The position numbers and the translations under genes are program-made. A model generated the notes under the pieces. It had not been told where the DNA came from. It was given only the letters and a program-made list of their open reading frames with translations, and did no database searches. 64,000 nucleotides of DNA from Acidobacteriaceae bacterium. Lineage in GTDB: Bacteria; Acidobacteriota; Terriglobia; Terriglobales; Acidobacteriaceae. How positions within the stretch are numbered: position 1 is the first letter of the stretch; every line of letters starts with the position of its first letter. Below, in pieces: positions 1 to 64,000 of the stretch. Location: contig PLSM01000094.1 of assembly GCA_003165075.1 (NCBI GenBank), forward strand, positions 40,130 to 104,129, in the 5' to 3' direction.

Positions 1-311
1 TGGAAGACAAGCCACCATGCGACCCCCAGCAACATGATGCGGCGCGGCAGAAAGACCTCAGCCAGAACGCCGGAGAGCCAACTGGACAGCGCGGCGCTGG
101 CGCCGTAGACGGTAAATACCAGCGCAGCATCGCCGGCGGTGAAACCCAGGTTGACCAGGTACTTCGACAGGAACGCCTGCTCAATACCATCGCCCGTCAT
201 GCAGAAGACGATGGCAATATAGCCACCCAGAAGGGCCAGGGGCATTCCCAGGACGAAGCGGCCTTCCTGGCTGACCTCTCTCTCTGAAACTTCCGGGCCG
301 GGAACGCTCAC
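1..311 (-). CDS. MFS polyol transporter, RbtT/DalT/CsbX-like (N-terminal part; runs off the window)
   Basis: Manual translation from GTG at 311: VSVPGPEV...[62 protein letters not shown] overlap with the upstream dehydrogenase stop. GDG-x-EQ motif typical of CsbX/DalT. Confidence 0.75.
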
Positions 312-1369
312 GCGGCGGATTCCTCAACAACGATTTGCAGTTTCACATCCGTGGGACGGCCTTCCGCTGCCCGCTCAAAGGCGGCGATGCTCTGTTCAAA
401 AGGAAAACTGGCCGAGAGAAGTGGCTTCAAGTCCACCTTTCCCGAAGCCAGCAGTGCGACTGCCTTGGGGTAAACATTTGCATAGCGAAAGATGGTCTCG
501 ACGCGAGCTTCCTTTGCCTGCGCGGCAACCACATCGAAAGCCACCGGCTCCAGCGGCAAGCCCACCAGTATCAGAGTACCGGCCGGCGCCAGCAAGTCGA
601 ATATCTTATCGTAGGCGCGCGTGCTGCCGCTGGCTTCAAATACCACGTCCGCGCCCCAGCCGCCGGTGAGTTCAGCCACATAGTCCACCAACGAGCCATT
701 GCGAATGTTGAAGGGGCGAATTCCCGCATACTGACCGGCGATGGCCAGCTTCTCCGCGGCTAAGTCGGAGATGATCACCTGGCCTGCACCAGCGGCCAGC
801 GCGGACAACGCAACCATGGTGCCGATCGGTCCGGCGCCCAACACCACCGCTGTGGCGCCCGGCTTGATCCCGGCCTTGGTGGCCGCGTGCATCCCCACCG
901 CGAACGGCTCCACCATCGCGCCCTCGGCCAGCGAAACGTGGCTGGGCAACTTGAATGTGAAGGCCGCTGGATGCACGACTTCAGTACAAAGACAGCCGTG
1001 GAAAGGCGGTGTTGCCCAGAAGCGCACCGCAGGATCGAGGTTGTAGTGGCCTTCCCGGCTGGCTCGCGAAGAGAGGTCGGGAATACCCGGCTCCATGCAC
1101 ACGCGATCGCCGGGCACAAACTCCCGCACCTCGCTGCCCACGGCAACCACGATGCCTGCAGACTCGTGGCCCAGCACCATTGGCTCCTTCACTATGTAAG
1201 GACCGATGCGTCCATGCGTGTAATAGTGCACATCGCTGCCGCAGATGCCTACCCGCGCAATTCTCACGCGCACGTCGTGCGGTCCCATTTCCTGTGGAAG
1301 GTCGATTTCGCGCAATGACAGGCTAAGCTTTTCCTCCAACACCAGAGCTTTCATCATGCCTCTTCGCAA
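308..1369 (-). CDS. Zn-dependent polyol (sorbitol/xylitol) dehydrogenase, MDR family
   Basis: [11 protein letters not shown] and GAGPIG motifs; real start is probably MMKALVLEE. Confidence 0.9.
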
Positions 1370-1430
1370 TGAACCGGTTTAATCCTCCGTTGGAAAAACG
1401 GAGAGAATTCGCTCCGCTGACTGCTGTCGC

Positions 1431-2585
1431 TCATTGCACCAGCACGCCTGCGGCGGGATACGCGTGGCCGTTTGCGATGGCATGGATTACGGGCAACTCC
1501 GGCGTAGCGGTAAGCCACTCGATCTTGCCATCCCTCAGAATGACCGTGTCCTCTGCTTTGCCGCCGCGGATGCTGGGGTTCCATGCAAAGGCCTGGTTGT
1601 TGACCACAACTTCTGTCCCATTTGGCGTTGCCACCCACTCGCGCTCGCCGTATCCGGTCGGGCCGCCCTGGTGGTGGAACCGCTCTTCGCCGGGAAAGCC
1701 CTCGGCTGCGTAAGCCGCCTGGCATACGCGGAACAAATCTGCCGAAGTCGCGCCCACCCTGGTCGCATCCAGCAGCGCGGCGTTGACCTGTGCTGCAGAA
1801 TGAAAGCGTGCAGCAAGATCCGCCGGCAACGCGCCGAAATGAACAAAGCGGGTGATGGAGATGGCCAGTCCCCATTTGCGCGCGCAGAGATTCAACATGC
1901 CGTACTGCTTCAACCGTTTGCCCCGCGCGGCGGCGTGCTTGTATTTGAGGATGCGCTCATCGACTGCGAAGAGATAAACCGAGGGCAGAATGCTGCGGCG
2001 CAGCAGACCGGCTGCGGTGATAGCCTCAAGATCGTATTCGCTTAGTCCGGGTTCAACCTGGTGGATCGCTTCAACCGTGGCTGCCGTGACTTCCGCACCC
2101 AGCCAGCGATAACGCGCAATCTCCGGCTCGCTCAAAGCGGCGCGCAGCGGATAGAAACTCACCGTCGTCAGGTTCGTACCTGGAGTGTCGGAGCCCAATT
2201 GTCCGCCGGCCAGCCTGGTGGCCGCGGCCGCGGTATCGTCCGCCCACCAGGGGAACAGCACCGGCTCAAAATCCAATGTGCCAAACTCCTCGTCGTGGGC
2301 CCGCGGCGCTTCATTCTCCGTAGTCAGGTAATAGCGCTTGCCTGCGGCGGTCACCAACAGCGATACCACTGCAGTCTCGCAGGCCGAGTTCACCCGCTCC
2401 TCTACCGCGCCACCCGTAAGCCACGCAATATTCTCATTGCGGCGGATCAGGACGCCGGCGAGCTTCTGAGCCCGCAGCCACTCCACCAACTTTTCGTGCT
2501 TTGCGTCCAACTCCGCATTCCATGCGGCTTCTGTCACCAGCGTTGTGCCGCCGGCTACCAGGCTCTTGCCAATTCTTTTACTCAT
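1431..2585 (-). CDS. M24 (pita-bread) fold hydrolase with degenerate metal ligands
   Basis: Creatinase-like N-domain plus HHQGG...REW...NPS...EDT C-domain. Confidence 0.75.
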   Translation of the reverse strand: MSKRIGKSLVAGGTTLVTEAAWNAELDAKHEKLVEWLRAQKLAGVLIRRNENIAWLTGGAVEERVNSACETAVVSLLVTAAGKRYYLTTENEAPRAHDEEFGTLDFEPVLFPWWADDTAAAATRLAGGQLGSDTPGTNLTTVSFYPLRAALSEPEIARYRWLGAEVTAATVEAIHQVEPGLSEYDLEAITAAGLLRRSILPSVYLFAVDERILKYKHAAARGKRLKQYGMLNLCARKWGLAISITRFVHFGALPADLAARFHSAAQVNAALLDATRVGATSADLFRVCQAAYAAEGFPGEERFHHQGGPTGYGEREWVATPNGTEVVVNNQAFAWNPSIRGGKAEDTVILRDGKIEWLTATPELPVIHAIANGHAYPAAGVLVQ

Positions 2586-2672
2586 GATTGCGCTTCCCTC
2601 TTAGAAATAACAGCAAATGAGTTTCGGGCGCTGACTGTATTCGTCAACGCCCGATGGTTTCGCGCCTACAGT

Positions 2673-4097
2673 CTACTCGTCGAGTACGGGATGATAGTGG
2701 CTCTCCCAACCGAGATAGCGCGCAGCTTCATGCACCGCTTTCGATACATCGCTGAAGTTGGCGGCAACGTGATGTTCGAATCCCTCGCGGCAAATGTATT
2801 TGAGCAGTTTCTGTAATTGCGGAATCTCGACCACGCCCGCACCGCCAAAGGTCTCCAGCGGATCCTCGGTAAAGCGCCCTGCCCCAGTGTAGCCACGCAC
2901 CACACCGCGGCGGTCATCGGTGGAGTAGCGCGCAAAGGTCATGGCGCCCGCCTTGACGCGGCCCACGCACGTGCCGAAAGTATTCTCCTTGCCAACCGTG
3001 CCGGCGATGATTTCCTGGTAGTCCATACGGACATCTTTGAAGAAGTGCTTGGGGAGGTTGGAACAGTGGAAGCAGACGCATTTGTCAGGGTGATTGCCGT
3101 AATTATTGTTCCAGTCGAGCAGCGCACTCGGCGTCTGGCTGGCCAGGGCCAGCATATACATACTCAACGTGCCGGGCACATCCACTTCGCAGGCTGAAGG
3201 AATAAGATCGTTGCTCATCATGCTCATGATGGTGCAAGGCACTACGCCGAAGAACTCTTCCATCGAGGTCCAGCACTGCACGGCGCTGACGGTTACGTGG
3301 ACCTGCTTCATCCAGCCATCGATGACCGCACCCAGCTTGGCCATCTTCAGCAAAGCCGCGTCGGCGATGCCGGTGGTGCTGACGTAAGCCTTGATGGCGG
3401 CAAACTTGGCCTGGGCAGCATCGTCGGTGTCCTTCATGCGATTGATGCGGCCGAATATCTCAGACAGATCGATGGTCTCAATAGTGATGCCGCTCGTCTC
3501 GAAGATGCGTTCGGAGTAGCGCACGGTATTAAAAGCCGTGGGCCGCGCACCGATTGCGCCGATACGCAGGTTCTTGAGGCCCTTCACAATGCGGCAGACC
3601 GCGGAGAACCACTCCAGGTCAGACTTGAATTCAGCCGAAGTCAGGCTCTCGGTGTGTAGGGTGGTCAGCGAGTAGGGGATGCCGTACTGCATCATGTTGT
3701 TACACGCGCTCATCTTCCCGCAAAAACTGTCGCGGCGCGTGGCGATGGTCATGGCATCGGAGCGGTCGGGCGTGGCCTGCACCAGCACCGGGACCTTGAG
3801 CCCGGAAAGCCGGATGGCATCCACAATGCCGCGTTCCTCGCCAAAATTCGGCAGCGTGATGATAATGCCGTCGATCTCCTCGGCATGTTTCTTGAAAAGT
3901 TCGGCGCAACACTGCGACTCCGCGTATGTCTCCACTGCGCCATGTTTCGATTCCTCGGGGCTCAACACTACCGCCCGCGCTCCCGCGGCCTCAAGAACGG
4001 CGATGATTTCTTCACGGCCGGTCTTGGCTAGGTGATCCGGAAAGAAGCCGCGGTTGCCCACCACCACGCCAAAGGTCATTGTTCGTTGCGCTGTCAT
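2673..4097 (-). CDS. L-fucose/L-arabinose isomerase family protein
   Basis: NFGEE, RRDSFCGK, CEVD and FEHH motifs; start taken at MTAQRT after an AGGAG RBS. Confidence 0.85.
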   Translation of the reverse strand: MTAQRTMTFGVVVGNRGFFPDHLAKTGREEIIAVLEAAGARAVVLSPEESKHGAVETYAESQCCAELFKKHAEEIDGIIITLPNFGEERGIVDAIRLSGLKVPVLVQATPDRSDAMTIATRRDSFCGKMSACNNMMQYGIPYSLTTLHTESLTSAEFKSDLEWFSAVCRIVKGLKNLRIGAIGARPTAFNTVRYSERIFETSGITIETIDLSEIFGRINRMKDTDDAAQAKFAAIKAYVSTTGIADAALLKMAKLGAVIDGWMKQVHVTVSAVQCWTSMEEFFGVVPCTIMSMMSNDLIPSACEVDVPGTLSMYMLALASQTPSALLDWNNNYGNHPDKCVCFHCSNLPKHFFKDVRMDYQEIIAGTVGKENTFGTCVGRVKAGAMTFARYSTDDRRGVVRGYTGAGRFTEDPLETFGGAGVVEIPQLQKLLKYICREGFEHHVAANFSDVSKAVHEAARYLGWESHYHPVLDE

Positions 4098-4283
4098 GTT
4101 CTCTGCTCCTCTATTGATTACCGTTTGTACGGCTCGAGTGCCCGCGCCGGAGCCGGAATGGCCGTCGTCATTCCGGAACTTCCGCGACACGGATCGGATT
4201 GAACTGCTCCTCGCGCCAGGACGGCTAAACGCGTACCTTCAGACATCGCTTCTCCAAGGGCTCGATGCACCCCAGTACAATAC

Positions 4284-4505
4284 TCACTTGCTGCTGCGCG
4301 CTGGACGGAACTTAAGGACGTAGAACACTCCGAGAAGGAACAGCAGAGCGCCCCACCAGACGGGCGTATGAAGATTGGTCAACTGCACAGCCTGCGGATA
4401 GCTGCCGGTGGCCCATTCAAAAACACCATAACCGAAGATCATTCCGCCATAGGCAACCAGCAGTACTCCGATGAAGAACCAAATTGGGATTCCGGAACCA
4501 TGCAT
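4284..4505 (-). CDS. Small 2-TM membrane protein (73 aa) downstream of the SSS transporter
   Basis: MHGSGIPIWFFIGVLLVAYGG...WWGALLFLLGVFYVLKF; two hydrophobic segments, operonic position. Confidence 0.75.
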   Translation of the reverse strand: MHGSGIPIWFFIGVLLVAYGGMIFGYGVFEWATGSYPQAVQLTNLHTPVWWGALLFLLGVFYVLKFRPARSSK

Positions 4506-4552
4506 TTGTCTTTTTCCCTTTCTCTCGCGCCTGCCAGCGGAGTCTCTGTTCG

Positions 4553-6442
4553 CTACCAGAACAAAATGTTGAGGACTGCAAAGATGATCACCACTAGAAT
4601 CGCCCACATCCATTCGTTCTTGTAGAACGGAACAGGGTCTTCCTTGGGCAGGATGGTGGCGCCATAGACCAGGCCATTCAGTTCCGCAACTGGCCTGGGT
4701 TTAGTAAACAGGCTGACCACAAAGATGACGATCACTGTGGTCAGGAACGCCCACAGCGCACGATAAAGATTCTCAGCCATGGGCTTGGCGTCAGGCGAAA
4801 GCGCCACGGTAGACAGTTCGACGGGATTGAACTTGACCCATACAAAGAGGCTGACTGAAGTCACGATGCCGATCAGCAGGCCGAGGAAACCGGCAGGCGC
4901 GGTGGCCCGCTTCCAGAACATGCCCATCAGGATGGCGCCCAGCAGCGGCGCGATAAAGAAGCTGAACAGCGCCTGCACGTAGTCCATGATGCCGTGCGCA
5001 TGCATCACCAAGTAGGCGGCGCCAATAGACACTGCCACGCCAACCAGGATCGACATCCGGCCCACCATCACGTAATGGCTGTCAGAACCCTTCTTGTTGA
5101 TGAGCGGCTTGTAGATATCGTAGGTCCACACCGTGGAGAAGGCGCTCACGTTGCCCGCCATGCCACTCATAAAGCCCGCAATCAGAGCAGTTATGCCGAG
5201 GCCGAGCAGACCTGGCCCGCAGTAGCGGACCATCATCAGCGGTAGCGCCTCATTGTAGCTATGGAGCTCAGAATTCGGAGCCGCGCTCAGAACTTTCTGC
5301 TGCGCCTCCGCCGAGAGCGAGGTCTTGGTGGAAAGCGCCGTCGAACAGCCGGCAGGATCCTGGATCTTATCTTCTGTCGTACTCGCCGCACAGGACTTCA
5401 CCACATCCTCACCGACCAGTTGGCGGTGGCTTCCATCAGGATTCTGCAACAGCACAAGGCCCAGCAGACCTGGAAGAATAACGATGAATGGAACCGCCAT
5501 CTTGAAGAAGGAACCGATGATGGGAGCCATTCGCGCGGCGCGCAGGTTATGCGCCGCCAGCACGCGCTGCACCACTAGGAAGTCGGTAGTCCAGTAACCG
5601 AAACTGATTACGAAACCCAGGCCGAAAACGATCCCCGTCCAGTGGACGCCCATGGGGTTGGCGGAAAAATGGCCGGTATCGCGCCACAGGTGGAAATAGC
5701 TATCGGAGTGCAGATTGGTAAGGATCCTGGCTTTCAGGCCGTTCCACCCACCTGCCTGTACCAGGCCGAGGATGGGAACAAGGAGCGCGCCACCCCAGAT
5801 GAGCACAAACTGCAGCACCTCATTGAAGATGGCTGAACGTAATCCGCCCAGGCCGACATAAAGCGCCACTGCGACCGACGAGACCAGAATGCTGAATGTG
5901 ATGTCCCATCCGAGCACGACCTTCATCACTACGGCCATGGCGAACATGTTCACCCCACTCATCAGGACCATCTCGGTCGCGAAGGAGATGGCGGCCAGGC
6001 TACGGCTTGCCCCCCCGAAGCGCAGGTCGAGATAGCCGGGAACGGAGTGCGTCTTGGACACGTAGTAGAAGGGCATCATCACCAGGCCGAGGAAGATCAT
6101 GGCGGGAATGGCGCCAATCCAATACCAGTGCGTGGCCAGGATGCCGTATTGGTATGCCGAACCGGCCCAGCCCATCAATTCCAATGAACCGAGATTGGCC
6201 GAGACAAAACTTAAACCCGCAATCCAGGCGGTCATTTCGCGGCCAGCCATGAAGAACTCTTCGCTGGTGTTGGATCTGCCCTTCAGGTAGAAGCCGATCC
6301 AGAGCACCATCACGAAGTAGATGGCGATTACCGCAATATCGAGCGGCCTGAGGCGTGCGAGCGGGGCAGCGCTGAGAGCCAGCAAAGCCGGCAATTGAGA
6401 AAATGAACCGGCGGTGGCGGAGACTGGGACCAATCCGAGCAT
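4553..6442 (-). CDS. Sodium:solute symporter (SSS) family, probably for a sugar/polyol
   Basis: FFMAGR, SANLGSLE, YWTTDFLVVQRVLAA motifs; many TM helices. Confidence 0.9.
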   Translation of the reverse strand: MLGLVPVSATAGSFSQLPALLALSAAPLARLRPLDIAVIAIYFVMVLWIGFYLKGRSNTSEEFFMAGREMTAWIAGLSFVSANLGSLELMGWAGSAYQYGILATHWYWIGAIPAMIFLGLVMMPFYYVSKTHSVPGYLDLRFGGASRSLAAISFATEMVLMSGVNMFAMAVVMKVVLGWDITFSILVSSVAVALYVGLGGLRSAIFNEVLQFVLIWGGALLVPILGLVQAGGWNGLKARILTNLHSDSYFHLWRDTGHFSANPMGVHWTGIVFGLGFVISFGYWTTDFLVVQRVLAAHNLRAARMAPIIGSFFKMAVPFIVILPGLLGLVLLQNPDGSHRQLVGEDVVKSCAASTTEDKIQDPAGCSTALSTKTSLSAEAQQKVLSAAPNSELHSYNEALPLMMVRYCGPGLLGLGITALIAGFMSGMAGNVSAFSTVWTYDIYKPLINKKGSDSHYVMVGRMSILVGVAVSIGAAYLVMHAHGIMDYVQALFSFFIAPLLGAILMGMFWKRATAPAGFLGLLIGIVTSVSLFVWVKFNPVELSTVALSPDAKPMAENLYRALWAFLTTVIVIFVVSLFTKPRPVAELNGLVYGATILPKEDPVPFYKNEWMWAILVVIIFAVLNILFW

Positions 6443-6983
6443 TATGTCACCTGGTCAGGAGCCATTTCGTCCATAAGGCATGAGGACGTTCGCCCCTAAG
6501 TAAATGGGTTTACTGCCCAGCATGTCAAGCGGTGGCGCTGTGCAGCTGAAATGAGCAATCGGGCATCGGAGCAGCGCCCAAACCGGAAGATTCCCCGGTT
6601 AAGTTGGCACTCGCAGCGAGGAAACGTTTACCGGACGGAAGTCTACCACATTTTGCTCTCCTTGCAACATCGCCCAGATCACGATGGAATACGGTTTGAC
6701 AGCCAATATGCTGGGCCTCGCTGCAAAGGCCGCCTACCACTCATTTCTGCAGCGCACAGCCTTCCTGTGTGCGGCATGCCACCGCCGCAGCGAGCCGAGA
6801 GCGCATCGCCGGCCTCGGCTTAACGCGCGTGCACATTTCGCTCTTGTCTTCATGGTCTTTGAGGGATAACTTGAGATATGGAACTGTTCTTCCCCTTTAT
6901 CCAACTACCTGATTCCCTTTTGCCCCCTGTTCCCCTGCATCCCGCGGAGCACTCCGCACAACCTATTTCCACCGCAAGGAGCC

Positions 6984-8207
6984 ATGCCGATGCATCCGTC
7001 TGAAGACCCCGCTGCCTGTAGTGGATTTTCGCGCCGCACTTTCTTCCGTTACGCCGCTGGCGCCTCTGCTCTGGCTAGCCTTCCCATCCTCACCGAAGCG
7101 CGTCTCGCTCTGGCCGACCGTCCCAAGTTTGCCGACCCCAATATCGGCATACACATCGACGCCAATGAGAATCCGCTCGGGCCCTGTGAAGTTGCGCGCC
7201 AGGCGATGGCCAGCATCATTCCCCGTGGCGGCCGGTATTTGTTCAACATGCAGGAGGAGCTGGCGGAGACATTTGCCAGGCTCGAAGGCCTGAATCCGGA
7301 GTCGGTGGCGCCTTTTGCTGGTTCCTCTGAGCCGCTGCACTATACAGTTCTGGCCTTCACCAGCAAGGACAAGCCGCTGGTAATCGCCGACCCCGGCTAT
7401 GAGGCGCCTATGTGGGCTGCCAAGGTCTCCGGCGCTCCCATCCTCAAAGTGCCTCTGGCCGACCCTAAAGGCGCGGCCACGCACGATATCAAGGCCATGC
7501 TCGCAGCCGCTTCAAATCCCGGCGTGATCTACATCTGCAATCCCAACAACCCCACGGGCACCGTGACTCCTCGCGCCGACATTGAATACGCGGTGGCCAA
7601 TGCGCCCAAGGGTACCATCCTGCTGATAGACGAGGCATATATTCACCTCTCCGATGCTGCGCCTTCACTGGACTTTGTGAAGGACGGCAAGGATGTGATC
7701 GTGCTGCGCACGTTCTCCAAGCTTTACGGAATGGCAGGTATCCGCATGGGCTTCGCTGTGGGGCGGCCCGACCTGTTGGCCAAGGTGACGTCGCTGGGCG
7801 GGGAGAACTCGCTCCCCATCACCGCCGTGGTCGCAGCCAAAGCCAGTCTGCTGGATTCGGATCTGGTGCCCAAGCGCAAGAAGATTATCGGCGACATTCG
7901 CCGCGACACTTTGGCATGGCTCAAGAGCGAGGGCTACGCAACCACGCCATCTGACAGCAACTGCTTCATGCTCGATGTGCGACGCCCTGGAAAAGAAGTG
8001 CAGGCAGCGCTGGCATCGAAAGACATGTTTGTCGGACGCATCTGGCCGGCGTGGCCCACCTGCCTGCGCGTTACCGTGGGCACGCCAGATGAGATGACAT
8101 CCTTCCGCAAGGCGTTCACTGAAGTGATGAGCACATCGACGGCGGGTCTGGTCCCTCCGCCGTTGCCCCGCAGGCTGGCCGATCATCCCTTTACTCACCT
8201 GTCGTAA
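6984..8207 (+). CDS. PLP-dependent class I/II aminotransferase (HisC-like) with Tat signal
   Basis: SRRTFF twin-arginine leader; NENPLG, NPNNPTG, DEAY and RTFSKLYGMAGIR motifs. Confidence 0.85.
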   Translation: MPMHPSEDPAACSGFSRRTFFRYAAGASALASLPILTEARLALADRPKFADPNIGIHIDANENPLGPCEVARQAMASIIPRGGRYLFNMQEELAETFARLEGLNPESVAPFAGSSEPLHYTVLAFTSKDKPLVIADPGYEAPMWAAKVSGAPILKVPLADPKGAATHDIKAMLAAASNPGVIYICNPNNPTGTVTPRADIEYAVANAPKGTILLIDEAYIHLSDAAPSLDFVKDGKDVIVLRTFSKLYGMAGIRMGFAVGRPDLLAKVTSLGGENSLPITAVVAAKASLLDSDLVPKRKKIIGDIRRDTLAWLKSEGYATTPSDSNCFMLDVRRPGKEVQAALASKDMFVGRIWPAWPTCLRVTVGTPDEMTSFRKAFTEVMSTSTAGLVPPPLPRRLADHPFTHLS

Positions 8208-8254
8208 TAACAGGTGTCGGTTGCCGGTTTTAAAAATTGAGTTTCTGGAGAAGA

Positions 8255-8286
8255 CAAGAGCCCCCGTCGATCGACGGAGGCTCTTG
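8255..8286. terminator. Hairpin terminator between convergent genes
   Basis: caagagcccccgtcga-tcgacggaggctcttg inverted repeat. Confidence 0.65.
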
Positions 8287-8352
8287 CTACTTAGAGGTTT
8301 TCAACCCACGGATTGAAATCGGAAGACCGCCGTAATTGACCCATGGTTTCGG

Positions 8353-11300
8353 TTAGAAGAGGATCTTCAGCGAGAACTGGGCGTTCAGCGGCTCACCCGG
8401 CCCAATGCCTGGGTTGCCGAGGTAGGGCCCAAGTGTTGAACTGATCTGGGCGGTTTCGCCGGCAAACGGGAAGCCCACCGGGGCCAGGTTCGTGCGGTTG
8501 AAGATGTTGAAGACATCCACGCGGAATTGTGAGCTGACTCTCTCCACAATCGGCGTGTTTTTAATGAATGCCATGTCCACCGCTGAGTATCCGGGATTGT
8601 AGTTCTGCCCGCGCCGCGTGGGCGAGTACTGGCCCGCAGGCGCATCGACAAACGCGGTGGGGCTGAACCACTGCACCACACCGCCGGTGATGGCGTGAGA
8701 AACGCCGGCCGACGGATGGGCAACCGCCTGCACAGCGCGATCCGCGCCTTCGCTGTTGCCGCTGGGGTTGTTGGCCGACGTCACGGTGTAAGGCGTTCCG
8801 CCGTGGAAGGAGAAGCCGGAATTGATTTCCCAGCCTTTGGTCAGTCGGCTGGGACCAACAAAGCCAGGCACTTGGTAGTTTACGTAGCCGGTAAGGGTAT
8901 TTCGCACGTCAAAGTCCGAATTCCCGTACTCGGCTCCCTCGTTGGTTGGATCCTGCGGAACATAAGGCAGCAGTCCTGTCTCGTAGTCCAGGGCATGACC
9001 CCATGTGTAGGCCAGTTGCGACGATAGGCTGTGCCAGTTCTGTACCCGTAGTGTGGACTGCAGTGAGTTGTAGATGGAACCGAGGTTGCTCCGTGCCTCG
9101 TCGATCACCGAGAACGGGAACTTCCCCGGCGTGTTGTAGTCGGGGCTGTAATAGGGCCGGGTCAAATTGGGGTCGGTGAGGTTGGCCGTCCCTGGCGCAG
9201 CCGGGTTGATATCGAACATGCCCATCAAATGCGTGCCCTTGGTGCCCACGTATCCCACCTGAAGGATGACCGAAGGCGTGAAGCTATGCTGCACGTTCAG
9301 ATCCCATGACTCGCTGTAGGAGGGCCGGAAGTTCTTGTCGAAGGTTGAGATCTTGATCACATTCCCACTTTGCTGCGACAAGGCTTCGCTCAGCGTGGGG
9401 AAAATTGGCGTGCCGTTAGCAACCACCGTGCCTTTGAGACCCCCCGCCTGTGCAACCTGATCGGCTCCGGCCGGATTCAGGCCGGGGCCGAAAACTGAAA
9501 TATTCTGCAGGCCGTTATTTTGCAGCACCGACTTCATGTAGATGGAGTCGTAGTAGAGGCCGAACCCGCCGCGAACAACCGTCTTGCCGCTGGAGTCGGC
9601 CTGGAGCGCGAAGCCTATTCGAGGACTTGCCCCTCCCCAGAATTTGTTGTAAATGTCCGGCACATCCACGCCCGCAACCGCCAGGCCCGTGGGAAGAGAC
9701 GGATCGAAGACCGAGAGGTCGTGGGCCCCCGAGTGAACCGGGCCTTCATAGTCATAGCGCAGGCCATAGTCCGCACTTAGACGCTTGGTCAATTGCCATG
9801 AATCCTGGGCAAAGAGGGAGAATGTGTTCACGAAGACCTGGCGCTTCGGGTCGCCGAGAACAATCTCAGAGGACACTGGGTCAAAGCAGCCGGCGAGGAA
9901 ATCCGCAAGGTAGTAGACGTTGATGTTTGTCGATAAGCCGGCAAGGGTGCTGCCGGTCGGAGATGTGGTTGCCTGCGCTGCGCAAGCGGCTGCGGGCGTT
10001 CCCCCTGCCAGAGTGGCCCAGGGACCCTGCGAATCGTCGAAATAAATCGTGCCGCGCTCGCCGGTCTGGTAGAAATCATCGACTTGCGCCTGGCGAATTT
10101 CCCCGCCGAACATGAATTGATGTGCGCCCTTGGTCCAGGCCAGGCTTTCGTCCAGGTGGCCGGTAATATCGTTTCTACCCGAGGGCGCGGTTACGCCAAT
10201 CGGATCAAATCCGCTGCCGCCGGCCGTGAGTCCGGTACTGGCCGTCGATGGGCCGATAATCAGGTGAGGCGATCCAGCCAGGGCCGGATCGGTGACCCCA
10301 GTGTTGAAACCCAGGCCAATAGGGTTAAAGTCGGTTTCGGCGTCGGAGAAGGCCTGGTTAAAGTAGCTGACACCAGCCGACAGTTGGTTGGTGATGCTGG
10401 TGGTCAAAACGCGGTTATAGACCAGTGAGTAGTTCTGGACGTGAATCGGTGCGTTCTCAAAGTACGGCGACAAAGCCGATGAGGTCGGGGCGGTTTGCGT
10501 TCCCTGCCCGACAAACCAGCTGGCTGCAATATGATCCTTGCTCGTCAGTTGCTCGTCCACTTTGGCAATCCCGTTAAAGCTATGACCGGTCAAATTTCCT
10601 GTGGCTGTATAGTTGTCGTTGACATCCGCTCCGGTCAGCGCAGTGGACGGCCACAAACCTTTCAGCGATCCGTTGCCGTTTAGCAGATTGGCGGCAACCG
10701 GACTGTGGGGAACGCCCCAGGCGTCCAGCACAGCGTATGCGTCGCTTTGGAATGCAGTGGAGGGTTCCGTCGCTTTGCTCTCGGCGCCGATGAGGAAACC
10801 TTCGTGTTCGCCGCCAATAAAGAAGAACGTCTTGTCTCGCCAGATTGGACCACCCGTCGAGAAGCCATAATGTTGGTTGCGGGTGGCTCCCTTCGATGAA
10901 AGAAATGGATTGGTTCTTTGAAAGAACTCGTTGTGGTTGAAATAGTAAGCCGACCCGTGCAGGCTGTTGGATCCCGATTTGATAGTCAGGTTGGCGGTAC
11001 CGCCGGAGTTGCGCCCTAGAGACGTGGAACCAGCAGTCTCAAATGAAAAGTTTTCAATGGCATCGATGGGTAAGACTACGCCGGCAATTGCAGAGACGCC
11101 GCCTTGGTTGACTGCGGGAATGTTCCACCAGAGATCGTTGTTGTCGGTGCCCTCGATCTGCCAATTCACTGAGTTGGAGCGGGAGCCGTTCACACTCGCA
11201 TTGCCCGCGCCGCCGCCCGTCGAGAGGCCGGCAAAGCCCGGTGTCTGCGCCAGCATCTGGGTAAAGTCGCGGCCGCTATTTGGCAGCGTCTGCACCACTT

Positions 11301-18581: not shown

Positions 18582-19481
18582 CTACCCGACTGCCACTGGG
18601 ATAGATACTGCCCGCTCCGCAGCCACTGGCGCGGTGTCGACCGGCACACACAGCACCGGAACACGCGACTGGGCCAGCATTGAAAAGGCTGTGCCATGCG
18701 GCCCCGGCGTACCACTGGCGCGCTTGACGCCAACCACCAGCACACTGGGGTGATACTGTTCGATGGCCTCCACGATGGCGTCTTCCGGTTTGCCATCCTT
18801 GACGATGCAGCGTGTGGGAAAGCGACCGCTGCCCCGGACGCCAAACTCCTCCAGAGTCGTTGCGCCTGGGTTGAGAAAGGCCGCAGCCTCCGCCGGGCGC
18901 CGTGCATGGATAACCAGAAGAGTCCGGTGAAAAGTCTCGGCAAGTGAGCTGGCAGTAGCCACGGCCGACTGTGTAGCCTCGTTACGCTCCATGGCCAGCA
19001 AGATTGGGCCTCCCGGAGTGGGGCGATTTGCGCCCGCGTTCCAGTCCGCAGCCACCGCCAGCACTGGGCAAGGCGCCAAGCGGACCAATTGCTCGGCGAC
19101 AGCCCCAACCACCACCGGCCCCGCGCCCTTCTTCCCCTCGGTCCCGATCACTATAAGTCCTGCCTCATACTGCCGTGCCACGTCGACCAGCATCTGCGCC
19201 ACCGTGCCCTGACGAATCTCCGAGTGGCTGTGTATTCCTTCACGAATCAGGTCGGCTGTCATCTGCTCCAGAACGGCCCGCGCTTGTTCCGGCAATCCTT
19301 GCAAGACGCGGCCGGGAACCTCGTCCACGGCGGCGTACTCTAACGGATCGAGGCCGTGCGCAAGCACGATCCGCGCACCATAGCCCGCCGCGAGTTTGCG
19401 GGCATACTCCAGGGCGGCTTCCGACCGGCCAGCCAGATCGGTGGCCACAACAATGGTCTTCAAACCGTTTGCAAAACTCAT
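18582..19481 (-). CDS. Universal stress protein (tandem USP domains)
   Basis: IVVATD and GAVAEQLVRLAPCPVL motifs. Confidence 0.9.
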   Translation of the reverse strand: MSFANGLKTIVVATDLAGRSEAALEYARKLAAGYGARIVLAHGLDPLEYAAVDEVPGRVLQGLPEQARAVLEQMTADLIREGIHSHSEIRQGTVAQMLVDVARQYEAGLIVIGTEGKKGAGPVVVGAVAEQLVRLAPCPVLAVAADWNAGANRPTPGGPILLAMERNEATQSAVATASSLAETFHRTLLVIHARRPAEAAAFLNPGATTLEEFGVRGSGRFPTRCIVKDGKPEDAIVEAIEQYHPSVLVVGVKRASGTPGPHGTAFSMLAQSRVPVLCVPVDTAPVAAERAVSIPVAVG

Positions 19482-19699
19482 TCATGCCTCCCGGCTGGCC
19501 ATTCCAAAAGAAGGCCTACCGCGTTCCGTCCAGTTGCACTGCGCCCGGCCGGGGCCGCCGGCCTGCACCAGATGTCTCTTGGCGGCGGCGTCCCGGAGTA
19601 CGCCGTGGCACCGCAGGCGGCACCATGTCTTTCTGCCCGCTGGATACCGAGTCTGCGCCAGCCCTCCGCGCTAAGGCAGTGACATCATTCACCCCCTGG

Positions 19700-19715
19700 T
19701 GTGATTCGTGTCACA
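19700..19715. promoter_or_regulatory. Perfect CRP-type box
   Basis: TGTGA-ttcgtg-TCACA in the divergent region upstream of usp. Confidence 0.75.
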
Positions 19716-20012
19716 ATCTAATCGCAGATGGCACTCAATGCGCAGGATTTGCAGCCAAGTCGGGCAAGCCTTCATAACTCGTTCGACCACATTCGGATAG
19801 GGCCCACTCCAGGCGATCGGTCTCGCAAACTGGGACGCAATCGACACCGCCAACGGCCTGGATATGAGGCCCAGAGCTGGCGGTCCCCGCCCGCTCGACG
19901 AGTCCATGCGCGCGGATCGCACAATTAAAGGAAATCGGAGGATTTCGATCGCTGGTGCGAAAGCTGAAATGAAGCGTTCGCTCGGGCCGAAGATGAAGAT
20001 TATGATGGCCAT

Positions 20013-20669
20013 ATGAAGCGCGTCTTATTGTCCTGGAGCAGCGGTAAAGACAGTGCTTGGGCGCTTCACTGCCTGCGCTGCAGGCCTGATATTGAACTGG
20101 TTGGTCTTTTGACCACCCTGAACAGCGAGTTCCAGCGGGTCGCGATGCACGGGACTCGGCGTTCGGTACTGGAAGCGCAGGCTTTGGCTGCTCAGTTACC
20201 GCTGTGGATCGTGCCACTTCCCTGGCCTTGCTCCAATGAAATCTATGAACAACGGATGGCGGAGGTTTGTGATCGGGCTGTCAGTGAGCATGTGGACGCG
20301 TTTGCCTTTGGAGACCTGTTCCTGCCCGACGTCCGTGCCTATCGGGAGAAGCAACTAAAGCCGACCGGGCTTGAGCCTCTTTTCCCGCTCTGGGAATTGC
20401 CAACAACCACACTGGCTCGTGACATGATTGCAGGCGGTCTGTGTTCTAGGGTGGCCTGCGTGGACACAAGGCAATTGCCGGGTTCCTTTGCCGGCCGCGA
20501 GTTCGATGCCGCTCTTCTGCGAGATTTGCCTCCGGAGGTGGATCCATGTGGCGAGCGCGGCGAGTTTCACACCTGTGTCTATGACGGGCCGATGTTCGCG
20601 GCCCCGCTCCACTTGCAGGCTGGAGAAGTGGTCGACCGGGATGGGTTCATGTTCGCAGATTTCCAGTAA
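20013..20669 (+). CDS. Dph6/MJ0570-like PP-loop ATP pyrophosphatase
   Basis: SWSSGKDS, FGDL and DPCGERGEFHT motifs. Confidence 0.85.
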   Translation: MKRVLLSWSSGKDSAWALHCLRCRPDIELVGLLTTLNSEFQRVAMHGTRRSVLEAQALAAQLPLWIVPLPWPCSNEIYEQRMAEVCDRAVSEHVDAFAFGDLFLPDVRAYREKQLKPTGLEPLFPLWELPTTTLARDMIAGGLCSRVACVDTRQLPGSFAGREFDAALLRDLPPEVDPCGERGEFHTCVYDGPMFAAPLHLQAGEVVDRDGFMFADFQ

Positions 20670-20847
20670 GGGCGCTCCTCATCACAGCGGGCAGCCCCCG
20701 CTGTAGCACCTGCTTCTCTAGTCTCTGGCCTCATAATGTTGTACCTATATGGGTGCCCTGTCCTTGCGGCGTGTTTGTTTTTTGCCGCAACGGTGGGCAA
20801 GCACGATATCAAACGGTCAGAGTCCTGGGAGCCGATCTTTGACCCTC

Positions 20848-22950
20848 TCAATTGCCCGGCGGCGTGGTTGCAGGGAAACCAGTCTCCGACAGTGGGGGGA
20901 GGGTGTGTGTGTCCTCCCAGTGGCCGGTCACCTGGCTCCAGCGCTCGGCGCGGCTCATCCACAGTTGTGCGGCGCGGTCGTAGCGATCCCGATTGTTATC
21001 GAGCCAATAAGGCCGGTTATCGCGCAGCCAGGCCTGGCTGAAAAGCTGGCCGAGCAGCGTGTAACCGTCACGAATGTCTTCGAGGCGGCCGTTGTTGGAG
21101 CCGATGGTTTCGAGGATATCCTCGATCTCACTCCAGCGGCTCGTATCACCAGCCAGGGCCTGCGCCCTGCTGTAAAGCGCCACGCAATCCTGTGCAGACT
21201 GGAATTTGAGGCCGATAAAGTCCATGCGCCGCGCACCTAGTTCGAGTGCATCGAGCGCCTCACCGTTTTCGAGCGTATGTTTTTCGAGCCTGGCAGCAGC
21301 CCGCGCCTCGGCCAGCAGTGTAATGGCGCGTTCGGCATGCAGGCGCAGTTCCGCGGCCACAGGCAGCAACTTGGCGGAGACGCGCTGGCCCTCGTCGGAA
21401 AACGGATCGATCCAGAAGTAGCCGTCCTCCACGTCCCCCAGCCCGGCCTTTTTGAACAAGTTGTGCGCGGCCATCAGCTCCCGCTGCGCCTCGTCGATCT
21501 TGCCTGTCTCGTCTCCATGAAATGCCAGGCCAAAGGACGCAGCGAAGCTGTCTTCGGAGCTCTCGCCCGGCTGCCAACCGGCCGCCGCGCCAAAGAGAAT
21601 GCCGAACCAGTTCTCATCGAAGATGCCCTCTCCGTCGTCGTTCCAAACCGTATTCAGCACACCCTTTGAGCCCAACTTCTGGCCGTCGCGCACAAAGGCG
21701 CGGATGTTGCCCAGCGCCTCGTTGTTATTGGGATAGATACGGTTCCAATTGCTCACGCCCGGGGCCACCCAGGTCTCAAGACCTGCCTTGGAAAAGGGCA
21801 GAATGAGCGACGTGAAGTCGGGCTTGGCGTCGTATTCCCAAGGCACGGCGATCATGTCTTTGGGCAGCGTGCTCACAAGCTCAGGAGAGTTGACCGCGAT
21901 GTCGCCCCAGAAAAGCAGCCGCTTGTGGTTGGGTTCCAGCGTGGTGTGGATCTGCTTGAGAAAGTCTAGATAAACCGCACCCAGGCCGCGCTGTCTGACG
22001 GCATCGCGCGTCTGCCCAAAGCCCAGTTCGAAGGTCTCGTCGGCGCCGATATGCGCGTAAGGACCAGGAAAGACTTTGGCCAGATCGGCAAACCAACTGC
22101 CGATAAGCGGCAAAGTGCCCGCGTCTCCGGGAGCCAGCACCGCCCCGTGAGGAGTTTCGCCCAGCGCCCCGAACTGTTCGAACTTGAGCAGATGGTGCAG
22201 GTGGCCGAAGGATTCCTGCTCGGGAACGATGGTGACGTGGTATTGGGCGGCATAAGTCACCAGTTCACGAGCCTCATCGGGGGTCATGGCGCCGCCGGGA
22301 AAAGCCGCCACTGGCGAGGCAGAGTAAGCGAAAGTGTGCTCGAAATAGGGCGAGAAGATGTTGATCTTGTAAGCCGCCAGGGTGCGAATCTCGCGCTTGA
22401 GAAACTCCATATTGGGCAAGGGTCCGCGCGACCAGTCGTCGGAGATGCCGCGATGGGGCATGGCGGGCCAGTCGCGCAAAGTGGGTTCCAGCAGCACTGT
22501 ATCTTTTCCGCTGCCGCGAATCAGCTGCTTCACGGTCTGCGCGCCGTAGAATATGCCGGCGGACGTTTCCGCTGTGACCACCAGCCCGCGCCCTGAACCC
22601 GGCGCGATCATGTAGCCCTCGTCATTGCCGCCAAAAAGGTCTTTGGCATGGGCGCCATGCACTCGCTCGAAATGAACGGTCGCAGAGCTTCCTGTGTCTG
22701 AACCCACTCCTCGTGCCGCCAGCCATTGCTGCAAATCCTTGCTGGCGAACTCGTCCTCGGCGATGGATTCACTCTGAACGCGTACCCCGGACACTCCCAG
22801 CGGGATTTCTTTCACTGCCGTGCACTCCCGCGGCGCGGGCACCAGGCGCATATTTGCGCAGGTGGGCGCGGCCGGCTCTGACCGCTGCGCGAGTACGCCG
22901 GTTCCGGCGCACACAAAGAACAATGAAGCTAAAGCAACATGATGGCGCAT
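20848..22950 (-). CDS. GH20 beta-N-acetylhexosaminidase
   Basis: Signal peptide; DWPAMPHRG, HIGADE catalytic motif. Confidence 0.85.
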   Translation of the reverse strand: MRHHVALASLFFVCAGTGVLAQRSEPAAPTCANMRLVPAPRECTAVKEIPLGVSGVRVQSESIAEDEFASKDLQQWLAARGVGSDTGSSATVHFERVHGAHAKDLFGGNDEGYMIAPGSGRGLVVTAETSAGIFYGAQTVKQLIRGSGKDTVLLEPTLRDWPAMPHRGISDDWSRGPLPNMEFLKREIRTLAAYKINIFSPYFEHTFAYSASPVAAFPGGAMTPDEARELVTYAAQYHVTIVPEQESFGHLHHLLKFEQFGALGETPHGAVLAPGDAGTLPLIGSWFADLAKVFPGPYAHIGADETFELGFGQTRDAVRQRGLGAVYLDFLKQIHTTLEPNHKRLLFWGDIAVNSPELVSTLPKDMIAVPWEYDAKPDFTSLILPFSKAGLETWVAPGVSNWNRIYPNNNEALGNIRAFVRDGQKLGSKGVLNTVWNDDGEGIFDENWFGILFGAAAGWQPGESSEDSFAASFGLAFHGDETGKIDEAQRELMAAHNLFKKAGLGDVEDGYFWIDPFSDEGQRVSAKLLPVAAELRLHAERAITLLAEARAAARLEKHTLENGEALDALELGARRMDFIGLKFQSAQDCVALYSRAQALAGDTSRWSEIEDILETIGSNNGRLEDIRDGYTLLGQLFSQAWLRDNRPYWLDNNRDRYDRAAQLWMSRAERWSQVTGHWEDTHTLPPLSETGFPATTPPGN

Positions 22951-23032
22951 CTACACTTCCTCGCTTATCCGAAATCGAATCAAAGGCTAAACCATCACCT
23001 CTCGCGCTGTACACCGGCGCACGTTTTCCTGC

Positions 23033-24508
23033 CTAACGCAGGCTTTTCAGCGCCGGATAGAGCTTGCGCCAGTGCGCGTAACCGGACCTGTAGGCAACCA
23101 GTTCCGCAGGGTCGGGCTCGATGCGCTGGGCTACCTCGATTGCCTCGCCGCAGGCTTCGTCCAGGTTGGCCCAATTGCCCGCGCCCACACCAGCCATCAG
23201 CGCCGAGCCGAAGGCGCCTCCCTCTTCGGCCACGAGCACTTCCACTGCCTGGCCGTAGATACCGGCCTGAATCCTCCGCCACAGCGGGCCGCGCGCGCCG
23301 CCGCCACCAAGGCGAATGGCACTTACCGGAATTCCCAACTCCGCGAAGAGCGTGAACGTGTCCTGCAGCGAATAAGCCACGCCCTCCAGCACGGCACGCA
23401 CAAAGTGAGCAGCGGTATGAGTCGTGGAAATACCGGCAAAGGCTGCCCTCACCTCTGGGTCAAGGTGCGGCGTGCGCTCGCCCAGCATGTATGGAGCCCA
23501 CTCCAGTCCTTCACTCCCCGGTGGCGCCTGGGCGGCCGCAGTGGTCAGTTCGTCGTAGTCCTGCCCGGCAAAGAACGTCTCCTTCAGCCAATGAAGGCTA
23601 AGCCCCGCCGACTGGGTTACACCCATCACGTGCCACAAGCCTGGAACAGCGTGGCAAAAAGTGTGCAGGCGTCCCTTGGGATCCTTGGTAGGGCTTGCTG
23701 TGGCGGCGAAAACCACGCCTGAGGTGCCAATGGTGGCCGAAACTGAGCCCGGCTGCAGGATGCCCATTCCCACCGCGCCCGCTCCCTGGTCACCCGCGCC
23801 GGCTACAACCGGAGTTCCGGCGGTCAGGCCGGTCAGTCCGGCGGCGCTTTCACTGATGTGCGCGCACACCTCCGGAGACTCGTACAGCTTCGGCAGCCAG
23901 CTCTCCGGAATTCCTGCAGCCTCTGCCACTTCGCGCGACCAGCGGCGATGGGTCACGTCCAGCAGCAGAGTCCCCGAGGCCTCCTGCACATCAATGGCAA
24001 ACTCGCCGGTGAGCCGGTAGCGCACGTAATCCTTGGGGCACATGATGTGGCGAATCTTTGCAAAGATATCCGGCTCGTGCTTCTTGACCCAGAGCAGTTT
24101 GGTCAGCGTGAAGTTGGGCAGCGCGGGGTTGCAGGTGAGCTCGATCAATCGCTCATAGCCGATGCGCTCATGCAGCCAGTCGCACTCCGGCTGGGTGCGC
24201 GTGTCGCACCAGATCAGCGACGGACGCAGGACATGCCCGTTCTCATCCAGCATCACTGCGCCGTGCATCTGTCCGGTCAAGCCAATTGCCGCGATGGGCT
24301 GGTGCGGCTCCGGCGCTGCGGCCAGAGCAAAGCGAATTGCCTCCTGGGCTGCGCGCCACCAGTCCTCGGGGTCCTGCTCAGCCCACCCGGGGTGCGGGGT
24401 GCGAAAAGGCGCGTGTTCGCTCGATGCCCCGCTGACCAGTTGGCCTGCCGCATCCATCACCACGGCTCTTGTTCCGCCCGTGCCCACATCCATTCCAAGG
24501 AACCACAT
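23033..24508 (-). CDS. xylB: Xylulokinase
   Basis: LGMDVGTGG, TGQMHG, GAGDQ, GERTP motifs of FGGY kinases. Confidence 0.9.
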   Translation of the reverse strand: MWFLGMDVGTGGTRAVVMDAAGQLVSGASSEHAPFRTPHPGWAEQDPEDWWRAAQEAIRFALAAAPEPHQPIAAIGLTGQMHGAVMLDENGHVLRPSLIWCDTRTQPECDWLHERIGYERLIELTCNPALPNFTLTKLLWVKKHEPDIFAKIRHIMCPKDYVRYRLTGEFAIDVQEASGTLLLDVTHRRWSREVAEAAGIPESWLPKLYESPEVCAHISESAAGLTGLTAGTPVVAGAGDQGAGAVGMGILQPGSVSATIGTSGVVFAATASPTKDPKGRLHTFCHAVPGLWHVMGVTQSAGLSLHWLKETFFAGQDYDELTTAAAQAPPGSEGLEWAPYMLGERTPHLDPEVRAAFAGISTTHTAAHFVRAVLEGVAYSLQDTFTLFAELGIPVSAIRLGGGGARGPLWRRIQAGIYGQAVEVLVAEEGGAFGSALMAGVGAGNWANLDEACGEAIEVAQRIEPDPAELVAYRSGYAHWRKLYPALKSLR

Positions 24509-24740
24509 GGCTTCCTCCCCCTTGTAAATCGCTTTTCCCGGCGCGGGCAGCATACCACCTCAGGCCGTGCCAAGGACAGGGAGTGGCAGCGGTGTAATGT
24601 GCAGCCATCGAATTTTCGTACCGGGTTCCGAAAGACAGCACGAGCAGGAAGTAATTCGCGCCACCCGGTCCAGTTTGCCAACCAGTTCCTTCCGCGCATA
24701 GAATTTGAATCGAATAAATGTACCGAATGGTACTGAAATT

Positions 24741-25400
24741 ATGCCCGCGAAAAATAAAGACCGCTCGTCGCATGCCCTTCAACAGACTCGCGGCCGTCCA
24801 CCGTTGGATGAAGTCGAGCGCAAGCGCATTCTGGACGCCACCACGGCAGTATTCCTTGAAAAGGGATATGCGCGGGCCAGCACCAACGAAATCGCACTGC
24901 GCGCACAAACTTCAAAGCAGACTCTGTATGCGCTCTTCCCCACCAAGGCAGACCTCTTCGTCGGCGTGATTAGCGCGCATACCGAGCAGCTTTTCGCGCG
25001 CCACCTCGACTACGTCGAATCAGGCAAAGCGCCCCGTCAGGCGCTGACGGATATGGGTGAGAGAACGCTGAGAATGTTCAGTGCTCCCACCTTCCGCGCA
25101 CTCTACCGCATTGTCGTAGCTGAAACCCACGCGTTTCCCTATCTGGCGCGACGGTTATGGGAGGTGTGCATCGAACGCGGCTACGGCCTGCTGGCCGAAT
25201 ATCTAAGATCGCGCCGCCTCGGCGGCCCGGCCTATCGCAAATCTGCGGCGCAGTTCGTCACGTTTGTTCTCGGGGACTTCATTGTGAACGCAATGCTTGA
25301 CCCGAACCTTGAGTTGAGCGAGTCAGTCCTTCGGGCGCGCGTCCGGGATGCAGTGAAGGACTTCCTTTCCCTCCATCCGGAAAAGTCGTCGAGAAAGTAG
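24741..25400 (+). CDS. TetR family regulator
   Basis: N-terminal TetR HTH (ILDATTAVFLEKGY...SKQTLYALFPTK); palindrome gtaccgaatggtac just upstream. Confidence 0.85.
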   Translation: MPAKNKDRSSHALQQTRGRPPLDEVERKRILDATTAVFLEKGYARASTNEIALRAQTSKQTLYALFPTKADLFVGVISAHTEQLFARHLDYVESGKAPRQALTDMGERTLRMFSAPTFRALYRIVVAETHAFPYLARRLWEVCIERGYGLLAEYLRSRRLGGPAYRKSAAQFVTFVLGDFIVNAMLDPNLELSESVLRARVRDAVKDFLSLHPEKSSRK

Positions 25401-25411
25401 GAGTCAGCAAG

Positions 25412-27037
25412 ATGGCATCCGCTACGTTGGTTGCCCCCGAACTGGAACACGCCGCCGAAGGATTTGCCGCTTCTGAAGCTCTTCAACGTGCGTGGCAGCC
25501 TTCGGTCAATCCATGGCTGATCGCGTTGTCCGTCATCCTGCCTACCTTCATGGAGGTGCTGGATACCACCATTGCCAACGTCGCGCTGAATAACATCGCC
25601 GGCAGCATGTCCGCGTCCTATTCGCAGGCCACCTGGGTTCTCACCTCATATCTGATCTCAAACGCTGTGGTCCTACCTCTTACCGCATGGCTCGGCAATC
25701 GATTTCAGCGCAAGCGTTTCTTGCTCGCCTGCATATTTATTTTTACTGTGTCGTCGCTGCTCTGCGGTCTTTCAGTCAATTTGCCCATGTTGCTGATCAT
25801 GCGCGTAATTCAGGGCATCGGCGGCGGTGCGCTCGCTCCCATCTCACAGGCCATCCTTATGGAGAGTTTTCCACCCAAAAAGCAGGGCATCGCACAAAGT
25901 CTTTTCGGCCTGGGCGTGGTAGTGGCCCCAGTGGTCGGTCCAATCCTGGGCGGCTGGCTTACCGATGGCTACTCCTGGCGCTGGATTTTCTATATCAATG
26001 TTCCCCTTGGTCTCATCGCGATGTGGGCCATTCAGCAAACCGTCGAGGACCCGCCCTGGGTGCGCCAATCCGACCCCGGCCCCCTCGATGCGCTCGGCCT
26101 GGTGGCCCTGACGCTTTGGCTCGGATGCCAGGAAGTCGCCCTCGACAAAGGCCAGGAAGATGATTGGTTCAGCTCCCGTTTCATCTGTGTCATGGTGGTG
26201 CTTGCGGTCGGCGGCTTCATCGTATTTGTTGCCCGTGAGCTCAAGGCGCCCAAACCCATGGTCGATCTGCGCCTGTTCCGTGTCCGGAACTTTGCCGTAG
26301 GAACCGTCTTGATCTTCATTACCTGCGTGCTCCTCTATGGCATCGGCCTGCTCACTCCGCAGTTCCTGCAGCTATTGATGGGATACTCCTCGCTCACGGC
26401 AGGCATCGCCACTGCGCCGCTGGGCCTGGGAGCCGCTTTCTCCATGATCCTGGTCGGCTACCTCGTCTCCAAAATAGACGCCCGCCTCATTGTGGCCCTC
26501 GGATTTGTCGCCTTTGCTTTCGCCGCCTTTGGCCTCTCGCACATTTCCCTCGACATCTCGCCTTGGACGGTCTTCTGGCCGCAGATTCTTGCCGGCTCGG
26601 CCATTGGATTCCTCTTCATCCCCGTGAATGTGGCCGCCACTGCCCCGTTGCGTCGCGATGAGATCGGCTCTGCTACCGGCACCTTGAACCTGATGCGCAA
26701 TGTGGGCGGCAGTGTGGGCATCGCCATGGTCAGCACTTTTCTGGCCCGCCGCAGCCAGCTTCACCAATCCATGCTGGCGCAGCATCTCATCCCACAGGAT
26801 CCAATGTTGTTACAAACCGTCAACGGCCTGCGAAGATTCCTGTTTATCAAGCACGTCAACGGCACCGACGGCATGGCCCCTGCCCTCGGAGCGTTATACC
26901 AGCTTCTGCAGCAGCAGGCTGCCCTGCTGGCCTTCACAGATGTGTTTGAGGGCTTGGCATTTTTAGCAGTCGGAGCCATCCTGCTCGTCTTCATTCTCCG
27001 CAAGGTCAAAGGCGAGGGCAAAGTCCTGGGACTCTAA
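25412..27037 (+). CDS. DHA2 (EmrB/QacA) MFS efflux transporter
   Basis: MEVLDTTIANVAL, WRWIFYINVP motifs; 14-TM pattern. Confidence 0.9.
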   Translation: MASATLVAPELEHAAEGFAASEALQRAWQPSVNPWLIALSVILPTFMEVLDTTIANVALNNIAGSMSASYSQATWVLTSYLISNAVVLPLTAWLGNRFQRKRFLLACIFIFTVSSLLCGLSVNLPMLLIMRVIQGIGGGALAPISQAILMESFPPKKQGIAQSLFGLGVVVAPVVGPILGGWLTDGYSWRWIFYINVPLGLIAMWAIQQTVEDPPWVRQSDPGPLDALGLVALTLWLGCQEVALDKGQEDDWFSSRFICVMVVLAVGGFIVFVARELKAPKPMVDLRLFRVRNFAVGTVLIFITCVLLYGIGLLTPQFLQLLMGYSSLTAGIATAPLGLGAAFSMILVGYLVSKIDARLIVALGFVAFAFAAFGLSHISLDISPWTVFWPQILAGSAIGFLFIPVNVAATAPLRRDEIGSATGTLNLMRNVGGSVGIAMVSTFLARRSQLHQSMLAQHLIPQDPMLLQTVNGLRRFLFIKHVNGTDGMAPALGALYQLLQQQAALLAFTDVFEGLAFLAVGAILLVFILRKVKGEGKVLGL

Positions 27038-27103
27038 CCCTTCCCGTTGCTGGGATTCACGAAAACCATATCTTGTATCGCAAAGCGGTATACAAGCCCG
27101 GAC

Positions 27104-27119
27104 TGTGATCCTCCGCACA
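27104..27119. promoter_or_regulatory. CRP-type box upstream of the phosphate acyltransferase
   Basis: TGTGA-tcctcc-GCACA, one mismatch. Confidence 0.5.
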
Positions 27120-27199
27120 GGTTCAAACCAAGCCCGGGGTGAGAATGTATGCGTGGAGCCCGCCGGTTTCGCGCTGCACCGGCCAGGAGAGAACACCTC

Positions 27200-28186
27200 A
27201 TGAGCGATCTAGCCCCCCTTGCCGAAGCTGTGGCCGTTGACCCCCTGGTTGGTCATCCGGCCGACTACCACGTCTTCCACCAGTTTCTTGAGCGCTGCAA
27301 GTCCTTGCCGGCCATCACCACCTCCGTCTGCTGGCCAATGTCCGACGTAGCGTTAAAGGGTGCCGTCGAAGCTGCGTCCGAGGGGCTCATCAAGCCCACG
27401 CTGGTCGGTCCCGAAGCCGAGCTGAAAGCGCTGGCCGCAAAGATCGGTGAAGACATAAGTTCGTTCCCCATCCTCAATGCTGAAAATGAGTCTCAGGCTG
27501 CCGACATCAGTGTGGCCATGTGCCGCAGCGGCAAAGCCCAGGCCATGATGAAGGGAAGCTTGCACACCGATGTGCTGATGAAGTCGGCCATGGCCCGCGA
27601 CACTGGCCTGCGTACCTCGCGCCGCATCACCCATGTTTTTGTGATGGATACGCCGGCCTACGCGCGGACCCTTCTGATCACCGACGCGGCCATCAATATC
27701 GAGCCCGAGCTTGAAGACAAGGTTCACATTGTGCAGAACGCCATCGACCTTGCCCATGCCCTGGGCATCCCCGAACCCAAGGTGGCTCTCCTGTCCGCGG
27801 TGGAAACGGTCAATCCCAAGATCAAGTCCACCCTCGACGCCGCGGCGCTGTGCAAAATGGCCGATCGGGGCCAGATCACCGGGGGCATCCTCGACGGCCC
27901 GCTGGCCTTTGATACCGCTGTCAGTGCCAAGGCCGCAAGCATCAAGAACCTGATTTCTCCGGTCACCGGCCAGGCCGACATCCTGGTGGTGCCCGATCTG
28001 GAAAGCGGAAACATGCTGGCCAAGCAGCTCGAATACCTGGGCGGAGCGCAATTGGCCGGCATCGTCCTTGGTGCGCGCGTCCCCGCCATCCTCACCAGCC
28101 GTGCCGACTCCGCGGAGACGCGCCTGACCAGCTGCGCCGTGGCCGTGTTGCTGCACTACGCCAATCATCCAATTCAAACTGCCTGA
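27200..28186 (+). CDS. Phosphate acetyl/butyryltransferase
   Basis: MMKGSLHTD, DAAINIEP, DGPLAFD, LESGNMLAK, SRADS motifs. Confidence 0.9.
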   Translation: MSDLAPLAEAVAVDPLVGHPADYHVFHQFLERCKSLPAITTSVCWPMSDVALKGAVEAASEGLIKPTLVGPEAELKALAAKIGEDISSFPILNAENESQAADISVAMCRSGKAQAMMKGSLHTDVLMKSAMARDTGLRTSRRITHVFVMDTPAYARTLLITDAAINIEPELEDKVHIVQNAIDLAHALGIPEPKVALLSAVETVNPKIKSTLDAAALCKMADRGQITGGILDGPLAFDTAVSAKAASIKNLISPVTGQADILVVPDLESGNMLAKQLEYLGGAQLAGIVLGARVPAILTSRADSAETRLTSCAVAVLLHYANHPIQTA

Positions 28187-28213
28187 TTAAGTTTCTCCCT
28201 GCAACAAACAACA

Positions 28214-28245
28214 AGGGCGCCGCTCCCGCTGGGGAACGGCGCCCT
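28214..28245 (+). terminator. Rho-independent terminator
   Basis: agggcgccg...cggcgccct stem followed by a T-rich tract. Confidence 0.6.
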
Positions 28246-28358
28246 CTCATTTTTGCTCTTTCCGCGGAGAACCCTTGCCTTCGCTAGCGCATCGAACTTC
28301 AAGCACGGTAAACCGGCGCTTATTCCCTTCCGGCATTACCGTTCAAGGAGCATTGCGT

Positions 28359-28868
28359 ATGTCAACAGTTGCACATCAGGATTCAAACGTAGCCAAAATC
28401 AACGTTCCAGACGGTTTCTCCCCCGAAGAGGTCAAGAATCTCTCCAGTGTGCTGAATGCCCTGCTGGCCGATACATTTGCCCTTTATCTCAAGACCAAAA
28501 ACTTCCACTGGCACATGAGCGGGCCGCACTTCCGCGACTATCATCTGCTCTTCGATGAACATGCCACGCAAATATTCGACATCACCGACGCCATTGCCGA
28601 AAGGGTGCGCAAGATAGGTGGCACAACCATCCGTTCCATTGGCCACATTTCGCATCTGCAGCGCCTGGCCGATAACGACCAGGAATTTGTCGCTCCGGCC
28701 GAGATGCTGAAGGAACTCCACCGGGACAACAAGGCGCTGGTAGTAAGTCTGCGCGCGGCTCACGAAGTGGCTGCCAAGGCCAACGACTACGCCACCACAA
28801 GCCTGATCGAAATCTGGATCGACGAGGCCGAACGGCGTGCGTGGTTCCTCTTCGAGGCCACGCGGTAG
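28359..28868 (+). CDS. dps: Dps family DNA-protection ferritin-like protein
   Basis: LYLKTKNFHWHMSGPHFRDYHLLFDE...AER motif. Confidence 0.92.
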   Translation: MSTVAHQDSNVAKINVPDGFSPEEVKNLSSVLNALLADTFALYLKTKNFHWHMSGPHFRDYHLLFDEHATQIFDITDAIAERVRKIGGTTIRSIGHISHLQRLADNDQEFVAPAEMLKELHRDNKALVVSLRAAHEVAAKANDYATTSLIEIWIDEAERRAWFLFEATR

Positions 28869-28980
28869 AGCATCAGTCTCACCAGCAGGATGCGACCAAC
28901 CCTGAAGTCCTGGGTTCCCCGGCGGCAGATCCTCGTCGCCGGGGTGGTCATGATTCGTTTTTGGAGTTGGAGAACCGCCC

Positions 28981-29658
28981 TCAGTCCATCGACAGACTAA
29001 GCTGGTGGCGCACATCCGCGCCGCGAATCCAGAAGATGACGTCCGTGGCGATGTTCGAAGCGTGATCTGCAATGCGCTCCAGGCTGCGTGACACCATCAG
29101 CCCGTTCATCGCCTGATGCGTGAACTGCGGCTTGTCCTGGATGAGTTTCAGCAGATCGGTGTGCGCGCGTCGGTTCATGCGGTCGATCTCGTCGTCCATC
29201 TCGCGGACCGTGTCGGCCAGCCGTGCATCGCCTTCCAGCAGCGATTGAATGGCGGTTCGAATCATTCGTCCCGAATACTCGCCCATCGCCGCAAAGTCCA
29301 CCGGCAGTTCAACCTCATCGGCATTGGTTTTGAGAATGTCCCGGGTGCGGCGCGAGATGCCCATCGACTGGTCGCCGATACGTTCCAGGTCGCCGTTGAT
29401 CTTGATCACTGCCAGAATGAAGCGCAGATCGATGGCCATCGGCTGCTCCTTGGCCAGCAGCTCATAGGCCATCTCGTCCAGTTCCCGCTGCGCACTGTTG
29501 ATGGCCGTCTCATTCTGCTTGACGTACTGGCACAGGCCCAGGTCACGCTGCAGATAGGCGTCTACCGCGGTCTCGACCGCCTGCTGCGCAAGAGCAGCCA
29601 TGGCAAGGAGCTTGTCCTTGAGTTCGGCGAGTTGCAATTGAAAATGGATACGCGGCAC
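28981..29658 (-). CDS. phoU: Phosphate signalling complex protein PhoU
   Basis: QPMAIDLR, LERIGD and LERIADHASNIA repeats. Confidence 0.92.
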   Translation of the reverse strand: MPRIHFQLQLAELKDKLLAMAALAQQAVETAVDAYLQRDLGLCQYVKQNETAINSAQRELDEMAYELLAKEQPMAIDLRFILAVIKINGDLERIGDQSMGISRRTRDILKTNADEVELPVDFAAMGEYSGRMIRTAIQSLLEGDARLADTVREMDDEIDRMNRRAHTDLLKLIQDKPQFTHQAMNGLMVSRSLERIADHASNIATDVIFWIRGADVRHQLSLSMD

Positions 29659-29749
29659 GACGGTTTTTCCCCTAACCTTGATTGTGCATCAAGCTATGTT
29701 ACCAGCAGACGAATTTCCCGGCGCGTATCAGAATTGTTACGGCGGCTCC

Positions 29750-30203
29750 CATGGTCACCCTAAGCGCTTTCACTCCTGCCCAGAAACCAACAAGCGGAAT
29801 GCGGTACTTCGTCCGGCGATGCTTTCCCATCGAATGCGGAAAACCGTCACCCACTTGCATTGAATTATGTGCCCGCGGCGCATAATGGGATTTGGGTGGA
29901 GTATCGATCGGTCGATAGCAAGAGCGGTAAGTATCGCCAGTCGACCCCACGCGTCCTGAAGCTGCGCACGGCGGACACAGAAGGGTGCTTGTCTTTCTGG
30001 ATTTGGGAGGCAAACAATCGACCCCGCCTCAAAAATGCGACCTAACTCCTTTACTGTCTATATTCTGCGGATAACCCTTCCAGAATCAATATTTTGCCGC
30101 CGGAACCCTACCTTAAACGCATGAAAATAAGTAATTTACCCGCAGAATAGGGGGAGGGGGAGGGTGGGGTTACTCATCGGTTAACCGGCGACTGTCATCC
30201 TGC
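29750..30203 (+). repeat. ~450-nt non-coding repeat, copy A
   Basis: Collinear with the reverse complement of 33542-34005; identical blocks include taccttaaacgcatgaaaata and gggtggggttactcatcggttaa. Confidence 0.85.
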
Positions 30204-30321
30204 CATGCTCTCAGCTCCCCCCCGGTGCCGGCCCCCTCTTCCCGCGCCGGCGTTGCCTTCGAGTTTTTTAGACGAACTCTTAGACGAGCCAATTGCCGGG
30301 TTCTTGTTCTAGGCTGAGGAC

Positions 30322-30975
30322 ATGGGTACTGCACTCTCTTCTACAAGTCCTATGCTTACCTTTGACCCGTCGCATTGCGAACAGCGCCAGGTCTACAAGC
30401 TGATGACCGGCATCATTGTGCCGCGGCCGATTGCCCTGGTTTCCACCGTGGATACGCGCGGAATCGCAAATCTCGCCCCTTTCAGCTTCTTCTCCGGCGT
30501 CGGCTCCGTTCCCCCCACAGTGCTGTTTTGCCCTGCTTTGCGCCCCGAGGGTTCTGCGGAACCCGGCGAGCGAAAAGACACCCTGCGCAATGTGGAAGAG
30601 ACAGGTGAGTTTGTGGTCAATGTAGTCAGCGAGGCCATTGCCGCGGCGACCAATGCCACCGCCGCCGAGGTTGGGCCGGATGTCGACGAGTTCCGGCTGG
30701 CCGGACTCACCCCCGTGGCCAGCGAGGTGGTTCGGCCGCCACGTGTGGCTGAGTCGCCTGCGCAAATGGAGTGCCGCCTGCTCCAGGTGATCTACACCAG
30801 TCACGCACCGGGCGGCGGAGTCATTGTGCTGGGCCAGGTGGTGCGCTTTCATGTGCGCGCGGAGTTAGTGGATAATTTCCGCGTCGACCCCGACGGCCTC
30901 GCCGGGGTAGGCCGCATGGCCGGCAACACCTGGGTGCGCACCCGCGACCGCATCGAGTTGATCCGGCCGAAATAA
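30322..30975 (+). CDS. Flavin reductase-like family protein
   Basis: IVPRPIALVST, NLAPFSFF, KDTLRNVEETGEFVVN motifs. Confidence 0.88.
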   Translation: MGTALSSTSPMLTFDPSHCEQRQVYKLMTGIIVPRPIALVSTVDTRGIANLAPFSFFSGVGSVPPTVLFCPALRPEGSAEPGERKDTLRNVEETGEFVVNVVSEAIAAATNATAAEVGPDVDEFRLAGLTPVASEVVRPPRVAESPAQMECRLLQVIYTSHAPGGGVIVLGQVVRFHVRAELVDNFRVDPDGLAGVGRMAGNTWVRTRDRIELIRPK

Positions 30976-31079
30976 TTGAATTCGCCGCAACCGGTGTGCG
31001 CCGCTCGACCGCCAAATGGCGCTATATTGGTGCGGTTGGAGCCTTGGCGCCACAATGGAGTGTGGCTGAAGGGAGGCTC

Positions 31080-31691
31080 ATGCACCTCGCGCAGCAGCGC
31101 AGTTGTCAGGGAATCTGCCAGGGTCTTCATCTACCGAAGCCGGTGCACGGTGTGGCGGCGCTGGTGATACTGGCTGTTTCAGCGTCGGGCGGCTGTCACC
31201 GCGCAGCCTCAACAGTAATCGCCAAAGGGGAAGTATCTATGGAGTTAACCAGTTCCAGCTTTCAAAACAGCAGAATTCCGAGACAGTTCACCTGCGACGG
31301 TGCTGATGCGTCACCTCATCTGGCGTGGACAGCACCCCCGCCAGCCACAAAGAGTCTGGCCCTGCTTGTTACCGACCCCGATGCGCCGGCAGGCACCTGG
31401 GTCCATTGGGTGCTCTACGACCTTCCTCCAACCGCGCGCGAACTGTCCATCGGTGTTCAAAAAGCTCAGTTTCTCGGCGACGGCTCACGTCAAGGCCGCA
31501 ACGACTTTGGCAAAATCGGCTACGGCGGACCGTGCCCGCCCCCCGGCACCAATCACCGCTACTTCTTCCGCCTCTACGCGCTCGATACGCAACTCAATCT
31601 CTCGCCCGGAGCGACTCAGGACCAACTCGAAACGGCAATGCATGGACACATTCTGGCGCAGGGCGAACTGGTGGCACGCTATGGCCGGTGA
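31080..31691 (+). CDS. YbhB/YbcL (PEBP/RKIP-like) protein, possibly a lipoprotein
   Basis: DPDAP, HW and GPCPP...HRY motifs; GGAGG RBS before 31080; SASGGC possible lipobox (alternative start 31239). Confidence 0.85.
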   Translation: MHLAQQRSCQGICQGLHLPKPVHGVAALVILAVSASGGCHRAASTVIAKGEVSMELTSSSFQNSRIPRQFTCDGADASPHLAWTAPPPATKSLALLVTDPDAPAGTWVHWVLYDLPPTARELSIGVQKAQFLGDGSRQGRNDFGKIGYGGPCPPPGTNHRYFFRLYALDTQLNLSPGATQDQLETAMHGHILAQGELVARYGR

Positions 31692-31739
31692 TCTTCCTCG
31701 ATTCGGGTCAGTCGAAGGTGATGTCGCAAGGATCGGTTC

Positions 31740-32096
31740 ATGGTAACGTCAGGGACGGACGATTTCATGCAGGATCTCAGAGAACTCGCTTCACTCCGGG
31801 AGTCGTGGCAACACGAGGCAGGATTCTGGCGTGACACCCCGTTCATTTGGAAGAGGTGGGATAGCTATCGCGAGGATTGGACCCACGATCACTGCATGTT
31901 CTGCTTTGCATGCATTTGTAACCATCGGGACCGCTTCCCGGAGTGGAAGCAGGCCCACGAGGAGCGTGGATGTTATCGCCACGCCTACTACGCCGAACGC
32001 GAGAAGGGCGTTTACATATGGGTCTGTCGAACCTGTTTCAAACGAGTCCAAGCTGAATTCGGTTGGAGAACTGCGGACCAGATCTCGGATAGTTAG
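31740..32096 (+). CDS. Small Cys/His-rich hypothetical protein (putative Zn-binding)
   Basis: WTHDHCMFC and WVCRTCF motifs. Confidence 0.65.
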   Translation: MVTSGTDDFMQDLRELASLRESWQHEAGFWRDTPFIWKRWDSYREDWTHDHCMFCFACICNHRDRFPEWKQAHEERGCYRHAYYAEREKGVYIWVCRTCFKRVQAEFGWRTADQISDS

Positions 32097-32133
32097 TTCG
32101 GATTGGCAGTTGCTTGATTCAACGACATAGCCA

Positions 32134-33363
32134 TTATGTCGCGCTCATCTCCTGCCCCTTGGCTTCGCGCCCCAGCAGCGCCAACCCCGCCAGCAACAAC
32201 GCCACAATCACCACCGTGACGGCCAAGACGGCGGGATAACTGCCCCAGCGCTCCGCGGCCAGTGCCTGCCCTTTGCCGTTCCAGGAAGTGATCAGGCCGC
32301 CCAGTTGGTAAGCGAGCCCCGGCGCTGTGGCTCGCACCGGAGCCGGGGAAAGTTCAGTGAGATAGGCCGGCACCACCCCCCACGCTCCCTGCACCATGAA
32401 CTGCATAAGCACCGCACCCATGCCCAGGGTCACGGCCGAGTGCCCATACGCGTAAAGCGGAATCACCGGAATGGCGAGCAGCGCGGCGGTGACAATAGCC
32501 CTCTTCCGGCCCCATTTCTCCGACAGCGCCCCAAAGACAAAGCCGCCGGCAATGGACCCCAGGCCGTAGAGCACTCCAATCAAACCCACCGTCTGCGCTG
32601 AGAGCCCCACCTGCACCGTCAGAAAGGTCGGGTACACATCCTGGGTGCCGTGCGAAAAGCTCATGAAAGCCGTCATCAGCAGTACCAGAAAAAGAAACGT
32701 GGGCAGAAATGCCAGCAGATTGGCTGGAATTGCAGGAGCAGCGCCACGGGCCAGACGCTTCTTCTCCCCCGCGAGCCACACCGGTGACTCTTTCACGCGG
32801 ACCTGCACGTAGAACACCAGCAGGGCTGGAGATGCGCCGAGAATAAAAAGTCCGCGCCAGCCGATAGCGTGAAAGAAGAGGGCAAAGGCGGCCGATGCCA
32901 GGATGGAGCCCAGTGCGTAGCCTTCCTGCAAAATACCGGAGAAAGCGCCACGGCCTTCCGTAGGCAGAGTCTCAAAGGCCAGCGCCGCACCCACGCCCCA
33001 CTCTCCGCCCATGGCAATGCCAAACAGCGCGCGCAACACCATCAGCACGGTGAGCGAGGGAGCAAAGGCGCATGCCAATTCAATGACGGAAAAGCTGAGG
33101 ATGTTGATCATCAACACGGGGCGCCGCCCGTAGCGATCGGCCAGCATGCCGAATACCAGCGCGCCCACCGGCCGGAAGGCCTGGGTGAGGAAGACAGCGC
33201 CCAGCACGTCGGAAGGCTTGGCGCCAAAGTCCGTCGCGATTGCCTTGACGCAGAAGATCAGCAGGAAGAAGTCGAGGCTGTCCAGCGTCCAGCCCAGAAA
33301 GGAGGCCACAAAGGTGTGGCGCTGGGCGCGGCTCAGCCGTTTGAAGTCGCGGACGATAGACAT
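32134..33363 (-). CDS. MFS carboxylate transporter (Jen/YjhB-like)
   Basis: FLGWTLDSLDFF, MGGEWG, SHGTQD motifs. Confidence 0.88.
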   Translation of the reverse strand: MSIVRDFKRLSRAQRHTFVASFLGWTLDSLDFFLLIFCVKAIATDFGAKPSDVLGAVFLTQAFRPVGALVFGMLADRYGRRPVLMINILSFSVIELACAFAPSLTVLMVLRALFGIAMGGEWGVGAALAFETLPTEGRGAFSGILQEGYALGSILASAAFALFFHAIGWRGLFILGASPALLVFYVQVRVKESPVWLAGEKKRLARGAAPAIPANLLAFLPTFLFLVLLMTAFMSFSHGTQDVYPTFLTVQVGLSAQTVGLIGVLYGLGSIAGGFVFGALSEKWGRKRAIVTAALLAIPVIPLYAYGHSAVTLGMGAVLMQFMVQGAWGVVPAYLTELSPAPVRATAPGLAYQLGGLITSWNGKGQALAAERWGSYPAVLAVTVVIVALLLAGLALLGREAKGQEMSAT

Positions 33364-33541
33364 CTCCGGGAGAATAGCAGACGTTCCCTTGCTCCGGCGC
33401 ACCGCGCGAAATCTCGTGCCACGCTCATTCCGCGGGGGGCGCGGGAGCCTGCTCCAGGCCTTCATACTCGAACTTGCGCAGATTCCTCATGCATTCGGCC
33501 AGCGCGGGGACAAAGGCACAACATCGGGGGAGCGGCGAGTA

Positions 33542-34005
33542 GCAGGGGGACAGTCACCGTTTAACCGATGAGTAACCCCACCCCCTCCCCCCCTATTCTG
33601 TAGATAAATTATCTATTTTCATGCGTTTAAGGTATGGGTTGCGCTGTAAAATATTGATTCCGCAGGGGTTCCCCGCAGAATATAGACGTTAAAGGAGTTA
33701 GGCCGCTATTTCGGCGCGCCGGGGTAGTCCCATCCCAAATTCACGAAGACAAGTACCCTTCCGCGCCTGCCTGCGTGCAGCCTCCCGACGTGTGGTTCGA
33801 CTGGCGACACTCCCCGTCCCAGCAATCGACCTATCGATACTCAACTCAAATTCAATTATGCGCCGGTCACACATAATTCAATGCAAAAGGGCAGTCGTTC
33901 TCAGCATTCGATGGGAGAGCATTGCTGGACGAAGTGGCGTACCCGGCCTTGATGGTTTTTGGACAGCTTCTGAGAGAGTTGGCGAACCAGCCACGAGTGA
34001 CCATG
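33542..34005 (-). repeat. ~450-nt non-coding repeat, copy B (inverted relative to A)
   Basis: Manual alignment with 29750-30203. Confidence 0.85.
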
Positions 34006-34322
34006 AGACCAACATACCGGTCTGAACGCTTCTCTGAGCGAACTGGGCGGTTATCACCAATTGAGAACTACTCGTGTTCGATTCTCGAATGGCGACTTCA
34101 GGCCGAGTCGCTCATTGAAAGCCAGCAAACTCAGAGATGGCCCGGATCGGTACTATGACACGCCCAGCATCTCTGCACCCCTGAATGAGCGTTCATTGGG
34201 GATTCCTGGGACAGTGCCGACTGCACGGACCTTGTGAAGCCTCGATGAGTGCTTTGGCGATTTACCACTCGTTGAGAACCAAATTGCGGATGTTTAGATT
34301 TTCCGCTTTCGTTGTCGCCTCT

Positions 34323-34931
34323 TTACTTTTTCTCTCTGCGTGCCGGTTTCGGGCGAACCAATGGCAGGAAGATGTCGTCGACGAACCCCGCAATGACGGC
34401 GTTGGGAACGGGCTTTAAGGTCATCAGGACCTCGTGCCGCAACAAATCAGGAAGCAGCGAGGCAATCCGGGGCGTCAGCTTGCTTCGATCGATCTCACCA
34501 CGATCTACTCCTCGTGCAAGCACGACAGCGAGCTGGCTGTGATCGCCCTGGAGCACACTCGTCCTGAGATCGGCCAGGCTGGTGTTCGTCTCAGAGAAAT
34601 ATTCACTCATTTGTAAAGAAAAGAAGGCTGCGAACAGGGCGCGACCTTTTGAGAATTGTTGCAGCAAAGCAACCAGATCGCCGCGCACATTTCCTGTGTC
34701 GGGGATAACCAGAGGATGTTTATGCCTGATGTGGCGTATCGCTGCGATGGCGAGATCGGCTCGATTCGGCCAGCGGCGATAGAGCACTGGCCGGCTTGTG
34801 TGCGCGCGCGCCGCCACAGCCTCCATTGTGAAGCTCGCGTAACCGCCGCCGAGCAACTCGCTCCACGCCGCATCGAGCACCGCATCTTCAAGCGCCTTGC
34901 CGCGCCGCCGTTCGACTGTATGATCCTTCAT
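34323..34931 (-). CDS. TetR family regulator
   Basis: N-terminal HTH (FTMEAVAARAHTSRPVLYRRW). Confidence 0.88.
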   Translation of the reverse strand: MKDHTVERRRGKALEDAVLDAAWSELLGGGYASFTMEAVAARAHTSRPVLYRRWPNRADLAIAAIRHIRHKHPLVIPDTGNVRGDLVALLQQFSKGRALFAAFFSLQMSEYFSETNTSLADLRTSVLQGDHSQLAVVLARGVDRGEIDRSKLTPRIASLLPDLLRHEVLMTLKPVPNAVIAGFVDDIFLPLVRPKPARREKK

Positions 34932-34945
34932 CCCACTCCGCCATT

Positions 34946-35010
34946 AGATACTTAATTGTATCCTATTGACATTGGCCGACGTCTCTGATTAGATACAGTC
35001 ATGCATCTAA
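34946..35010. promoter_or_regulatory. Two AGATAC-N6-G[TC]ATC[CT] operators in the divergent tetR/methyltransferase promoter
   Basis: agatac-ttaatt-gtatcc (34946-34963) and agatac-agtcat-gcatct (34991-35008). Confidence 0.65.
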
Positions 35011-35067
35011 CCTGCAATCGGAGCTTGAATTGCTGGGCCGGGTGTATCCGTAGAGGAGAAAAAGCCA

Positions 35068-35910
35068 ATGCAACAGATTCAATCTGACGACCTCAAGGGC
35101 GTCTCTAAAACACTGCTCATCCCGCTGCATTGCTGCGTCGAGGAAAGCAAAAGCGAGTCTAGCAGCTTCAAGGATGAAATTGCCGAGAGATTCCACGATG
35201 CCATCGCTTACGATTGGGGCAAGTTCGACGCTGACTCATCGCAGAACTGGGTGACGGCCGTGACGACAGCCGCCATGAACAAAAGAAGAGTCATCTTCGA
35301 CGAACAGGTAAAGAACTTTCTTGAAGAGGCGCCGGATGGACTGGTAGTGAACCTGGGCGCCGGACTAAATACGCGCTTCCATCGCCTTGATAACGGCCGG
35401 CTCGAATGGATTGAACTGGACCTACCCGGCGTGATTACCTTTCGGCAGAAGCTCCGCGAGCCGGAAAGCAAGCGGCACCGGATGATTGCAGCGTCCGTTC
35501 TTGATGACGACTGGGTTGGGGAGATCAAACGGTACGCGAGAAGTCGAGTCCTGTTTGTCGCGGAGGGACTATTGCCGTACTTTACGGAAGAAGAACACAG
35601 AAAGATATTCACCTGCCTCGCCGAGAATTTCCCCGGACAGGAGATGCTGTTTCACACGATAGCTCCGTCACTAACTCCGGAACTCGCCCAACACTCGCTT
35701 ATATCCAGGACGAAAATGAAGGCAGAGATGCAATGGGGACTGGACGACAGCAAGCAAGTATCGGCTCTGAATCCGAAGGTGGAATTTGTGGACGAGTTTT
35801 CGCTGCTGGAGGGAAGCTATGACCTGTTACCCGAACCGATCCGGCAGAAATTGTCTCCTGCTATGGCAAAGCAGGTTATGAAGATCGTCCATGTGCGGTT
35901 CCGTGAATAA
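35068..35910 (+). CDS. Class I SAM-dependent methyltransferase (LCM/TcmP-like)
   Basis: VVNLGAGLNTR, ELDLP, AEGLLPY motifs. Confidence 0.85.
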   Translation: MQQIQSDDLKGVSKTLLIPLHCCVEESKSESSSFKDEIAERFHDAIAYDWGKFDADSSQNWVTAVTTAAMNKRRVIFDEQVKNFLEEAPDGLVVNLGAGLNTRFHRLDNGRLEWIELDLPGVITFRQKLREPESKRHRMIAASVLDDDWVGEIKRYARSRVLFVAEGLLPYFTEEEHRKIFTCLAENFPGQEMLFHTIAPSLTPELAQHSLISRTKMKAEMQWGLDDSKQVSALNPKVEFVDEFSLLEGSYDLLPEPIRQKLSPAMAKQVMKIVHVRFRE

Positions 35911-36164
35911 GCTCATTGATTCCGAGTGGCCGATAATCCAGAGGTTTGCGATCCCGGAGGATGTGAACAGGCCAACGCACTCATTGGCTTAGGCGACAGG
36001 TCCGCAAGTCAGGGTGAGTAATGGCAAACACCGATGTAGCAGAAATCTCGGTTGACGCCCAATCGCCATCTCACCCGTTGACTCAAAGATGAGCGAACCC
36101 TCTCGGTTCGCGCTTGAATTGACCGCCTCCAGGCAGCCGGCTTGATCCGGTTTTTGAGAAAATT

Positions 36165-36180
36165 ATTTGTTGCAACGATT
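36165..36180. promoter_or_regulatory. Palindrome upstream of yceI/marR, candidate MarR operator
   Basis: atttGTTGCAACgatt. Confidence 0.35.
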
Positions 36181-36331
36181 AACATTCTTGCAGCGTCCAA
36201 TTAAAAGGTATTCGTAACTCTTCCGCGGTACGGCAGGCTTCCCCGTTCCCCGTCCCCGTCCGGCTAGAGACGCTTGGTCTCTGCCGGCAACTTCCAACGG
36301 CCCGTGGCCCGAAATCGAAAGGACTTGATCA

Positions 36332-36907
36332 ATGAAGAGATTGGCATTTGCATTAGGCATTCTGGCGCTGGCGGTTCCCCTGGCCGTGGCGCAAACCTCC
36401 ACCTGGGTTCCAGACAAGGCGCATAGCGAGGTCGACTTCAGCATCCTCCACATGAGCCTCTCCAAAGTCCATGGCCGCTTTGGCAACATCGGAGGCTCCA
36501 TTGTTCTGAATGAAGCGGACATCACCAAGTCAACCGTCAATGTCACCATCGATGTAACCACGGTGGACACCGGCGTAGGCCCCAGAGATACGGACCTGAA
36601 GAGTGCGAACTTTTTTGACGTGTCCAACTTCCCCACCGCCACATTTACCAGCACCAGCGTGGCCAGAGACGGCAGCAACTTGGCCGTAACAGGCAACCTG
36701 ACCCTGCACGGAGTGACCAAACCCGTGGTGCTGCAGGTAGAAGGCCCCACCGGCCCGGTTCCGGGGATGGACCACAAGCCACATTCCGGCTTCGCAGCCA
36801 CTACTACGATCAGCCGCACAGCCTTCGGCATTGCAACAAAATTCCCGGCCAGCGTGTTGGGTGACGACGTCAAGCTCACCATCGACCTCGACGTGGTCAA
36901 GCAGTAA
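36332..36907 (+). CDS. YceI family protein
   Basis: Signal peptide; HSEVDF, RDTDLKS.NFFD, GNLTLHGVTK motifs. Confidence 0.9.
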   Translation: MKRLAFALGILALAVPLAVAQTSTWVPDKAHSEVDFSILHMSLSKVHGRFGNIGGSIVLNEADITKSTVNVTIDVTTVDTGVGPRDTDLKSANFFDVSNFPTATFTSTSVARDGSNLAVTGNLTLHGVTKPVVLQVEGPTGPVPGMDHKPHSGFAATTTISRTAFGIATKFPASVLGDDVKLTIDLDVVKQ

Positions 36908-36985
36908 GGGCTTCAGACGGAGACAGGGCGGCGCGGGGCGCCTTGCTTCTGCTTGAACGCGGCACTTTGAGCAAGGAGAGATTCC

Positions 36986-37540
36986 ATGGCCAGCCTGAAG
37001 CGCGAGATTGTGCAGGAGCGCCCTTTCTCAAGCCTCGAAGAGGAAGCGCTGCTGAACCTGATGCGAACGGCCGACTGCCTGCAGCGCGCCTTTCAGCGCC
37101 GCAGCCGCAACTGGGGCATCACCTCGACTCAATACAATGTTCTGAGGATTCTGCGCGGCGCCCAGCCGCAGGGGCTCACCTGTTCGGCGATAGGCAGCCG
37201 CATGATTACCGCTGAGCCCGACATTACACGCCTTCTGGCGCGCCTCAAGGCTCTCAAGCTGATCCGTCAGCAGCGCGACCGGCAGGACCGGCGTGTCGTG
37301 TGGACGCAGATCGCCGATGCGGGCCTGGAATTGCTGCGCCAAATGGACCCAGGCATTAATCTCGCTCCGAAAGAGTTGCTGGGGCATCTGGGCGAGGCTG
37401 AACTGTCCCATCTGATACGGCTGACCGAGTTGGCGCGCAGGAATTGTGCCGGCGAGCAGGATGCAGTCAGTTGCACCGGCAAGAAAGACTCCGAGGGAGA
37501 AAACTGTGGAATTAGCAAGATGGAGTCAAACTCCCGCTAA
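36986..37540 (+). CDS. MarR family regulator
   Basis: TQYNVLRIL, DITRLLARL, DRR motifs. Confidence 0.88.
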   Translation: MASLKREIVQERPFSSLEEEALLNLMRTADCLQRAFQRRSRNWGITSTQYNVLRILRGAQPQGLTCSAIGSRMITAEPDITRLLARLKALKLIRQQRDRQDRRVVWTQIADAGLELLRQMDPGINLAPKELLGHLGEAELSHLIRLTELARRNCAGEQDAVSCTGKKDSEGENCGISKMESNSR

Positions 37541-37575
37541 CCGGTGTGTGCAGTGGGAATAAGTGAGAGGTGTAT

Positions 37576-38355
37576 CTAGCGGGCCACGATTTTCTGGGCC
37601 ACAGTCACTTCATCGGCATCGGCCTGAATAATCTTGTTATGCAGACAATAGAGAGCCAGTTCAAGCCGGTCCGACACACCCAGCTTGTCATAGATTTTGC
37701 GCAGATAGTTTTTGATAACCTGCTCGGTCGTTCCCAGTTGAAAGGCGATTTCCTTGTTGCGCTTGCCCTGCGTGATGCAGGTAATGATAGCCATTTCCTT
37801 GGGCGACAGGCGCGGCTGGCTGCGGGGGCTGACCAATGAGGCAGCTTGCGCGCGATAGGCTTCAATCACCCAGGTCACTGATTGGTTGTCGATCCATGTT
37901 TCGCCGGCGGCAATCCTGCGCACGCAACGCACCAGCAGGTCGGGTGAAATGGAGCGGGAGATGATGCCGCGAACACCGCGGCGATAAAGCTCGACAGTCT
38001 GGTTCTCATCGGCCGCTATGGCTTGCACAATGAGCTTGACGTCGGGAGCAAGCCGCAGCAGCTCGGGGATGGCATTGGCCGTGCCGACCAACAGACCCCC
38101 TTCAAGCAAAACAATGTCAGTGGGATAGCGTTCGATGGCCGTTCGGAGATTCTCCAGAGAGTCTGCCTGCGCGACCACCCTGAGGTCGTCTTCTACCGCG
38201 AAGATCTTGCGTATCCCCACGCGGTAAATGGCCTGCGAGTCCGCAAGAATAATGCGAACGGTTCCCGGCCTGACCGGTCCGTCGAGCACCTCAACATCAG
38301 GAGAATCGTCTGAACGTTCCATAGTATGCAACTGAAAGCCCACAGGAGCTGTCAC
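37576..38355 (-). CDS. NarL/LuxR family regulator with atypical receiver domain
   Basis: LuxR HTH (NKEIA...TEQVIKNYLRKIYDKLGV); receiver reads LADS and VLLE, i.e. Glu at the phospho-Asp position. Confidence 0.88.
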   Translation of the reverse strand: MTAPVGFQLHTMERSDDSPDVEVLDGPVRPGTVRIILADSQAIYRVGIRKIFAVEDDLRVVAQADSLENLRTAIERYPTDIVLLEGGLLVGTANAIPELLRLAPDVKLIVQAIAADENQTVELYRRGVRGIISRSISPDLLVRCVRRIAAGETWIDNQSVTWVIEAYRAQAASLVSPRSQPRLSPKEMAIITCITQGKRNKEIAFQLGTTEQVIKNYLRKIYDKLGVSDRLELALYCLHNKIIQADADEVTVAQKIVAR

Positions 38356-38714
38356 TGCTCCACAAACCGGTACTCATCGATCGTCGCGGCGGCTTGATAA
38401 TGCTCTTGGCTCATTGAGCAGCGTACCACACGTCCGCGGCACTGAACTAACACATCGTGCGGTGTGCCGAGTACGGTTCCTGGCATGCGCAACGCAAATT
38501 TGATGTCCTGGCCTACATTCAGGGGTCCGTGCAGCTCAAAGAGAACTCCACTGGCCGAAACGTTGCGCGTGACAGCCGGGTTATCTTGAAGGTCATTGGC
38601 AAGCGTCACCCGCAACTCGAGCGGAAAACGCACCGCGCACCGTACTTCCTTGCGGGAAGTACCCAACGTCGATTGGCTCTTCCGGGGTGATAAACCCAAC
38701 TTCGAGGTTTCCAT
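38352..38714 (-). CDS. Single-domain PilZ protein
   Basis: RKEVRCAVR (RxxxR) and NVSASG motifs; GTGA overlap with the regulator. Confidence 0.85.
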   Translation of the reverse strand: METSKLGLSPRKSQSTLGTSRKEVRCAVRFPLELRVTLANDLQDNPAVTRNVSASGVLFELHGPLNVGQDIKFALRMPGTVLGTPHDVLVQCRGRVVRCSMSQEHYQAAATIDEYRFVEQ

Positions 38715-38857
38715 TCGTAGTTTCCTACCGCCATTGCGGGACGTACTCGCAACTGTATCGAACTTTTCGAGTTTTACCTACAGCACCAAAGTTTAGACCA
38801 GGTAATCTAATCGGCAAAGAGCGAAGTACGGCGTAATCAAGAATGTGCAGTGTCGAG

Positions 38858-40141
38858 TTAGCTACCTGCCCTCTCCCTGGGGTAAAACGCCGCGGAAGCG
38901 CCCACCCACTCCTGGTTCCTATTTTGGTCCACGCCCATCATCTTTCCCCGTCCCAGGCGCACGAGAGATAAGGCTGGAGTCAGGGTGCCGCCGTCAGGCC
39001 ATAGATAGAGGATGCGGATCTCGGCCTGGGTGAGCCCATGCGGGGTCTCGATGGTGGGTTCAAAGCGCATCCGCTGTTGCACCAGATAGTTGTCTCGACT
39101 CCCGGCCGCAATCGCCTCCAATTGTTTCTGTGTTGGGTCGAACTCAATCCCCTTACCTGCAAAGGAGAACAGCGGCTTGAGCAGCAGTTCGCCATACACC
39201 GTCTGCGGCCCGGTCGCAGCCGGGAGGAGCACACCGGAGGCAGCCAGGGCCGCACGCCCTGGGCCGGCGAGGAAGTCGCCGAGGAAGGCCGCAGGAGGCA
39301 CCACTTTGAATCCAGCGAGCGGGCGTGAAAGCCACGGAAGAGAAAACTTGCTGATGAGGAAGTACCAGTTGGGATGGCCTGCCCACTCCACATCCCAGGG
39401 GTGAGTCAGGTCAAACTGAAGATGTACATTGCGTGAGATGAGTTCGTCGGCAATGGCACGGTTATAGATCCGATGAATGGGCACAATCCGGCCGGAAGTA
39501 TTTCGGTAATACAGCTTATTACCAGCGGGTTCAATCCGCTGAATATCTACCACCGCGATGCCTAGTTTTTTTGCTGTGATTTCGAAATCGGGCCGCGTTT
39601 TCTGATGCCTGGGGTCAACGTCGATCAGCGCCACATTCTCGGGGTTCTTGCCGCCAAGAACTGTGCGCGCCAGTAGCTCCCAGTAGCTAGCCTCATCCAA
39701 GCCGCTCAGGTATTCGCCCAGTGATCCAGGCAGGTCGAAAATTTCGCGATACACAGCGTTCAGGACCGCCTGATAGCCAAAAACCGATGGGAACGCCTGG
39801 ATTTCAACCAATCTGGGCTCCAGGTTGTCGTTTTCGTTCCGCACCAGGGCAAAATCGGCGGTAAGAAAGTGCGGATGAGTCGTCTCGCTCGCAACACAGT
39901 AGCCCTGCGGAATGGCTTTGCGGGCTGCAATTAGGTAGTCCGGGTCTGCCATCAGGCTGCGTGCCAGCTCCACACCAGCTTTAGCCATTTCAGCCAAAAC
40001 TGACTGCGACACAAAAATTGGCGTTTCCGCCACCCGAAATTCGACCTCCGCACCACAGCGCGCCCCAAGCAGTTCCAGAAGGGCGACATAGCGCTCCGCT
40101 GTAAACCGTTGATTGAAAAGATCGCGCAGCTCGGGAATCAT
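38858..40141 (-). CDS. Circularly permuted ATP-grasp-like ligase (glutathione/GSP synthetase-like)
   Basis: TADF...VEIQAFPS, ISKFSLP, LLKPLFSFAGKG, YLVQQR, EIR motifs. Confidence 0.65.
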   Translation of the reverse strand: MIPELRDLFNQRFTAERYVALLELLGARCGAEVEFRVAETPIFVSQSVLAEMAKAGVELARSLMADPDYLIAARKAIPQGYCVASETTHPHFLTADFALVRNENDNLEPRLVEIQAFPSVFGYQAVLNAVYREIFDLPGSLGEYLSGLDEASYWELLARTVLGGKNPENVALIDVDPRHQKTRPDFEITAKKLGIAVVDIQRIEPAGNKLYYRNTSGRIVPIHRIYNRAIADELISRNVHLQFDLTHPWDVEWAGHPNWYFLISKFSLPWLSRPLAGFKVVPPAAFLGDFLAGPGRAALAASGVLLPAATGPQTVYGELLLKPLFSFAGKGIEFDPTQKQLEAIAAGSRDNYLVQQRMRFEPTIETPHGLTQAEIRILYLWPDGGTLTPALSLVRLGRGKMMGVDQNRNQEWVGASAAFYPRERAGS

Positions 40142-40459
40142 CGTTTCCCCTCTTCCGGAGTGTTCCATCGCCAGACTAAAGATAACCCTTCTCTGTCGCC
40201 GACAGCGAGCGGCCTCAACTTTGCACGAAAACCGTACCTCACGTATCAGAAAAGGCCTAGAAGGTGTGATGCAACTCACATTGAATGAGTCCTCGACAGC
40301 ACGTTTGGTCATACGCCGACCTCTACGGCTTGTCTCTAATGGCAAAAAACACCCTTTGAAATAGAAAATTTATAAAATAGTTACTTTTGTGGTAGCCATC
40401 GTGCCTCTTTTGGGGTAGTCTTTTGGGTGCATACCCACAGTTCTAAGGAGCGCCTGTAA

Positions 40460-40594
40460 ATGCTTTCAGCATCTTTGAAGTTTTATAGCGTCGTTTTTGG
40501 GTCCATCTTGGCAGTTTCGGTCACTATCGCGAATGCAAGCCCCATCATCCCGGCTCCGTTGCCGCCGGTTGGACATATTGCCGACGCGGTTTAG
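40460..40594 (+). CDS. Secreted peptide precursor (44 aa) MLSASLKFYSVVFGSILAVSVTIANA-SPIIPAPLPPVGHIADAV
   Basis: Not in the ORF track. AAGGAG RBS 9 nt upstream; hydrophobic signal peptide with A-N-A cleavage motif; Pro-rich 18-aa tail. Confidence 0.78.
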   Translation: MLSASLKFYSVVFGSILAVSVTIANASPIIPAPLPPVGHIADAV

Positions 40595-40670
40595 CTCGCG
40601 CTCAAAATGGATGATTGACCCGGATCGCTGCTAGACTGGATTCGTCTCATCGGCTGGACCAAGCAGGAGA

Positions 40671-41468
40671 TTGCCATTGGGTCTCTATACGATCCTCTGG
40701 GTAGGCGGAGTTTTGGCAGAAGCCGCGGTGGTTACGCTCGCGATTCGCGGGCGTAACTTTCGCCAAATCCCCGTCTTTTGCTCATATATTATTTGGAGCC
40801 TGTTCGTCGACATCCTCTTCTATTTTTTCCGTCAGCTATATCCCGATCAGGAAAGGTACTTCCGGGCTTACCTGGTCGAGATGATTGTTGACTCCCTCTT
40901 CCAGTTTGCTGTTCTGGTGGAGTTGGGGTGGGCTGTACTTCGACCAATCCGAGCTTCGCTACCCCGCCAGTCGATTGTGATCCTAACCCTGTTCACTGCT
41001 CTCGCAGCGGCATTGATTTGGCCCATCGCAGGATGGACCGTGCCCGCATACCTTGTAAAGACTGGGCGTTTCTATGTCCATACACAGCAGACAGTGGCGA
41101 TCCTCAGAGTGGTAATCTTCATGGCTCTGGCGGGGTTCAGCCAGATGCTTTCCATTGGTTGGCGTAACCGCGAATTGCAAATTGCCACCGGGCTTGGGTT
41201 CTATTCTCTGTGCAGCTTGGCCGTCTCTGTCCTGCACAATCACCAGGCCGTGGGACCCCAGTACGCCTACCTGGATGAGCTGTTGGCAACCACTTACATC
41301 GGTTCGATGGTCTATTGGTTGGTGAGCTTCTCGCAGAAAGAGGCGGAACGCCAGCAGTTCACGCCCCAAATGCAGAACTTTCTCTTGGCGATGGCTGGTG
41401 CCGCCCACGAAGGCCGCCTTGCGCTGAAAGAGGGCTCTCCAGGCAAGGTCAAGAAGCCCAGGGCCTGA
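40671..41468 (+). CDS. 7-TM membrane protein with a short cytoplasmic tail (candidate peptide receptor)
   Basis: Seven hydrophobic segments counted by eye; AGGAG RBS before TTG. Confidence 0.8.
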   Translation: MPLGLYTILWVGGVLAEAAVVTLAIRGRNFRQIPVFCSYIIWSLFVDILFYFFRQLYPDQERYFRAYLVEMIVDSLFQFAVLVELGWAVLRPIRASLPRQSIVILTLFTALAAALIWPIAGWTVPAYLVKTGRFYVHTQQTVAILRVVIFMALAGFSQMLSIGWRNRELQIATGLGFYSLCSLAVSVLHNHQAVGPQYAYLDELLATTYIGSMVYWLVSFSQKEAERQQFTPQMQNFLLAMAGAAHEGRLALKEGSPGKVKKPRA

Positions 41469-41922
41469 CACGAGTCTGAAACAGACTCAAGATAAGTTCC
41501 CAACCCGGAGTCTGCAATCGGGTCATTAGGTAAAGGAAGATGCATCTACTGGAAACTCCCGCCGACTGAGTCGACCGTCGTGTCTCAGGGTGCAATATTC
41601 TGGAATCGTCTGCTTTCATCTGGGCGCGGTGCCGGCGGAATACCGGGAAAGCTTTAAATTCCCGATAGTTAGGCCGTCCTTATCCTGCCCCAAACGGGGT
41701 GGTCTGCTACCAGAAAGTATCATTGACCCGAAGGGGAAGTTACCTTAAGTTACGAATGTGTACAGATCACGTGGGTACTAATTGGACAAGAAAGCAGTAC
41801 AGAACCACCAAATTTCTACCCGCAGCGATTGATTTTCTGTTACTAATGGAACGTGCAGTGAATACCGACCGGGCCGCCTGGGGGAAATCTGGCGGGGTCA
41901 ATACCCGGTCTAAGGATCGCCA

Positions 41923-42444
41923 ATGATTCTGCCTCTGCTCCAAATCGCTGCAATTGCAATTGTGGCGCTCTATCTCGGCCGCTGGAGACTCGGCGTACGC
42001 CGACAGAACAATCAATCCTGGGAATCGCTTTTAGCCAGGCTGCGGCCTGACTGGAGCGCACGCCAGCTAAGCGATCATTTCCTTTGGAAGGAAGGGCTGG
42101 ACGACGCCACTCCCGAGGAAACCTGGAAGCGTCTCCAGGGCGCCCATGGCCTGTGGGCGATATATCAGAATGCCCGCGTGCTGCTGCAGATGGCCGACTT
42201 CGCATCTCGCAATTGCGACTCCGTGGACCGCGTCCTTCTGGAGACTCTGCGCAGTGATGCCATGCAGATTCGGCTCTGCGTTCTGATGGCTCTTGCCCAG
42301 TATGCTTGCAGCCAAGCGAGCGAAGGCGTCCGCGTGAATGCCTTCCGTGCCGCATCGATGTACACCGGCATGGCCGCACGGATGACACAGTTGCTGCAGG
42401 AGAATGCAGCCGGCCTCGTTCCCGATTTTGTTGCTGCAATGTAG
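41923..42444 (+). CDS. Hypothetical membrane-anchored helical protein
   Basis: N-terminal TM followed by a helical domain; AAGGA RBS; terminator follows. Confidence 0.75.
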   Translation: MILPLLQIAAIAIVALYLGRWRLGVRRQNNQSWESLLARLRPDWSARQLSDHFLWKEGLDDATPEETWKRLQGAHGLWAIYQNARVLLQMADFASRNCDSVDRVLLETLRSDAMQIRLCVLMALAQYACSQASEGVRVNAFRAASMYTGMAARMTQLLQENAAGLVPDFVAAM

Positions 42445-42456
42445 CTCAGTTCTTTC

Positions 42457-42500
42457 CTGAAGCAAAAAGCCCCGGCCTCGGCCGGGGCTTTTTGCTTCAG
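42457..42500. terminator. Bidirectional rho-independent terminator
   Basis: ctgaagcaaaaagccccggcc-tc-ggccggggctttttgcttcag. Confidence 0.9.
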
Positions 42501-42517
42501 AATGAGCCTTCGCCGTC

Positions 42518-43495
42518 TCAGGCTGCGCCGGCTGCCACGAAGGCGTTAATGCGTGCGTACTCCTCCGCGGTGAGCCGAAACTCAAGCGCCGGGGCCAGCC
42601 CTTCCACTTGCTGTGCGCTGCGTCCGCCCACGATGGCGGCTGTTATAGCTGGATGGTTGAGCGTCCAGGCCACGGCAACCACGCCAGGGCTTACACCGTG
42701 GCCGTCGCCGATTTCGCGCAGTAACTCGACCAGTTGAAGATTGTGGTTCAGCTTCGGTTGGTTGAACTCGGGCGAACGCCGCCGCCAATCGTCGGTCGGC
42801 AATCCTGCGATGCGCTCAGCGGTCATTTTGCCCGTCAGCAGGCCAGAGACCATCGGCGAATAGTTGATCACGCCGATGCCGTTGGCTTGTGTGAACAGTA
42901 GAATCTCGTCTTCAACGGCCCGACGCAACAGAGAATACGGGGGTTGCAGGCTGGTGATTGGAGCGATCTTCTGGATGCGCTTCATCTGTTCGACTGAAAA
43001 GTTTGAAACGCCTATCCAGCGAACCTTTCCCTGCTTGCGAAAGCGGGCCAAAGCCTCCCATCCCTCTTCAATTTCGGGGTCGGGGATGGGCCAGTGAATT
43101 TGATACAGATCGATAGTCTCGACGCCGAGGCGGCGCAGTGAGGCTTCCAGTTCCTCGGCGAGCGAGGCAGCTTTGAGCGAACGGTAGATGGAGCGGTCAC
43201 TGTGCCAGCGCATGGCGCATTTGGTAAAGACCATCGGTTTGTGGCTGGTCGTCTTAAGAGCCCGGGCCACAACTTCTTCCGAGCGGCCCAGACCATAAAT
43301 TGCTGCGGTGTCAATCCAATTGACTCCCAGGTCCAATGCGCGGTGGATGGCGGCGATGGATTCATTGTCGTCCTGGGGGCCCCAGCCAAAGTCCCAGTTG
43401 CCGCCGCCGATTGCCCATGCGCCAAAACCGATCGGCGTAAGTTGCAAGTCAGAGTTACCAAGAGTGCGAAGAGATTGCGAGGCAGTGGAGCTCAT
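42518..43495 (-). CDS. Aldo/keto reductase
   Basis: IDTAAIYG, DLYQIHWP, IGVSNFS motifs. Confidence 0.92.
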   Translation of the reverse strand: MSSTASQSLRTLGNSDLQLTPIGFGAWAIGGGNWDFGWGPQDDNESIAAIHRALDLGVNWIDTAAIYGLGRSEEVVARALKTTSHKPMVFTKCAMRWHSDRSIYRSLKAASLAEELEASLRRLGVETIDLYQIHWPIPDPEIEEGWEALARFRKQGKVRWIGVSNFSVEQMKRIQKIAPITSLQPPYSLLRRAVEDEILLFTQANGIGVINYSPMVSGLLTGKMTAERIAGLPTDDWRRRSPEFNQPKLNHNLQLVELLREIGDGHGVSPGVVAVAWTLNHPAITAAIVGGRSAQQVEGLAPALEFRLTAEEYARINAFVAAGAA

Positions 43496-43561
43496 AACAC
43501 CAGATTAGATGCCAAGAGCGGCGCACGGATTCCGGACCGGGACCGACCCCATAAAAAAATC

Positions 43562-44614
43562 TCAGGCCGCAATCAGGAAGCGACCTTCGCGCATGATTTG
43601 CTCCCGGCCGGCATCGGATTCGAGCCAGATGTTGAAGCCCAAGCCCACCACGTCGATGTGTGTTCCCGAACGCCAGGGGGCGCCGGTGTGCTCCCCGTAG
43701 GGATTGCCGAAGGCGATGTGGATGCCGGGGAACTTTTCGTCCTGCAAAATGTTGCCGATGACCCGCTCGACGCCAATGTTGGTGCCAATGGCGAACTCGC
43801 CCACCCTGTCAGAGTTCTCATCCGTATGTGTATAGGCCCAGAAATCCGCTTCGAGTTCCTTGTTCCGGCTTGCGCATCGCAGGATGCGGTTGGCGGCGAT
43901 CTCGATGGTGAGCGGGGTGGCTGCCAGCAGCCCGTAGCGGGCACATAGCCAGTCGCCGACCACGCCGTCCACCACGAAGGTGCCGTTGACCTCGCCGGGG
44001 GCGGTAAAACACTCGCCTCCGGGCAGGTTGCCCCACTTCTCGGGGGAGATAATGCCCGATGTCTTGAACCACCGGTAGCCGGGATTCATTTCGGCAGTGA
44101 TGTTTGTGCCGGCGGTGGTGGTGGCGCGGATGCGGGTGGCCTTGCGCACCCGGTCCAGAACCTTTTGGCTTAGCCGGTCCACGAGGTTGAAGTCGGCACG
44201 CATACCCTGGCACATGATTTCAGGGGTGATGTTGACCATGTGCGCGTGGCGCATGCGTCGGCGATTCACAATGTCTGTCATCTGCATACGCGAATGCAAC
44301 TCATTGGGCTGCACCTGCACAGCGAAGATGGAGACCTGCGAAGTTTCCATATCGGCCAGCACCGCGGAAGGCATGTCAATGAGGGGACGGGGGGCCAGGT
44401 CCTCGAGCACGAAGGCATTCCACGGGCAACCACACTCGGCCAACTGCGCGCCGAGTGCGGCGGCGATGGGCTCGGTGATGCGATCGGTGACAAGAGTGAC
44501 CTTCTCAGCCGGATCTATGCGCAGGCAGGTGGTGACCGCCGAACGGGCGCCGGGCGCGAACTCGGCGGGATAGCTCAGTGAGAGCAGATGCGCGGCGGTT
44601 TCAGTCATGCCCAA
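43562..44614 (-). CDS. M29 family (thermophilic metalloprotease-like) aminopeptidase
   Basis: NLPGGE, GEFAIGTN, QDEK...HIAFG...THID motifs. Confidence 0.85.
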   Translation of the reverse strand: MGMTETAAHLLSLSYPAEFAPGARSAVTTCLRIDPAEKVTLVTDRITEPIAAALGAQLAECGCPWNAFVLEDLAPRPLIDMPSAVLADMETSQVSIFAVQVQPNELHSRMQMTDIVNRRRMRHAHMVNITPEIMCQGMRADFNLVDRLSQKVLDRVRKATRIRATTTAGTNITAEMNPGYRWFKTSGIISPEKWGNLPGGECFTAPGEVNGTFVVDGVVGDWLCARYGLLAATPLTIEIAANRILRCASRNKELEADFWAYTHTDENSDRVGEFAIGTNIGVERVIGNILQDEKFPGIHIAFGNPYGEHTGAPWRSGTHIDVVGLGFNIWLESDAGREQIMREGRFLIAA

Positions 44615-44776
44615 ACTTCGGTGCTCCTTTAAAAAAGCCCGCGGATGCTCGGCGCGTATGTTGTGAGGTTACTGGAAAATTCATCGAAATGAAATGGGCC
44701 GCCAATCGCGCGCACCTGAGCGCACTCAATATCGGGAATCTCAGGCAAAGAGCCTGCGCAGAAAGAACAAGGAGAC

Positions 44777-45811
44777 CTAGGATCTCTCAAGTCTCAAAAG
44801 CGAATCCTGTCGCGCGCTGCGCTTACGCGTCTCTACGAGGAGGAGTGAAACCGATAAGCTCAGCAATGGGCCTAACGCACTAAAAACAGGCCCGGCAGCA
44901 TTGCCCATCGCGTCAACGTAGGCCCCCATTGCAAGGGCTGCCAGCGCCGCGCACGTGGAACCTATCACCCATGTTCTTGGCAGGCGCCCGAGTCTCCACA
45001 GGCCTAGCGGAAGCAGCCATGCGAAAGTAAAGAGGAATTCACGGGCGACGAGACATCTGTACAGACCCGAAAGGTACAAGTGACCGGAGCCGGACTCGGC
45101 CCATTGTGAAGCCGCGAAGCTCAGCGGTGAGTAGGGCGAAGAGCTCATGAACATCAGGAGCGTCACTGTCACGAGTCCGACCCCAACCTTTGCTCCTATC
45201 CACGCCAGCCGCGAGAATCGGAGTGAGCCGCGTCGACAAGATGTAAGCCACCATGCAAATGCAAATACAGCCGCGAGGGGAACATAGGTCTCCTTGGCCA
45301 GGGCGCCGAGAACGCCCCATAGTGGCAATGGCCACCAGCGCTCCGTAAGCAACGTCCATACCATCACCATGAGCAAACAGTTCACGGCGGAGTCCACATA
45401 CCCAGATAGATTGAAATTAGAGACGGCGAAGTCGGCCAGATAGACAAACCCACCAATCATCGCTGTGGGATAATCCCCAACAATCCGTTGACCGGCGCTT
45501 ACCAACAGGGATGCAGTGGCTGCGACAAAGAAAGAGTTCACAACCAAGAGCGCGAAGAAAACCGGATTCCAGGTATTTAGATGTCCCTCGGCCAGCCAAT
45601 AGACGGGCCTGGCCAGATACGGAACAAGCACACGGTGCGAATGTTCGCCAGTCTGGTCACCCCCAGTCACGAGCGAGTAATATCCGACGGAATCAGAGAG
45701 ACCCGGAACCGACCGCGGGTCGTAACGGTTGAGCGTCGGATAACCCAGGCCCATACAAATGATGAAGAAGAGTATCCAAAGCATAACGCGGTGGCCAAGC
45801 GCAAGTCCCAA
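44777..45811 (-). CDS. Multi-pass membrane protein of unknown function (possibly GT-C-like)
   Basis: About 9 TM segments, HRVLVP loop, LAKETYVP motif; family not confirmed. Confidence 0.65.
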   Translation of the reverse strand: MGLALGHRVMLWILFFIICMGLGYPTLNRYDPRSVPGLSDSVGYYSLVTGGDQTGEHSHRVLVPYLARPVYWLAEGHLNTWNPVFFALLVVNSFFVAATASLLVSAGQRIVGDYPTAMIGGFVYLADFAVSNFNLSGYVDSAVNCLLMVMVWTLLTERWWPLPLWGVLGALAKETYVPLAAVFAFAWWLTSCRRGSLRFSRLAWIGAKVGVGLVTVTLLMFMSSSPYSPLSFAASQWAESGSGHLYLSGLYRCLVAREFLFTFAWLLPLGLWRLGRLPRTWVIGSTCAALAALAMGAYVDAMGNAAGPVFSALGPLLSLSVSLLLVETRKRSARQDSLLRLERS

Positions 45812-46120
45812 TACGACTCTCGTTTATCAGCACTGATTCGCTTGATTCGATCGCTCGTGACTGGCCAGCCATCCTCCTATCTCAATCTTTCGAATGCTCT
45901 ACTCGACGGCGGCCTATCAGGACTACATGAATCTACCCTATGCAATATGCGCCAGGGACAAGGCGTAGACCGATCGTGGCAGAGTCAAATGCTCTAGCGG
46001 ACCTGCACTTACAACAACAAATATTCATTACTTCGTTCAGCATCAATGCATCTGCGCGTGGCCACGCTCATCCAACTTCTAGTGAATCAACGCTGCTAGG
46101 ATGAAGCTGCCGGAGATGCG

Positions 46121-48808
46121 ATGCGCGAACATCTGGCTGAACTGCTGAACGACCTCCGCCGATTTGACCGTGGGATTGCGGTGGTTCACTACCGGGGAAA
46201 CCGGCGGCGGGCAACGACGTACGCAGAGCTTGCCCGGTTGGCGGGACGGTTTGCCGCGCTGTTGGCCGCGCGGGACATTGGGCCGGGGGACCGCGTTCTG
46301 CTGTGGGCGGAGAACAGCGCTGAGTGGGTGAGCGCCTTCTATGGCTGCATGCTGCGCGGGGTGCTGGCGGTTCCGCTGGATGCCTATGGAAGCGCGGAGT
46401 TTGCTTCTCGCGTGGCCGCGGACGTGCAGCCACGGCTGGTGATAGGCGACGCGCTGCTGCTGAGCCAACTTGAAGGCATGTGGCCAAAGCTGGTCTTTGA
46501 GGATCTGGCTGGCACGCTACCCACTGAGGAGGCTGGGGCTGTACCCGGCCAGGGCGCGGATACTCCGCTGCAAATTCTCTTTACATCCGGGACAACGGGC
46601 GAGCCCAAAGGCATTGTACATACGCATGGGAACGTGGTCGCCAGCGTATGGCCCATCGAAGAAGCGGCGCAAAGGTATATGCGTTACGAGCGGCTGGTCC
46701 ACCCGCTGCGCTTTTTGCATACCCTGCCGTTGAGCCATGTGTACGGGCAGATGATGGGCATGTGGGTACCGGCAATCTTTGCGGCAGAAGTACACTTTGA
46801 GAGCCGGCTGGTGGCGCCGCGGCTGCTGGAGACGATCAAGCGGGAACGGATCTCAGTGCTGGCGGCGGTGCCGCGTGTCATGGCCCTGCTGAAGACCTAC
46901 CTCGAGACGAGCCAGCCGGGGCTGGCGGAGCGGGTGACAGCCTCGCAAGAGATTGGAGCATGGATGCGGTGGTGGCGCTTTCGCGCCGTGCATCAGGCCT
47001 TTGGGCTGAAGTTCTGGGCGTTGATCTCAGGCGGCGGCGCTCTGCCGGGACCGCTGGAGCAGTTCTGGAACGGGCTGGGATTTGTGGTCGTGCAAGGGTA
47101 CGGGATGACGGAGACTACCGCGCTGATCACGCTCAATCATCCCTTCCACGTAGCGCGCGGAACCTTGGGCAAGCCGCTTCCGGGACGCGAAGTGAAACTT
47201 GGGCCGGACGGCGAAGTACTGGTGCGCGGGCCGGGCATTTCAGGCGCCACGTGGAGCGGTGGCGAGCTGCGACCGCGCGCAGAAGAGTGGCTGGCCACGG
47301 GTGATCTTGCCGAGAGGCAGGCGACGGGCGAGCTGCGTTTCCTGGGGCGCAAGAGCGAGACGATTGTGACCTCGACCGGAGTGAATCTGCACCCTGAAGA
47401 TCTGGAAGCGGCCATCGAGCAAGAGCCGGGCGTTGCGGGCTGCGCGGTGGTGCCGATGGAGACCATCAACGGGCCCGAGGCGTGCGCGGTGCTGGCAGTG
47501 CGAGGCGCTGAGACGCAGGCGGCGAAGGCTGTTGAGCATGCCAATACGCGGTTGGCGGAGTTTCAGCGGGTGCGGCGGTGGGTGCTGTGGCCGGAGCCGG
47601 ATTTGCCGCGCACCTCAACCGGCAAAGTGCGACGGCGAGCGGTGGCGGCGTGGCTGGATGGGATCGTGGCTGCAGCGGCGGGAGGCGCTGGCGCGAAGGC
47701 AGATTTTTCAGCGGCCGGGGACTGGCTGCTGGCGCTGATTGCAGAGATTGCCGGCGAAGCACCGCCGGGTGTGGGCGACGAGTTGCGGTTGGCGGAGGAC
47801 CTGCACCTGGACAGCCTGGGACGCGTGCAACTGGCGGCAGCTATCGAGGAGCGGCTGGGAATGCCGCCGGAAAGCGGGCTACTGGAAGAGGCGCACACAC
47901 TGGGGGATTTGCGCGGGTTGGTTGCCGGAGACGGAGCGGTAAGCAGGAGGAATTACGCGGCTGCCCAGGGCAAAACAGAGACGCAACAAGGTCGAGACGG
48001 CCCCGTCTCCCGCTCTGGTCGCAACAGCAAAGACAACTTAAAGGCGGGACGTCCGGTTGAGGAAGGAATGGGGCATCCCGCAGTGGGGGTGGAGCAGGAG
48101 AGTTACATTTATCCGCATTGGCCGTGGCTAGTGCCGGTTGCGTGGCTGCGAACCGCATTTCAGGAAGCGGTGGCAAGGCCGCTGGTGCGGTTGCTGGCCA
48201 ATCCCCGGGTGACCGGGGCGCACGCACCGGCCGGCGGGGAGCCCATGCTGATCGTGGCCAATCACGTCACGGCCTATGACGGACCCCTGGTGGAGTACGC
48301 ACTGCCGGCGGCGGTGCGGCAGAGAATGGCAGTGGCCATGTCGGGCGAGATGCTAGAGGATTATCGGCACTTTCGCAATCCCGAGGCCGGACCCGGGCAG
48401 CGGCGGTTCATGCTGTCGGGACCGCTGGTCTGGCTGCTGCTGACGGCCCTGTTCAATGTCTTCCCATTGCCGCGGCGGCGGAACTTCGAGCGTAGCTTCC
48501 GGCATACGGGCAAAGCGCTGGATCGAGGGTTCAACGTGCTGGTGTTTCCTGAGGGAACACGCTCGGCGGCGGGGGAGCTGGCACCGTTCCGCCCGGGAAT
48601 TGGGTTGCTGGCGAAGCAGTCGCGGACGGTGGTGCTGCCGGTGGCGATTCGCGGGCTGGGCGAGCTGAAAGTGCAGGGATGGGGATGGTTCCGCTCGGGA
48701 ACAATCGAGGTGCGCGTGGGCGAGCCGCTCCGGTTTGCACACGACGAAAGCGAGACGGCGATTACCGCGCGGCTGCACGCTGAAGTGAAGAGGCTGCTGA
48801 GCGAGTAA
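46121..48808 (+). CDS. AMP-binding acyl ligase / ACP / PlsC acyltransferase fusion (Aas-like)
   Basis: FTSGTTGEPKG; HLDSLGRV phosphopantetheine site; NHVTAYD and FPEGTRS motifs. Confidence 0.9.
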   Translation: MREHLAELLNDLRRFDRGIAVVHYRGNRRRATTYAELARLAGRFAALLAARDIGPGDRVLLWAENSAEWVSAFYGCMLRGVLAVPLDAYGSAEFASRVAADVQPRLVIGDALLLSQLEGMWPKLVFEDLAGTLPTEEAGAVPGQGADTPLQILFTSGTTGEPKGIVHTHGNVVASVWPIEEAAQRYMRYERLVHPLRFLHTLPLSHVYGQMMGMWVPAIFAAEVHFESRLVAPRLLETIKRERISVLAAVPRVMALLKTYLETSQPGLAERVTASQEIGAWMRWWRFRAVHQAFGLKFWALISGGGALPGPLEQFWNGLGFVVVQGYGMTETTALITLNHPFHVARGTLGKPLPGREVKLGPDGEVLVRGPGISGATWSGGELRPRAEEWLATGDLAERQATGELRFLGRKSETIVTSTGVNLHPEDLEAAIEQEPGVAGCAVVPMETINGPEACAVLAVRGAETQAAKAVEHANTRLAEFQRVRRWVLWPEPDLPRTSTGKVRRRAVAAWLDGIVAAAAGGAGAKADFSAAGDWLLALIAEIAGEAPPGVGDELRLAEDLHLDSLGRVQLAAAIEERLGMPPESGLLEEAHTLGDLRGLVAGDGAVSRRNYAAAQGKTETQQGRDGPVSRSGRNSKDNLKAGRPVEEGMGHPAVGVEQESYIYPHWPWLVPVAWLRTAFQEAVARPLVRLLANPRVTGAHAPAGGEPMLIVANHVTAYDGPLVEYALPAAVRQRMAVAMSGEMLEDYRHFRNPEAGPGQRRFMLSGPLVWLLLTALFNVFPLPRRRNFERSFRHTGKALDRGFNVLVFPEGTRSAAGELAPFRPGIGLLAKQSRTVVLPVAIRGLGELKVQGWGWFRSGTIEVRVGEPLRFAHDESETAITARLHAEVKRLLSE

Positions 48809-48956
48809 AGCAGGAGTCCGAGGCCAAGGTCAGTTAGGTGAAGGCTCTGGTTTGTGCGGCCTCAAACGCGATCTGCATCTTAGCGAAACATGCTCTCCAC
48901 CAAGCTTCCAGGTGGCTCGAATTCCAAAATTAGCGAAAAGGAACGGACAAGATCCC

Positions 48957-49727
48957 ATGGGAAACATCACCCGCAGAGACATGTTGGGGCGCTCTTCTCT
49001 TCTGATGGCGTCGATGGGGACAGGGCTACCTTTGACGGCTGCGAATCCGGAGCCTGCGGAAGCAGCGCGCAAGCTAAAGATTGTGGTCGTGGGAGGACAC
49101 CCGGACGACCCTGAATCCGGCTGTGGAGGAACCATCGCGCACTACGCCGGCGAGGGACATGAAGTGGTGATCGTGTACCTTACGCGCGGCGAGAGCGGCA
49201 TCAAGGGAAAGACCATGCAGGAAGCGGCAGCGATTCGCAGCGCGGAGGCCGGGAAAGCTTGCGAGATCCTTCATGCGCGGCCCATCTTCGCTGGCCAGAT
49301 TGACGGTCACACCGAATTGAATCCATCGCTTTACGAGGCCTTCAGGAAGATTCTCGACGTCGAAAATCCCGACGTGGTCTTCACCCATTGGCCCATCGAT
49401 ACGCACCGCGACCATCGGGTTGCGTCTCTGCTGACCTACGACGCCTGGCTGACGGGAGGCAAGAAATTCGATCTTTATTACTTTGAAGTCGAGCAAGGTG
49501 AACAGACCCAGATTTTCCAGCCGACACACTATGTCGACATTTCCACAACCCTGAGCCGCAAGCAGGCAGCATGTTTCGCTCACGCCAGTCAGCATCCTGA
49601 AACGGACTTCTGGCCCCAGCATGAGGCGATGAACCGCTTTCGGGGAATGGAGTGTGGAGTCAAGAATGCAGAAGGGTTCGTCCGGCACTGCCAGAACCAC
49701 GGAATGGACGCTCCGAAGAGGGGATAA
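48957..49727 (+). CDS. PIG-L/LmbE family deacetylase with Tat signal
   Basis: TRRDML leader; HPDDPE and HRDH motifs. Confidence 0.88.
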   Translation: MGNITRRDMLGRSSLLMASMGTGLPLTAANPEPAEAARKLKIVVVGGHPDDPESGCGGTIAHYAGEGHEVVIVYLTRGESGIKGKTMQEAAAIRSAEAGKACEILHARPIFAGQIDGHTELNPSLYEAFRKILDVENPDVVFTHWPIDTHRDHRVASLLTYDAWLTGGKKFDLYYFEVEQGEQTQIFQPTHYVDISTTLSRKQAACFAHASQHPETDFWPQHEAMNRFRGMECGVKNAEGFVRHCQNHGMDAPKRG

Positions 49728-49834
49728 GGGTGCAGCAAAGACCTACCTTGATCGTTGCCGACCCATCGCAGCCCTATGGGGACTGCACGGTGTTGACTGC
49801 CCCACCGTGCAGCACTATCCGTTCTGTGGCCTCG

Positions 49835-50908
49835 TTACTCGTTCGCTAAGTCGTAAAGGTTGGTAGAGAATGCCGCGTAATACGACTCCACCGCCCCACG
49901 ATGGCCATTGCAGCGCGCGTAAAGTTCAAGACCCCGACGGGTAGGAGTTATATCGGCAACTTCCAGGGTCGCAAGGCGCGAAGACTTCTCACTCTTCTTA
50001 ATCAACTCAAGGTTGGAAAGATGTCCAAGATCGCGGTCGATCCTGACGTGTTCGCGCGGGTCTGTCCTCGTAATGATCTCCTGCGCAGAGCAGGAAGGCG
50101 GATGGGAAGGCGTCCACCCATGTTCGGTCCGGGGCTCGGTGGACTTGGAACATACGACGGCCAGAATTTGAGCATGTATGGGTGTAAGTTGACTGAGCGC
50201 GTACACATAAGGCAGATTCGATTCGTCGTTTCCCATGACCGTGCATGAGGTAGCCAGCAGATTCGCCCAGAAATGCTGCAGCCAATCGGGGTCCGCCCAT
50301 GATCCGTCCTCAATTATGCGCACCACGACGCGAGGGTGAGCCAGCAAGCGTGAGGAATCGGGTGCCCACGCCAGCAACTCTTCAGTTTTGAGCGCAATCT
50401 CCACCGCACTCAAAATTCTGAAGTCGCTCGTTCCCTGGTGCATGAATTCCGCGATTTCTCTCGCGGCTTCGGGCGAAATTCGACTTAGAAACGCTAGTGC
50501 TCCGGCCTTGCGGAACTCCCTGAGAATGTCGTCCGGACCCGGTGCCGCATCTTCCTCGGATTTGGCATCCGTTTCCCAAAGGCGCACGTCCATGCCGGTG
50601 GGCAGAACAAAGGAAAAGCCGATTCCATCGTCGCCCCAGCGCACTGCCCTGGCCTGCACCGAAAACCGCCGCTCAGAAACTTTCTCGGGCGGCCCGTGAC
50701 GCTGCAACGTCAGCGAGACCACCTCACCGGGGACCCAGCGATCACGGGTCAAAAGGTAAACCCCGGTCGAACTGATATCCCGAATATCGAATTGCCTCGG
50801 TCCCGAGCCGGCCCAATGATACGCAGCAAGCCCGGGAGCAGTTCGGCGTTCAGGCCTTGGGGGACCCGAATAAGAAGAAGCCTTGATCCATTTACTTAGT
50901 GCAGTCAT
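49835..50908 (-). CDS. PilZ plus Abi-alpha/DUF4393-like fusion, paralog 1
   Basis: RPERR, DISSTG; WANLLATSC, LSQLTPIHAQIL, ITPTRRGLELYARC. Confidence 0.75.
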   Translation of the reverse strand: MTALSKWIKASSYSGPPRPERRTAPGLAAYHWAGSGPRQFDIRDISSTGVYLLTRDRWVPGEVVSLTLQRHGPPEKVSERRFSVQARAVRWGDDGIGFSFVLPTGMDVRLWETDAKSEEDAAPGPDDILREFRKAGALAFLSRISPEAAREIAEFMHQGTSDFRILSAVEIALKTEELLAWAPDSSRLLAHPRVVVRIIEDGSWADPDWLQHFWANLLATSCTVMGNDESNLPYVYALSQLTPIHAQILAVVCSKSTEPRTEHGWTPSHPPSCSAQEIITRTDPREHVRIDRDLGHLSNLELIKKSEKSSRLATLEVADITPTRRGLELYARCNGHRGAVESYYAAFSTNLYDLANE

Positions 50909-51032
50909 GTCACCCCCTGTCGGAAAGATCCATGCATCTGATCCAACCGCTGCGGTCGGGACAGTCGGCCCTGGTCAACTTTCCAATGCCGCAGACAGGT
51001 TAGAGATTTTATCTGAGGAGCATCCTACTCTC

Positions 51033-51074
51033 GTAAATCCCACTTTTGTAGCAGGCTCAGTTACTTCCAGGCAC
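51033..51074 (-). promoter_or_regulatory. Conserved upstream element of the PilZ fusion genes (copy 1)
   Basis: gtaaatcccacttttgtagcagg...cagttactt..aggcac, 125 bp from the start codon. Confidence 0.7.
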
Positions 51075-51241
51075 TACGGTGCCTCTTTAGTGTTACCAGC
51101 GCCTACTCGTGTACAAATGTGACAACGCGCACTCCCCAAAAAGGGAAGTTCTGGCTGCTTGAAAACCGGACTAGACTGCGGGCTTGAACGGGATTGGGCG
51201 GGGAGGCCCGCACGCATGCGCGGGCTCATCCGGCGACAGCT

Positions 51242-52318
51242 TTAAAGTTGAGGCTCGTTGGCAAAAAATACTGCGGCAGGTGTGACTCCAACAAACTCAG
51301 TTGACCCTTCCCGACGACCGCTGCAACGTGCGTGCAACTGTTGACCGAGAGGTGTAGGAGCGATATTGGCGTCTTCTACGGGTGTAAAGCGTGAAGACTT
51401 CACTCTCTTCTCAAGCAAGCCCAGGTCAGACAGATGCTCGAGGTCCCGATCAAGCTTCAACATCTCGCGTGAACCTGTCACCTTCATCATCTCTTCGGGT
51501 GTGCAGGCCAACGAGCGTGGAGAAATCCGTCCAATACCTGAAAAGCCTTGAACTCCCTTGGTGCATGCAGTAGCGAGCATACGAACGTGAATCGGTGTGA
51601 GTTGACTGAGCAGGTTAGCAAAGACCAGGTTCGAATCGTCATTGCCTTCAACGGTGCAGGCTGTGGCCAGAAGCCCGGCCCACATTTGCTGTATCGATTC
51701 ACTGTCAGCCCATGATCCGTCTTCGAGAATGCGCAAGACCAGATCGGCACGAGCGCGCATCCTGGCGGCATCCGGCGCGGATGCCAGGAGCTTTTCGGCT
51801 TTGGCCGCGATCTCCAGCGCGCTTTCGACGCGATAGTTGCTCAATCCTTCGCGGAACAATCGCCGCGCGTCTTCCTCCGCGGCTGGAGATATGCGGCGCA
51901 GAAATGCGAGCGCTTCAGCGACCCGGAACTCCCTCAGGACATCACTCGGATCGGTCAGATCGTCCGCGGTCTTGAGTCGACTCTCCCAAAGATGCAAATC
52001 CGTGCCCGGGGGCAGGACGAAGGACAAACCGACGCCATCTTCGCCCCACCGTATGGCCCGAGCTTGCACCGCAATGCGGCGCTCAGGACTACTCTCCGGC
52101 GGGCCAATCATCTGCAATGTAAGGGAGACCAGTGCACCGGGAGTCCAGCGTTCTTCGGTCAGCAGGTAGACTCCGGTGGAGCTGATATCACGGATGCTGT
52201 TTTGCTTCGGAGCCGAACCAGTCCAGCAGTACGCAGCCAGCCCCGGCACGCTGCGCCGTTCAGGCCTTTGCTGATTCGGAGATGTCGATTTCTCTGACCT
52301 GCCCAGTGATGGATTCAT
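51242..52318 (-). CDS. PilZ plus Abi-alpha/DUF4393-like fusion, paralog 2
   Basis: RPERR, DISSTG; WAGLLATAC, LSQLTPIH, IAPTPLGQQLHARC. Confidence 0.75.
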   Translation of the reverse strand: MNPSLGRSEKSTSPNQQRPERRSVPGLAAYCWTGSAPKQNSIRDISSTGVYLLTEERWTPGALVSLTLQMIGPPESSPERRIAVQARAIRWGEDGVGLSFVLPPGTDLHLWESRLKTADDLTDPSDVLREFRVAEALAFLRRISPAAEEDARRLFREGLSNYRVESALEIAAKAEKLLASAPDAARMRARADLVLRILEDGSWADSESIQQMWAGLLATACTVEGNDDSNLVFANLLSQLTPIHVRMLATACTKGVQGFSGIGRISPRSLACTPEEMMKVTGSREMLKLDRDLEHLSDLGLLEKRVKSSRFTPVEDANIAPTPLGQQLHARCSGRREGSTEFVGVTPAAVFFANEPQL

Positions 52319-52441
52319 ACCGCTCCCATTTGAAAATCGCGAAATTTTAAATGGCGGGGAAGCCGTGGGAAGTTAACCCTTTGCCGCCGCCACGGTCCGC
52401 GCGGCCGGCAAGTAGCTTCTCCTTCAGAAAATCTTACTCCT

Positions 52442-52485
52442 GTAAATCCCACTTTTGTAGCAGGGGGACCAGTTACTTTAGGCAC
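52442..52485 (-). promoter_or_regulatory. Conserved upstream element of the PilZ fusion genes (copy 2)
   Basis: 23-nt block identical to copy 1, 124 bp from the start codon. Confidence 0.7.
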
Positions 52486-52611
52486 GTGATCTGTAAGTTC
52501 TTGGTGTGGGCGCACTTTCGGTCGAGCGGCAATAAAATGCGGTGGCACGTCACGAGGACCCACCCGTGCAATTGGGGGATTTCCGCCCGATCTGCCTCAC
52601 GCGCTTCCGGT

Positions 52612-53676
52612 TCATTCCCCTTGGGCGGTGGTGTAAAAGGTCGCCGGGCTATAAAAACTCTGCACCTCTCCCCGATACGCATTGCAGCGTGCGTTCAGTT
52701 CCAGGCCGAAATCTGTGGGAGTGATAGGGGCGTCTCTGAAGGCCTCGAGGCGTGAGGACATCTCAATCTTCTTGATCAGCTCCATGTTTTCCAGATGCCC
52801 GAGATCCCGATCGATGCGAACCAGTTCGCGCGTATCCATCTTCTCTATAATTTCCGCGACCGAGCTGGAGGGTGGATGGGAGCCCGCCCATCCCGGCTCG
52901 GCCATTGCTTTGGCAGCCTTGGCGCAGATAATGGCGAGGATACGTGCGTGAATGGGTGTGAGCTGACTGAAGACATCGATTAACGCCAGATTCAATGAGC
53001 TGACTTCATCCAAGGTGCAGGAGGTAGCCAGGAGTCCCGCCCAAAAGTGCTGCAGCCACTCGGCTTCAGCCCATGACCCGTCTTCAAAGACCCGCACCAG
53101 GATATCTGGATGGACGCGCATTCGGTCGGTAAGCGATCCAAATGCCAGCAACTCTTCAGCTTTGACCGCAATGGCCAGCGCGCTCGAACATCTTTGACGG
53201 CTCAGACCTTTGCGCATCAGCTGCTCAACTCTCTCAGCAGCATCAGGGGAAATGCGCCGCAGAAAAGCACCGGCTTCGGCGATCCGGAATTCCCTCACGA
53301 CATCTTCCGGATCGACCGCGTCCTCCTCGAATTCCGATGTTTCTTCCCAGAGATGTACTTTCATGCCAGAGGGCAAGACAAACGCCAGGCCCATGCCATC
53401 GTCGCCCCAGCGGACAGTCCTTGCCTTCAAGTCAAAACGGCGCTCGGGACTCAGCTCCGGCGGCCCATCTTTTTGCAGGGACAGCGAGACCAGATCACCC
53501 GGTATCCAGCGCTCCGGAGTCTCCAGGTATACCCCTGTCGAGCTGATGTCCTTGATGGGGACCGCCACCGGATTTGAGCTGTTCGTCTTGTATGCTGTCA
53601 GACCAGGCGCGGGCCGCCGTGCGGGCCTTCGGTGACGGGCATACGAAGGCTTGATCCATTTGCTGAGTGGGCTCAT
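52612..53676 (-). CDS. PilZ plus Abi-alpha/DUF4393-like fusion, paralog 3
   Basis: RRPARR, DISSTG; WAGLLATSC, FSQLTPIHARIL, ITPTDFGLELNARC. Confidence 0.75.
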   Translation of the reverse strand: MSPLSKWIKPSYARHRRPARRPAPGLTAYKTNSSNPVAVPIKDISSTGVYLETPERWIPGDLVSLSLQKDGPPELSPERRFDLKARTVRWGDDGMGLAFVLPSGMKVHLWEETSEFEEDAVDPEDVVREFRIAEAGAFLRRISPDAAERVEQLMRKGLSRQRCSSALAIAVKAEELLAFGSLTDRMRVHPDILVRVFEDGSWAEAEWLQHFWAGLLATSCTLDEVSSLNLALIDVFSQLTPIHARILAIICAKAAKAMAEPGWAGSHPPSSSVAEIIEKMDTRELVRIDRDLGHLENMELIKKIEMSSRLEAFRDAPITPTDFGLELNARCNAYRGEVQSFYSPATFYTTAQGE

Positions 53677-53800
53677 GCTGTTCTCCCGCCTGAATGCGCC
53701 GGACAGTTCCTGGGTCCGGTGGAGATTGGAGGTTCAACTTTAGCACAGACTCCAACTCCCCAGCCCGGGAGATGATTCTCTGTTGTGCAGTTTACCTTTG

Positions 53801-53824
53801 GTCAATCCCACCTTGGCAATAAGG
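53801..53824 (-). promoter_or_regulatory. Degenerate upstream element of the PilZ fusion genes (copy 3)
   Basis: gtcaatcccaccttggcaataagg, 125 bp from the start codon. Confidence 0.5.
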
Positions 53825-54044
53825 GCCATGAAGTTGAGAACCAAGGTACTAATCCCCCAAGCGGAGATCGGGGGGCAAGTTAAGCCAATGTACCGGCGAA
53901 GGTCCATTGGGATCGCTACATCGAGAACGCCCGCCTGGGACGAGAAAACGAGATAAGAGATTCGAAATCAGAGGGACAGAGAGCGGTGCCTCTTTTTGCC
54001 CCGGCATGTACAGCGGGAGCGGGAATGCGATAGCCTCATGGTTC

Positions 54045-54488
54045 ATGGTTCCTGCGGATCAAAATACAAGCCATTCCAACGGGCCCCTGGATGCGGCACT
54101 GGAGAGCCTGCTGGGCATGGCACGCCAGGCAGCTCTGCACAGCTACGCGCCGTACTCGGGCTTCAGAGTGGGGGCGGCACTGCGCCTGACCAACGGTGAG
54201 ACGGTGACCGGAACCAATGTGGAGAACGTGAGCTATGGTCTCACCATCTGCGCGGAGCGTGCGGCCCTGGTGCAGGCGGTGAGCGAGTTCGGGCCGCAGA
54301 TTCGCGTAGAGGCAGTGGCCATCGCCAATCTGAATGAAGCCGCGAGCCCACCCTGCGGCGCATGCCGGCAGGTACTGGCAGAGTTCATATTGCCCGAGGC
54401 GCCGGTGGTGTTTCCCGCTGCCGGCGGGATGCGGGTAATGCCCTTCTCCGCCCTGATGCCGCTGGCGTTTGAGATGAAGTTGAAGTAG
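54045..54488 (+). CDS. cdd: Cytidine deaminase
   Basis: YAPYSGFRVGAA, CAE and PCGACRQ motifs. Confidence 0.92.
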   Translation: MVPADQNTSHSNGPLDAALESLLGMARQAALHSYAPYSGFRVGAALRLTNGETVTGTNVENVSYGLTICAERAALVQAVSEFGPQIRVEAVAIANLNEAASPPCGACRQVLAEFILPEAPVVFPAAGGMRVMPFSALMPLAFEMKLK

Positions 54489-54557
54489 ATCCGTAAGGGG
54501 GCGATGCTTCACCTTGCGAGAATGCCAACAGCCCGGAAATCAAGGAGCCAATCGCTG

Positions 54558-55976
54558 ATGTCTGCGAATGCCGCTGCGCCGCTGCACATGATCGACCTCA
54601 TCCGTAAAAAGCGCGATGGCAGAGCGCTGGACGCGCGCGAGATCGAATTTCTGGCAGCGGGAGCGGCGGACGGAACGATTCCGCAGGAACAGCTTGCGGC
54701 GTGGCTGATGGCGGCATGGCTGCAGGGGCTGACGGTAGAGGAGACACGAGCTCTGACCGTTGCCATGCGCGACTCGGGCGAAAAGTTCGATCCGTCGCGG
54801 CTGGGCAAAGTGGCCGTAGACAAGCATTCAACGGGCGGCGTGGGCGACAAGACTAGCTTTCTGGTAGCTCCACTGGCCGCTGCTTGCGGGCTCGCAGTGC
54901 CCATGATCAGCGGACGTGCGCTGGGGCATACGGGTGGAACCCTGGACAAGCTGGAGGCGATTCCCGGCTTCAGGTCGGCGCTCTCGCTCGATGAATTCGA
55001 GACCGTCCTGGCGCGGTGCGGAGCCGCAATTGTGAGCCAGACGCCGGCGCTGGTTCCCGCCGACCGCGTGCTGTATGCGCTGCGCGACCGGACCGGGACG
55101 GTAGAGAGTCCGGGGCTGATTTGTGCCTCGATTTTGAGCAAAAAGCTGGCCGCAGGTCTGGATGCGCTTGTGCTGGATGTGAAAACGGGCTCGGGTGCGT
55201 TTCTGCGCCGGCGCGAGGACGCCGAATACCTGGCCGCGCTGATGGTAGCCACGGCCGAGGCCGCGGGAACGCGCACTGTGGCCCTGATGACGGATATGGG
55301 ACAACCGCTGGGACGCATGGCGGGTAACTGGATCGAGTTGGTGGAGTGCGTGGAGTTGCTGCGCGGCGAGCGGCCGGCCGGCAGCGAGGACTTACGCGAG
55401 CTGTCGTTGACGCTGGCCGGCTGGATGATCATGTTGGGCGGCAAGGCAGAGACGCCCGAGGCAGGCTACCGCATGGCCGAGGCTGCGCTGACAGATGGCG
55501 CGGCGCTGGCCACATTTTGCAAGATGGTCGATGCCCAGGGAGGGGATGTCGCGGTCTTCGATGACCTGAAGGGGTTCCACAAGCCAGGCGCGACAAGCGT
55601 GCTGAAGGCTTGGGAGAGCGGGTTCATTGCGGAGATGGACACCAGCGCGCTGGGCTGGGCAGTACAGCGCCTGGGCGCGGGACGCGAGAAGGCCGGCGGA
55701 GCCGGGGCCCCCAGCGACAGGTCCTCGTCGCTGGGGTTGGAACCCGTCGACCCCCATGCGGGCATTGAATTCCATGCGCGGCGCGGGGCGACGGTGGAGC
55801 GGGGCGAGCCGCTGGCGACTCTGTATGCCACCCGGGTGGAGATGATGGCGGAGCCGATGGAACTGATGAAGAAAGCCATCGTGATTGCCGATGTTCCGCC
55901 CGAAGATGTGCCTCTGCTGAGCCATATCTTTACCCGTGAAAATGCGGAGGCATATCTACGCGATGCGATAAGGTAG
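54558..55976 (+). CDS. pdp: Pyrimidine-nucleoside (thymidine) phosphorylase
   Basis: DKHSTGGVGDK, MISGRALGHTGGT, SILSKK motifs. Confidence 0.92.
   Translation: MSANAAAPLHMIDLIRKKRDGRALDAREIEFLAAGAADGTIPQEQLAAWLMAAWLQGLTVEETRALTVAMRDSGEKFDPSRLGKVAVDKHSTGGVGDKTSFLVAPLAAACGLAVPMISGRALGHTGGTLDKLEAIPGFRSALSLDEFETVLARCGAAIVSQTPALVPADRVLYALRDRTGTVESPGLICASILSKKLAAGLDALVLDVKTGSGAFLRRREDAEYLAALMVATAEAAGTRTVALMTDMGQPLGRMAGNWIELVECVELLRGERPAGSEDLRELSLTLAGWMIMLGGKAETPEAGYRMAEAALTDGAALATFCKMVDAQGGDVAVFDDLKGFHKPGATSVLKAWESGFIAEMDTSALGWAVQRLGAGREKAGGAGAPSDRSSSLGLEPVDPHAGIEFHARRGATVERGEPLATLYATRVEMMAEPMELMKKAIVIADVPPEDVPLLSHIFTRENAEAYLRDAIR
55709..55736. repeat. 10-bp-stem palindrome inside the pdp coding sequence
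   Basis: ccccagcgac-aggtcctc-gtcgctgggg. Confidence 0.75.
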
Positions 55977-55984
55977 TCGAAGAA

Positions 55985-56118
55985 CAGCTTCTAGCTGCTA
56001 GCTCTTGGCCTCCAGTTCCGAAGCCTGAGTCCGCAAACAAAGTGCGAATCCGAGAGAGACGCAAGCGCACACGTGTTGCAAGAACAAGCGGGAAGCTGGC
56101 AGCTAGAGGCTGGAAGCT
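55985..56118. repeat. Inverted arrays of 7-nt tandem repeats
   Basis: cagcttc/tagctgc/tagctct/tggcctc/cagttcc, then ggaagct/ggcagct/agaggct/ggaagct. Confidence 0.6.
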
Positions 56119-56139
56119 GTCTTACGAGGAGAGATCGAG

Positions 56140-57372
56140 TTGGATCGATATACCGGGGTGCTGGGGATTTTGGCCGTGTTGGCTGCGGCATGGCTGGGTT
56201 CGACCGATCGCAAGCATATCCGCTGGCGCACGGTGGCTTGGGGACTGGGACTGCAACTGGTGTTCGCCTTCTTTGTGCTGCGCTTCGACTACGGCCAGCG
56301 CGCCATTGCCTGGGCCGGCGACGTGGTCAACAACATGCTGGCCTCGACCGCCGCAGGCACCACGGTGTTGTTTGGCGCGCTAGGCACGCCGCACACTTCG
56401 CTGGGCTCCATCTTCGCCTTCCAGGTGTTGCCGACAATCATCTTCATCTCCGCGTTTTTCGCCGTGCTCTATCACATTGGACTGATGCAGATCATCATTC
56501 GCGGCCTCGCGTGGGTGATGCTGAAGACCATGCGCATCTCGGGCGCAGAGAGCATGAACGTAGCGGCATCGATCTTCATGGGCCAGACCGAAGCGCCGCT
56601 CACTATCCGGCCGTTTCTATCCAAGGCTACGCGCAGCGAATTGATGACGATTATGACCAGCGGCATGGCCCACGTCTCAGGCGGCATCATGGCCATGTAC
56701 ATTGCCCAGGGCGTGGCCGCCAAGCATCTGTTGGCGGCAGTGATCATGACTTCGCCGGGCACCATTCTGATTTCCAAGATGTTGGTGCCGGAGACGGAAG
56801 TGCCGGCCACCGAGGGCAAGGTCGTGATCCCCAGGGACGAGTTGCATAAGGATGAGAACCTGGTGGGCGCCATTGCCCGCGGCACCATTGACGGCGGCAA
56901 GTTGGCCTTCAATGTGGCTATCATGCTGATCAGTTTTCTCGCCCTGGTTGCACTGCTAGACAGTCTTCTGGGCTGGGTCCATTTCCACAACGGGATGCAC
57001 TGGGTTCCGGGCAGCCTGGGGCAGATTCTGGGCTTTGTGTTCGCGCCGGTGGCGTGGCTGATCGGTGTGCCGTGGCACGATTGCGGACTGATCGGCAACC
57101 TGCTTGGCACGCGCATGGCGCTGAATGAAGTGGTGGCCTACATCGCGCTGGGCACGCAGAGGGCCGCGCTCTCTCCGCGCTCGTTTACCATTGCCACCTT
57201 TGCGCTGTGCGGGTTTGCCAATCTCGGGTCGATCGGGATGCAGATCGGGGGCATTGGTGCGCTGGTGCCGGAGCGGCGCAACGAACTGGCCAGACTCGGT
57301 GTGCGCGCCATGCTGGCGGGTACCATGGCTAACCTGATCTCCGCGTCGATCGCGGGGATGTTTCTGGGATAG
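56140..57372 (+). CDS. nupC: CNT family nucleoside transporter (NupC)
   Basis: IFMGQTEAPL, FALCGFAN motifs. Confidence 0.92.
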   Translation: MDRYTGVLGILAVLAAAWLGSTDRKHIRWRTVAWGLGLQLVFAFFVLRFDYGQRAIAWAGDVVNNMLASTAAGTTVLFGALGTPHTSLGSIFAFQVLPTIIFISAFFAVLYHIGLMQIIIRGLAWVMLKTMRISGAESMNVAASIFMGQTEAPLTIRPFLSKATRSELMTIMTSGMAHVSGGIMAMYIAQGVAAKHLLAAVIMTSPGTILISKMLVPETEVPATEGKVVIPRDELHKDENLVGAIARGTIDGGKLAFNVAIMLISFLALVALLDSLLGWVHFHNGMHWVPGSLGQILGFVFAPVAWLIGVPWHDCGLIGNLLGTRMALNEVVAYIALGTQRAALSPRSFTIATFALCGFANLGSIGMQIGGIGALVPERRNELARLGVRAMLAGTMANLISASIAGMFLG

Positions 57373-57565
57373 ATACTTTGAGGCTAACTTCCTCCGAGCA
57401 ACTTACTAAGTTGACTTAGCAGCCATAGGAGATTTGGCGGGACCTGCAAGACACGAAATGAACGCACTTACCGACTTACGTTCATTTAGGGGCAGGCAGC
57501 GCCTTGACACGGACGGGCATCCCAATGGGCATAACGGCCAACCGTAATCGATTGGAGATCGTGCG

Positions 57566-58660
57566 ATGAAAACATATCGAATCGCCATGGTGCCAGGCGA
57601 TGGAATCGGGAAGGAAGTTATTCCCGCCGGGCAAAGAGTATTGGAAGCGCTTGCCGCCGCGGAGAGTTCCTTCCAATTCGAATTTGAGAACTTTGCGTGG
57701 GGCGGCGACTACTACCGCCAGCATGGCGAGATGATGCCCGCCAATGGGCTCGACGCGTTGCGCGCCAAGGACGCCATTCTCTTCGGCTCTGCAGGGGACC
57801 CGCACATTCCCGACCACATTACGCTCTGGGGTCTGCGGCTGAAAATATGCCAGGGCCTCGACCAGTACGCTAACGTGCGCCCGACGCGCATTCTTCCCGG
57901 AATCGACGCGCCATTGAAGCGCTGCAGAGCGGAAGACTTGAATTGGGTCATCGTGCGCGAGAATACCGAGGGCGAGTACTCCGGCGCCGGCGGCCGCGTG
58001 CACCAGGGACTCCCCATCGAGGTGGCCACCGATCTATCGGTGATGACGCACGCAGGGGTGGAGCGCATTCAGCGATTTGGCTTTCGACTGGCACAATCGC
58101 GTCCGCGCAAACTGCTGACGCTGGTGACCAAGAGCAACGCGCAGCGCCACGCCATGGTGATGTGGGACGAAATTGCGGCGCAAGTGGCCAGGGAGTTTCC
58201 CGATGTGACGTGGGACAAGGAAATGGTGGATGCCGCGACAGCGCGCATGGTGAACCGGCCGGCATCGCTCGACACCATTGTGGCCACCAATCTGCACGCA
58301 GATATATTGAGCGACCTGGCCGCCGCGCTGGCTGGAAGCCTGGGCATCGGACCCACCGCCAACATCAACCCCGAACGCGTCTACCCGTCGATGTTCGAGC
58401 CCATTCACGGATCGGCATTCGACATCATGGGCAAAGGACTGGCCAACCCGGTGGGCACTTTTTGGTCGGTGGTAATGATGCTGGAGCACCTGGGTCAGAT
58501 GGACGCCGCACGGCGAGTGATGCAGGCCATCGAACACGTGACAGCGAATCCCAGGCTGCACACGCGCGACCTGGGTGGCACAGCGACAACGGCCGAGGTC
58601 ACCGCAGCAGTGTGCGCAGAGATTGGCGCCACTGCCGGGAAGCCTTTAACTACCGTCTAA
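57566..58660 (+). CDS. Tartrate dehydrogenase / D-malate dehydrogenase (decarboxylating)
   Basis: PGDGIG, RENTEGEY, KSNAQRH, EPIHGSAFDI motifs. Confidence 0.88.
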   Translation: MKTYRIAMVPGDGIGKEVIPAGQRVLEALAAAESSFQFEFENFAWGGDYYRQHGEMMPANGLDALRAKDAILFGSAGDPHIPDHITLWGLRLKICQGLDQYANVRPTRILPGIDAPLKRCRAEDLNWVIVRENTEGEYSGAGGRVHQGLPIEVATDLSVMTHAGVERIQRFGFRLAQSRPRKLLTLVTKSNAQRHAMVMWDEIAAQVAREFPDVTWDKEMVDAATARMVNRPASLDTIVATNLHADILSDLAAALAGSLGIGPTANINPERVYPSMFEPIHGSAFDIMGKGLANPVGTFWSVVMMLEHLGQMDAARRVMQAIEHVTANPRLHTRDLGGTATTAEVTAAVCAEIGATAGKPLTTV

Positions 58661-58670
58661 GCAGGCGCGC

Positions 58671-59978
58671 ATGATTCTCGACCTGGAAACCCGGGTAGTG
58701 CGCAAGCTGATGCGCCGCATCCTTCCCTTTGTGATGCTGTTGTATTTCGTCAGCTTTCTCGACCGGGTAAATGTTGGGTTCGCTGCATTCAGCATGAATA
58801 AGGCAATCGGCCTGACCCCGGCGACGTTCGGCTTCGGCGGGGGTATCTTCTTTGTCGGTTACTTTCTGTTCGAGGTACCGTCGAATTTGATTCTCTATCG
58901 CGTCGGCGCCCGTTTGTGGATTGCGCGGGTCATGCTGAGTTGGGGCCTGGTGTCGGCGGCCTGCGCCTTCGCCACCGGCCCGCGCAGTTTTTACGCGTTG
59001 CGTTTTCTACTCGGCGCCGCGGAGGCGGGCTTCTTCCCTGGCGTGATCTATTACCTCAGCCAGTGGTTCCCCGTCCGGCAGCGAGCCGTGGCCGTAGCCG
59101 CATTCATGGTGGCCGCGCCCTTGTCGATCACCATCGGCTCGCCGATTTCGGGAGCGCTGATGGAGCTTCCAACCATCGCCGGCCTAAGTAACTGGCAGTG
59201 GCTCTACATACTGGAAGCATTGCCCGCAATTGTGCTCGGATTCGTAGTCCTGTGGGTGCTCAGCGATAGCCCTGAGAACGCGAAGTGGCTGGAGCCGGAT
59301 GAACGCGCGTGGCTGGCGGCCACGTTGCAGGCCGAGAACGCTGAGAGCCGCTCCCGTACCGGACATCACCAGACTGTGTGGGCTGCGCTGTGGGATCCGC
59401 GCGTTCTCGTGCTGGCGCTCATTTACTCCGGAACCTCCGCGGGACTGTACGCCGTGGGCCTGTGGGCTCCGCTGATTGTGCGGCAGTTCGGTTATTCGCC
59501 ATTAGCCACGGGATGGCTGAATGCGGTGCCGGGCGTGGTGGCAATTGCCGCCATGATTGCGTGGGCGCGGCACTCCGACCGCACGCTGGACCACGCCTGG
59601 CATGTGGCGATTCCCTGCCTCGCCGCGGGCATCGGTTTTGTCTGGGGCGGGATCGCGCACTCGATCATAGGCGTAATTCTGGCGCTGACGTTGATGACCG
59701 TGGGCAGCAACGCGGCCAAGCCTCCGCTGTGGGCCATGCCCAGCCTGTTTCTGTCTGGCGCCGGCGCGGCGGCGGGGATTGCCTGGATTAACTCCCTGGG
59801 GAATCTGGGTGGGTTCGTGGGTCCGTTCCTTATCGGCTGGCTCAAAGACCGGTGGGGCAGCTACGCGGGCGGATTGTATGCTGTGGGCGTCATGCTCGCC
59901 CTCTCCGCGGCGGTGATGCTGGCGCTCAGCTCTCACACCGCCCGGCACGCACGCGCCGCACGCGATAGAGAAGCGTGA
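58671..59978 (+). CDS. MFS tartrate transporter (TtuB-like, ACS family)
   Basis: LDRVNVGFA, EVPSN, AEAGFFPG, NSLGNLGGFVGP motifs. Confidence 0.88.
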   Translation: MILDLETRVVRKLMRRILPFVMLLYFVSFLDRVNVGFAAFSMNKAIGLTPATFGFGGGIFFVGYFLFEVPSNLILYRVGARLWIARVMLSWGLVSAACAFATGPRSFYALRFLLGAAEAGFFPGVIYYLSQWFPVRQRAVAVAAFMVAAPLSITIGSPISGALMELPTIAGLSNWQWLYILEALPAIVLGFVVLWVLSDSPENAKWLEPDERAWLAATLQAENAESRSRTGHHQTVWAALWDPRVLVLALIYSGTSAGLYAVGLWAPLIVRQFGYSPLATGWLNAVPGVVAIAAMIAWARHSDRTLDHAWHVAIPCLAAGIGFVWGGIAHSIIGVILALTLMTVGSNAAKPPLWAMPSLFLSGAGAAAGIAWINSLGNLGGFVGPFLIGWLKDRWGSYAGGLYAVGVMLALSAAVMLALSSHTARHARAARDREA

Positions 59979-60216
59979 GTGCGGTGACCGTTCCGCAACT
60001 AAGCAGACTGGCCGCCATGCCCAGAATCAGCGAGAGGTCTTGCTGGTAGAGCCCGTGGACGATGCCGATAGCCTGCAAAACGCTGAAGCCGCCAAAGGTG
60101 ATCAGTGAGATGCCTTCATCGCTTTTTTTGCGCCACACGGCCAGCACCTGGGGCACAAAGAGCAGGGCGTTGCACACGAGGCCTAGTCCGAAGATCACGG
60201 CGACAATCTGCTTCAT
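59926..60216 (-). CDS. PQ-loop / SemiSWEET-like small transporter
   Basis: FVPQVLAVWRKKSDEGIS PQ-loop; three TM helices. Confidence 0.75.
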   Translation of the reverse strand: MKQIVAVIFGLGLVCNALLFVPQVLAVWRKKSDEGISLITFGGFSVLQAIGIVHGLYQQDLSLILGMAASLLSCGTVTALTLLYRVRRVRAGRCES

Positions 60217-60249
60217 TGCTTGATTCTCCCACGGCGTTCCGCACCTGGC

Positions 60250-60519
60250 TCAGGCACGGAATCTTGCCAGTCCACGCGCTTTCGCCTTGACTGCTTCTTC
60301 TTCGCGGCTTCTGGGTGGCGCATTGGTCTCCAGCGAGGCAAGCAGGCGCGCGGAGATGGCAGCGACCTGATCCACGGCGGCCAGGAATGCGCCTTCATTG
60401 GCCTTCGACGGCTTGTTGAAGCCGCTGATCTTGCGCACAAACTGGAGCGAGGCAGCACGAATCTCTTCGTCGGTTACGGGCGGATCGAAGTTGAACAGCA
60501 TTTTGATGTTGCGGCACAC
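60250..60519 (-). CDS. DUF2277-like protein
   Basis: CRNIKMLFNFDPP...AASLQFVRKISG motif; GGAGG RBS before GTG. Confidence 0.8.
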   Translation of the reverse strand: MCRNIKMLFNFDPPVTDEEIRAASLQFVRKISGFNKPSKANEGAFLAAVDQVAAISARLLASLETNAPPRSREEEAVKAKARGLARFRA

Positions 60520-60711
60520 TGTGAAGGACCTCCGTTGTAATTCTGATGCCCCAAGGCTCAAACCCGCCCACTTTCTTCATCGTCTCACTCGCACCGATGC
60601 GGCAACCCGGCAGGGTCTTGGACTTCCTGCCCGTGGCTCCGTCCCGATGAATCTCTCGTCACAGATGGGCACATTCCTGGTTTGTTATTCTGTCGCGTGC
60701 CATACGAACGC

Positions 60712-61422
60712 ATGACCTATCCACCTTACGACGTGCCGCTTGCGGAGGCATATGGCAGCCGCTTCGAATCCGTCTACGTGATCCTTCACCCATTCGTAAG
60801 CGTGCCGGACGCACTTGCCTGGCGGACTACCAGGCAATATCCGAGCGATGAGCACATCGCGGATGCAGGTGAGAAATGCACGTGGGCCCGTGTCGCCGCC
60901 AAGACCGGTTTGCACACCTGCGCAAAATTGAATCAGGCGATGCTGACGACAATACGATCGATCAAAGAAGAGCTATGCGATCTTCAGGCGAGCAAAGTGC
61001 TCAACGGTTTTCTGGAATCGGAATCTGTCTGGATGCCCACCGAGGGCAGATTCGAGCCCCTGCTGCAGATGGATTTCCTTAGTGCATTCGAAAGTCCTGG
61101 GCAAAAAGAACTGATCTTTGTCCCGGAATTTCCGGGCATCGATAGAACACAGCGGCTCGATGTGGCGAAGCTCAGAAGCCGCGCCGAGTCCTTTCCAGAT
61201 CGCGGCAGTCTGGTGGCGCCGGATGAATCGTTTCTGCTGACGGTGGACTGGGACAGCTTTTTTACGCTCTTCTATGGCCGTCGCGAATTCGTGACAGAAG
61301 TGGTTCGCCGGCAAAATCTGGAAGGCTTCTTTGCCACTGCAACTACCGAGCACTTCTGGTTCAATTATTCGCTGGGATGTTCTGCGGTTACGATTTATCC
61401 GGACAGTTGGACGGCTGGCTGA
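60712..61422 (+). CDS. Hypothetical protein, DUF2711-like
   Basis: VILHPF and VDWDSFFT motifs (recalled resemblance only). Confidence 0.55.
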   Translation: MTYPPYDVPLAEAYGSRFESVYVILHPFVSVPDALAWRTTRQYPSDEHIADAGEKCTWARVAAKTGLHTCAKLNQAMLTTIRSIKEELCDLQASKVLNGFLESESVWMPTEGRFEPLLQMDFLSAFESPGQKELIFVPEFPGIDRTQRLDVAKLRSRAESFPDRGSLVAPDESFLLTVDWDSFFTLFYGRREFVTEVVRRQNLEGFFATATTEHFWFNYSLGCSAVTIYPDSWTAG

Positions 61423-61492
61423 GGTCAATTCCTTCCTCCCGTCGGATGGCTGCGCCTGTAGAATCTTGAGAATGCAAGGGTAAGGCTTACCT

Positions 61493-62356
61493 ATGACGTA
61501 CTTTGACCAAGTGAAAGAAGCGGCTGATTTCCTGCGCGGCAAGCTGGGCGAGCTGACACCCCATGTGGGCATTGTGCTGGGGTCCGGGCTGGGCACGCCG
61601 GCCGAAGCCGTGACTGAAGCGGTGACTGTGCCCTACGGCGAGATTCCGCACTTTCCGCAATCCACCGTGGAAGGCCACTCGGGACGGCTGGTGGCAGGCC
61701 GGTTTGGCGGCGCGCAGGTGGTCATACTGCAAGGACGGGTTCACTTCTACGAAGGCTACGCGCCCGCCCAGGTCACCTTTCCCATGCGCGTGTTGGGGGC
61801 GCTGGGAGTGCGCGCCGTGATCCTGACCAACGCGGCTGGGGGCATTGACGAGGGCTACCGCGTGGGCCAGTTTGTGGTCTTAGCCGACCACATCAACATG
61901 ATGGGCTGGAACCCTCTGGATGGGCCTAACGAGCCGCGTTTTAGTTTTCTGCCGGGCGCGGGGTTGCGCTTTACCGACATGTCGGAGGCCTACAGCAAAC
62001 GGCTCCGCGAGATGGCCCAGCGGGCCGCCGTGGACGAGGGAATCACGCTCGAGGAGGGCGTGTACCTGGCTGTCACAGGACCCAGCTTTGAGACGCCTGC
62101 GGAGATTCGGGCCTATCGCACATTAGGGGCCACGCTGGTGGGCATGTCCACCGTGCCGGAGACGATTGTGGCGCGGCATATGGGGCTGGAGGTGCTGGGC
62201 ATCTCGTGTGTGACCAACCTGGCCGCGGGGCTGAGCCCGATGCGGCTGAGTCACCAGGATGTGTATGAGGCGGGGCGCCTGGTGGAACGCCGGCTGCGGA
62301 GCCTGCTTGAGCGGCTGGCGGTCTGGATCGCGACCCTGGTGGAAGCGGAGTTGTGA
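61493..62356 (+). CDS. punA: Purine-nucleoside phosphorylase (trimeric, PNP I)
   Basis: GIVLGSGLG, GRVHFYEG, GPSFETPAE, VGMSTVPE motifs. Confidence 0.92.
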   Translation: MTYFDQVKEAADFLRGKLGELTPHVGIVLGSGLGTPAEAVTEAVTVPYGEIPHFPQSTVEGHSGRLVAGRFGGAQVVILQGRVHFYEGYAPAQVTFPMRVLGALGVRAVILTNAAGGIDEGYRVGQFVVLADHINMMGWNPLDGPNEPRFSFLPGAGLRFTDMSEAYSKRLREMAQRAAVDEGITLEEGVYLAVTGPSFETPAEIRAYRTLGATLVGMSTVPETIVARHMGLEVLGISCVTNLAAGLSPMRLSHQDVYEAGRLVERRLRSLLERLAVWIATLVEAEL

Positions 62357-63006
62357 GCGAAGGCGCACGGGCACGGTTGCCCTTTCCGCCCGTGGTATTG
62401 GGGATCGCGGGAGCCTCTGGCTCGGGAAAGACGACGCTGGCCATGGAGCTGGCTCGTGAATTGGAAGGTCTCCACTTTCCTCTCGACAACTACTACCGCG
62501 ACCTTTCGCATTTACCCATGGAGGAGCGGGCACGGCAGAACTTTGACCACCCCGACCTGATCGAGAGCGAGCTTCTGGCGGCAGACGTGGCGGCGCTGGC
62601 CAAAGGGCGTCCGGTTGAGCGCCCACGCTACGATTTCTCCACCTACATCCGGATTGCAGGCAAGACAGATACCGTGCGCGCCGGCGCTTTTGTGCTGGTC
62701 GAGGGATTGTTTGCGCTGTGTTATCCCGCGCTGCTGCCGCTCTACCAGCTTCGTGTGTATGTGGATACGCCGGACGAACTGTGCTTTGACCGACGGCTGA
62801 AGCGGGATATGGAGGAGCGTGGACGGACAGCAGAGTCGGTGAGGCGGCAGTATGAGCAGACGGTGCGCCCGGCGAGCGAGAGATATGTGCGGCCTTCCGC
62901 GGTCCACGCCGATTTAAATCTGGATGGCGCCGCAGCCCTGGACTGGAAAGTGGAACAGGTGCTGGCGGAGATGCGTCGACGGGGATTGCAGCGGTGGAAG
63001 GGGTAA
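62353..63006 (+). CDS. udk: Uridine kinase
   Basis: GASGSGKTT, NFDHP, VEG and RRLKRD motifs. Confidence 0.88.
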   Translation: MSEGARARLPFPPVVLGIAGASGSGKTTLAMELARELEGLHFPLDNYYRDLSHLPMEERARQNFDHPDLIESELLAADVAALAKGRPVERPRYDFSTYIRIAGKTDTVRAGAFVLVEGLFALCYPALLPLYQLRVYVDTPDELCFDRRLKRDMEERGRTAESVRRQYEQTVRPASERYVRPSAVHADLNLDGAAALDWKVEQVLAEMRRRGLQRWKG

Positions 63007-63113
63007 CTGGGGTTTTGACCCGGAGGCCACAGAAACGAGATCAGACGCCAGGAGAGATTAAGGACCTATGGAAGATTGCCGATAGACATGGATAGAGAAG
63101 ACTTACGGCATTA

Positions 63114-63157
63114 TCCCACGTTCGTTGGGGCCGAATGCGCAGAAGGTGGGACATCGG
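63114..63157. repeat. REP-like hairpin
   Basis: tcccacgttc...gaaggtggga followed by catcgg. Confidence 0.5.
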
Positions 63158-63258
63158 AATTTCCCAATTGAGACTATGGTCAATGTACGTGCCCAATTTG
63201 GTACGTTCACTGAAGTTTTACAGGACGTCCAACATACGTTGTCCTACGTACAGTTAAG

Positions 63259-63723
63259 GTGAAAGCAATGATGAGCAGGTGGCTGGAATCGGGGAAGCAG
63301 CGGGTGGCTCAGTGGCTGCGGCAGGGTATCTCGCCGCAGCGCTTGGCGCTGACGCTGGCCCTGGGATTCGCCATCGGCTGCTTCCCCGTGGTGGGCGTTC
63401 CCACGGCGGCCTGCGCGGTGGTGGCGTTGGCTCTCAAGCTGAATCAGCCCGCAATTCAGGCAGCCAATTATGTGGCTATGCCTCTGCAAGTGGCGCTGAT
63501 TGTGCCCTTTGTGCGCATGGGCGGATGGTTGTTCACCGGCACTTCCAGCCCGGCGCTCACGGCAGGATCGAACCTGCAAACGCTGACGCATTTTGTGAGC
63601 ATGACGGGTGGAGCACTGGTGGCGTGGCTTGTATTTGCCGGACCGGCCGTAGCGTTAATGACACTGGCGCTAACGATGGTCTTTCGCCGCATCCCGGCGC
63701 TGGCAGCAGAAGCTGGGGACTGA
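63259..63723 (+). CDS. DUF2062-like membrane protein
   Basis: SPQRLALTLALGFAIGCFPVVG...LNQPAIQAANY motif. Confidence 0.78.
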   Translation: MKAMMSRWLESGKQRVAQWLRQGISPQRLALTLALGFAIGCFPVVGVPTAACAVVALALKLNQPAIQAANYVAMPLQVALIVPFVRMGGWLFTGTSSPALTAGSNLQTLTHFVSMTGGALVAWLVFAGPAVALMTLALTMVFRRIPALAAEAGD

Positions 63724-63833
63724 ATAAGCCTGGATCCATAAAGAGCGCCCACCCGATTCCCAGCCAGTTTGAAGGCGCTTTTTTCCCCTCAGCAGGATCT
63801 CGCGTTTGCCCTGCCCCTCAAACCGAAGACAGA

Positions 63834-64000
63834 CTATTTGTCTCCGTGGGGATTGGGAACGGGCTTCGCGCTTTCCAGCCATGCGGTGTAGATCATGTCG
63901 CGCAACATGCTGGCGCCCGCGGCCAGCCGTGCGGCGGTAAAGTCCCGCGACTCGGCCGATCCTGCCCCCACGAATCCGCCCGCCTTCTCCAACTGGTAGA
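63834..64000 (-). CDS. C-terminal end of an S1/P1 nuclease-like protein (partial)
   Basis: Manual translation YQLEKAGGF...RLAAGASMLRDMIYTAWLESAKPVP. Confidence 0.6.
   Translation of the reverse strand, partial: YQLEKAGGFVGAGSAESRDFTAARLAAGASMLRDMIYTAWLESAKPVPNPHGDK

What the first reader, a model, noticed from the sequence alone, without database searches (positions are those of the whole stretch)
29750..34005. Two diverged ~450-nt non-coding repeats in inverted orientation flanking 3.3 kb of cargo genes
Seen in sequence: 29750-30203 aligns collinearly with the reverse complement of 33542-34005. Identity is roughly three-quarters by eye, with 21- and 23-nt identical blocks near the inner ends. 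Hairpins are kept while loops vary: attatgtg..cgcataat, atcga-(tcgg/tagg)-tcgat, tattctg..cagaata and taactcc..ggggtta. Each copy lies 5' of, and co-oriented with, a gene (flavin reductase; MFS). No transposase is present. Inference: a large structured ncRNA or leader, a portable promoter module, or a non-autonomous mobile element able to mobilise or invert the cargo.
Basis: partly seen in the sequence, partly recalled or inferred. Interest (0 to 1): 0.7.

Follow-up and report, generated by a model that had tools for sequence, protein, structure and literature searches.

The report
Two copies of a bacterial MITE
The two inverted repeats are two old copies of a roughly 505-bp non-coding jumping element (a MITE) present about 40 times in this Acidobacteriota genome, and the genes between them are ordinary resident genes rather than cargo.

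Summary
The inverted repeat is real: window 29772-30279 (+) against 33970-33498 (-), about 78% identical. It is not a private pair. nhmmer finds 64 related stretches in this 5.7-Mb genome. About 40 are near full length (about 505 nt, mean pairwise identity 75%), and all of them are intergenic.

Copies have sharp ends. The terminal inverted repeats read GA(A/G)CCTGTCCA(G)AAAC. A 3-bp TNA target duplication matches left and right in 10 of 14 copies with both ends (permutation p = 0.0008). The element is non-coding, has no Rfam match and shows no covariation. It shows no bias towards lying upstream of a co-oriented gene.

Seven same-genus genomes keep PhoU-flavin reductase-PEBP-MFS synteny with a 95-190-nt PhoU/flavin-reductase spacer, against 663 nt here. 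That gives an empty site and shows the "cargo" is ancestral. Four independent metagenome assemblies of the same population carry copy A in the same gene order and orientation.

No transposase with these ends is in the assembly. IS5-family elements with GAGCCTGT... ends occur in the same bacterial family, and unrelated 172-189-bp MITEs with the identical terminal repeat and a TAA duplication occur in metagenomes.

Verdict: a new family of a well-known kind of element. Interest is low to moderate.

The parts
29772..30279 (+). MITE copy A, full length (508 nt), family 'F1'
   Evidence: nhmmer model positions 1-500, E = 4e-147. Ends were read against 17 other full-length copies. It lies in the divergent PhoU/flavin-reductase spacer, which is 663 nt here and 95-190 nt in seven relatives.
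29772..29788 (+). Left terminal inverted repeat of copy A, degenerate (ACTCCTGCCCAGAAACC against consensus GAACCTGTCCAGAAACC)
   Evidence: The left target duplication at 29769-29771 is no longer recognisable.
30264..30279 (+). Right terminal inverted repeat of copy A (TTTTTTAGACGAACTC against consensus TTCTTGGACAGGCTC)
30280..30282 (+). Right copy of the 3-bp target duplication (TTA) of copy A
   Evidence: The family-wide TNA duplication is shown.
30041..30177 (+). Conserved internal module of copy A (about 140 nt, A+T-rich blocks followed by a G-run), shared with a second repeat family and with repeats in two congeners
30062..30096 (+). Hairpin ATTCTG..CAGAAT followed by CAATATTTTG, in a weakened form in copy A (-5.8 kcal/mol)
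   Evidence: The hairpin is kept in about 34 of 40 copies. Mean stability is -8.5 kcal/mol on the sense strand and -5.9 kcal/mol on the antisense strand.
33445..33970 (-). MITE copy B. The HMM supports 33498-33966 (model 2-472). 33445-33497 is a degenerate right end carrying a 13-nt insertion and is tentative.
33954..33970 (-). Left terminal inverted repeat of copy B (GAAGCTGTCCAAAAACC)
33971..33973 (-). Left target-duplication triplet of copy B (TCA on the element strand)
33568..33703 (-). Conserved internal module of copy B
33647..33681 (-). The same hairpin in copy B, the strongest of the family (11 pairs, -16.0 kcal/mol), followed by CAATATTTTA and flagged as terminator-like
30322..33363 (.). 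Context, not part of the element: flavin reductase (30322-30975 +), PEBP family (30996-31691 +), unknown 118-aa ORF (31740-32096 +) and MFS transporter (32134-33363 -). These are resident genes, not cargo.
   Evidence: Pfam assignments. Synteny without the element in same-genus genomes.

Best explanation
[quoted passage not shown] These are roughly 505-bp non-coding, non-autonomous cut-and-paste DNA transposons.

A DDE transposase supplied in trans recognises the 16-17-bp terminal inverted repeats, GA(A/G)CCTGTCCA(G)AAAC. It inserts the element at C|TNA|G-like sites and duplicates the central TNA. The transposase is most likely of the IS5 family, of the IS427/IS1031 kind.

The family amplified to about 40 copies within this species lineage and has since decayed to about 75% pairwise identity.

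Copies A and B inserted independently into two intergenic regions of a conserved gene block. Copy A went into the divergent PhoU/flavin-reductase spacer, and copy B went upstream of the MFS gene. Their inverted arrangement is incidental.

Shown here: repeat family, ends, target duplication, non-coding nature, empty site for copy A, ancestral 'cargo'.
Inferred: the identity of the transposase, and cut-and-paste as the mechanism.
For: - Copy number. There are 43 BLAST and 64 nhmmer hits in the genome. About 40 are near full length and 18 span the whole model. Mean pairwise identity is 74.8%.
- Ends. All full copies start ...TNA|GAACCTGTCCAGAAACC and end ...TTCTTGGACAGGCTC|TNA.
- Target duplication. 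The flanking triplets match left and right in 10 of 14 copies, including the rarer TCA/TCA and ATA/ATA. Random pairing gives 4.1 on average, p = 0.0008.
- Location. All copies are intergenic by my own crude gene calls. Eleven abut the stop codon of a flanking gene, which fits a TNA target.
- Non-coding. There is no Pfam hit and no 3-base periodicity. Of the indels, 171 are not multiples of three and 19 are. The open frames differ between copies.
- Empty site. Seven same-genus genomes have PhoU and flavin reductase 95-190 nt apart, against 663 nt here, with conserved flanks on both sides of the insertion.
- Same ends on other elements. Metagenome contigs carry 172- and 189-bp elements with the same terminal repeat and a TAA/TAA duplication but an unrelated interior (L049, L064).
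- Related autonomous elements. A 0.9-kb two-ORF IS5-family element in the same bacterial family has ends GAGCCTGTTTACGATC (L171). It matches NCBIfam transpos_IS5_3, DUF4096 and DDE_Tnp_1/1_2. Another has GAGCCTGTTTAAAAAC (L173).
- Literature. A three-nucleotide insertion site is described as a common feature of the IS1031 group (PMC2516522).
Against: - No autonomous element with these terminal repeats was found in this 194-contig assembly, in 80 metagenome loci, or among 28 IS5-type loci from the bacterial family. The transposase is therefore inferred.
- The terminal repeats are no better conserved (86-87% to consensus) than some internal blocks (88%). A purely selfish element would not obviously give that pattern.
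- Copy A has lost a recognisable left duplication and copy B has a degenerate right end. For these two copies, membership rests on homology to the family and, for copy A, on the empty sites in relatives.
- Copy A is present in all four independent population assemblies examined. No current mobility is shown.
Confidence: 0.87

Rival explanations
1. Exapted regulatory cassette. The element is a MITE, but its conserved roughly 140-nt internal module works for the host. The module carries a sense-strand hairpin followed by CAAUAUUUUG and a G-run. It might act as a transcription terminator or insulator, an outward promoter, or a protein-binding site. Copies A and B would then now control flavin reductase and MFS.
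For: - The module is shared by a second, otherwise unrelated repeat family and gives weak hits in two congeners.
- The hairpin is kept in about 34 of 40 copies. It is more stable on the sense strand (-8.5 against -5.9 kcal/mol) because of G-U pairs, and there are some compensatory changes at its apex.
- The hairpin is flagged terminator-like in copy B.
- Copy A separates flavin reductase from all but about 40 nt of its ancestral upstream DNA. Only about 20 nt upstream of the MFS start codon is ancestral. New signals must therefore come from the insertions or from read-through.
Against: - No sigma-70-like promoter is found in either copy.
- Only copy B meets the terminator criteria.
- The hairpin is not kept in the second family, although the sequence blocks are.
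- There is no orientation bias relative to neighbouring genes.
- Block-to-block differences in conservation are small, 80-88%.
Confidence: 0.12
2. A dispersed family of large structured non-coding RNA genes or 5' leaders, as in the reader's first alternative.
For: - Several hairpins are present in most copies, and 94% of cells pair in the consensus fold.
- Both window copies lie upstream of, and co-oriented with, genes.
Against: - There is no Rfam match, even at E up to 10.
- The RNAalifold covariation term is -0.06 kcal/mol.
- Only 5 of 753 cells show double-sided change. Registers slid by one or two columns give as many or more.
- The top mutual-information pairs are not Watson-Crick pairs.
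- Only 15 of 40 copies have a co-oriented downstream gene.
- Terminal inverted repeats and target duplications are not features of RNA genes.
Confidence: 0.03
3. A composite transposon or invertible segment. The two inverted copies act together to move or flip the 3.2 kb between them.
For: - The outer ends of an inverted pair both present a left terminal repeat.
- Four such convergent pairs, 3.6-5.9 kb apart, exist in the genome. Five pairs of any orientation lie within 6 kb, against about 1.7 expected by my own Poisson estimate from the positions (p about 0.03).
Against: - The enclosed genes are in the ancestral order and orientation in same-genus genomes without the element.
- The arrangement is unchanged in four independent assemblies.
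- The interiors of the four pairs are unrelated.
- The outer flanking triplets do not form a direct repeat (TTC or TCA on the left, TGA on the right, on the + strand).
- The full-length members of two other pairs carry their own matching duplications, TCA/TCA and TTA/TTA.
- Copy B's inner end is degenerate.
Confidence: 0.03

Closest known systems
Prokaryotic MITEs in general (for example Correia elements of Neisseria, Chunjie of Geobacter uraniireducens, RUP of pneumococcus, QMITEs of Coxiella; reviewed in PMC10969869)
   Same: Non-coding and a few hundred bp long. Terminal inverted repeats, short target duplications and tens of intergenic copies. Full-length, internally deleted and truncated copies occur together. 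No transposase of its own.
   Different: At about 505 bp it is at the large end of the range. The copies are old (about 75% identical). It is amplified in a single species. No parent insertion sequence is visible in the genome. Its interior is modular and shares a 140-nt block with a second repeat family.
IS5-family insertion sequences, IS427/IS1031 groups (0.8-1 kb, often two ORFs joined by a frameshift)
   Same: The ends begin GAG. The target duplication is very short and TA-centred. Three nucleotides is given as typical of the IS1031 group (PMC2516522). The first 8 nt of the terminal repeat, GAGCCTGT, are identical to those of a 0.9-kb IS5-family element from the same bacterial family (L171).
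   Different: The element has no transposase gene. Beyond the first 8-10 nt its ends differ from every autonomous element examined. The one IS5-type element in this genome has ends GAGCGTGTTTCAAAAAT and appears to duplicate TA only.
Tourist-like MITEs and PIF/Harbinger transposons of eukaryotes (my own knowledge; not tested here)
   Same: A 3-bp TTA/TAA target duplication, and a DDE transposase related to that of IS5.
   Different: These are eukaryotic elements, and no sequence relationship was tested.

Membership tests
MITE (miniature inverted-repeat transposable element) | Short (tens to several hundred bp) with no coding capacity | tested here: met
   Length 450-511 nt. No Pfam hit. No codon periodicity. 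Indels are 171 non-multiples of three against 19 multiples.
MITE (miniature inverted-repeat transposable element) | Terminal inverted repeats | tested here: met
   GA(A/G)CCTGTCCA(G)AAAC at both ends of the full-length copies.
MITE (miniature inverted-repeat transposable element) | Target-site duplication flanking the copies | tested here: met
   The 3-bp TNA triplet is identical left and right in 10 of 14 copies, against 4.1 expected, p = 0.0008. It is degenerate in the two window copies.
MITE (miniature inverted-repeat transposable element) | Multiple dispersed copies | tested here: met
   64 nhmmer hits, of which about 40 are near full length.
MITE (miniature inverted-repeat transposable element) | Evidence of insertion (empty sites) | tested here: met
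   The PhoU/flavin-reductase spacer lacks the element in seven same-genus genomes. The exact insertion point could not be resolved to the base.
MITE (miniature inverted-repeat transposable element) | An autonomous partner with matching terminal repeats | tested here: not met
   None was found in the own assembly, in 80 metagenome loci, or in 28 IS5-type loci. Only related ends beginning GAGCCTGT were found. A partner is not strictly required to call an element a MITE.
Derivative of an IS5-family (IS427/IS1031-group) element | Ends begin GAG, with a 2-4-bp TA-centred duplication | tested here: met
   The group features come from PMC2516522 and from my own recollection of ISfinder tables.
Derivative of an IS5-family (IS427/IS1031-group) element | Mobilised by an IS5-family DDE transposase | not testable with these tools
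   This needs a transposition or binding assay.
Any Rfam RNA family (including HEARO/omega-RNA-like and Acidobacteria motifs) | A covariance-model match | tested here: not met
   There were no matches at gathering thresholds in the 64-kb window. In 29600-34200 at E up to 10 there was only one chance-level hit, and it lies inside the flavin-reductase gene.
Composite transposon | The enclosed DNA moves with the flanking copies, and a shared duplication lies outside the pair | tested here: not met
   The enclosed genes are ancestral and syntenic. The outer triplets are not a direct repeat.

The most novel reading that the evidence does not exclude
The roughly 140-nt A+T-rich module is carried by two otherwise unrelated repeat families and is detectable in two congeners. 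It contains a sense-strand hairpin with a U-tract and a G-run. On this reading the module is a host-useful regulatory cassette, acting as a terminator or insulator, or as a landing pad for a DNA- or RNA-binding protein. MITEs spread it around the genome, and copies A and B have rewired expression of the flavin-reductase operon and of the MFS transporter. The MFS transporter now sits downstream of a newly acquired TetR gene.
Probability: 0.1. Interest if true: 0.5.

Novelty: new member of a known kind. Interest (0 to 1): 0.22.

Why it matters
The main value is for annotation. About 60 intergenic stretches of this Acidobacteriota genome, roughly 25 kb in all, can be labelled as MITE copies or fragments and need not be chased as novel RNAs or regulatory regions. 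Inverted pairs of them should not be read as cargo-carrying transposons.

The family also gives a defined terminal repeat, GARCCTGTCCAGAAAC, with a TNA duplication. The same terminal repeat occurs on unrelated short MITEs in soil and peat metagenomes. This points to a widespread IS5-type transposase that has not yet been paired with its elements.

Copies that abut stop codons or split divergent promoter regions are natural cases for studying how such insertions are tolerated.

Tried and rejected
- Rfam, at gathering thresholds and at permissive E-values: nothing.
- RNAalifold on all 40 copies returned an empty structure because of truncated rows. Subsets gave unstable, strand-ambiguous folds.
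- APC-corrected mutual information over all column pairs: the top pairs reflect subfamilies, not helices.
- My first helix counts used registers off by one. They were redone.
- A search for an autonomous parent found nothing. I tried fuzzy terminal-repeat searches of the whole genome and of contig ends, Pfam DDE searches of the own genome, one metagenome scan and IS5-type loci from 120 genomes of the bacterial family. Only related elements turned up.
- The idea that the shared module is the 3' end of a multicopy gene, or an omega-RNA-like scaffold: rejected, because there is no ORF upstream.
- The idea that the four convergent pairs share cargo: rejected.
- A possible second terminal repeat bounding the 2.8-kb TetR/methyltransferase insertion near 35985-36010: not convincing.
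- A long minus-strand open frame seen in many copies: rejected as coding.
Full report
**Observation.** The window holds a genuine inverted repeat. The repeat finder reports three collinear inverted blocks of 143, 142 and 52 nt at 79-87% complementarity. MAFFT aligns 29700-30330 with the reverse complement of 33360-34060 at 79% mean column identity. Neither arm encodes anything recognisable, and Rfam has no match. Homology also continues about 75 nt further inward than stated.

**It is a family, not a pair.** The window is C148:40130-104129 of a 5.68-Mb, 194-contig genome. A hit in a public record labels a related genome as an Acidobacteriota MAG.
- BLAST with copy A finds 43 places in the genome.
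- Iterated nhmmer finds 64 places. About 40 are near full length, against a 501-position model. About 24 are fragments, mostly covering model positions 245-400.
- Mean pairwise identity of the long copies is 74.8%, with a range of 54-85%.

**Anatomy.** Lining up the 18 copies that span the model shows sharp ends. The flank ends ...TNA, and the element begins GAACCTGTCCAGAAACC. The element ends ...TTCTTGGACAGGCTC and is followed by TNA. The two ends are inverted repeats of each other, GA(A/G)CCTGTCCA(G)AAAC.

The flanking triplets are TTA, TAA, TCA or ATA. They match left and right in 10 of 14 copies where both ends can be found. Random re-pairing gives 4.1 on average (p = 0.0008). The four mismatches are single-base differences. 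The bases just outside suggest a C|TNA|G target.

By my own rough gene calls, all long copies are intergenic. Eleven abut the stop codon of a neighbouring gene, which fits a TNA target that can regenerate a stop.

The element is non-coding:
- There is no 3-base periodicity of substitutions.
- Of the indels, 171 are not multiples of three and 19 are.
- The long open frames seen in many copies lie in different frames and give unrelated peptides.

**Insertion, and the 'cargo'.** The flavin reductase has 70-80%-identical orthologues in same-genus genomes. In seven of them I read the neighbourhood.
- PhoU and flavin reductase are divergent neighbours there too, but 95-190 nt apart against 663 nt here.
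- The alignment shows conserved sequence on both sides of a roughly 540-nt insertion that is exactly the element.
- PEBP and MFS follow in the same order and orientation in four of these genomes.

The genes between the two repeats are therefore ancestral residents, not cargo, and the segment has not been inverted. Four independent metagenome assemblies that encode the identical flavin reductase show the same 663-nt spacer and the same gene order. Copy A is thus fixed in the population, and no inverted form is seen.

Upstream of MFS the ancestral spacer to the next conserved gene is about 230 nt in relatives and 2968 nt here. The extra 2.8 kb (about 33384-36158) contains copy B, a TetR gene and a methyltransferase gene. 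I found no convincing second element end bounding that block.

**Pairs.** Three other convergent (+ then -) pairs lie 3.6-5.9 kb apart in the genome.
- Their interiors are unrelated.
- In two of them the full-length member has its own matching duplication, TCA/TCA and TTA/TTA. Those copies arrived singly.
- Five pairs within 6 kb against about 1.7 expected is a mild excess (my own Poisson estimate, p about 0.03). Preferred insertion regions or local hopping would explain it.

**RNA structure.** I tested this in three ways.
- APC-corrected mutual information gives no Watson-Crick helices among the top pairs. The strongest couplings mark subfamilies.
- RNAalifold on 20 copies gives a covariation term of -0.06 kcal/mol. 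The pair counter finds 5 double-sided changes in 753 cells, no more than in registers slid by one or two columns.

One hairpin deserves mention: AUUCUGCGG..CUGCGGAAU followed by CAAUAUUUUG, at consensus positions 288-321.
- It is kept in about 34 of 40 copies.
- It is more stable on the element's sense strand (-8.5 against -5.9 kcal/mol) because of G-U pairs.
- It shows a few compensatory changes at its apex.
- The simple scanner calls it terminator-like in copy B only, and finds no sigma-70-like promoter in either copy.

Only 15 of 40 copies have a co-oriented gene downstream. 'Leader' or 'promoter module' is therefore not a family property. Conservation differs only modestly along the element, from 80 to 88% identity to the consensus. 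The terminal repeats are at 86-87%.

**Modularity.** The roughly 140-nt block at consensus 266-400 (window 30041-30177 and 33568-33703) also occurs in a second repeat family. That family has about 380 nt and about 12 copies. Its 5' half is different, and some of its copies carry the same right tail and right terminal repeat. Nothing coding lies upstream of this block. The block gives weak hits in two of 24 same-genus genomes, whereas the full element is found in none of them. One truncated full-type copy is in another Acidobacteriota MAG.

**Which transposase?** No element with these ends and a transposase gene is in the assembly. The genome has one intact-looking IS5-family element at C51:74311-75154. 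Its ends are GAGCGTGTTTCAAAAAT and its flanks read c-TA|...|TA-a.

Among IS5-type loci from 120 genomes of the same bacterial family, two are close:
- A 0.9-kb two-ORF element (L171:411-1311) has ends GAGCCTGTTTACGATC. It matches NCBIfam transpos_IS5_3, DUF4096 and DDE_Tnp_1/1_2.
- Another element has ends GAGCCTGTTTAAAAAC.

Both share the first 8 nt with this MITE.

A metagenome scan with the 17-nt terminal repeat returned three kinds of hit:
- many chance hits;
- five copies of this same family;
- unrelated 172- and 189-bp elements with perfect copies of the same terminal repeat and TAA/TAA duplications (L049, L064), plus a further related pair (L052, L061).

The end sequence and the TNA duplication therefore define a transposition system wider than this family. 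A three-nucleotide insertion site is described as typical of the IS1031 group of IS5 (PMC2516522). MITE definitions follow PMC10969869.

**Verdict.** This is a decayed MITE family amplified in one species, and two of its copies happen to bracket four resident genes in inverted orientation. 'Cargo', 'inversion' and 'structured RNA' are not supported. What remains open is the identity of the transposase, and whether the conserved module or its hairpin has been put to use by the host.

The earlier notes of this scan on this genome concern other loci and did not bear on this finding.

Noticed in passing
window 33384-36158: Relative to same-genus genomes, about 2.8 kb is inserted between the MFS start and the next conserved gene (36332-36907). 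The insertion holds MITE copy B, a TetR-family regulator (34323-34931, -) and an LCM-type methyltransferase (35068-35910, +). Only about 20 nt upstream of the MFS ATG is ancestral. TetR now lies upstream of, and co-oriented with, the MFS transporter.
   Followed up: partly
window 31740-32096: A 118-aa Cys/His-rich ORF with no Pfam match fills a 442-nt PEBP-MFS spacer. That spacer is only about 22 nt in a relative (L040). The ORF is called as a gene in four independent population assemblies.
   Followed up: partly
window 36159-36198: The palindromic motif AAAATTATTTGTTGCAACGA(T/A)T upstream of gene 36332-36907 is conserved at the equivalent place in relatives (L040, L041). It is a candidate operator.
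   Followed up: no
window 29677-29717: The motif TGATTGTGCATCA.GC.ATGTTAC just upstream of the PhoU start is conserved in seven same-genus genomes. It is a likely PhoU promoter or operator, and MITE copy A left it intact.
   Followed up: no
G000:C158:21565-21940, C93:40382-40801, C39:21013-21497, C148:151599-152065 and others: A second non-coding repeat family of about 380 nt and about 12 copies. It shares the 140-nt module with the MITE, and in some copies also the right tail and right terminal repeat. Its 5' half is different, and it has no matching left terminal repeat.
   Followed up: partly
flanks of several copies, e.g. G000:C129 about 5300-5420 and C159 about 167250-167330, also inside L040-type spacers: A short REP-like hairpin recurs in intergenic DNA next to the larger repeats: GGGTGCCCCAGGTCCC(n)TTTTGGGACCTGGGA.
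   Followed up: no
G000:C51:74311-75154: An 845-bp IS5-family element with perfect 17-bp ends GAGCGTGTTTCAAAAAT. It contains two N's. A same-family genome (G062) carries 17 copies of a near-identical type flanked by c-TA...TA-g.
   Followed up: partly
L049:4526-4697 and L064 (minus strand, 189 bp): Short MITEs in metagenome contigs carry exactly the same terminal repeat and TAA duplications. Their interior is unrelated and is built of GGCCAGTTTTGA-type subrepeats and a GC hairpin.
   Followed up: partly
G000:C68 downstream of 140648, and C167 about 33860-33930: Tandem heptamer arrays (CCACTGA/CCCCTGA) lie directly next to truncated repeat copies.
   Followed up: no

What the first reader, a model, noticed from the sequence alone, without database searches (positions are those of the whole stretch)
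49835..53676. Three tandem PilZ / Abi-alpha(DUF4393)-like fusion paralogs: a possible cyclic-dinucleotide-gated effector array
Seen in sequence: three 354-358 aa paralogs, each with intact PilZ motifs (RxxxR and DISSTG). The C-domain carries WA[NG]LLAT[SA]C...SQLTPIH..[IM]L...DRDL.HL..[LM].L[IL]...PT..G..L.ARC. Established knowledge: PilZ binds c-di-GMP. The 'W..LLA...L.QL.P.....L...L.NL..LGL...T..G..F..AC' pattern is what I recall for the DUF4393/Abi-alpha family, a member of which causes abortive infection. Inference: a second-messenger sensor fused to an Abi-type domain, triplicated and diverged, perhaps linking c-di-GMP state to cell fate or defence. I know of no description of this fusion.
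Basis: partly seen in the sequence, partly recalled or inferred. Interest (0 to 1): 0.8.

Follow-up and report, generated by a model that had tools for sequence, protein, structure and literature searches.

The report
PilZ–Abi-alpha c-di-GMP receptor paralogs
Three neighbouring genes each fuse a cyclic-di-GMP-sensing PilZ domain to an "abortive infection alpha" domain, but their setting suggests a genus-specific family of signalling proteins that borrowed a phage-defence domain, not an active anti-phage system.

Summary
Three minus-strand ORFs of 357, 358 and 354 aa (51-57% identical) each pass the Pfam thresholds for PilZ and Abi_alpha, with RxxxR and DxSxxG intact. The same genome has two more copies elsewhere.

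The family is confined to one Acidobacteriaceae genus (Terracidiphilus, now Occallatibacter), with 1-6 copies in 15 of 25 genomes. The window's array sits in a conserved housekeeping slot between an acyl-CoA synthetase/acyltransferase gene and cdd-deoA-nupC. In other species that slot also holds a cheA-W-Y-B-R operon just upstream.

- The genes are under purifying selection (dN/dS 0.12-0.20).
- The ancestral copy carries a private, genus-conserved 33-nt upstream element.
- A confident AF2 model shows a PilZ barrel, a helical bundle and a C-terminal winged helix, with no transmembrane or enzymatic domain.
- Close relatives fuse the same C-domain to receiver (REC) domains.
- Two of three standalone relatives examined lie beside defence genes.

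Best reading (about 0.55): these are c-di-GMP receptors whose co-opted Abi-alpha module is a regulated binding output, possibly binding DNA. A c-di-GMP-gated lysis or defence effector remains possible (about 0.2). I found no published description of this fusion. No expression or biochemical data were available.

The parts
49835..50908 (-). PA1, a PilZ-Abi_alpha fusion gene (357 aa), on the side next to the acyl-CoA synthetase gene. It is a lineage-specific duplicate.
   Evidence: ORF. Pfam PilZ 23.4 bits and Abi_alpha 45.7 bits. The tree places it in a G000-specific clade with PA3 and the C108 copy, support 100/99.
50597..50860 (-). PA1 PilZ domain (residues about 17-104), including RPERR and DISSTG.
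   Evidence: boundaries taken by homology to the PA2 model.
49901..50539 (-). PA1 Abi_alpha-type C-domain (residues about 124-336): a helical bundle plus a winged helix.
   Evidence: and models of the paralog PA2.
51022..51054 (-). Conserved 33-nt upstream element of PA1 (CTGCTACAAAAGTGGGATTTACGAGAGTAGGAT), about 115-145 nt upstream of the start codon.
   Evidence: 91% identical to the PA2 copy. Scores 53.1 bits on the weight matrix and is one of only two hits in the 5.68-Mb genome.
51242..52318 (-). PA2, a PilZ-Abi_alpha fusion gene (358 aa). It is the ortholog of the ancestral, che-proximal gene of this locus.
   Evidence: ORF. Pfam PilZ 22.6 bits and Abi_alpha 55.5 bits. Groups with the single-copy and cdd-side orthologs of other species, support 86/95. 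dN/dS is 0.12-0.20 against 85-93% identical orthologs.
52007..52273 (-). PA2 PilZ beta-barrel (residues about 16-104). RxxxR (R18-R22) is at 52253-52267 and DISSTG (residues 44-49) at 52172-52189.
   Evidence: AF2 strands span residues 27-101 with pLDDT above 90. Foldseek matches c-di-GMP-bound PilZ structures 4xrn, 4rt1 and 8u0i at E about 3e-4.
51314..51952 (-). PA2 Abi_alpha-type C-domain (residues about 123-335). It has seven helices, then a winged helix formed by H242-257, H274-281, H286-298, hairpin 302-321 and H323-332.
   Evidence: AF2 models with pLDDT 84 and 88. Foldseek gives weak matches of the last 100 or so residues to MarR-family, ORC, MotA and Rio2 winged helices.
52431..52463 (-). 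Conserved 33-nt upstream element of PA2 (CTGCTACAAAAGTGGGATTTACAGGAGTAAGAT).
   Evidence: Conserved upstream of the orthologous gene in all species examined (A4). The weight-matrix scan also recovers held-out loci L006 (38.5 bits) and L008 (34.3 bits). It is unique in the genome apart from the PA1 copy.
52612..53676 (-). PA3, a PilZ-Abi_alpha fusion gene (354 aa), on the cdd side. It is a lineage-specific duplicate that occupies the place where other species have the che operon.
   Evidence: ORF. Pfam PilZ 28.8 bits and Abi_alpha 41 bits. Tree. dN/dS 0.15. Synteny.
53374..53640 (-). PA3 PilZ domain (residues about 13-101), including RPARR and DISSTG.
52678..53319 (-). PA3 Abi_alpha-type C-domain (residues about 120-333).
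53804..53811 (-). Degenerate remnant (GTGGGATT core) of the upstream element, in front of PA3.
   Evidence: It scores below threshold on the weight matrix, and the 8-mer count in the window is not significant on its own (4 observed against 1.8 expected).

Best explanation
PA1, PA2 and PA3 are cytoplasmic c-di-GMP receptor proteins of a family specific to the genus Terracidiphilus/Occallatibacter. The N-terminal PilZ beta-barrel binds c-di-GMP through its RxxxR and D/NxSxxG motifs (inferred from the motifs and the fold). Binding is relayed through the long linker helices to an output module co-opted from the Abi-alpha (DUF4393) family. That module is a helical bundle ending in a winged helix, and ligand binding changes how it engages its target (inferred). 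The target is most likely DNA or a partner protein, not a membrane or an enzymatic substrate. A concrete testable version is c-di-GMP-dependent binding to the private 33-nt element conserved upstream of the ancestral gene, which would amount to autoregulation. The array arose by repeated tandem duplication of a single ancestral gene that lies downstream of a chemosensory operon in related species. The copies are kept by purifying selection, presumably as receptors with different affinities or targets. On this reading they are signalling components and not a dedicated anti-phage system.
For: Domains and motifs: with both motifs in 125 of 131 members. Fold: a confident model (pLDDT 84, pTM 0.80) with a PilZ barrel matching c-di-GMP-bound PilZ structures and a C-terminal winged helix. 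The proteins are soluble, with no transmembrane segment and no enzymatic domain. The genome has 23 GGDEF matches but only 8 PilZ HMM hits, so these paralogs are a large share of its candidate receptors. Input-domain swapping: relatives with about 35% identical C-domains are fused to REC receivers, which is typical of an output domain. Context: a fixed slot between the acyl-CoA synthetase/acyltransferase gene and cdd-deoA-nupC in at least 10 genomes or contigs, with cheA-W-Y-B-R directly upstream in 6 of them and no defence or mobile genes. A second conserved locus lies next to a J-domain gene. Distribution is genus-restricted. Purifying selection acts on all three structured domains: dN/dS 0.12-0.20 against 0.10 for cdd and deoA. 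The ancestral copy has a genus-conserved private cis element. By contrast, two of three standalone Abi-alpha relatives lie beside HEPN_Swt1/DUF5343 or a Type ISP restriction-modification gene.
Against: The PilZ HMM scores are only just above threshold. The winged-helix similarity is weak (Foldseek E 0.05-1), and no winged-helix sequence family is hit. The putative recognition helix is rather acidic and nearly invariant among the paralogs, which fits a shared protein partner as well as it fits DNA. The PA proteins diverge faster between species (39-48% identity) than their neighbours do (64-86%), and copy number varies from 0 to 6 within the genus. Both features are also seen in defence genes. 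The only experimentally characterised member of the C-domain family is an abortive-infection protein (PMC6356687).
Confidence: 0.55

Rival explanations
1. This is a c-di-GMP-gated Abi-type effector. The Abi-alpha module keeps its ancestral activity of premature lysis or growth arrest, and PilZ puts it under c-di-GMP control, either for anti-phage defence or for programmed lysis or dormancy, for example in biofilms. The diverged paralogs would broaden specificity.
For: The C-domain is a true Abi_alpha member by HMM, and its nearest PilZ-less relatives are annotated Abi-alpha proteins, some of them beside defence genes. Abi-alpha causes premature lysis in E. faecalis (PMC6356687). The PA proteins diverge fast between species, vary in copy number and have duplicated repeatedly. 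c-di-GMP-triggered abortive infection has a precedent in bacterial STING (PMC12421889 abstract). PADLOC gives weak hits to the candidate system PDC-S47 (E 8e-6 to 0.04).
Against: There is no defence island, prophage, integrase or dedicated cyclase nearby. The family shows stable synteny and genus-restricted inheritance. There is no gene-wide signal of positive selection. The same domain is fused to REC. Housekeeping c-di-GMP from 23 GGDEF proteins would be a poor infection-specific signal. No transmembrane or lytic domain is present.
Confidence: 0.2
2. This is a MapZ-like adaptor of the neighbouring chemosensory pathway. c-di-GMP-bound PilZ, with the Abi-alpha module acting as a scaffold, binds CheR or another Che protein and tunes chemoreceptor methylation or the pathway's output.
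For: In G003, G004, G007 and three metagenome contigs the gene, or the whole triplet, lies directly downstream of cheR on the same strand. The MapZ-CheR1 system is an established PilZ precedent (PMC6370697). MapZ-CheR1 complexes appear among the fold hits (5y4r, 5xly).
Against: The window's genome, G001, G006 and L017 keep the PA genes but have lost that che operon from the slot, and G000 has only a distant che cluster on another contig. Presence and absence in the genus are independent: 8 genomes have both, 7 che only, 7 PA only and 3 neither. The PA gene has its own conserved upstream element about 200 nt after cheR. The fold hits to MapZ are generic PilZ matches with poor rmsd.
Confidence: 0.12
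3. The PilZ domain is non-canonical and does not bind c-di-GMP. It serves only as a protein-interaction or structural module, and the proteins act independently of the second messenger.
For: The PilZ HMM scores are marginal at 22.6-28.8 bits against a cut-off of 22.5. Non-binding PilZ families are documented (10.1101/2020.02.11.943704).
Against: Both binding motifs are intact here and in 125 of 131 family members. The PilZ domain is under purifying selection, with dN/dS 0.12. The fold matches ligand-bound PilZ structures.
Confidence: 0.08

Closest known systems
PilZ-domain c-di-GMP receptors with an attached output domain (YcgR, Alg44, MrkH, PlzA, MapZ)
   Same: They share an N-terminal RxxxR loop and a D/NxSxxG beta-barrel. 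The fold matches c-di-GMP-bound Alg44, PA0012, MrkH and YcgR structures. The logic is that of a one-protein receptor: a sensor domain plus an output domain.
   Different: The output domain is Abi_alpha/DUF4393, a partner I did not find in any paper searched. The large PilZ survey covered only proteins of 280 aa or less. The family is confined to one acidobacterial genus and expanded to 1-6 copies per genome.
Abi-alpha (EF2833 of E. faecalis V583 prophage 6; DUF4393/PF14337; phage phiNM1 gp17)
   Same: The C-domain scores 41-55 bits against PF14337. The core motifs appear in the same order as in phiNM1 gp17: W/F-A-x-L-[LI]-A-S-S, then LSQLTP/LKQLSP, then LGLL/LGVL, then a C-terminal Cys. hhalign gives E 1.6e-3 over 114 columns. 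Weak cross-hits to DUF2806 match what was reported for Abi-alpha.
   Different: Only profile positions 9-146 of 196 are matched. The gene is not prophage-borne and not in a defence island. The protein is fused to PilZ. It has clade-specific conserved Cys and His residues that are absent from phiNM1 gp17. No abortive-infection phenotype is known or testable here.
MarR-type winged-helix transcription factors, and c-di-GMP-responsive DNA-binding proteins such as MrkH
   Same: The last 100 or so residues fold as helix, helix, helix, beta-hairpin, helix. They give Foldseek matches to MexR, MftR-DNA, MarR, MepR and SlyA-DNA with TM-scores (normalised to the target) of 0.41-0.50.
   Different: The matches are statistically weak (E 0.05-1). 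No MarR/HTH Pfam family is hit. The N-terminal helical bundle has no solved counterpart. DNA binding is untested.
Bacterial STING / CBASS (cyclic-dinucleotide-gated abortive infection)
   Same: The concept is the same: a cyclic-dinucleotide sensor fused to a death or defence effector. Some bacterial STINGs sense 3'3'-c-di-GMP (PMC12421889 abstract).
   Different: The sensor fold is different (PilZ, not STING). No adjacent CD-NTase or other CBASS gene is present. The context is housekeeping, and the effector domain has no known enzymatic activity.

Membership tests
PilZ (PF07238) c-di-GMP-binding domain | HMM score at or above the Pfam gathering threshold | tested here: met
   Scores are 23.4, 22.6 and 28.8 bits against a cut-off of 22.5. 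They are marginal, but all three pass.
PilZ (PF07238) c-di-GMP-binding domain | RxxxR motif in the N-terminal loop and D/NxSxxG motif in the barrel | tested here: met
   RPERR/RPARR and DISSTG are present in all three paralogs. Both motifs occur with the correct spacing in 125 of 131 family members.
PilZ (PF07238) c-di-GMP-binding domain | Six-stranded beta-barrel fold like that of solved PilZ domains | tested here: met
   AF2 strands span residues 27-101 with pLDDT above 90. Foldseek gives E 3e-4 and TM-scores (normalised to the target) of 0.60-0.65 to c-di-GMP-bound Alg44, PA0012 and 4xrn.
PilZ (PF07238) c-di-GMP-binding domain | Measured binding of c-di-GMP | not testable with these tools
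   This needs ITC, DRaCALA or MST on purified protein.
Abi_alpha / DUF4393 (PF14337) | HMM score at or above the Pfam gathering threshold | tested here: met
   Scores are 45.7, 55.5 and 41.0 bits against a cut-off of 29, covering profile positions 9-146 of 196. 49 of 52 aligned relatives also match.
Abi_alpha / DUF4393 (PF14337) | Detectable homology to an undisputed prophage member | tested here: inconclusive
   phiNM1 gp17 scores 152 bits on PF14337. hhalign of the family profile against it gives E 1.6e-3 but a probability of only 16%, over 114 core columns.
Abi_alpha / DUF4393 (PF14337) | Structural match to an Abi-alpha structure | tested here: inconclusive
   No PDB sequence or fold match covers the whole domain. 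The best BFVD hits have E about 0.02 and TM about 0.4 over about 208 columns, and they are unnamed.
Abi_alpha / DUF4393 (PF14337) | Prophage or defence-island context typical of characterised members | tested here: not met
   The flanks are AMP-binding/acyltransferase, PIG-L, cdd, deoA and nupC genes. The same slot in other genomes holds a che operon. Standalone relatives, by contrast, lie beside HEPN_Swt1 or Type ISP R-M genes.
Abi_alpha / DUF4393 (PF14337) | Abortive-infection phenotype (premature lysis on phage infection) | not testable with these tools
   This is known only for EF2833 (PMC6356687).
MarR-like winged-helix DNA-binding regulators | Winged-helix fold | tested here: inconclusive
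   The predicted topology is H-H-H-hairpin-H. Foldseek matches many MarR-family structures with probability 0.8-1.0, but with E 0.05-1 and TM-scores (normalised to the target) of 0.41-0.50.
MarR-like winged-helix DNA-binding regulators | Sequence-family membership (MarR/HTH Pfam models) | tested here: not met
   No winged-helix family is hit recurrently at E of 1 or below in 52 relatives.
MapZ-type CheR adaptor | Genomic and phyletic coupling to a che pathway | tested here: not met
   Adjacency to cheR holds in 6 of 10 locus-A examples but not in the window. Presence and absence are independent: 8 both, 7 che only, 7 PA only, 3 neither.
CBASS/STING-type cyclic-dinucleotide-gated defence | A dedicated cyclase (CD-NTase) encoded next to the effector | tested here: not met
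   None of the annotated neighbours is a nucleotidyltransferase.

The most novel reading that the evidence does not exclude
The Abi-alpha module keeps a lysis- or arrest-inducing activity, and in this genus it has been placed under c-di-GMP control by fusion to PilZ (and under phosphorylation control by fusion to REC in relatives). That would give a family of second-messenger-gated cell-fate or anti-phage switches. It would be the first PilZ-based abortive-infection-type effector, and a natural handle for working out how the mechanistically unknown Abi-alpha domain is switched on.
Probability: 0.2. Interest if true: 0.8.

Novelty: new variant of a known kind. Interest (0 to 1): 0.5.

Why it matters
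Abi-alpha/DUF4393 is widespread in prophages and abundantly expressed there, but its mechanism is unknown. Here the same domain is wired to two classic signalling inputs, PilZ and REC, which argues that it is an allosterically switchable output module ending in a winged helix. It also provides soluble, ligand-controllable versions for studying what the domain binds. For c-di-GMP biology, this adds an undescribed receptor class that appears to be the dominant PilZ type in a common soil and peat acidobacterial genus whose signalling is essentially unstudied. It is also a clear example of a defence-type domain being co-opted into a chromosomal signalling family, or, if the rival reading is right, of c-di-GMP controlling an Abi effector.

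Tried and rejected
- **Rfam.** A scan of 48500-54600 at E of 1 or below found nothing, so there is no c-di-GMP riboswitch or other known RNA in the intergenic regions.
- **PDB sequence search.** No hit.
- **Phage collection.** tblastn of the C-domain gave only a 54-residue, E 5e-3 hit in Gordonia phages.
- **phiNM1 gp03.** I first guessed this was the DUF4393 protein. That was wrong; the correct gene, gp17, was found with the HMM.
- **Regulon hypothesis.** A genome-wide weight-matrix scan for the upstream element found only the PA1 and PA2 copies, so it is not a regulon motif. Its resemblance to sequences upstream of the 41923 gene and the peptide locus is short and was not pursued.
- **Promoter and terminator scans.** Sigma-70-type scans were uninformative.
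- **Obligate che-PA coupling.** Rejected on presence/absence counts.
- **Winged-helix sequence families.** Not supported.
- **Structure libraries.** BFVD and PDB fold searches gave no significant whole-domain match for the C-domain.

Full report
**Observation**

They are 51-57% identical, with 136 invariant columns.

Each passes the Pfam gathering cut-offs for both domains:
- PilZ scores 22.6-28.8 bits against a cut-off of 22.5, which is marginal.
- Abi_alpha/DUF4393 scores 41-55.5 bits against a cut-off of 29, over profile positions 9-146 of 196.

The RxxxR motif (RPERR/RPARR) and the DxSxxG motif (DISSTG) are intact in all three.

Other library searches added little:
- PADLOC gives only weak hits to the candidate system PDC-S47.
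- NCBIfam gives only a sub-threshold PilZ-like paralog-domain hit.
- Rfam finds no RNA family in the region.
- The PDB has no sequence relative.

**Scope of the family**

The array is part of a larger family. The same genome (5.68 Mb, 194 contigs) has five Abi_alpha matches, and all five are PilZ-Abi_alpha fusions. Two lie on other contigs: C126, next to a J-domain gene and a TetR gene, and C108.

Full-length homologs number in the hundreds. Wherever a source names them, they come from Terracidiphilus or Acidobacteriaceae MAGs and are annotated only as "PilZ domain-containing" or "hypothetical". NCBI now files Terracidiphilus under Occallatibacter.

- Of the 25 same-genus genomes (G000 included), 15 carry 1-6 full-length copies.
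- None of 16 genomes from the sister family carries one.
- In a 301-genome sample of the phylum, only same-genus genomes gave full-length matches.
- An exhaustive search of 1.84 billion representative proteins found 146 clusters at E of 1e-30 or below.

**Architectures**

Three related forms exist besides the 350-aa form:
- **Long forms (550-880 aa).** The PilZ-Abi_alpha module is preceded by a conserved N-domain of about 120 aa, weakly DUF192-like (E 0.06), and a long acidic or proline-rich linker.
- **Standalone Abi-alpha proteins (about 245 aa).** Their C-domains are 35-40% identical to those of the PA proteins.
- **Abi_alpha-REC fusions.** The same C-domain is joined to a response-regulator receiver domain.

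The window's genome also has proteins with the N-domain, the linker and the same PilZ subtype but no Abi_alpha domain. The LSKWIK stretch before the RxxxR motif in PA1 and PA3 matches the W[LF]..W[LI] stretch at the end of the linker in the long forms. This suggests, by inference, that the short forms derive from a long form by loss of its N-terminus.

**Structure**

An AlphaFold2 model of PA2, built on 56 homologs, is confident (pLDDT 84, pTM 0.80). It shows:
- a PilZ beta-barrel at residues 27-101;
- a helical bundle at residues 124-238;
- a C-terminal winged helix formed by H242-257, H274-281, H286-298, a hairpin at 302-321 and H323-332.

Foldseek matches the barrel to c-di-GMP-bound PilZ structures (Alg44, PA0012, MrkH, YcgR) at E of about 3e-4.

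A second model of the C-domain alone has pLDDT 88. It has no significant whole-domain match in the PDB or in the BFVD viral structure library. Only its last 100 or so residues resemble winged helices, namely MarR-family proteins, ORC, MotA, Rio2 and LexA DNA-binding domains. Those matches have high Foldseek probability but E of 0.05-1. No winged-helix Pfam family is hit recurrently among 52 relatives.

The winged helix is therefore a fold-level inference, not a demonstrated DNA-binding domain.

The proteins are soluble, with no transmembrane segment.

**Membership in Abi_alpha**

Membership rests on the HMM score, supported by a profile alignment to a true prophage member. That member is phiNM1 gp17, which scores 152 bits on PF14337. 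hhalign gives E 1.6e-3 over 114 core columns, but a probability of only 16%. Five relatives also hit DUF2806 weakly, as was reported for Abi-alpha itself (PMC6356687).

**Genomic context**

The array lies between an AMP-binding/PP-binding/acyltransferase gene followed by a PIG-L gene on one side, and cdd-deoA-nupC on the other. This slot is conserved:
- G001, G006 and G007 have three tandem copies in the same place.
- G004 has one copy.
- A near-identical metagenome contig has the order cdd, PA3-like, PA2-like.

In G003, G004, G007 and three long metagenome contigs, the slot also holds a cheA-cheW-(cheY)-cheB-cheR operon. It ends about 200 nt upstream of the PA gene, or of the triplet, on the same strand.

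The window's genome, G001, G006 and L017 lack that operon in the slot. G000 has only a che cluster of about 40-50% identity on C22. Across the genus the two features are independent: 8 genomes have both, 7 have che only, 7 have PA only and 3 have neither. The che neighbourhood is therefore context, not proof of a functional link.

No defence or mobile-element gene was seen at any PA locus examined. By contrast, two of three standalone Abi-alpha relatives sit beside a DUF5343/HEPN_Swt1 pair or a Type ISP restriction-modification gene. That standalone clade also spans phyla.

**Evolution**

In a maximum-likelihood tree, the triplets of G001, G006 and G007 form three positional ortholog clades, each with 100% support.

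In the window's genome:
- PA2 groups with the che-proximal or cdd-side clade and with the single-copy genes (support 86/95).
- PA1, PA3 and the dispersed C108 copy form a lineage-specific clade (support 100/99).

The three-copy state therefore arose at least partly independently at the same locus.

dN/dS values against close orthologs:

| Gene | dN/dS |
|---|---|
| PA2 | 0.12-0.20 |
| PA3 | 0.15 |
| cdd | 0.10 |
| deoA | 0.10 |

In the closest PA2 pair, the only one split by domain, dN/dS is 0.12 for the PilZ domain, 0.13 for the helical bundle and 0.15 for the winged helix. Only the disordered C-terminal tail looks neutral.

Even so, PA proteins are only 39-48% identical between species whose flanking proteins are 64-86% identical.

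**Regulatory element**

A 33-nt element lies 110-145 nt upstream of the che-proximal or cdd-side ortholog in every species examined. Its consensus is CTnnTAC(A/C)AAAG(T/A)GGGATT(T/G)AC(A/G)GGAGTA(A/G)(A/G)AT.

- The surrounding intergenic DNA is otherwise diverged.
- A weight matrix also recovers two loci not used to build it: 38.5 bits in G001 and 34.3 bits in G006.
- In the window's genome it occurs exactly twice: upstream of PA2 (52431-52463) and upstream of PA1 (51022-51054). Nothing else in 5.68 Mb scores above 14 bits.

It is therefore a private cis element of this gene, and a concrete candidate operator or promoter.

**Interpretation**

The genome encodes 23 GGDEF matches but few PilZ receptors, so these paralogs are probably major c-di-GMP receptors in this organism.

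Several features fit a signalling receptor family better than a mobile anti-phage gene:
- the binding motifs are conserved (125 of 131 members);
- the same output domain is paired with either PilZ or REC as input;
- the synteny is stable;
- selection is purifying;
- the upstream regulatory element is conserved and dedicated.

I therefore favour, at about 0.55, a c-di-GMP-controlled binding module co-opted from the Abi-alpha family. Its target would be DNA, possibly its own upstream element, or a protein partner.

The rivals are:
- **c-di-GMP-gated lysis or defence effector (about 0.2).** Fast divergence, variable copy number and the only known function of the domain family keep this alive.
- **MapZ-like Che adaptor (about 0.12).**
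- **Non-binding PilZ (about 0.08).**

**Novelty**

Full-text searches for PilZ together with DUF4393 or Abi-alpha found no description of this fusion. The large PilZ survey excluded proteins over 280 aa. The architecture is implicit in precomputed database domain annotations. I rate it a new variant of a known kind: a PilZ receptor with an undescribed output domain.

Every functional step beyond domain identity is inference.

Noticed in passing
L006:5870-5902, L007:9998-10030, L008:5894-5926: In G001, G006 and G007 the left half of the conserved upstream element is a perfect palindrome, ATCCCA-N6-TGGGAT. In the window's genome the left arm is degenerate (TGCTAC...TGGGAT). This may be a lineage-specific operator or a hairpin.
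   Followed up: partly
window 51242-52318 (PA2 residues C221, H244, C252, C332), and the equivalent positions in PA1 and PA3: Three cysteines and a histidine in the Abi_alpha-type domain are invariant or at least 90% conserved across the family, including the standalone and REC-fused relatives. phiNM1 gp17 shares only the last cysteine. This could be a metal or redox site.
   Followed up: partly
G000 C118:2088-3152, C58:55402-56730 and C148:131207-132181 (all outside the window): A second paralog family in the same genome has a conserved N-domain of about 120 aa (weakly DUF192-like, E 0.06), an acidic linker and the same PilZ subtype, but no Abi_alpha domain. Long forms of the Abi fusion (550-880 aa) in other genomes combine both layouts.
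   Followed up: partly
window 48852-49727: The PIG-L family deacetylase gene between the acyl-CoA synthetase/acyltransferase gene and PA1 has no counterpart in the syntenic loci of G001, G004, G006 or G007 (no tblastn hit). It appears to be a lineage-specific insertion into the slot.
   Followed up: partly
L004:2-490 (G000 C126) and L025:6859-7584: The second conserved PA locus is transcribed divergently from a J-domain (DnaJ-like) gene whose C-terminus also looks like a winged helix. PilZ-chaperone links to cell death have been described in Myxococcus (PMC10313047 abstract).
   Followed up: no
window 41650-41925 and 40300-40480: Short sequences resembling the TAC(A/C)A.AAAGT part of the PA upstream element occur upstream of the 41923 gene (CTGCTACCAGAAAGTATCATTGAC) and, in reverse complement, upstream of the small-peptide locus. 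They do not reach the weight-matrix threshold.
   Followed up: partly
window 38397-38645: A separate single-domain PilZ gene scores 37.8 bits on the PilZ HMM. It corresponds to the ORF at 38352-38714 that another first-stage note describes as coupled to a LuxR-type regulator.
   Followed up: no
L028:7001-9141 and L029:2807-7744: Standalone Abi-alpha genes in other bacteria lie immediately beside a DUF5343 + HEPN_Swt1 pair, or beside a Type ISP restriction-modification enzyme. These may be undescribed defence gene pairings.
   Followed up: no
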